A DNA stretch of 46,090 nucleotides. Origin: Perkinsus chesapeaki ATCC PRA-425. Its lineage: Eukaryota; Protista; Perkinsozoa. The stretch lies in contig JAAPAO010000258.1 in the NCBI GenBank assembly GCA_013115145.1, positions 1 to 46,090 on the forward strand, given 5' to 3'. This document shows positions 1-46,090 of the stretch, one piece after another. Each line of letters begins with the position of its first letter. The first letter of the stretch is position 1. Position numbers and translations under genes: made by a program. Below the pieces are notes generated by a model. The model searched no databases. It was not told the origin of the DNA and saw only the letters and a list, made by a program, of their open reading frames with translations.

Positions 1-869
1 TGCATAGTAACGAGATCTGCCACCTCTATTGCCAGAAGCAAAGAACCGTTGCACCATCATTCGACAGGCAGCCCTGGAGGCATACGATGCATCAAGAATA
101 ATCGTAAGGCAACAGAGCCAGATTTGAACTAACTCAGTTGGCTGCATCCTACACAAGGTCAATGCTATGGCGTCATCCGTCGCTGTCCTCTGCGGCTGCA
201 TCTTCACACCAGTCAAGGCAGATTGGTAGGTTATAGGAATGCTGAGGAGACATAAGATTTCTCTCAGTGCTATGAGCGGTAACCCATACACATGCGGATT
301 CCCAGTAACAACATTATCACAGTAGGATTAGCATCAACTTCAGCTATTTTAGTCTCGAGCTTACGAAGGCTTATATTATACCTCGGAGACATTGTGGGAG
401 GCAGTCAAACTAAGTAAGCTAATGAAAACCAATATTGCCGCCTCAACAGAGTGGATTCCTATCTCCAGCAACGAACCGCTGCCGCATCAACTGAGGCGAA
501 TTGCGATAATAGCCTTTTTGATAATAGCAACAAGTTTTCGGTATCTCGGGTGTAGCGTTCAGCACAATCCAGACCCAGTACCGTAAGCTCAAAGAGTTTG
601 AATAATACGAAATGGCTTTGTAACAACTCGGTAGCATACGAATCGAAAGCCTTGACAAAAGCGTTGCGCCAGCTGATATTTACTCGTATGCTTTAGTTTA
701 TAGCACGCTTCATGAATTGGATGCTTACGAAACAGACGTCTTGCGGTTATTCGCTTTTTGCCGAAATGTATTATGCTCAGCAACTAATCCAACATTAAGC
801 TTGTTGCAAGAAATCAATTTAGTTAGTATACCGTGCGGCTGCATTCATGGGGGCTCAGGGCATTCTAGA

Positions 870-3800
870 GCCAATTCAAGGAGTAAGAGCGAGGCTGGGA
901 TGCTTGCTGTTTGATAAATGCTTCCGAAGTTCCTGAAGAATACCGAAGCGATTTATCCTCTGATTGAAAGGTGGGTGCAGTAGGATTCGTTCACTCCAGT
1001 GATCGGAGTCCTTACAGGTTCGATGGCTTTTTTCTGAGCTTCTAGTTTGTTCTCTCTCTGTATAACCTTCGCCCGACGCTCCCTACGCGAGAGAGAGCCG
1101 TAGCGGAGTTGAACAGCTCAACAGTGTGTACTTGAGCGCCTCATTCTCGAACTCCATTTGCCTTGCGAACCGCTCTTTTTCTTCTTCTAGCTTCGCCCGC
1201 TCACGCTCAAGCACTTCCGTCTTATGAGCCCATATGGCTTCGCGAAGGTCGAGGTCAGCCTGAACAATAAAGCATGCCGGAATAGCTCCTTTACCCGACA
1301 GGCAACAGTCAGAATTGAGCCGGTGTGAGGCTAAATTCATCAACCGACAGTGAATGTAACCAATGTAATTACATCTTCCTCGCTCCTTGCGTCATCCCAG
1401 GACTCGAGAAGGTCTTCGTCGATAGATACCTTGCGTATTGGCGACTGGTCCACCTGGGACATCCTGAAACCGACCGAAGGTACGCAACGGTGAAATGATA
1501 TGCTCGGACGAAAGGTCGATTCGAAATTAACGAATCCTCGGTAGCTATCCGAGAGGCCTGCTCAACGTTCAATAACACGCGATTACGCAAGGTCTGCCTC
1601 CCGCGCATCGAGTTCATTTCTCTGGCCGTTAAGCTGCTTCGTTGCTTCCTCAATGGCAGCTTCTGCCTCCTTCAGTTCGTCCTGAGTCAACTGGATATCG
1701 TCTGGGCATAAAATATTCTGGTACCTTTTTGGCATCCAGCTCCATCGAAACGCACTTGATCCTCGAAAGTTCTCGATCGTTGGCCTCCCTAGCCTCCGCT
1801 AAGGAGGTTCTCTCAGATGCGAGTTTCTCTTTTGCGCTCCTGGTGAACAACGCTTGATGGCAAAGTCACTCATGCCTGCGATATTACGCTAACTCTGCCT
1901 TCTCCCTCTCGAGCTCTGCGAATTTGTCTTCCAAACCTTTCGTGATCTCTTCAACGGATGCTTGTTCTCGATAGAGTTCCTCCTGAACAGCCACCCTAAA
2001 CTGCTGTGCCCGTTCAAACAGTTTACCTTTCTGAAATCCAACTCATCTACAATCGACTGCGTCTTTAGGTACTCAATCTCACTGGCCTTCTCGGCTTCTC
2101 GGAGAGCCTCACGCTCTACAGCGAGCTGCTCCAGTGCTTGGCTATGAAATGGGGTGATAATCATTCCCACAAGGCATACATTAGATTTATTACGCCAACG
2201 CTGCTTCTCTTTCCTCTAGCTCCCTAGACACCTCATTCATACGATTCGTGGCCTCCTCAGTAGCTGCCGACGCAATCTCTATATCGCGCTGAAGAGAAAA
2301 CACCCAATTATTCCATAGTAAGGTCAAGATGCGCCCTGTTCAAGGTGTTGAATGGCAAGTGATTAATCTCTCGTATTCCCACTCGCTTTAACTCAATCTC
2401 CTCTAGCATGGTCTGGTTATTCATTCGAAGATCGTCCCCTGCAGCTCGCTCTTCGTCGAGGTTCATCTTCGCAAGGTCAAGCTCTTCTATTTCTCTCCTA
2501 GATAGGCATAATTTTACCATACTGAAGCTCAGTGTGCTGTGCTCGATTCAACGGCTCCCGTCGAGCAGAACAATTCAGTGTAGCTCAAACCCACGAAACC
2601 CCACATTACATCAGCGTAGCTTTTTGGTGCGCTAGTTCGCTGCTATGATCATCCAGTCGTCTTTGAGCCTCGGCAATGGAGTTCTCTGCTTTTTCAATCT
2701 CCTCCTGAATACAAGCGAAAAGCATCGCAAGCCCGATTGTGCAAGTCGGGAAACACAAGGAGCGATACTTCATATCGATATCATGCTGGGCATCACATCT
2801 TCCTTCTTACTTTCCTAGCGTCGAGCTCTTTCAAGGCAGACTGGGTTCTCGCATGCTCGCGTTCGTTTGCATTTCTCTGTTCTATAAGGATGTTCCTCTC
2901 GGAAGACAACTCTTGACTTATCCGTCTGAGGCAATGATGTAGGGTGACGGAGGAATGATATTACTCAAGCTCTGCTTCCTTGTTCTTCAATTCGCTGGCG
3001 TCTGTATACAGCATCGACGTTCTCTCCTCGACCGCTGCTTCCCGTTTCTGAATTTCCTCCTACTCATGAACAAACTTCTGGACTGATTCTGCACCACAAC
3101 GTTCCCACTGTTCGAGCGTTCAAATCCTCCGAAGCAGCTTGTAATCTGGATAGCTCAAGCTTGACGGTCTCCTTCTCCTCCGCAATTGAAGCCTTTCCCG
3201 ACTCCAGTTCTTGGCTGGCGTGCCTGTACATACTTCATCCTCTAGCAGACGGTAGAAGAATCTCAAGTGAACAGATTACGCAAGAGCCGCTTCTTTGCTT
3301 TCGAGCTCAGCATCTCGGCCATCGAGTTGTTTGGTTGCCTCCGCCAGTGAAGCTTCTCCACGTTCAAGTTCGGCCTGTTACAGAGGAAAAAGGATAACCT
3401 CGTAGTGCGAGCCTTCACCTGCCCCCGCTCACCTCCCTCGCGTTAAGGCTCTCCAAAGCAGCTCGAACCTTAGATTTTTCCTGGTCGATTGTTTTTTTCT
3501 CTTCAGCGAGCTTCTCTTGTTCCGCGGCCACCCGCTCGCGTGCTTGTCTGGCAAACAAAAGTCCCTCTGTCTGTCACACAGCCAGAAATGTTACAGGACG
3601 GCCGTCTCCCGTCTTTCCAGCTCTTTCCTGTGCTCATCCAAACTGTGCCTTGCTTCCTCCAAACTCGCTCCCGCTTTCCTGACTTCCTCCTGAAAATGCC
3701 AATCTTGCTAATCCTTTGCGGCGGCAGCCCATCTTCATCCGCTGACCCTCACTTCCTTAATCTCTATCTCCTTCAAGGTAGCAATATTCTTTGAGCGCTC

Positions 3801-6800
3801 CTCCTCGGCGGCAGCTTTCTCCTCAGTGATCCTCTTTCGCTCTAGTGTTGTCTCTTCTCTCTCGTTTCTTAAGAGCAACAAATTGAAAAGAACTAGGTGC
3901 CGCCGAAACGGCGTAGGAAGTCTTATGATAGACGTACGCACACTCAGAGAAAAGACCGAGCAGCACGATGGCAAGGACTTCCCGAGCCTACTGAAGCTCC
4001 TGCCGCTGGGTTTCAAACGCCATCCTTTCTGCATCCAAGTTCTGTCTATCTTCTTCGATTGCCTTCTCCGTCTTACTTATCTCCTCCTAACAGATTGAAT
4101 TGCACTATAAAATTCACGATCATTGAAATACTGAGTCCCACTGGCACCGACCTTCTTTGCCTTGATGCATTGTAGAATTGTTTGAACGTTTGAACGTTCA
4201 CGCTCATTTACACCCTTTTCCTCCTTCAGTGCTTCTTTTTCCGATTCCAGTTCTTGACTCATTTGTCTGCCAGAGTGCGTGGAACAACCAAAGAGTACAT
4301 GGCAGTCGCGCTACCTGAGTTCTTCCTCCTTAACCTTCAACTGCTGCGTGTGATCATTGAGGCTCTCCAGTTTCTCATCCGCCGCCGCCTCACGCTCTTC
4401 TAGTTCCTCCTATGATAACTCGTATCATATACGTAAGGATCTAGCAACCATTTCACCTTCCTGGCACTGAGGGCATCCAGCGACGACTGGACTTCGAAGT
4501 ATTTCCGCTCATTAAATTCTCGTTCTTCTCGAAGCACGCCTCTCTCTACATTCAACTCTTCCATAGCGTATCTTACAGGAAAACTCATAAAGGTGGTCGC
4601 TTCGCTGATTCATCCGAGGTGGACTCATCGTCTACCTACTTGAGCGCCGCTTCTCGATTCTCCAGGTCGGCAGCTTGATCCTCCAATCGCGCCTTCATCT
4701 CCTCAACAGATGCTTCGGTTCGCTGCAGTTCTTCCTACACACAAACCGTTTCATTGCTCTTCCTCCAGCTCGCTCCAATAACTACCATCCTGGAGTTTAA
4801 GTCTTTCGATATCGTCTGATTTTTATCGTATTCGCACACAGCCATTTCCCTGTCTTTTGCCAGACACTGCCGCTCCACAGTCAGCTCTTCGTTTGCTTTC
4901 CTGCAACACGAAGCCATACCAGCACCGAGCTTCGTCGGTAAAGCAAGAGGCAGAAACATTTCATTATCTTACTGCAATTCCGCTTCCCTTTGTTCCAATG
5001 CAGTGCGACGCTCATCCAGTTTTTGGATCTCCTCTTTGATAGCCAGCTCTGCCGCCTCCAACTCATTCTAAATATTCAGAATCCACGCGGGACGTCGTCC
5101 ACTGGACGAAGTCTAATTCTGCCTCACTCTCTTTGCTTCAAGCTCCTCCAGCATTGCTTGGCTTTTCGAGCGTTCAGCTATACTTGCCTCCTTTTCTTCA
5201 CGAAGTGCCGCCCTCTCCAACTTTTCCTCCTCTTTCATTTTCCTAGAAACGGGTATTCTTCCAGTGCGGCATTTCATTCATTCTGGCCACGGAGTGTACT
5301 ACTGCGTATGATACTTCTAATATCAACTGTGCATTTAGCCACCCTAGCGCTACGTCAGTTCCGCCTCTAGAGTCAGTATCTCGTTGCGCTGCTCTTCTAT
5401 CCTCTTTAACTCTTCCTCAATAGCTGCTTCTCGCCTCTCAATGGCCTCCTGCAAATGAGCAATACAGCGGAATCACGGTGATACGCCCACCACCTGTCTT
5501 GTGTCCGCATTCTCCTTAGCTGCCTGGAGCTTCGAGAATTCCCAATCGCTCGCTTCTCTCTCACTTCTCAGCTTTTCTTTTTCCACGTGTAGTTCCTTCT
5601 TGGTCGCCCTGAGTAGGTTCACCTTGCCTCAAGCTCGAACGCAGATAGTTCAAAACGCTCAGGCATCATTTCTGCGTTATTACGCTAACGCCGCTTCCCT
5701 CTTCGCCAAATCGACGGCCTGATCATTGAGTTGCTTTGTCGCCTGCTCCACCGCCATCTCAGCTTTCTTGACTTCCTCCTGAATAGCGGCGAAATTCATC
5801 GAGGTCACTTCTTATTATCGACCACTTACCTTATTGGCCTTGAGCTCGGACTTCCATTTAGCCTCTTGGGCATTCAGTATTTTCTGCCGCGTTTCCAATG
5901 CGGTAAGTTTTGCATCACAGTCCTAACATCGCCAAACATATCAACTTTTCTACTGTAATTTCTATCTAATTCCTTCCTGGTCTTCTGCTGAGTTACACTC
6001 TTTGACCGTGTCACCACTTACGCAGGTCTGCTTCGTCAGGAGTTCCACCTGCTCTTTCCATTCAGCTGCCTCGTCGTGACTGCGCTTCATTTCGCCGCGG
6101 AGAACCTCTTCATGGCTCCTGAGAAAAACCCGAACACTAAATGACAAGCCCGGAATCTGTCAAATCTGTAACTCCGCCACAACAGGGTAGATACGCAGTG
6201 AATCGCCCACCGTAGCTCCTGTGCCTCAATCACCAGCCTCTCCTTCTCCCGCATAAGGCTCGTTCTCTGCGCCTCCAGTTCCATAACTTGCTCCTTGAAC
6301 TCCAGTTCTCGACTCTGCATTTTCTTTGTCTGAAATGAACCATGTAACCCACCCCTCCGTAGCGGTGAGAACCAAATCCTGATCGCCAGTATCTCACATT
6401 CTCCCACATTGCCTGCACTCGCTGTTTCTGCTTCTGCAAGTCCTCCTTGCTGCTCTTCAAATGCTGCATTTGTTCCTACACATGAGCCCATGTACCCATT
6501 GCAGCCAATCATAATACTATGAATACCCACTAAGACCCGCGATAACATAGCCACGCTCCCAACCTACTTCCATCATAGTTTTATCTCGTTCAAGTGCCCG
6601 TGCCTCTTCGCGAATCTTAGCGGCAGATTGTTTCACTTTCCTAAATAAACAGAGATACTCAATAAGTCTGCAAGGCTTCCTGAGATGTAATCACTTAGCC
6701 TCCTGCAACTCCGCTACATGACGCGCTCTTATCCTCTCCCATATCTTGCTCGCTCCACAAGTACATACTTCATGTCCTGCATCATAACCACACACAAGCA

Positions 6801-7132
6801 CGTACGCAATGTAAACCCGGTAAATGAAGCTCGCGGCCACCTACCTTTCTGTGCTAAATCGTTGATTGTTGGCCTCATGGTCGAAGGCCGAGACGCCAAA
6901 TTTGGTGCCGTTGATGTGACTACTTTCGAATCGCCACTGATAGCTGATGAATTAGAAGGCGAGGGGATCTAGGCATCAACCGTCAGCAACAAGGCGAGCA
7001 AAGCTCTCTACCCGATAGCTAGATAGGAGGGAAATATCACAGTTGCCGCTCGGATGGGCATGATGCATATTTGTGGGTGCTGAGAGAAGACATATTCAAG
7101 CGATTTGTCGGGTCGGACGAGCGACAACTCAT
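870..7132 (-). CDS. Large multi-exon coiled-coil protein built from a repeated two-exon module; both ends approximate
   Basis: About 25 short minus-strand E/K/R/A/L-rich exons with GT-AG boundaries, e.g. EELQRTEASVEEMKARLEDQAADLENREAALK (~4735-4640), EELYREQASVEEITKGLEDKFAELEREKAELA (~1985-1890), KVKQSAAKIREEARALERDKTMME (~6640-6570). No family recognised. Start ATG (7132) and last exon are tentative. Confidence 0.75.
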
Positions 7133-7662
7133 TTTCGGTCACAAGATGAATCACTACGGTCCGTAGTCTGCGGAACAGTTAATGCATTTCTATGGGGCCG
7201 TTCAGCGAGGCTGCGGATCGTTCCGGCAAGTGAAAGGATTGTACCCATTTAAAGGGGGCATGCAGTATACGGGTTTTTGAAAGGTGCTGTCACTTTTGCA
7301 GTACAGAGTTTTTCATTTCATGTACTCGCCGCCGCCTTGAGCACATACACCGGCTCCTGCTAAGCCCGTAAAAACAACATTAAACTCCCCACAAAGATAG
7401 ACCACGGTAAACAGCGATCTCACAACCGTCGACTAGGTCTATGATAGGTTAGTGGAAAGAGGCGAACATGGACTTTAGGTAGCCCTGTGTGAAAGGATCA
7501 TTATGAGAGGGGGTAAGTGGCATGCAAATAAAGTGGTGGATTAATTAAAAGCAGCCAGCTCGTCCCCCAACCGGCCTTACCTCGAATTAGAGGCGGCCAC
7601 AAGAAGGTGTCTGAATTGAAAAGAACAGGAAAACAGGAATAACAACAGCTAAACTAGCTTTT

Positions 7663-10600
7663 TCATACAATCAAGGTTCCTATGCTAGACTGAAGTCTAC
7701 TGTTCGTCAACGCCTCTGAACGCCTCACACTACCACTCAGATGCAACATTTTATCAACTATTGACCCAGCCCACCTACCTCGCCTGGTTGCTCCACTACC
7801 CCCAACACTCTTTGGCCTCGGAGGGATTCCTCGCTCATTCATGAATACGTCTTCGCCGATTAAACTACGACTTGTGTTCGGCGGCGCCAGATTTGCCGCA
7901 CCGCTCGATCGTGCCGTCATCGGCCTGAAAATCGCCGAAGTCTCACCGAACTCCGTGCGGTCCATCACAACCACCTAGCAGCCGCTTCCACAGTCCTCGG
8001 ACGAGGTCTCGGGCCCTTGGGAGGAGGGGTCATTACCGGCGGAGTCGGGGAGAGGACTACCACTGCTTTGCCAGCTCGGTCGCCGAAATCCTTCTTATCG
8101 GTCTACCACGAAGGCCGCTATTGATTGGTAATCGCACGATTACATTACGGAACATTTCTACTCGAATTCCTCTATCTATCGCGGCCTTTGTACAACTTTC
8201 TAGATCCACGTTACGAATTGTAGTGAAGAAGTTCTTGTGTATCCGCTGTCCCCTCCCTCACCGAGCAATCATGATGTCCCTCGAGCGTGTTGCTCATCTC
8301 CACATTCTCCTTGTCTCTAACAGCCAACACGCCCCCGTCCTTCCCGCACACAGCCAGGCTTTCGTTAACATCGATCGAGAACTCCAACAGTGACGGAACA
8401 TCTTCAGACTGCATGAACCCTCGCAGCATACTTCGACGAAAAGTGGAACGCCTGCCTGCCCGCTCTCCCACTGTATTGACCACGAACACTCGACACGTTG
8501 CTAGTAGATAAAGCACGCGAAATAGTACGATTCCAGGCCGCTCTTAAAGTGAATTGATTTCTCCCGTCATTTAAGGTATACAAATGCGCTCCTGCTCCAG
8601 CAACGTGATGAACAGGCAACCGCAACCGCGTCGTCGTCTTATACTTTATCGGCCAATTCTGAGCACAATGGAAGCTTCACAATAGAGATGAACGGAGTAT
8701 TCCTACGGTCTATCTGTGGCATCGGTTTGTCGTCATCCAGGTCATCCCCTCGTTTAGGCGACTCGTCATCGAGGTCGATTTCACTCACGCATTCTCCGCC
8801 GGAATCGGTCGGTGCTTCCCCGCCCGGAGATGCCACTGAGAAAGAAATCAATCAAGCCAAACCGCCAGCGCCGCTACTACCAAGATCCGGGCGGCCCAGC
8901 GGTAAAGCGTCTCTATCCTCCTGATGCTCAACCATCGAACGTATCATACTTGAGCAGTCGAGGACCTGTGGAAATGCGTATTCAATAACAGCGAATAATG
9001 GTCACCCTTGTGGAAGCCAGCACGCCGATTAGGAACCACTTGAGCTATATCAACTCTCAGATTCTCATTTTGGAGAGCCAAGCGAACAAAGAGAAGTCGA
9101 AACTAATCAAGTAGTCATCGATAGATCACTTCCGGGAGAGCTACTATTCTTAACTTCGTAAATAGTGACCTGGAAGCTAAGATTCAGCGCTTGCTAGAAG
9201 AAGGGACACTGCTGCAAGCATCAATCCGGAATGCCTGTCCCGCCCACTTACTATCTCATCAAGTGGGCCGAATCCGTGAACCCTACAGCCAGCATCCCCG
9301 ACCAATATGCATTTCTTGCTGGGCACATACACCAATGACGTCAGCGGGCATAGGTACCTGCAGGGGTGAATTCCGGAGGAGGCAGGTGATCCCAGGAATC
9401 CTACTCGTCATAGTTCTCTTCGTCCTCCCGTCGCTGGAAGTCCGCAATAGACTCGTAGTGCCGAAGAAGAATTATTTGTAACCTCGAATCCGTAGCGCGC
9501 TCTACCAGAAGTAATACCAAACCACGCGTGTGTGAGATTATTACTAACAAGCTGTCTCAGCACGATACTGCCATCAGTGCCGCCCAGAACCATCAGAGCA
9601 ACGGGCTTCTCAACCTCCTGGACATTGGCTGCTTGCTGGGCGGCCTCCTCTCCGGGCTTGGAATGCTAAAAGGAAGGCAATCGCCACTTGCCAGTAACAC
9701 TAGAAAACTAATACAGCGTGGAAGGAATTGCAAAAAGGGCTATTATTGATAGTGAAAAACGTAGTACTGACTATTATTGTTTTAAATACATAACACAGTA
9801 AGAATAAAAGCATGTTAGTCCCGGCAACGGCGAACGTATTCGAATGCGTATCACTACTTCCACTTCGACATTTTCCTATTAAAAATGGAGACGGGAAATG
9901 GTGGTGATACCATACGTTTATGGCTGGTAGTATAGGCTAACGTATAAGGAAATATTTTCCCCATATTCTCGCAGTTACCTTCTTTCCCTTCTTCTTATGA
10001 TGCTTTTTCTTAGGTGTTGTAGTGCCAGCATCAGCACCCTCCGCACTCTGTTCACGATCTCCCGCCTCCTCCGAGTTGTCATCCGATCCGTCATTCCTAG
10101 ACTCTTCCTGGTCCCCTTCCTGGTCGCCTCCCGCCCCATCAGCTGGATTGCCCCCCGCTATCACAGGCAGTTCCATCTTGACATTCAACTGCACAACAGT
10201 GAAGGCCGACAGCGGGGTTCCACAGGTCATAATAGAAGTCGGATACCTGAACCCATATTTTGGTAAGAAGGAGCAAATCCTGCCCAGCCTACACATGCTC
10301 GATGCTCCTATCCTCCCTCCTCCATAGCACTACAGTATGATGGGCTGCTAGAGTGAACACCACATCGAGCATTTCACAGTAGTTGATGCATGTGATAGCA
10401 TCATGGCTGCCATCCCCGCTAAAGCTCTGAGCCCGAGGCCTGCCACCGGCACTGGCCTCGTCGCCGCTTTCTGCTGAGGGGATTGATGAAGGGGATCTAA
10501 AGGGCAACACGTAAGCTAAGTTAAGTCCAGTCCCGCTGCCCACGTAAGCGTATCAAGCTTGGTAAATTCCCTATCAAGTACAACAATACTGCCGTTCTCC

Positions 10601-12494
10601 AGGCCAACCCAGAACTCATCGTGAAGGTAGCAGACCGCAGTTACCGCCGGAGGGGATCTCCTTCCCGGTTGTTCTGAAAACACGGACAATACCGGAGCGA
10701 AATCTGATTGCACACAGGCCACTTTCGGGCTCCGCACCGCGTTACCTTGTCCTTCACCGACATTCGGTAGAGTTAGATTGAGAACTCCTGATGGTGCAGG
10801 ACTATCCAAAGAGTTGAAGGCATACACCATTCCCGAGGTCGATCCTGTGATAAAGCGGATGACTGATAACACAACGGAGCCAAATACCACTACTACCAGC
10901 AACAACAGCTGTCCGATCCACACCTTCATCTTCCCTAGCTGGTACTATAGTCATGCAAGTTATACCATCCATCAACCCTTCAGCAGTAGTTGCCGCATCA
11001 CCCTCGGATGGTGACGTGAAGTATGTGTGAATGACCGTCTTTTGTTGTGGAGCGAATACCTAACCCTGTCGTTCTCCAGTTCTCCCCCCCTTGCTGCTAA
11101 GTTACCTCAATAAGATTCCGCTCCTGACAGCCTAAATATATAACGGGATTGCCGGCTATAAAGCCTTGACCACCGCACGTGAATGACTGACCTGATAAGA
11201 TACCACTTACCAGATACTTCCCTTTAAAGCCTAAGGATCCTATATATTGCTTTCCAAGAGATATTAGCAATAAAGATATTGTCGGGATTAATGCCGTTGA
11301 ATCGTTCAGTGAGCGAGCCTTCCCACGCTCGACGAAACACCAGAACGCACTCCAATCAGGGGGCAAGACTATAACAGCTCACATTACCCCATAAAAGTTG
11401 CTTCCGAATGGCGCGTATAGGAGCTAAAAACTGACAAGTCCTCCTAGAAAGACTCGAGCCATGGTATTTCAAGCACAACGGGAGCTCCGTAGAAAGTTTC
11501 CTTCTCCCATTTATAGTACCTTCCCGAGGTGTGTGCGAGTGCTCCAGCTTGGCCTTTTTAAACTCGTCATCCAATGAGTACAGTTCGAGTACTAACAAAC
11601 AGTGTAATAAGGCATATTAATCTTAAGGCTTATTACCGCTGGGAGTGAGACAGTAGGCTATCTCCTTGCCTTCAATTGTTATTATTCCCGACGCCAGCAC
11701 CGGGCCACGCTTACCTGTCCAACAAAGTAAATAAGAGAGCAGATGTCGATTGCTTAGCGCTTCTCGAAACGAGCCATTTCCTCATTATAATGTAAGTAGT
11801 AACAATCGTAAAACATTCTCCCCGGCAATAGTGGTACAATGATAGCAGCATATGAGGGTGACCGTGACTAGTAGGCATTCTCCGACATACCAGATAATTG
11901 TGGCCTTCCCTATCTATGTATTCCAAGCAAGCTACTATCTCTGCTAATCAACAAGGGGTCTGCTTATTATACACGCTTATGACACTATGAGCATTGGAGC
12001 ACCGCACAACTTGTGCGGCACAAGTGGAAAATAATCCGAAGAACACAGGGTTTGCAGCAGCGATTGCTTCAGCGAAGAAGAATAGTTGAGCGGAGTCCAA
12101 ACCTTCGAAGTAGAAAATTTGAGCTCGATGCAAAGTAAGAATATTTGCCAAGACTCATTGCAAGTCATGTCATCGCAATTACTTCACCCCTTCAACTGCA
12201 CAGTACCGGCCTTCTGTCTCAACAACCCAAGTTGCAAGATATGATATACATTCTAAGACGTGCTTAAGGGGCGTGATGTATCGTCAGTAATGTGACATTA
12301 CCAGACATAAGATTTATATTTACGCACTTTTGAGTAATTTTGAACAATTATTCTTATTTACAATACTTCGTGGTCAATCTTAGTCTACTCTTACCCGTTC
12401 GCTTATCGCCGAACTCCAGCTGAATCTCTAGGGCTGCACGAGACTGGCTACTTGACCACAACGAGTCTCGGAACGATGAAAGCCACTTGAACAT
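7663..12494 (-). CDS. Multi-exon WD40/beta-propeller-like hypothetical protein (could be two genes)
   Basis: First exon MFKWLSSFRDSLWSSSQSRAALEIQLEFGDKRT from ATG 12494 to a GTAAG donor. Propeller-like segments: FITGSTSGMVYAFN, AVTAVCYLHDEFWVGLENGSIVVLD, AITCINYCEMLDVVFTLAAHHTVVLW, VLGGTDGSIVLRQL, LAVCGKDGGVLAVRD..NTLEGHHDCSV. Ser/Arg-rich last exon ends at TGA 7663. Confidence 0.6.
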
Positions 12495-12952
12495 TCAAGG
12501 TGGGTATAAAAACTATGAAGCCGCCGTCGCCCCGCAAAGACCTCTTGGTAACCACTTAACTCAACACTTCAACAATGTAAGTCGATTATTATGATTATCA
12601 ATGGTAGCTGCTGTTGCTGCTGCCCACCTACTAAGGAGGCCCCCACACAAGGCGGCACTTCTAAACAGGAGGAGAGAGCAAGTAGGAAGAAAATCGAAAG
12701 CCGATGGCCGAATCGAGGCGACGAACAGATTAGCAGCGCCATCTAATGGTACTGGATCGTGCTGTCGCCACCGTCTCATCAGCGTATCAGTGATGACCAA
12801 TAGTAGTAATGGTGAATAGGAGGAATCGGAAGCGGGGGCCGTATAGACCGCAGACTTTCACTGACACTACTACTACTCAAAGGACTCGACCACACATGTG
12901 AGCTTAGTACCTAGAAAAGGCGGAATAAAGGGAACTGGTAAAATGAATTGAC

Positions 12953-13662
12953 TTACTCCTTATGAATGTTCATGGGCTTCGTGGCGAATCTATCGGGAGT
13001 CTTCACATCCCACAAGCAGCAAGTGCCGATCCACACAACGACGAACATGATGATACTAAAATGCGATGAGAGTGAAATGTGGTAGAAAAAGGTTGTTAGA
13101 CTTACGTAACAAAGGTACCAGCGAGGAAGGTGGGGGTCACAACACGCTTCATCCACCCTGCTCTGGCAAGAGCTGCCTCAACCTCTTCGATGATCTGAAC
13201 AGAGAAATAGTTGACAATGGAACGAGCACGATAGTCATGATGAAATATAAATATTAATTCATATTAAAATGTATACACCAGTAGATGTAGATGATAAATC
13301 ATAATTATTCATACCACATAGTAAAAACTTTATATGAACATGCCGAGCACAATGTGTGCTCTGTGTAACAAAAGTATGAGTGGCTGGGGCTAAAGATTTT
13401 ACCTCCTCCTGTTGCTCCTTCTTCTCTTCGGCAATCTCCTTCTTCTCCTCGGCAATCTCCTCCTTCTGCTCAGCAAGGATCGGCTTAGCCTGATCGAACT
13501 GATTGGCGGGGGCGGCCGCTGGTACGGCTACTTCCTGAATTAAAGAAATGAGAAAGGGAGAGCAGCAGCAGATGGGCTTACGGAAGCCATGGACTGCTCT
13601 TGGCCGAAGACTGAGAGGACTGCAACGATGCAGAAAACGAAGAAGGCATTGAAAGAACGCAT
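12953..13662 (-). CDS. Small type I membrane protein with Ac45/VOA1-like (V-ATPase accessory subunit S1) C-terminal TM domain
   Basis: Four exons (13662-13582, 13534-13403, 13194-13106, 13055-12953) join in frame via GT-AG introns to MRSFNAFFVFCIVAVLSVFGQ...EEKKEIAEEKKEQQEEIIEEVEAALARAGWMKRVVTPTFLAGTFVTIIMFVVVWIGTCCLWDVKTPDRFATKPMNIHKE*. Signal peptide, one TM helix and a (V/I)xTPxRF tail resemble the Ac45-VOA1 TM family. Confidence 0.7.
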
Positions 13663-14127
13663 CTTATCAGTAGTGCTGGAGTTAGGATATAAGACGCTCT
13701 ACGAGCAGGAGAAAAAACTCAACTGACAACAAAACTTAACCATAAGAGAATCTTCCCAGCTTCAACCAAAGATACCCGCCCTCCCAAACACAAATCTCAT
13801 GCCGCTATTCTCACGCCGCGAGGAAGAAAAACTCAGTAGTGACAGTAAGTGTTTTGCCATCACCGGTGATTGCAATGGTAACTATAAATAGTACGCCTAT
13901 AGGAGCGATGAAATATGGTGATGATGACAGCGACAACGACGACGGCGGAGACGACCTCCACAATGTTGATAATAATTCCGAAACTACCGCCGACAAGCAA
14001 CTCGTCAGCAGCTAATCTACCAGCAGTATCAATAGAGCATGCTTTTCATGCCTAATAGGTACCACGTTGAGGAGTTGCAAGATTGCAAGGTCCCCTTTAT
14101 TATAAACAGCCAAGGCAGCCTTCGCGT

Positions 14128-15843
14128 TTAGCTCCAGGCAACCTTGGGCAGAGGCTCACCGCTCTCCTCAGCCTCCAGCATCATCTCCCATAGAGGCGAC
14201 AACTCACGAAGGTTGGTCACTTGTTCGATCACCTTCTTAACAGCGTTGTCCACCTCTTCATCCGTTGTGAAACGGCCGATACCGAATCTGCCACAAAGAG
14301 TCTAAAATTGATGGAGGTGGGTATAGTGGTAGCCTACCTAAGACTGGTATGGGCCAAGTCATCACCAACACCAATCGCTCTAAGGACATAACTGGGTTCC
14401 AAACTCGCACTAGTGCAAGCAGAGCCGCTGGATACACAAAGGTCCTTGTTGAGGGCCATAAGAAGGGACTCTCCTTCAACAGCAGAGAAAGACAAGTTTA
14501 CATTACCGAAATACCTAATGAGGTGAAATAAAGCTAAAATTAAAACAATCAACTCACCTTTCGGTTTCACTGCCGTTTAAGATGACCTTAGGCAAATGCT
14601 CTCTAATGCCATCCAATAGCTTGTTTGCCAATCTAGAGACATGTTCCTTATCTCTATCCATCTCCTTCTGGCATATCTCACAAGCAGCACCAAAGCCAAC
14701 TACATTAGGAGTGGCTAAAGTGCCAGAACGCAGGCCTCTCTCCTGTCCACCACCATCAATAATAGGGCGCATTCTCACCCGAGGATGTCTTCTTCTAACA
14801 TAGAGAGCACCAACGCCCTTGGGACCGTAGACCTTATGACCGGAGATGCTCATAAGATCTATGTTCATATCATTGACGTCCAATGGGATCTTCCCAGCAG
14901 CTTGTGCGCAATCAGTGTGGAAGTACACACCATGCTTTCTGCAGATCTCACCAATTTGCTTCAAAGGCTGCTCCACACCAATTTCGTTGTTGACAGCCAT
15001 AACACTGACAAGGACGGTCTCGCCGGGTCTGATGGCGTCCGCGAGCTCCTTGAGATCAATCAGACCGTCGTGGTTAACCGGCAAATAGGTGACATCGACG
15101 TTGTCGTTTTGCTCAGCCAAGGCACGAGCGCTAGCTAGAACGCACTTGTGCTCGATTTGGGTGGTAATAACGTGCTTCTTGCCGGTCTTAGTCCTGAAAA
15201 TGAATCATAAGTCCATTGGACGGAAAATAGCAAAACCTACTTAGCGTAATTGGTAACACCCTTCAAGGCGAGATTATTGGACTCAGTGGCACCGCTGGTG
15301 AAAATGATCTCCTTTGGGTTCGCACCGATCAGACTGGCGACTTGAGAACGGGCGTGTTCGCAAGCGTCGTCAGCCTCCCAGCCGTAGGCATGGCTTCGGC
15401 TATGCGGGTTGCCATACCTGTTGATAGATGGTGAAGATAGAAATATTATAGAAGCTTACATATTAGAAAAGTAAGGCAGCATGGCATCGAGGACTCTGGG
15501 GTCCATAACAGTGGTTGCACCATTATCGAAATATGCCTGAACAAAATTAAAGATGACACCCAATCCGACCTAGTTCCTATCATGCACGGTAAACCTATAG
15601 ATACCACCTAACCAGACCTACGAACGAACCCCTAGGAACCAACCCCACTCAGCGCATAATGAATTCCCTTAAGCTTCGAGCCCCACGAAGCTGAACAAAT
15701 GCCCGCCTTACCGGCCTCTTATACTCGATATCTTCAACTTGATCCGCCTTGGTAGCAAAGCCAGCAATGCGGCTGCAGCGACTCAGTACAGCCACTTGTG
15801 CCCGACTGGCCACAGTAAGAGCGTTCCGAGTGGAAGCAAGCAT
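14128..15843 (-). CDS. NFS1: Mitochondrial cysteine desulfurase (IscS/Nfs1)
   Basis: Arg/Ser/Ala-rich presequence from ATG 15843. Motifs [61 protein letters not shown]-Lys [24 protein letters not shown], catalytic [28 protein letters not shown]. Stop TAA 14128-14130. Confidence 0.97.
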
Positions 15844-16742
15844 TTTAGGTCTAGCTGTGGACAACGCTGAGTGCTGATAAAGGCGCTCTAAAAATTGCAG
15901 GAAAATATTTTGCCTAAGTGCAGGAAAAACTTGATTGTGGTCCCGGAAGATGTGTCGAAGCTAAGAACGATTTCTGACAGCTTAAATCATATTAAACGCC
16001 CTTGTTATCGAAGCTAGAGGGAAGAACTTTGCTGGCCTAATAACGTTGAACAGAATAAAAGCTAAAGCTGATTTAGCTGTCCTACAAAGCGCCGCTCACT
16101 AGTGTCCCTAGACAGTAACACAGCAACCGTCTTGAACGTGTTGGGCTCTGGAATTGGTTATTGACGTGATTATGAGCTCCAGTGTCGATGAGCGCTTGGC
16201 CTTTTGGAGACGCTTCCCCAACATTCGAATAAACCCGGTCACCTTGGGGCAACCGAGCCCGTGCAACAGTAGCTTTACGTTCACCTTCGCTTATACAACC
16301 ACTCAAGACTGAACTGGCACTCATCGTTGCCAATGACTCGGAAGGTCAGAATCGGTCGTAAGATTGGATCGAAGTGTAACATCTCGAATCGACTACATGG
16401 TTGGTTCTCAACCTAAGATACGGTTTTCCTGAGCCTGTTAGATATCGTATGTCGCTAAAATCATAAGCGCTGGATAGTTTACTCTATATGATAGGAACCA
16501 GAAGTCTATCCCAGTTGCCGTTCAAGAGCCGACTCAGAATTCATTAACTCAACGGTCGTTGAGAGTTAAGTGCAAATGTCATCAGCCAACTCATCACGGA
16601 GAGTATCCAAATCGATCAGCACTTCCAGGCTCAGTCTGGCTTCTTCCAGCACAGCGTCGAGGAGGCAATCTAAACCCTCTTCAAGGAGAACCTCAGTAAC
16701 GCTAATAGATGTTACACTGGGGAATTTCAACGTGTTCAGTCA

Positions 16743-17636
16743 ATGGAAAGAAGTCGTCGATCTCGCCCTGATAGCAGCTGGGAATGGCTCGAAGACACTG
16801 CAGATGGTCCGGGCTACTATCCTCTCACCAAATCTAATAGTACCGGATTTCTGCCACAAATAGGTGGACTAAAGCGAAGCTTGCGTTATTACTAGCTGCT
16901 TATTTAGGGTGCTTTGCTCTTACTGGTATACCTGGTTACACAGGATATGTCCCAAGAAAAAGCCCAGAGAACGTTTTTGGCGCTACCTTTCGACGAGCCA
17001 ATGAGCTATCTCTGTATAGGGATCCTCGGGAAATAGGTTATCAATGTAAGAGTAGCATTAACTTCTCTTGCGCCCCTTTACCTTCTTCAGGTCTTGGTTA
17101 CAATCCGGGTGGCTTGGGTGGGCGGCTCGGTGATAACGTCCCCGGGTAAGAACGGTGATGAAAGTGTGATATACTAAGTTCTTTTTGTATGTATATGAGA
17201 TCCGCTGTTATAAAGAATTTTTTTGCAGTCCTAGTCATAAGCTCTCGCGCTAAAATACTATGTAAATGTAGTATATAGTTTATAAATGTAATGGGGCAAC
17301 ACATTCGTTCTCTTGGAGGGGTCGCAATCAACCTATTTAGTATCTTTCCCTTTAGCTACGGTGGCTATATACCTGGTAAATACAGTGATAATGTATTCGG
17401 TAAAGTATTCGCGGAGGCCAACAAAATCGCGCAGGCGATCAAAGTCCATCAAGCCTTGGATAGAGACGAAGCTCATCAGAGGCAAATCGATGAATGGCAG
17501 CAAGAGGGCGGCAAGGTAATCCCGGATGAGAAATTGTCGGAATGAAAATATGTCTATCAGATAATGGGAGCGTGGCAGGACTCCCAGCATGGACGATATC
17601 ATCACATTAAGAATGCTCAGAAGGAAATGATGCATG
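16743..17636 (+). CDS. CIMIP2/FAM166 (DUF2475)-like ciliary microtubule inner protein; ends unresolved
   Basis: Spliced exons give two copies of the family-type repeat: GIPGYTGYVPRKSPENVFGATFRRANELS (exon from 16908) and NVPG|YGGYIPGKYSDNVFGKVFAEANKIA (split by the intron ~17146-17353). Introns are GT-AG and phase-compatible. Confidence 0.7.
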
Positions 17637-18601
17637 GTTAGTGTTACCGAGGGTGTCCAGTATCGATATAGTGTAGAGTTTAAGTGCATTATGGAAGGCT
17701 AGAGCACCACGCAGGGGTATAGTAGAGTATATTTTTGCTGTCAAAATTGATCTAGATGGGCAGCCGCTCAGGAAGTCGATTGTAGAATTGAGAACCGGTC
17801 AGGTTGGCTTTTGAACCCAAAAAGTGGATTCTGCGACTCTGCGGAATACGATGCTGATATAATCTGTTGATCCGGTAGCCAACTAACTGAGTCGTTTAAT
17901 GAAAGGTAAGGTTTGTTGGGATAAGGCACTACCAAACTACCTTCTACACGGCCACTTTACGTCTATATAAGGGTGCCAGGGAAAGACATATAACATCGAT
18001 AAATAGTGATGGTATAATTTTAAACGACTCTAGATGCTCTACAGGTTAATAGTGTAGCCACCATTATGAGTTACAAGCGACTAATTGGTAGTCAGTTGGA
18101 TTCACCCATTTTCTTGCATGGTGAAGTCGATGACGAACTTCTCACGGGGCAAGGAAGTTCCGACCATCGCTGGCAATACCAGCACTACCGGCAATCACTC
18201 TGAAAGATCAGAGTCTCTGGCTAGTCATCGGTCAGCATCATCGTCGTTCGTTGATGAGAAAAAGAAAGAAAAGGCCAAAAATAAATCGTTAAGGAGGTCT
18301 CAGGTAGAAAGGGGTTCCTGTATAGACGGGATGGAGCTGATAACGGGGAACTCTCAGAAATTCGTATAAATATCGGCTTATATTCTAAACAAACGAGTCC
18401 GTAAATTGCCCGCTTAGTGCCTGCTGGGTGAGTCGAAACTTCATCAATTGTAACGGTTTCATAATAGCAATAACCGGCTTGAATCAATTCCGTATAGTCA
18501 TATTTTCATCCAACAAAAACTCTATTTGAGTAACATACCGTATATTTGCTGCTCTGTTTTATTGAATAACTCGATTTTGAATAACATTTAATAGCACATT
18601 T

Positions 18602-21600
18602 ATGAAATCTTATGGTCTTGGAGATCGCTCACCACAATGCTACTGTTATACGGTAAAGGTTGATAGATCCATGCACTGTTATTGTTGTTGTTTGTATTTA
18701 GATAGCAGGGTTATGGTGGAAGAACTTCGTATTAGCTAGACGCTCTAAAGTGTCAGTGATATGTGAATTCATCATACCTGTTATAGTATCCTTTGCTGCA
18801 CTATTATTGGTACCAATAATCAACGATAATACACTAGATCCTATAAACACTGTAATAAGGGAGAGGAGGAGGAGAGGGGCTCCATCTATCGCTGCTCAAA
18901 ATGTGTATATGATTCCTAACCAAAGGCTGATCTAACTGTGAGCGATCATCGCTAGTGTCGTCTGCGACTCTCTCGATTGGTATCCGAGCGTTGGAAAGAC
19001 AAAAAATAGATTTGTTGGCTTTTCAAGCGATTACTATGATTTTTACATATCGCAATTTGTAGCATAATACTACGGTTTGATAGTGAGGAAGTTGCTCGAG
19101 TCCAAGCTGCGTCAATGTCACGAAGTTATTCGCAAAGTTATTTCTATGTATCTCCTCAGCCCGGTCAACCATATCCCTATGAGTTCACCATCGACTACAA
19201 CAGTACCACAGGGGAGGCCCTTCCGGCAGTACCAGCTAGAGAGGGCGTCAATCTATACCAGAAGATAGCCTATGATCCGTTATATAATGAGTCGGCTCCG
19301 GACCCTAAATACCAAGACAGATTCACACGAATGAATTCGCTTGTACTATACGATTACTGTTTCTGTAAGACCTTAGCGATCGGTCCGAGCGGCAGCAAGA
19401 ACGCCATGGACTTTGCGGACTACTTACGGGGAGAGTTCTCGGATTGGGACAGATATCCTGCCAGAGTCAAGGCCGATAGCTATGCTGGTATACTTGGATA
19501 CGACGACAAAAACACCACCTGGAACTTCCCGGAATGCAAAGTGCTCGATGAAATGGAATCGAGGCCGATTGTGAGCACTACACTGGACGACCCAGACGAG
19601 CTGGTTAAATCGATTCATTACGACAACTATAGCCGAACGAGGGTTACGCAACCAACGGACAGAGATCGGCTTTGTGCCTATATAGACTTGAGCGATCTCG
19701 ATGAGCCCATCATTAGGAGCAATGGTACTGTTAATAGTAAATACTTTCGGTATAATACACTGTGGTGGGGAGAGAACGGAAAGATTCCCCGAGGCGATCC
19801 TAATGATAACGGCCCGGAGTACTATGCTGATATGGGCTTTGGTCTCATACAGGCTGTACTGGACGACTTTAAAAGTGATGGTAATAGCACTATCTATTTG
19901 GGCCAGTTCCCTATGCCATATGCTGCCTATACCACCATAAGTGCTGGTGAGGCATTCCAAGGTCTTGCTAGTATGTTTGGTGTACTCTTCTATATGTTCC
20001 CGTGCTTTGCCGTGGCTCGGAAACTCATCGCTGAGAGGTCTGGACGGCTAAGGGAAGGTAGTACTGGGGTGTTAGAAACTGAACTGCGGGGGGGGGGGGG
20101 GACATCATTCCCCAGGATTCGAGGAAGATGAAAATATTCCAATTGTATCTGGCTAGTGTATCTCATATAGAACCTACTGCAGTTTCTAAGGCGTTTCAGA
20201 ACAAGCGATCATTTCTGGACTACGTCATGGAATTCTAACAGCGATGTTGCATGCTGCAACTGAAACGCTAATTTTTGGCAAACTTATTACCGATGTTGTT
20301 CTGCTTGGTCCCACCAACTTTCTTATCCTCAGGGGAGTTCTGAAAGCTCAAACTTCTTCACGATGTCTTGAAACTCTTTAATAGAAAATACATCACGCTG
20401 TGGAGGAGTACAAGCCTGAGACTTAATAGGTTGTTCCCTTGTTCAGGTATGCGTGTTATGGGCCTTAAAGACTATCCGTATATCGTATCGTGGTATTTAT
20501 GGTACTTTGCATTTTATCTTGTAATCTCTATAATAGTATTCCTATTCTCCCTCTGGATGCTACCTATCACCGGTTCCCTATGGTTATTACTCTTAACGTT
20601 CCTCGACCAACTTTCATCCATGTCATTTACCTTTGCCGTTTCCACGTTGTTTTCTAGCCCTAACTCTGGCGCTGTCTTTACTTGCGCTATCTACTATATT
20701 ATCGCCTTCACTCTGGCCTTATTCGGTAGGGAGCAATCCCTATGGGGAATATCCCTCTTCCCGCAATGCACCTTCACTATGGTATGTAATAATATCGGTT
20801 ACCAATTCGGTATAGGCATCGAGCACATCTCGGCCAGTGTGGACAATCATGGCTTCACTCTTACCACGGGAGTGGTAATGCTCATTGTTGGCTTCTTTGT
20901 TTGGACGATTGTCTACCTTTATCTGGATCAAGTGGTGCCCCACGAGTATCGCTCTACACGGAAATGGTACTTTCCCTTCCAGAAAAGCTACTGGAATGAA
21001 ATCCTGGGCCGTGACGTGACGCCGACGGATTCCAGGAGTAATAGCGATGATGGAGGTAATAGCGTTGATGAGGCGAGTGGTATAGAGAAGGCCTGGGATC
21101 AGCAACAGTTAGAGTTATTGAGGGAAGGCCAGACTATTGATATACATGATTTGAAGGTGAGTTGTTGATGGGGCAAAGGCGGCTGGTGTATAGCATATGT
21201 GCGTTGTAGTAGTAGTGATATTCAGTGCGCGATGTAGTGGAGCAATATGTACTATAAATACGGTATAGTATAGAGTGAGGACAAATGCAATGGAGAGCGG
21301 GTTCTAATTAAGGAAGTATTATTAGATCGAATCACTTAATTGACTAAATTGATATAACGGATTGAATAATATAATTTGATCGCGAATATATGCAAATAAC
21401 TGACGTAAAGTTCAGCGTTAAATTGCTTACCCGTGGATTCCTACTTATCGGTGATAGTCCATGTCGTGATGTAAATGCCATATTATATGGCAGTTGATGA
21501 TATAACTCATCTTTATATACCATGTAATAAGTGCTATGTAAAGGTAATTTATAAAGCACGTAATAAGTGCTATGTAAAGGCAATTTATAAAGCACGTAGT

Positions 21601-24600
21601 AAGTGCTATGTAAAGGTAGTTTATATACCACGTAGTAAGTGCTATGTAAAGGCAATTTATAAAGCACGTAGTAAGTGCTATGTAAAGGTAGTTTATATAC
21701 AAGTTTGTATTGCGTACTCCCTTGGAGATGACGTAGGTATTTCCTCCAGTATTGTTTAGTGAAGTCATTGTTGTGATGTTGTGTTATGTAGGTACGTTTC
21801 AAAACCCCAACTGGTAGCATAAATGCAGTGAATGGTCTCAATCTTGAGATGTTCAGAGATGAGCTCTTCGTCTTGTTGGGGCACAACGGTGCTGGTAAAT
21901 CAACAACCATCAACGTCCTGTCGGGTACAGTGAGTCCCACCAGCGGTGTAAGTCTGGGGTCTTCTTGGAACAAATCGTTGGAAAGTGGCGGGGATTTCGC
22001 GCTTTGAGTTGAGCATCATTGAGCTATCTCGAGGAGCTTATCCTATCATCACTTGGTATCGAGCACATGTTGCTGTGTGTATACATTGTCTCCCCCCAAC
22101 TCGATGGCATTCAGCAATTGTAAGGCTAATTAAACCTATACTCTTCGAATTGCTCCTCGTCAGTGGCCACCTATTACTCTGCCGTTTCTTCCAGGACGTT
22201 CGCATCTTCAACCACAAGGTCCCTGACGACATGCCAATTATCCGGCGGAGTATGGGCGTCTGTCTTCAACATAATGTGCTATGGGGAGACCTGACTGTTA
22301 AAGAGCATCTAGATCTCTTTGCGAGGATCCGAGGGCTCAAGACAGACGGCTCTAAGAAGCTGGCAGAGGAGGTTGGTCTCGGTATGAAATACAACGCAAA
22401 GGCGAAGACGCTCTCAGGTAAGGAGTTGTTTGAGCTCCATGTATACGATATTATCGTATACACTATCATAATCACGATAGTGTAACCGGTCCATTTCAAA
22501 CGGGGTATTCACCGCTACAGCTAACTGCACTGATACTTGTACGTAACCCTAAAGATTTGCTAGCTAACGGTGGCTTTATGAAACCATTGAATCCGCGAGT
22601 GAAGGGTCGGGAGCACATTACTTCTGTGACGTTGTGGTCTAAATTGTAATAACGAATGTTCCATCAGAGATATACCATCTATCTGTCTGCTCAGTAACTA
22701 CACTTCGCCTCTAACTATCCTCCTGTTGATATCTTTATCCTAGTTCCTATTGGTATCCATTTCAGGTGGTATGCAACGTAAGCTGTCGGTTGGTGTAGCA
22801 TTCGTCGGCAACCCCAAGGTGGTGATCCTTGATGAGCCATCTAGTGGTATGGATCCCAGTGCTCGTCGAAGCATGTGGGACTTCTTAAGAACTAAGAGAG
22901 AGGGCCGTATAATGTGCGTCACGACGCACTATATGGACGAGGCTGAAGTACTGGCCGATCGCGTTGGTATCATCGGTAATGGTCAGTTGTTGGCCTATGG
23001 CTCCACGAGCTTTCTCAAACGCCACTACGGTGAGCCTATCAATCATAAACTCATCCGCTTGCTGTTTATGCAGCTTGCTGTCAGGTAGCGGCTACAATGT
23101 GACTATTGCCAAGACCAAGGATGGCGTTCCCGACGAACCTATCCTGGAGTCCGTCCACAACTCCTTAGGAGACTATCCTGTCACAGTTGTGTCTAGCATT
23201 GGCCTGGAACTTGGTCTCCGAATACCATTCGAGGCTGTTGATAAGTTCGGGCCGATGTTTGAATCGTTGGATGATAACAAGGATGTTTTGGGGATCTCCT
23301 CGTATGGTGTATCGGTTACTAATCTAGAAGAAGTCTTTTTGAAAGTAAGTTGTCAGAAATTAATTTTTTCTGGTCTTTCAAAAAATTTATCATCTGCGCT
23401 TGATGGTCCTCTCCGTTCTGGATTATAATTGATATACTCATTCAAGCAGACTTCTGTGGATGACTTTATGGTTTGCTTTACAGGTAAGTGCCAAGTCGGA
23501 GAACCCTACTGATGCAGACATAAAGGCCCAGCACACAAAGATCCATGCCGATATCCCTATACGGCGGAATATCTTCAACCAGTTCTTGATCCTCTCTATG
23601 CGACGTATCATCTACGGCTACCGTAAATGGGGTGCCACGCTGGCAGGCTTCGTCATACCGTTCCTCGCGCTGTTGGCGCTCCTGGGTCTGCAGAAGGCCG
23701 CCCTGGCTCTCAAGGATCCGGTGCCCTTAGTCCTGGGTCCGACGAGTAGCCCGTACGAGCTTGGCCCAACCACCCACGTCAGCGGCTACTGGGATTATGA
23801 CCATCCGCAAGTGCTTCGAACAGTCTACAACGGCACGGAGCTCATCACGGACCTCTCAGTGCAGGACTTGAGCTTCTTTGAGTTTGTGGAGTGTATGCAT
23901 ATGCAGCCTTGGTACTTCATGGCTAATCCAACGAAGAACGTTAATCCTCTATTCCCGAGGAACCAGGCAATCTGCAAGGCGGTTACCACATTCTCAAAGT
24001 CACTGCTGGGCAACAACACAGCCACCTTTGACACTACAGCTTATGGAATCACCAGTAGAGTCGTCTTCGAGGACATGACGGCCATGCACATGCTGCCTTA
24101 TGCAATGTCGACAGACCATCCCAACGCCACAATCGTGAATCACCCGCTCCCGATAACCTACGGGCAAAAGAGCGCGGATTTGGTGAACATCTCGATGTCG
24201 ATGTCCCTCGGTGGTATGTTCGTTATTGCCTTTATCATCGCAGCCAGTAATATGCTTTCGTATGCTATGATGGAGAAGACCTCCCTTGTTAAGGAGCAGC
24301 TCTACGTCAGTGGCTGCAACATAGCGATGTATTGGATATCCTCTTGGATCTACGATTTCGCCACTATCTTCGCCTGTGCCGCACTATGCTTCAGTTGTAT
24401 TAAGATCTACAATCTGGATCTCTACTTGCACGGCAAAGCTCTAGCTGCTACATGGCTTCTCTTGCTGGGCTTCTGTTTCTGTGCGCCTGGTTTCAACTAC
24501 TGTGTTTCTCTCATATCAAGGACCACGACGGTGGCCACCTACATACGAGTTGGTATCGGTCTAGTTATCGGTATGATAGGTTCCTTTGTCGTTGCATTTC

Positions 24601-26563
24601 TACTCTACGGCGGGCTAAGGAACCCTGCTGGTGTGCCTCTGATGTGGGTGTTCCGTTTGGTGCCTTCATTTCCGCTCGCTAATGGAATCACCACAATGTT
24701 CTTTGCTACACTGGGGATGGTACGAACGCCCGACGGTGAGACCGGGGTGGTCGTCCCGCCCTTGACATCGGTTATTGCCGGAAACTGCGTAGAAGGCGCC
24801 ACACCGGGCAGCGAGGGTTACTATTGTGTGGCCGTCGCTGGTGATGATATTATAATGCTCTTCATCATGGGCATGTTCTACTTCGTCGTGGCGGTTTGTC
24901 TAGACTATTGGTTCTGCAATACGCGTTGGAACATCAAGAAGGATGTTCCAGTACCGGCGAGCCTGCAGGGTTTTGAAGACCACAGAGTCCTTCAAGAGAA
25001 GGAGAGAGTTGCACAGCTTGACCCGGAAACACAAATGGTGTATATTCGGAATCTGAAGAAGGTTTTCCATCAGCATAGCAAAAAGAAGCAGGTGAGCTCA
25101 GCAAAAGGCAGTTACGCAGTTTTAGTCATTCGTCAGGTGTGGGCCGTTCGTGGCCTCAACTATGCACTGGCTGATGGTGGTGTGTTCGGTCTGCTTGGCG
25201 TTAATGGTGCGGGTAAGACCACTACGTTCAAGATGCTTTGTGGTCTTCTGAAACCAACAGCTGGTGTTATCTATCTTGCTGGCCGGAGTCTTTCCGGCAA
25301 CACCGACGAGGTGGGCTGTCACAGAGCTTCAGGCTCTGCATTGATGCCGTTTCTCAGGCGCGCAAGAATATTGGTTACTGTCCACAGCAGGACGCCTTGA
25401 TTGACGGCCTCACTGTTGAAGAACATCTCACCATGTAAGATACCATCTGAGTATCGTCCCTCTTTCACGACTCTTGGCGTGCAGGTACGGCGTGATTAGA
25501 GGAGTGCCTTTGAGGATGTTGAAGAGACATGTAACAGAGCTGATGGAGATACTTCAATTGAGGTAAAAATGAGCTTATGCAAGTCGTCTAATCACGTTTA
25601 TCAGCCGCTACGCGCATTCCTATGGAACGAGGCTCTCTGGTGGTAACAAGAGAAAGCTTTGTGTCGGCATGGCTCTTATTGGTCACCCGTCAATAGTGTT
25701 CCTCGATGAGCCAACAACAGGTGTAGATCCTGAGGCTAGAAGGTGCGCACTGACGCCGCCTACATGACGATCATAACATCTTTTGTCGCTCAGGAACATT
25801 TGGAATGTGATAAATAAGATAGCAAACGGTCGTGGAAAAAGATCCGCAGTGATTCTCACGACACACAGCATGGAGGAGGCTGATGCACTTTGCAATGAGA
25901 TGGTCATCCAGGTAGGCACTTGATTGTTGGGGCTTCATTTTGGCCACAATTTTCATCTTAGGTTGATGGGCAGTTCCGATGTCTTGGAACGTCACAGCAA
26001 ATCAAATCGGAGTACGGCGCCGGGTATAAGCTGCAGGTCCATTTCGTACCCGCGCCAATACGAGAGAGAACTCTTACTTTGCGGAGGATATCCTCAGCGA
26101 AGAAGGGAGATAGAATGGACTACCTTACGCGGACTGACGACGAAATCAAAGAGCTCCTCGAGGAGAATGGTAAGGGACCTGTTCGGCGGAAAGTTGGTTG
26201 TATTTTTTATTAGGCGTTACGGATCCCAACGCCATAAACTCTGTCGTACTTCTTGGTTCCCCCCAGCCTGATGGCGGCCGGATGTTCAGCGGTCCTACTC
26301 TCGCCGAAGGTGTTCATCGTGCACAGCTACACGAGCGAATGCTTCGATGGTTACAGAAGAACCTTGGCGCGGGCTGCTCGTCCTTAGACAGCATCGGCGA
26401 GTACAATCTACCAAAGGAGCTTAAACTTGGCGATGTCTTCACTCGCCTTACGGATCCTAAAGTCAAACATGAGTTGGGCTATGATGATTTCCAGCTAACT
26501 CAGACTACACTCGAGCACGTCTTCAACACTTTTGCCAAACAGAGCGGTGCGAAAGAAGAATGA
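18602..26563 (+). CDS. ABCA: Full-size ABCA-subfamily ABC transporter (2 TMD + 2 NBD)
   Basis: N-terminal [11 protein letters not shown]...EFIIP. EGMRVMGL after TMD1 entry. NBD1: [44 protein letters not shown]2: [52 protein letters not shown]-terminal [13 protein letters not shown] and TGA at 26563. Confidence 0.95.
21524..21701. repeat. Intronic 36-bp minisatellite, ~5 copies
   Basis: Units start at 21524, 21560, 21596, 21632 and 21668; consensus GTARTAAGTGCTATGTAAAGGYARTTTATAWASCAC. There are no spacers, so this is not CRISPR. It lies in the ABCA intron ~21158-21790. Confidence 0.95.
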
Positions 26564-26930
26564 TTGACACCTTAAACCATTCTGTTATTATGTTCATTTT
26601 CGTTTCGAGAATTTTATTCGTCGAAATGTTTCTTGTTCCTCTTGTAGTACCATATGTATAGTTAGATTTACACTCATTCATCGTCCGCCTGTGTGTAATT
26701 GTCAACGGATTTGTCTTTGCCTCTACAAGTGTTATTGTTGTGTTGCCGCCCAGTTTTTACAACTTCTGAGCAATCGACCGGATATACATCGAGTGTATCC
26801 TGGGGCTCAGTGTTCGGTAGAACATGTATATGTGGACTACGAGACACATAACGAAGTTGTAACCAACAAAGACGTGTCCGTCGTAGATAAAGAAATTCGG
26901 GCATTACGCAGCGCCACTAGACCATGGGTA

Positions 26931-26964
26931 CTAATTCCCTGACTCTTCTAATTCCCTGACTCTT
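26931..26964. repeat. Perfect 17-bp tandem duplication
   Basis: CTAATTCCCTGACTCTT occurs at 26931-26947 and 26948-26964. Confidence 0.95.
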
Positions 26965-26970
26965 CATTTT

Positions 26971-27045
26971 GCTTATTGAGCAAACACATATAACAAGCGC
27001 TCCAGTAACACTGGAGCGCTTGTTATATTTTGGTGCTCAATAAGC
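26971..27045. repeat. 75-bp near-perfect inverted repeat (fold-back)
   Basis: Left arm GCTTATTGAGCA-aacac-ATATAACAAGCGCTCCAGT, loop AAC, right arm ACTGGAGCGCTTGTTATAT-tttgg-TGCTCAATAAGC: a 19-bp perfect stem, a 5x5 internal loop and a 12-bp perfect stem. Confidence 0.95.
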
Positions 27046-27149
27046 GACAGTGTAGGAACATCTGCTTGGCTTCCACAACAGAGCTGGACTGGTGAGCCGT
27101 GTTTCCTCCTTATCCTATATGGGACAAGGGTGTTTCAAACGTTAATTAA

Positions 27150-27400
27150 TCAATTGATAATCAATTGCCGACAATCCCTATCGGCTTGTTCCGTAAACTC
27201 TAATGAGAATACGAGTAACCTTCGCCAGTACGAATCCCCAACCGGAGAATTCGCGGTCAGCGGGCGAAGTCAACAGCTGACCCTTTAGATGAGTTAATTC
27301 GGGTTTCGGATACACCCTAAGGGTGCTGCCCCAATAGAGGGCATACACATAGGCACGGACAGGAGGTGTCACGGTACTTATTTGAGGGAAATATGGTATG
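27150..27400 (-). ncRNA. Structured non-coding RNA; candidate telomerase RNA core (template + pseudoknot); transcript ends unknown
   Basis: Minus strand 5'->3': hairpin 27343-27327, hairpin GCACCC-UUA-GGGUGU 27326-27312, AU, CCGAAACCCGAA 27309-27298, 15-nt linker, then an H-type pseudoknot with two perfect 7-bp stems (27282-27276/27261-27255 and 27269-27263/27226-27220) and further hairpins. Several G-U pairs work only on the minus strand. The structure is seen in sequence; the telomerase identity is inference. Confidence 0.55.
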
Positions 27401-27810
27401 CGCACGCGTGCAAATACTGCTTGCTGTGCAGCCTCTGCAGTTCCCAAGGAAGGCCAAAAGCATAGCACCCAGTCGCTACACAACTTATGCAGAGCGAGTT
27501 CCCTGTGCTTCGGTTACCATTGTGAGGGTGGGGTGTAGAATTCGTGAAAACATAACCCTTTGCCCGGTGCGTACAACGTGAGCAAGCAAAAACGAACATC
27601 GCGGGAGCACGAGCTGGGTGTCGGAGTGTAACTGTTGCGATGCATCGAATAAAATAGCCATAGCTCGCCACTTTCGGTCATTTTAGATACCCCATACTGT
27701 ATAACGCGATAGATGTAGATGCATTATCATACTTATGAGGTAAAATGTGAAACACTGAATTCATCTTGGCCAAACTGATGCACTAACCAATATCCATGGC
27801 CGACTCTGCC

Positions 27811-28981
27811 TCAGCTATCACGCTTGCGCTTGCCCGTCTCGTTATCGCCTGTGGCTTCTTTCGGCATGTTGTTGCTCGCCCAGAGACACTGCTGAACCTG
27901 CGGGATTCCCGCAGCGGGAATGGTCGCTTGCACAGGCGTTTTAAGTTTACCCTCTCAGCGGTCCAGTCGGCCTCGTTTTCGGACATTTTGTGAAGCTCAG
28001 CAGCTGTCTGCGCGATATGGCCGAAAACAGCTTTATACGTTGGGAGATCGTATCTGAAAAAACGGGGCACTAAGGGAAGCCTTCACTCAGTTGGCCTACT
28101 TCCGTGGGACATCGCAAGCTAGAATAGCTTCGTCACTCATGAATGGAATACTCGGATCCCGAGTAGAGAGCACTGCACTTGCTGTTGCTACTCCAACTCC
28201 TAAAATTCTACCAAGTAAAACACGATGTCGAGAACGGGTCGAACAGAGCATCCGTGTAACCATGTAATGGAGATTTGTCGTACCTCTAAGAGCTGTGAGC
28301 GCTACCACAGCTTCGATCAGGTTCCCTCGGGCTAGCTGAAAGGCCTATCACGGGCTTTCGAATTCAAGTGGAGCTACTTCCTCCGTGGCTGCTTTCCATG
28401 CATCCGCGACGGCCTTTTCTGAGTTCCCTTCGACCTACATGAGGAACAGGGATGACAAGCCAAGAGAACTGGTGGATTCGATCACTGAAGTCACCGAATA
28501 GTGGTCGACTCTGCGTCTCGAGAGTTTTCGTACTTGCTACGCTCAAGCTTGCAACAATTGGATAAAGTTACGATATTTCCAACGAGGCCACCCGAGGATA
28601 CCATCTTCATCAAGGGTCGGAATTTTCCTCTCGTGATCTTCCACTTCACGATTTGCTTGAGACTCTCGCGGCTGAGATTTTCATCAGAGTCGCCAAACTG
28701 AACACAACGGTCGCTCCCGCCGAGATCGCGGAGAGCTTCGGGGCCTTCAGACCGAGAGCACAAATCACCTGGCGACGCGCCTCGTCTAATTCGCGCAGTA
28801 ATGGCCAGGCCTTTCGTTTCTTGCCAACCACCTATGGAGACAAGCAACTGGGTTCACGGAGGTTTGTGTGACATTAAAAGGCACGCCTCACCTCGAGCGC
28901 CGATTCATAGCCTTTTTCAGCAGCTTTCCAATCATCGAGAGAACGACTCTGGATTAGCCTACCAGGGGGATAATCGGGCAT
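27811..28981 (-). CDS. Amun-like protein (helix-hairpin-helix DNA-glycosylase-like fold, uncharacterised family)
   Basis: Seven exons stitch in frame: MPDYPPGRLIQSRSLDDWKAAEKGYESALE|VVGKKRKAWPLLRELDEARRQ|FGDSDENLSRESLKQIVKWKITRGKFRPLMKM|VEGNSEKAVADAWKAATEE|LARGNLIEAVVALTALRG|VGVATASAVLSTRDPSIPFMSDEA...RK|YDLPTYKAVF...DWTAER|VQQCLWASN..*. The motifs WKxxRGKFRP, LxGVGxATASAVL and PFMSDEA typify the Drosophila Amun-related family. Confidence 0.8.
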
Positions 28982-29076
28982 TCAATAGTTCGAAAGGCAC
29001 GGGATGAGGCAGACAGTAAAACTGTGACGAGGGAAAACTTCGTAGTACCAACACTGCGCTGGCAGCGCAAATAAAG

Positions 29077-29149
29077 AGCCTTCTGCCGGAGTCGAACCGA
29101 CGACCTCCCGCTTACTAAGCGGGTGCTCTACCAACTAAGCTAAGAAGGC
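29077..29149 (-). tRNA. tRNA-Thr(AGT)
   Basis: GCCTTCTTAGCTTAGTTGGTAGAGCACCCGCTT-AGT-AAGCGGGAGGTCGTCGGTTCGACTCCGGCAGAAGGCT: acceptor GCCTTCT/AGAAGGC, anticodon stem CCCGC/GCGGG, T-loop GTTCGAC, 73 nt, no intron. Confidence 0.98.
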
Positions 29150-29419
29150 TTAACTAAACTTTAAGCAGTAACACCCTATTCGTACTCTGTACTCCAACCG
29201 TATAAACTCGCGTGATGTTCGGTAGTCCAATTTAGAACTTTTAACTTGATATCAGAGTGAGATTAGAGACTCGCAGTCAATTCGATTTTGCGATCAATTT
29301 CAACACTAAGAATCGATCAATCGAACGACTCTCATTCCACCCGAGATTAAACCACACACGTAATCATCCCAGACTAGCAATAAAGCGCTGGTTCAAAGTT
29401 TCACGCTCACGCTCACGAT

Positions 29420-30560
29420 AAACTGCGACTTTCATGCATCCCCTGTATGACTGACTTACCAACACAACACCAGTACGAATTTTGTAAATACAAGGGGGTA
29501 TTACAGTGTTTACCGTAGATACGTTTATTATAACCCCGACGACAGAATCCCTCCAAGAGGCAATTCGACGTACTATTTATGCATAACTAATATTGGTCGA
29601 GTTATTCTCAACTTGCATATAAGTCAATAGCATCATGCAAAACTAACCAAACTACCACACCATCAGCTTCACCGGTAGCAGTTAGAAATGCGTGATGTTT
29701 GAATCGATAGTCTTTGAACGATAGCAAACGCTATTGTCAGCAGCAACATGCGAATCACAATCATCATAGCAACTCGGACCTTACAGCCCGAATAAGGCAT
29801 ATCTAATCTCAACGGACTTGAACTTTATGTTCTCACTTGTATAACGGTATCAACCAAAGGACAGCATAATAGTCTACCAGATCTCAGAAAGTGAACCCGA
29901 CCAGCATCGTCTAGTGGCTTCAATCCACTTTTTCTCAGCCACTTCAGAACAACACTTATAGCGGCAGCAAAATATCTCATATTGAAGTCTTAAATGATAC
30001 GGGTAAACTATTTACAACTTTCCGAAATAATTAGCAAACAATTGTACTGAAAGTGGTGATATCATCTTCTACAACAACTATTTATGTTAATAAAAACCAG
30101 CACTAATATAAGGCTCCATTTACGATGATCATCATCAGCGGCCATCCGCCTATAATAATATCTATACAAAATAGAAGGCCCCTGCGAGCCTTCACGACCA
30201 CCACGTATTTGATTATGCGAGCCCACATAGCTGGCAACGCACCACGTATTGACTACGACAGACTACGACAAAGACTATAACAATAATCGATCAGTGTAGC
30301 AGCAGCAGCCACCAGTAGCACCATTGGACACTAATCGTTATGAGGATAGAGGAGCAGAGCAGTAAATGAAAATGGAAAATATTGGGCTTAGGTAGCCTGG
30401 CATCTCCGCAATAAGTATGTCGATACCGAGGCACCACCTATAGGATTGTAATAAGAAGAATAATAATAAGGAGGTTTGCAATGTCGATTAACACTCCCAG
30501 TGACGACTAAGGCCACAAGGAGATCTACTACGACAGTCAAAGACAATAGGGAATCACTAC
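29420..30560 (-). CDS. Possible unannotated multi-exon hypothetical gene (short exons only)
   Basis: Exon-like segments with AG/GT edges and protein-like reading: MRYFAAAISVVLKWLRKSGLKPLDDAG (from 29980), RLLSFKDYRFKHHAFLTATGEADGV (29730-29656), WCLGIDILIAEMPGYLSPIFSIF (~30440-30370). No complete model was built. Confidence 0.3.
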
Positions 30561-30737
30561 AAGACGACCTACAGAGTTCTGTAACAGAACAACACCAACG
30601 TCAGTTGCAGCAGCACCACTATGACGGCATGTCAGAGTAGTGAATTGCTGTGCAATATATTATTAATTCGCTATGATTGCCGGCATGTGGTGCTGCCGAA
30701 AATGATGGTTGCTCTGTGGCCGTCAAAGCGGTGAGGT

Positions 30738-32430
30738 CTATTGTAGGGGGAAACGAGCGAGCTCCTGAAATGAGCTGAAAGACCAACAGTGGGGCGACGG
30801 CTTACATTGAACAGGTGTGGCCCTTGGGTCTCCAGACTCTTACTGCGGAAGGTCCGCTGGTACACAACAAGGTCCCACTTGGTTATCGATTGATACTCGG
30901 ACGGGGGACAGCCACTGAACGAGCCAGGGAACGATGATCGAAGCACTAAGACGGGCGGTGGAGGCTTGCTGCTTACAGCTTCTCCTTGTAGAAGTCAAGC
31001 ACAGCTTGACCCTCCTTTCCCAGTCTGTTCTTAGCCAGGGTCAAATGAGCACGTCTCTTGAATCTAATAGTATCTGACTCGACGTCATTCAACTCCTACA
31101 CCGTACCCAGTGATGATGATGCACCTTCAGCAAGGCCGTTGATAGCAGCACGAACTCCATGGGAAACGCTGTCGTAGTTGACACTCAGTAACACACACCT
31201 GAGCATTGCTATCGGATCGCTGACGGTTAAAGGTGTTCCTACCCATCCGGCGACACAACGGAATTCTCCACCTTCACCACCGGGCCAGCGACGATCGGTT
31301 GCTGAGGAAACATGAATACAAGAGATAGAGTGAAACAGCAGCCTACCAAAGAAGGATCTATCACGACAGCAGCAGCAGCAGCAGCAGTAGCAGCTGCTGC
31401 TGCTGCTGTTGTATCGCATCCTTTACGCGGAGATTTCTCCAGTTGAGCACCTTCCGCCTTCGCTGGAAGACCAGAGTAGTTGCAGCTCGCGGCAGTTACC
31501 TGATGAGTTATCGGATATGACTCCACCGGACAATACGTCAGCACCGTTTCAATTCATATCCTTACAACTTACTCGATGATGACAAAGATTAAATGTAGCG
31601 TTTTCGAAAGTCGTAACCGATTGGATATTTCCATTCCCATGGACTCTGACCCCAGAATTCACTTCATCAACCGAAGGTGGAGATTCGAAGGAGCTATTTT
31701 TCCGCTGGCGATTGATTCTGGCGACTCACCATGCTAGCCAGACTGCTGCTAGGCGATTGCTCGTCGTCCTTGTCTTCCTCTTCTTCAGCAGCCGTGTTGT
31801 AGAGGGAGGAGACGGTACTGGTACTGCCAGTACTGTGAAGTATTGGCAAGGATGATGCGGTAAGGTGATGATGATCTCCAACGCCGTCAACACAGCAGCA
31901 GCAGCAGTCAGTGTTATTATTCTCCAAGGTGGACAAGAATGCCCAATGGAGCTCCAGGAGGATAGCTAAGCAGCGGAGAGTAAGGAATCTTTTAAGAGCA
32001 CGAAAACCCACCTTGAACCTCCTCTGGAGTCGCCTTGAAAAAGCCTGTAACGCTTGAATGCAAGCCATAAAAGTAGCTCTCGTCAGCCCCAAACTCCTCC
32101 CGTGCCTGATCACTTCAACAATGCTTCCCAATCCTATCAACACTTCCCAACCTCATCTCTAGCATCTTTCAGCTTTTTGTAAAGCTGAGAATCCTTGTGA
32201 GGCTCCACATAAATTATTATTTCTTGTTTATCTTCATCTGGTCTTCGCCGTCTACAACACCCTTCCTCGAGACCACTAGCCACCTCTAGCCCTTCTTGAC
32301 TCGTCGTTCCATCCCCTCCTGTTGCCTGCCGTTGACATGCAATATTAGAAACGATAGTAGTAGCAGTGGCGGCGGCGGCGGCGGCGGCAGCAGTAGTTGC
32401 AGCCATATTTGGATACTCTTGTATAACGAT
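30738..32430 (-). CDS. 2H phosphoesterase of the UBASH3/Sts N-terminal type with low-complexity insert; N-terminus may extend to ~33050
   Basis: Spliced exons: QEIIIYVEPHKDSQLYKKLKDARDE|AREEFGADESYFYGLHSSVTGFFKAT (first HxS), ...SPDGCVLLSVNYDSVSHGVRAAINGLAE|DTIRFKRRAHLTLAKNRLG (second HxT), ...KWDLVVYQR...|ELARFPLQ* (TAG 30738-30740). The layout parallels the UBASH3 2H domain (EYVLYLxP...PHITLxxFF...LHVTLA...WxxxLYSR). Confidence 0.7.
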
Positions 32431-33400
32431 TTCCAGGCCCAGAGGCCGGATAAAAGGCTCAGGCTGCGAGAGAGCACCGTCACAATGTCTGCTGCTGTCC
32501 CCTTGGTGAATATGAACACAACAGCAAGGCGACTATGTAATGCCACTGGTGAGACAGCTGAACTGTAGTAGAAGGCGGGGGCGGCGGCAACGATGCAGGC
32601 AGTAGCAGCCACTGGGGGAGGTCTTCATCTTTCTTCTTCTTGTTGTTGATGATGATGTTGTCGTCCTCAAAGATATTACTACCAGCGAGGCGGAAATGTT
32701 ATACAAGGAAACAGTGTTAACAGTAGTAAAAGGATTGAGCAGGGTGATAGAGAAGAAAGTGGCCACTAGACGACAACAACAACAACGGCAGTGATGGCAG
32801 CAACAGCAGCAGATGCTTAGCCATAGTCTCTCCCACTAGCCGCCTGAGTAGACGCCGTTAAAGACAGGTTTAACAACTCTACCTCATCATCACCACCACA
32901 ATGCACCTTCCAGATTGGGAATAAACAAGTTGCTGCTGTTGTTGTTGTTGATGTAATGTAACATATATTATTAGCCGTATGATTATGATAGCTGTACAAG
33001 GCGTAGCAGTGGAATGTGATGACGTTGGATAACAATAGCAATTGTTGTTATCACTACGGCGGCGGCGACGCCGTTATATATTATACAGCTTACTATGGCT
33101 GTAAAGGAGAGAGGGAGGTTAAGCCACAGTAGGCGGCGGCGTCAAGATCGGCTAATAGCATACAATAACAACACCAAACAACAGCATTACCCGCAAACCC
33201 GGAGGAGGTTAACTAACAGCAGCAGCAGCAGTTGTCGACGACGTCGTCGTCAGCGACGGAAACAACATCAGCAATAACGGTAAGAAGAGGAGAAGAAGAA
33301 GAACGACCAAGAATACATACAGGACGACAGTAGTGGCTTGCTCGCGACGTAAGACTTGTTGTTGTTGTTGTCGATGATGATGATACAATCACCAACAGGA
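31367..33400. repeat. Trinucleotide-microsatellite-rich zone: (CAG)n/(CTG)n, (GGC)n, (CAA)n, (GAT)n, (GAA)n
   Basis: Examples: (CAG)7-TAG-CAG-(CTG)5 at 31367-31408, (GGC)n at ~32368-32388, and (CAA)/(GTT) runs at 32770-33370. Confidence 0.85.
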
Positions 33401-33410
33401 ATCAGAACAA

Positions 33411-37169
<3,759 letters not shown>

Positions 37170-37753
37170 CAAACGAGTACAACTACGAAGATACCTATCA
37201 CCTCAGATCCTCACCTCCCGTTAAATTTAACTTATGTAGATATTCATATTTGGTATCTTAGGTCGAAGCGCGTCAAACGCGCGAGAGCTCGAGGATCCCT
37301 TAAGATACCCGACTGATCTCCCTTTCAAAAAATGGGCTTAAAATGAAGTTCAATGCTCTCGCAAGGAAGCCAGAATCCCCAAGGCGAATTCGGCACGAGC
37401 CCTCCTCAGCCACCAGCCGCCGTGCTCGTTGACACCACAAAAATCCAAGTACATGAACTGCTTCGCTCCGCCTGTTCGCTTCTCGCCCGCCATATTGATC
37501 GATTACCCCTTCAATCGCTGCCAAACTACCTGCATCAACCCCTTCGGAGACTTCCTGCCAAGGTAGTGCTGGGATGGCGGCTTATATAACACTTGCGGGT
37601 TACTCTAGAGGGCTAGTAGGGTATTACAGCTTTGGCCGTTCCTTCGTTTTGTAACTGGTATCTTTCGGTGAGGTTTTTGGACGTGGCAGACTTGTAAATG
37701 TGCGGGTCCTCCAGCTAGTGTGACTTGGGTAATGTGGTTGTTGTTACTGTCAG

Positions 37754-38249
37754 ATGGTACGTGTGTCTGTGTTGCGTGACTGCCTCAACTCAATCCTTAA
37801 CGCCGAGAAGGCCGGTAAAAGGCAAGTCCTCGTCCGACCTTGCTCTAAGGTCATCGTCAAGTTCTTGCAGGTCATGCAAAAGAACGGTAATAATAATTAT
37901 AGTCACAACTCAAGTTTTATTGGCGGTCTCCTGTTGTAGGATACATTGGCGATTTCGAGATCGTCGATGATCACCGTTCCGGTAAGATTGTTGTCAACCT
38001 CAACGGCCGTATTAACAAGTGCGGTGTCATCTCGCCTCGTTTCGATATCGAGACCGGTGACATTGAGCAGGTAGGAATGAGAATAGTCTATAGTAGGTTA
38101 TAAAATTTACTCTCTTTCAGTTGGCTTCCGATCTCTTGCCCTCTCGCCAGTTCGGCCACGTTGTCCTTACTACTCCCTACGGCATTATGGACCATGAGGA
38201 GGCCCGTCGCAAGCATACCGGCGGCAAGGTTGTCGGCTTTTTCTTCTAA
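37754..38249 (+). CDS. RPS15A: 40S ribosomal protein S15a (uS8)
   Basis: Three exons: [45 protein letters not shown]|[37 protein letters not shown]|[42 protein letters not shown]. Confidence 0.98.
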
Positions 38250-38699
38250 GTCGGGTAATCAACAGACGACCTTCGACTTGATGAGGGAATCAATAAAGCT
38301 CCACCGCCGCTACTATCATAGCCACAGTTGCTGCTGCAGTTGACTCTCTGGGGTTTCGAAGGAGGTTTCTCCAGGAAGGCAGCTTTTTGATTGTTGTGTT
38401 ATGTATTTATATCGGGGGACAAAGACAGAGAGCAGAAAGATATCGCTGAAAAAGGTGGCTTTGTTCTAGAAAGATAAAATCGAAGGGCGTTGTGGGGAGC
38501 AAGTATAAGATTTAGGTCAGGCAGTAAGCTGCTCGTTGATCAGAACCATCGCAGGGCTGTAGGCTACGGCCTGTAGTTTTTCGCGTGTAAGAGAGAACAG
38601 CCAGAGTAACCCGGGGTGGATTCATGCTTAGAACTGACGGCCGCGCTGATCAATTGTGAATAAACTGCATATCCTATGTTCCAGCGGATCGCGACAGGT

Positions 38700-38786
38700 G
38701 CACTGGTGACCCGGGCTGGTGCTCGGCCAGGACTTCAAATCCTGGGGTGTCGGGAGGCACAGGCGCTCGATTCGCCCTCCGGTGCG
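38700..38786 (+). tRNA. tRNA-Sec (selenocysteine, anticodon TCA), eukaryotic 9/4 fold
   Basis: GCACTGGTG AC CCGGGC-TGGT-GCTCGG CCAGGA-CTTCAAA-TCCTGG G GTGTC-GGGA-GGCAC A GGCG-CTCGATT-CGCC CTCCGGTGC G. It has a 9-bp acceptor stem with U-U, a 6-bp D stem with 4-nt loop, a UCA anticodon, a long variable arm, a 4-bp T stem and a G73 discriminator; 87 nt. Confidence 0.93.
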
Positions 38787-39661
38787 TTCTACTGGATTTA
38801 TCTCCTTTGTGTAAGGCATCTTGACTGTTTGGCTCGCCCAGGTATTCCTGTAAGCCGGTAATACTTCAAAACCGTGCGGTTTTATCACTGCACCCGCTGC
38901 TGACACATCCGAGAGTTAAACACATCCACCCGTTTAAGCAGGGTAAATTACCATTGATACGCGTTTCGTGGCTTGCAAGTACGTGAATAGTTAGTATCTC
39001 CTATTCCCACAAGCGCCTGATCTTGGTCTACTGTACAATGCTCACTACGTAGCTATCTCGCATCGGTCACTGCAACCTCGAGATGTCAGTACATAGCATT
39101 AATCACACGTATCACAGTATTTGATAGATATTACTCTTAACCACATTGAATGTTAAGTGTTAACGAGAAGTGCAGCAAAGGATTTGTTCATAGATATCAA
39201 GGACTATCGGCAAGAAAATACCGAAGAAACAAGGGCGACGGCAAAACCTTGTTGTTGCGATGTCGTCGAGTCGATGATCTTCTACGTCCCCATAACCGAT
39301 AAATGTAGAGGCGGACGTTTTCGTCCTCCACATGCATTCCCGTGATATGATAGATTGTCAATACCCTGCTCCATGTGTTAATTTGATCGCACTATGCACC
39401 TCCTTGCCGTGACACGTCTGTGCTTCCTGTCTTTATTGCAGCCGCGTGACACAATCTCTGTCTCCCTAATCATTCAGTAATCGAAAGTAAGTGTGCGCTA
39501 ACTAGCGATCTGGCATGAGGAGCGCTCGATTGGGCTCAAATACCTGGCTTGAGAAATGATGTGCGGTTGTTAATTGTGACTTCTAGGATGAGGAGTATGG
39601 TTATACAGACAATTAACCGGCGGCCACTCAGTTATTTAAGAGACCTACTGATAAGATTATA

Positions 39662-40618
39662 ATGCCAACCCATACCGTCGCTGTTATTGGTGCCACTGGT
39701 ATGTTCGGTAAGGAGATTTCTCTCTCCCTTCTGAAGCTGGGAAATGCTGTAATCGCCTTCACTCGTAGCATTACTGATAAGAAGTCTGTTATACAACAGT
39801 TAGAGTGTGCTGGTGCTAAAGTAAGTATTCATACTGTAAATACATTCAGACCCCCTTTATAGGTAGTAGAAGTCCCCGACCTTACAGATGAGGCTTCAGT
39901 GGCTACTGCATTCCGTGACAATAAGGTTGATACTGTTATTTGTGCTATGCATGGTACAGCTCCTGTTATCGAGAATGTTGAGGGTCACATCATTAATGCA
40001 GCTGTTAAGAGCGGCACTGTCCAACGCTTCTGCCCCGATGAATTCGGTGTTCATACCGGTGCGATCCCGTGGGGGATGTGCAAACTGTTTGACGTGAAGA
40101 AAGGAATGCAGGAACGGGTCCGCAAGTCTGGTATGAAATGGACCTGTATCTTCATGGGCGGCTTGTTCCCCTATTTCTTGCCTTCCTTGAAGTACGGTCG
40201 TGGTGTCATCGAGAGCTATGGCAACATGGATGCTGTTTTCTATAACAACTATGTCGGAGATGCCGGGTTGATGATCGCTAAGGCAGCCACCGATGATCGC
40301 ACTGTCAACAAGTATGTACAGTTTCAGGTTAACCCGAGCACTCAGGCAAAGAACCTTGCTAGGGTTAGAAAACTCTACCCAGACCACGAGTTCCCGGAAA
40401 AGCACTTTGATGAGGCCGAACTAATCAGACTTATGCGTGATGATGGCGACAATGAGAAGTGGGCCGTACAGTACGCCATTTTCTGTATGGGTAGGATGAA
40501 TTGCGTCGATTTTCCCAACACTATGCTGGGCAATACTATCATGCCATCCGACTATAAATACACCACCATTGAGGAGTGTTTGTCCGATCCTTCATTTGTG
40601 TTCCCTGATAATCAGTGA
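39662..40618 (+). CDS. NmrA-like / isoflavone-reductase-like atypical short-chain dehydrogenase (NADP-binding)
   Basis: Rossmann motif VAVIGATGMFG; a single GT-AG intron (~39821-39862); VDTVIC, RFCPDEFG, putative catalytic Lys in FDVKK, KWTCIFMG; TGA at 40618. Confidence 0.88.
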
Positions 40619-41229
40619 GCATTTAGATGTGCGCTGTCATACTCCCTTCGATCGTCCTGTCTGAGGAGGTCTCAAGTCTGTCTGTGCCGTAAATCTCTGT
40701 TCAAGAATTCTCACCATTGTTAGGACTCCCCATACCTGTGGTGCTGAGTTGATGTTAAATGTCAATTTAAAGTGCTAACGTTATACCAATTTACGTCTGT
40801 GATCTGATACAACCATCACTTATTAACTTATTGCGTGTGTACTTGAGTCTAATTCCCAGATCTCGAGCGCTATTCGGTTCAGGCTGTACTGTACAGCCCG
40901 TACAGCTTAGTCGTGGGACAAAGTGGTTAACTGATTCAAGCGTCGTTTTTTATACCACTGCCACTCCTTCTAAGAAGCAAATAATGGCATTACCACATAA
41001 TAAATCAAACAAATACATATCGTGTGTATATCACACTCATGCACTTCTGACATCATCGCCCGCACTCGTTAGATTTCTACTCAGATTACGACTTTCCAGA
41101 TGCCTCTCGGTATCGTGGCAGTGAGACTATAATGCCGTTCTTGGGCTCATAGCCATCCTTGAAACACTGGTGACGTACGACAATATAAGTTACAGGGATA
41201 TTGAGTTTGTAAATGGCGGACTCATTAGA

Positions 41230-44200
41230 TAGCTTACTTAAAGGAAGCGGACAAAAGGCAGTGGTGAGCGCTGATGCTGCCAAAGCTGCACTGGAAGAGA
41301 ACAAACGGCTAGAAGAGGTAGCCTATGCAGAGTAAAGAAATTCATGCGACTACTAGGAAATCGCGCTCCTTCAAACCGGGTCGATCCATTCTGAACAATC
41401 GAAGAAAAGTGGTGAGTTGTAGCAAACAGCATTTCAACGAGTAACGCATTTCTGCCATCCCATAAATCTGTAGGAAGTCATGTGGACCCAACTGGAGGTT
41501 ACGACGAAGAATTTGATGCTTTGTTCAACGAGTGGAGCGGGGATGGTATGTCAATGTCACTGGGCCATGTCAGTTTGTCACGGACAGTATACAGTAGTCC
41601 CTGATCGAGTGAAATGCACAGTGAACCCAACCAGGGGTACATATCGCTAGATAGAGTTGCAATCTTAGATGGAGGGCACCGCTCCAAGGTGCGCGAGTCG
41701 AAGGAAGCGGAATCAAACTCGGCTCCATCGTCCGCTCCAGCGAAGAAAGGTAACGATGAGGCGAGAATAAATACGGCACCTGGACCTCTGCCGTCAATTC
41801 AAGGTAAACAGCGTTTTGTATGTTCTTTCCTGAAGCATGGACGCCCGTAGGCCTGCTCGGAGGCCCCGAGGAGGAGCGTTCGTAAGTTACGCTGTATCGA
41901 GACTGCGCCAGAAGATGATCAGGGAACCTGTTCCAAATAGCTCCTCCCAACCTTCTAACAACAAAGAGAATATCATCAACTCGGCTGCTAATAAGCCTCT
42001 GATTTCAACAAGTTCTGGTAGGCCTGGAAAGCGGCGTTGTCAGTGTTTCTGGCCGGCACAGAACACTGCCTTTTCCAGGGCTGCTCAACAAACGCCTTGC
42101 AATATCTGGAACGCTTCACACACCGCTGAATGCCACCGGAAGGTCGCCACTGGACGCTTCTCCAATAGACAGAGTCGCAAACCCGGACGGTGTTTCGGGA
42201 ACTGCTTTTGGAGGTATCAAGTCATCGACATCGCTGCACCCTTTGACTCCCAACGACAGGACATCCGATAGTGGGCGACTCTCACAAGAAAAGCGAAGAC
42301 AAGCTCGATGAGCGAAGCATGCAAGATAAACTTTTAAAGTAAATTCGGTGTCTTTGACTGCCCACTCGCTTAGCTAACACTCTATAACAGTGTTATGGTA
42401 ATACCGTCACATTATTATAGCACCTCTAGCCACTGTGAATCATCATCATCATCATCATGGTGGAGCAACTTCTAGTACATGGCCAACCCTTGCTCGGCAT
42501 TCAGGGTCAATCTTGGCTATCACGAACTAGAAAGGAATGCTCGAAGAGTCCAAGAAACTCTGGAGGTGCTAGCAAATCCAAACTGGATATACAGAAGCTG
42601 CGCGGGGACTTTTCTATTTTTAGAATAAGTTATTTGATCTACAGAGAGCAAAAACTATAGATGAGGCGCGATTCAAGGATGAGGTGAGATACTAAACATA
42701 GGTCGTCACCGATTGCGCATGAGGAATCATGTTAGGTTGAACGGTTCAACTGGAAAATTGAGCAAGCTCGGCAAGAAGTGGAGAATGATCGTGATCGATA
42801 TGAAGGTAGGTTCTTGGGTTTGTGTTTTTATACCATGACCGCTAACAACTGAGTTGCTTGTCAGAGCGCATCAGAAGACTTGAGGAGCAACGTGCCTTGG
42901 ACAAGCAACACGCGGAAGAGGAGATACGTCGAGCTGTCTTGGACGAAGGAAGGAGGTCCGCTGGCCGGCCGACCTGATTTCCCGTCACAGCCTTGCTTTC
43001 GGGTTGGCATGTTCTTATGCACATGATGCTTGTGTCAGGCATGAGCTAGCCATGGAGAGAGCAGTTTTCCAGCATCGCCGGGAAATAGAAGTTCTCAAAT
43101 CTGACCACGAGAGAGAAATACACATACTTAAGCGGAAACAAGGTCGGTCATCACTTCCCTTGAGAGAAGTCGTCAGGCCTCCTGTTCAGAGGCCGAGATG
43201 GCATCATTGAAGGCTGCGTCTGGAGAGAGGGAGAAGCTTTCAGAGCTCACAGCACAAGTATGGCGTGGACACTATTCTATAGCGAGAACTAGTGTAGATG
43301 GCTGCCAATATGGCTCAATGGGAGGACGTGGCAAGTGCAGTTAAGGGAACCACTGCCATTACGGAACAGATGAAGTCACCAAAGATTTATTGCCGAGAAG
43401 TCGGGTCATCGAGTATCGTTCAGGTCTGACCAGTTGTCTGCGAGAGAGAACTTCGTAAGATCACTGGAAGCATCAATGAGGGAGCAGCAACGGCAAATCG
43501 AGGTGGGGTCATCAAGCCGCGTGGTGAGTAGGAAATGGTATTTAGCTTGAGAGATCGAAGCTGAGCGAGCTTACCCGAGAGATTGAGGAAGAGCAGAAGT
43601 AGTCGCGCCTTCTAGTTCGAGGACACTTTCGTTCTCTAGGCAGCAGCGGCTCGGTAGAGAAGCAGAGTCAATGAGACTGCAGACCGAACACGCAAGGCTC
43701 CAGGAACTTCAGGAGACCGCTAGGCAGATGCAGCGCGATACGAGGCACCGGCGGAAACCTATTTTCTCTATCTGGATTCCAAGTCTACAGGTCGGCCATC
43801 ATAACGAGGGAGGCTGCAGTCGAGGCAGCGGCGCGGGACTTGAACGAACGGAAATTGGCATTGGAGTCCCAACAGAAGGCAGCCGAGCTCGATATGGAAG
43901 ACCAGGAAAGAAAGTAAAGCAACCTTCTATCGTTTACTTGTCGAAAAGCTTGCTCTTCAGGCTGCGGGCAGAGTGGGAGAAGCTTAGATGTGTTCAGAAG
44001 TCTGTGGATCTGAGCCTAGCCGCCACGCAGAGGCGTGCCGCAGAAGCGGAGGTGGCAGTGGCGCGACATTGCGATAGAGCTGCCGCCGAGTCGGAAGTTC
44101 TCGAACGGAAACGCCTACAGGTGCATTATAGTAATCAACGCTTAGAAGTGATTCAGTGACAGATAGCCGAGGAATCGGCAGAGCTTGAAAAAAGAGTTAA

Positions 44201-44750
44201 ACTCTTGCGCGAACAAGAGGCCCATGTCCGAGCAGACATGGACAGTATGGTGAGTACTAAGCTGTGAGGTGATGATATCAGGAATGCACCAAGGTGGAAC
44301 TTGCGTCGCGAGTCAATAGTCGGGCAGAGCAAGTGGCTGAAGCTTATGCAGCCGCCGAACAAGTTCGATCTGAGGTAAGTATGAGGCATTGAAATTCCAG
44401 GTACTTGTGAACATTCACAGGCACATAGGTCGCACGCCGATCTGAATGGCAGGGAAGAAGAACTTGTCCAAGGAGCGAAAGAGCTTGAGGAGTCCAAGAA
44501 GTACACTGCCTATCGATCACATGCAACAGAGGCTCAATTCCTTAGAGAGCTGGAAGAACAGCGATTGAAATTGATGGAAGCCGAAGTCGCAATAAGTGCA
44601 CTCAAACTCGAAGCAGCTGATCATGGTGCTCCATTTCAAGCGCCAGTTGATATTCGCTTTGGCCTTGGTGCCTCGGATTCTTATTCTTTGGTACATATAC
44701 AATTGAAAGCTATTAATACCGAAAAGAGGATACTCGCAGACTATCTATAG
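41230..44750 (+). CDS. FBF1 (Fas-binding factor 1, basal-body transition fibre)-like coiled-coil protein; ends approximate
   Basis: Low-complexity N-terminal half followed by many coiled-coil exons whose order resembles the FBF1 C-terminal region from memory: HRREIEVLKSDHEREIHILKRKQ, QLSARENFVRSLEASMREQQRQIE, LERSKLSELTREIEEEQ, ESMRLQTEHARLQELQ, EDQERKLRAEWEKL. Confidence 0.55.
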
Positions 44751-44859
44751 CTAGTTTTCAGACGACAGTCACAAACCCCCCTTTGACTGCTCCCTCCCCG
44801 TCGACTAACCTATTCTCGTCTGGCTCGGCTGGCTTTGGGAGAGGTAGCTACTTAATGTC

Positions 44860-46090
44860 GAGCGGGACAGGTGGAGTTATTGCAGGGCTCCGAGTGCGTC
44901 GCTCCACTGATGATGGTAAGTGGAAAAAGTTGAGGGAGGAAGCCATGCAAGTCGATGAGTGAGCAACCGGTAGCCAACACCAGATATTGTAGTCATTCAG
45001 GTACATCTCTAAGAATCAGCAAGGTGTTACAGCTGTTAGGATGATGTCATCTACTCAGATCTTCCCATCTGGAATGTTCCAGCACACTCCCGTGCTGGCT
45101 ACATACCCACCGGCCCACGGGTATTGAGGTTAGAGAGTGTCAATTGGTCTACAATACTCTTGACAGTTTACGAAGCATTGTAAAGCAGCAGGAGCCTCCA
45201 AAGCACGAGATCGTGAGCTCTCCGGGCAATTCCTCGAGCCACCATACATTTGTGCCGTTGCAAGGGACTCCCCCACAGACAGCGTAGGCGGCGACGCATT
45301 CATGACCCTCATTTATCTCGATTCCAGGTTCTCGAGACCCGGTCACTTCGAGACTCTACTTTCTCCACTTCCAGGGACCGGTGAGCATTCCCTCAACGTC
45401 CCCCTGCCAGCGGGAGTCCACTTGTTAGGCGTGAGTGGGCAAGTGCAGCAAGTCGCCGCACCATCGATGCTACTGGACCCCCTATCGTTGGCATCTTCCG
45501 ATCAGGAAAGCGGCAGTAGAGGAGTAACCAGGCCGATGGCCATCCCCCCTTTGAATGTCGCTGCTGTAACTCCGCCATGAATAGCACGGTCACCGTCCCA
45601 CGGTGCTTGTATACATCACTTCTGTGTTGAAGTTCAACAGTTAAACCGTCCTTTCCGATGGCGCTGCCACGAAAAGGTTTCAAGTTGAGTCGAGATGACT
45701 AAACTAATCGTGGTACCCTCGTGCCTAAGGGGAATGGCTAACATTTAATGTTATTCCGGATGATGTTGCACAATGCACACAGAGTGACTCTGTTTTGGTG
45801 CGGAATCGCGACAGGTCCTCTCGGACAGGAGCCCTTGGAGGTCAAGACTTGGGATTGGGCTCCCTTGGACCAAGGGCCTTGGTTGCATCCACGGGGTCGT
45901 ATCAATATCATCAGACTGTGCCAGCATGGACACCGAACTCCTCGGGCCAGGCAGATTCAACAATGTCTCTCTGAGCTGCTGCATTATCGGAATTACCACG
46001 GATACCGTTGATAACCGTAAATCGCTATCTTTTCGGGAGAGTGGGAAGAGGGCGAAGGTGTTGACCGACAGCCGGATGGCGGCATGTCTT
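44860..46090 (-). CDS. Partial hypothetical multi-exon gene running off the window end
   Basis: Exon-like minus-strand segments (IPIMQQLRETLLNLPGPRSSVSMLAQSDDIDTTPWMQPRPLVQG; VDSRWQGDVEGMLTGPWKWR) with GT/AG edges; no recognisable domain. Confidence 0.25.

Follow-up and report, generated by a model that had tools for sequence, protein, structure and literature searches.

The 46,090-nt stretch of Perkinsus chesapeaki DNA analysed here (the window), which is the entire contig JAAPAO010000258.1 of assembly GCA_013115145.1, raises the question of whether the telomerase RNA (TER or TR) of this organism is encoded in the intergenic DNA between the convergent 3' ends of an ABCA gene and a gene for a 183-aa protein. 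Because telomerase RNAs evolve so rapidly, they have had to be discovered anew in each major lineage, and the literature that we searched yielded none from Perkinsus, perkinsids or dinoflagellates. Direct reading of the minus strand, re-derived by script, gives a candidate of ~180 non-coding bases that carries a template, a boundary hairpin and a pseudoknot. A previous interpretation of this locus, made from the letters of the DNA only and called here the sequence-only reading, had listed these hairpins, the template, the linker and the pseudoknot, and all of them were recovered at the positions that it had given (Table 1). We conclude that the minus-strand stretch is probably the gene for the P. 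chesapeaki telomerase RNA, an identification that the sequence-only reading had also made and that is supported by the match of the template, the unusual order of the parts and the lack of any other Rfam family at the site.

Table 1. Features of the candidate telomerase RNA, its flanking genes and the corresponding interval of P. olseni; positions are those of the window unless a P. olseni locus is named.
Feature	Position	Strand	Remarks
ABCA gene	22771-26563	+	annotated
183-aa orphan gene	27811-28981	-	annotated
AAAUAAG box	27377-27383	-	A/T-rich; about 40 nt upstream of H1; preceded by a pyrimidine tract
Possible enclosing helix, 5' strand GUCCGUG	27360-27354	-	pairs with 27195-27188 only via a 1-nt bulge
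Hairpin H1 UGCCCU-CUAUU-GGGGCA	27343-27327	-	6 bp, 5-nt loop, 1 G-U; in MFE and centroid folds
Hairpin H2 GCACCC-UUA-GGGUGU	27326-27312	-	6 bp, 1 G-U; candidate template boundary element
Template CCGAAACCCGAA	27309-27298	-	12 nt; 7 nt templating + 5 nt alignment; specifies (TTTCGGG)n
Single-stranded linker, template to pseudoknot	27297-27283	-	15 nt; unpaired in folds
H-type pseudoknot	27282-27220	-	predicted; 14/14 stem pairs Watson-Crick
Pseudoknot S1 GGUCAGC/GCUGACC	27282-27276 with 27261-27255	-	7 bp
Pseudoknot S2 CUUCGCC/GGCGAAG	27269-27263 with 27226-27220	-	7 bp
Pseudoknot loops		-	L1 UGUUGA 6 nt, L2 1 nt, L3 28 nt
Hairpin inside pseudoknot L3	27252-27232	-	8 bp
Small hairpin CGUA..CUC-AUUA-GAG..UACG	27213-27192	-	in MFE and centroid folds; holds the element's first UUU run
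3' hairpin GCCGAUA-GGGAU-UGUCGGC	27185-27167	-	7 bp; last element common to both alleles
Last hairpin	27166-27150	-	mostly within the 437-bp segment missing from the other allele
P. olseni interval	L002 13597-22269 with L005 8817-11559

The telomere repeat of the genus bears directly on the template. The run CCGAAACCCGAA is the exact complement of TTTCGGG over 1.7 repeats, in the correct orientation for making the G-rich strand. Its period is broken by the flanking base on each side, so that the template-like run is exactly 12 nt long, and it is the only run of at least 10 nt of its repeat in the window. Fulneckova et al., working from genome data, reported TTTCGGG as the candidate telomere repeat of Perkinsus marinus, which was unexpected (PMC3622300). 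The repeat itself is not new, having been published for that species in 2013, and its prediction for the present locus from sequence alone holds for the lineage; the agreement is with an in-silico candidate from a congener. A telomere of this kind is biochemically workable, because the same TTTCGGG repeat is specified by the AAACCCG-type template of TR2 in Mimulus guttatus and M. lewisii, where the change of telomere through a single U-to-G substitution in the template is experimentally established, with verification by FISH, TRF and TRAP (PMC12169523). Mimulus TR2 is of independent origin, in a flowering plant, and shares no homology with the candidate beyond the template. From the common plant CCCUAAA type the candidate template is one base per repeat apart.

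The 12-mer alone is unremarkable, because the chance expectation for such runs (7 phases x 2 strands x 46,090 / 4^12) is ~0.04 per window, that is, tens per genome. Period-7 12-mers number 90 in the window (16 C-rich), and the one that was chosen for its structural context matches the repeat of the genus. We therefore asked how often this context arises. A hairpin of at least 6 bp ends no more than 4 nt upstream of 2.8% of window positions as background. Pseudoknots were scanned on both strands (92 kb) as perfect 7+7 stems with loops of 2-10, 0-2 and 2-45 nt. Exactly one perfect 7+7 H-type pseudoknot was found, that of the candidate, which starts 15 nt 3' of the template; with 6+6 stems the same 92 kb gave eight, in agreement with random expectation. 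By arithmetic from the geometry of the scan, about 1e-4 such 7+7 pseudoknots would be expected at random within 30 nt of any one site. Control template-like 8-9-mers, drawn from the window and five P. olseni loci (~135 kb), were without a pseudoknot in all 15 cases, even one of 6+5 bp within 60 nt. The probability that a boundary hairpin and such a pseudoknot coincide at a random template-like site comes to about 1e-5 or less; even if the post hoc choice of parameters is granted a factor of 30, the number of false positives expected per genome stays far below one. The combined order of boundary hairpin, template, linker, pseudoknot and 3' hairpin is real and statistically unusual.

These numbers weigh on the explanation by coincidence, in which an interstitial telomere-like 12-mer, arisen by chance or left by telomerase-mediated repair, sits next to hairpins by accident in rapidly evolving intergenic DNA that makes no functional RNA. 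The tens of such 12-mers expected per genome and the several 8-9-mers seen in the Perkinsus DNA examined are what this explanation predicts, and transcription of the candidate is presumed in our account. The product of hairpin and pseudoknot frequencies argues against it, as do the control sites, none of which was similar, and the correct orientation of the template. We consider coincidence unlikely.

Six G-U pairs were counted in the stems, in line with the roughly six from which the sequence-only reading had fixed the strand, and these favour the minus strand, which also folds better than the plus strand (-67.7 vs -58.3 kcal/mol). The fold z-score of the minus-strand candidate, from a calculation that is blind to the pseudoknot, is -1.68, a weak value that would also fit a chance arrangement. 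Scored separately, S1 contributes about -11.6 and S2 about -8.7 kcal/mol. Hairpin H2 is separated from the template by a 2-nt spacer (AU). A U.A-U triple-helix signature is not evident in the pseudoknot, as L1 is UGUUGA and there is no A-rich tract; S2 has just two U-A pairs, both distal, and its junction-proximal pairs are G-C. The signature is also weak in some small TERs.

Outside the core, the sequence-only reading fared less evenly. It had enclosed the core by a possible helix between 27360-27354 and 27195-27188. The two strands are present and pair around the bulge, but the helix is absent from both the MFE and the centroid folds and is not significant alone, and its 3' strand competes with a rival local hairpin of the MFE fold (27213-27192); as a modelled feature, a core-enclosing helix is doubtful. 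Predicted folds offer two candidates for a distal element, the hairpins at 27213-27192 and 27185-27167, of which the latter is a possible analogue of stem-loop IV. Two 3' hairpins had been claimed. The GCCGAUA hairpin is retained in both alleles, while that at 27166-27150 is doubtful, as it probably lies outside the element because most of it falls within a polymorphic 437-bp segment that is absent from another allele.

We compared the locus with the known RNA families. At the gathering threshold, Rfam 15 returned only tRNA-Thr and tRNA-Sec in the whole window, and a search of positions 26600-28000 with 4227 Rfam families identified neither a telomerase RNA nor any other family at E up to 10. 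RNase P/MRP, SRP, U3, snoRNAs and riboswitches were rejected for want of a covariance-model match at the candidate, which bears out the exclusion of RNase MRP/P, SRP and U3 on which the sequence-only reading had made its proposal depend. The only matches, of miRNA type and on the palindrome at 26965-27049, were dismissed as chance. A coding origin was also rejected, as the ORFs overlapping the candidate have no Pfam match.

Signals for transcription were sought around the element. The AAAUAAG box could be a TATA-like promoter element, or its AG could form a splice acceptor with the tract that precedes it. The tRNA-Sec gene of the window has an upstream A/T box, GAAUAAAC, about 35-40 nt away, a spacing that resembles that of the AAAUAAG box before the candidate. 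No upstream motif common to the candidate, tRNA-Sec and tRNA-Thr was found, and there is no recognisable snRNA-type promoter upstream of the candidate; a USE/TATA promoter is not definable, as the window offers no snRNA genes to compare with. The candidate has no T4 terminator, and neither have the two tRNA genes of the window; on the minus strand there is no TTT between 27343 and 27198. A search of sequencing runs listed no RNA run that contains the stretch, and two small RNA contig sets of the species had no match over 4 kb, neighbouring genes included, and hence are uninformative on expression. The tRNA genes are of interest in their own right. The tRNA-Sec (UCA) gene (38700-38786, plus strand) scores 71 bits, and its presence indicates that P. 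chesapeaki has selenocysteine machinery. For tRNA-Thr(AGU) (29076-29149, minus strand), the summed depth in contigs of DNA runs exceeds that of its flanks more than 1000-fold, from which it follows that this sequence is highly repeated or common to many other contigs.

On the same strand lies the 183-aa gene, whose stop codon is ~450 nt upstream of the candidate. The sequence-only reading had named this neighbour 'Amun', a name that finds no support, as the gene is without a family match: Pfam gives none, and for two of its ORFs no homologues were found among 5.8 billion proteins. It aligns at the DNA level with a 134-aa gene of P. olseni, and it is either an orphan, fast-evolving gene or a doubtful model. 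On the other side of the candidate, the large ABCA exon has 86% identity to a P. olseni protein. A gene for a DDX3-like DEAD-box helicase is found further along the window (33411-37100, minus strand) and is broken up into numerous exons of only about 20-60 aa, an illustration of the dense intron load of the P. chesapeaki genome.

This arrangement suggests that the stretch might be transcribed as something else, namely as the 3' UTR of the 183-aa gene or as an unrelated structured ncRNA or regulatory element, the template-like run being incidental. The stop codon on the same strand at so short a distance is compatible with a UTR, an independent promoter and terminator were not found, and the ends of any RNA are predicted ones. 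Against this, the 4227 Rfam families offer no other identity for the stretch even at the permissive E value, the 183-aa gene is without detectable homologues or domains, and its P. olseni counterpart aligns just to the stop codon. A UTR would also leave the coincidence of template, boundary hairpin and pseudoknot unexplained. We regard transcription as something else as quite improbable. The UTR version partly overlaps with the telomerase RNA reading, because processing of TER from longer Pol II transcripts is known in other lineages, for example for the trans-spliced Leishmania telomerase RNA candidate (PMC4229120).

Sequence differences between strains and alleles, from a second P. chesapeaki sample, were located relative to the predicted parts of the telomerase RNA. 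Within the element there are five: 27288 and 27290, which are fixed and fall in the linker, 27214 and 27215, which fall just 3' of S2, and 27249, in the loop-3 hairpin, which occurs in one run only. All five lie outside H1, H2, the template, S1 and S2, a distribution that is weakly supportive (p about 0.12). In one allele of the second sample, position 26725 is joined directly to 27163, so that the 437-bp segment 26726-27162 is absent or replaced; the junction at 27163 is likely to mark the 3' limit of the element. Two repeats lie in the segment, a tandem duplication of 17 nt (26931-26964) and an inverted repeat (26971-27045) whose arms are 36 nt long and which accounts for the spurious miRNA-like Rfam matches. 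The segment may represent a small insertion element abutting the candidate at its 3' end; a target-site duplication was not observed. Indel polymorphism this close to the candidate is also in keeping with coincidence.

The candidate is single copy, as judged from a depth in DNA runs equal to that of the flanks and from self-BLAST of the window. An origin of the interval 26564-27811 in a repeat or transposon was rejected, as it has no second copy in the window. These observations limit the explanation that the candidate is a relocated or duplicated copy (a paralogue or pseudogene), the active telomerase RNA gene being elsewhere in the genome. Telomerase RNA duplicates do exist in Mimulus (PMC12169523), the candidate adjoins an indel-polymorphic, palindrome-bearing segment, and, as described below, it is missing from the syntenic interval of P. 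olseni. The depth of the locus speaks against multiple copies of high identity, no second copy occurs within the window, and all stems are intact and perfectly paired. We give a relocated or duplicated copy only a very slim chance.

For conservation, the sequence-only reading had pointed to the syntenic interval between ABCA and 'Amun' in related species. That interval was found in P. olseni and is without an orthologue of the candidate (loci L002, L005 and L006; one gap of 97 N). On the ABCA side, synteny with P. olseni (L001-L003) extends up to window position 26733, with no tblastx match beyond. On the other side, it covers a 367-aa gene, tRNA-Thr(AGU) and the 183-aa gene as far as its stop codon at 27811 (L005 and L006, both reached by searching exhaustively with one exon from the 367-aa gene); tRNA-Thr(AGU) is syntenic in both species, downstream of the 367-aa gene (L005 7461-7535; also L006). 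Since L005 and L002 overlap tail to tail, the interval measures ~9.8 kb in P. olseni vs 1.25 kb in P. chesapeaki. It holds an intronless 350-aa ORF, other called genes and a duplicated ABCA fragment (L005 10732-10917, L002 21329-21521). At the L001 locus, one P. olseni contig ends downstream of ABCA in a called 237-aa ORF (11542-12255) with no recorded domain; from its position at a contig break we would guess that this ORF may be part of a mobile element.

Within the P. olseni interval there is no template-like run of at least 9 nt, the single 8-mer there is without context, and no pseudoknot lies beside a template. Similarity of the interval to the candidate is no higher than that of shuffled controls, and a scan for TTTAGGG, TTAGGG and similar types, which ended at an N, gave no match in the interval. 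The lack of conservation is consistent with coincidence. The two species are distant, however, with about 70% nucleotide identity in the ABCA coding sequence and 52% protein identity in the 367-aa gene; the interval is completely turned over, and P. olseni assemblies differ from one another by about 9% within it. The missing orthologue is thus moderate evidence against the telomerase RNA reading and no refutation, and it implies that the P. olseni telomerase RNA lies elsewhere or within the gap.

What we infer for the candidate's transcription, RNA ends, polymerase, TERT binding and activity is as follows. The RNA would have its 5' end near 27343-27360 and its 3' end between 27195 and 27163, and would be expressed from a Pol III promoter or, alternatively, by Pol II with trans-splicing. 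The 3' five bases of CCGAAACCCGAA, CCGAA, would pair with a chromosome end in ...TTCGG, and TERT would copy the 5' seven bases, CCGAAAC, adding GTTTCGG. H2, 2 nt upstream, would block copying past the template and so serve as the template boundary, and translocation would then follow, giving the product (TTTCGGG)n. As in the ciliate and plant RNAs, TERT would be bound by the pseudoknot and the 3' hairpin, which would complete the catalytic core.

The proposed telomerase RNA resembles that of ciliates (Tetrahymena type; Telomerase-cil, RF00025), which are likewise alveolates with small RNAs of about 150-200 nt. The ciliate RNA has the order stem II, template, pseudoknot III and stem-loop IV. 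The order of parts in the candidate runs parallel, from boundary helix through a template of one repeat plus short alignment and a linker to a compact H-type pseudoknot and a terminal stem-loop, and a possible long-range closing helix would be a further likeness. Unlike the ciliate RNA, the candidate has no match to RF00025 even at E up to 10, has the template CCGAAACCCGAA in place of CAACCCCAA, and carries two stacked hairpins on its 5' side where ciliates have the single stem II; it also differs in having no T-run terminator, no defined upstream element and no evident triple helix in the pseudoknot. Ciliate and plant TRs are transcribed by Pol III (PMC8287931), and the TRs of plants and other Diaphoretickes have type-3 Pol III promoters (Fajkus et al. 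2021, PMC8287931). The logic by which the Diaphoretickes TRs were found, a template permutation with a nearby boundary element and pseudoknot (PMC8287931), is the one used here. Neither that survey (PMC8287931) nor a 2025 review (PMC12133305) mentions Perkinsus, Myzozoa or dinoflagellates.

The nearest lineage with a described telomerase RNA is that of Plasmodium, also in the Myzozoa, which has a related telomere repeat of the TT(T/C)AGGG type. The P. falciparum RNA, about 2.2 kb long (cited in PMC5855555), is ~10x longer than the core of the candidate, the RNA of which could extend beyond that core. No sequence or Rfam relationship between the candidate and the P. falciparum telomerase RNA was detected.

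If confirmed, the candidate would explain at the molecular level why Perkinsus has its unusual TTTCGGG telomere, and it is probably the first telomerase RNA in the perkinsid and dinoflagellate branch. More tentatively, at somewhat less than an even chance in our view, a compact telomerase RNA of ~150-200 nt with the ciliate and plant layout is retained in perkinsids and, by extension, in the dinoflagellate branch of the alveolates, and one U-to-G change per template repeat explains TTTCGGG. Were this true, the small RNA would be ancestral for alveolates and the 2.2-kb Plasmodium RNA derived, and the candidate would be the first telomerase RNA for the whole of Perkinsozoa and Dinoflagellata and a seed for finding others. 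Confirmation of the candidate would likewise bear on the hypothesis that small ciliate- and plant-like TERs are ancestral in Diaphoretickes (PMC8287931), as opposed to the long Plasmodium form, and the template, boundary hairpin and pseudoknot would seed a covariance model for searches in other Perkinsus, syndinians and dinoflagellates. For P. chesapeaki, a parasite of clams, and its relatives in commercial bivalves, a confirmed candidate would be a lineage-specific essential RNA.
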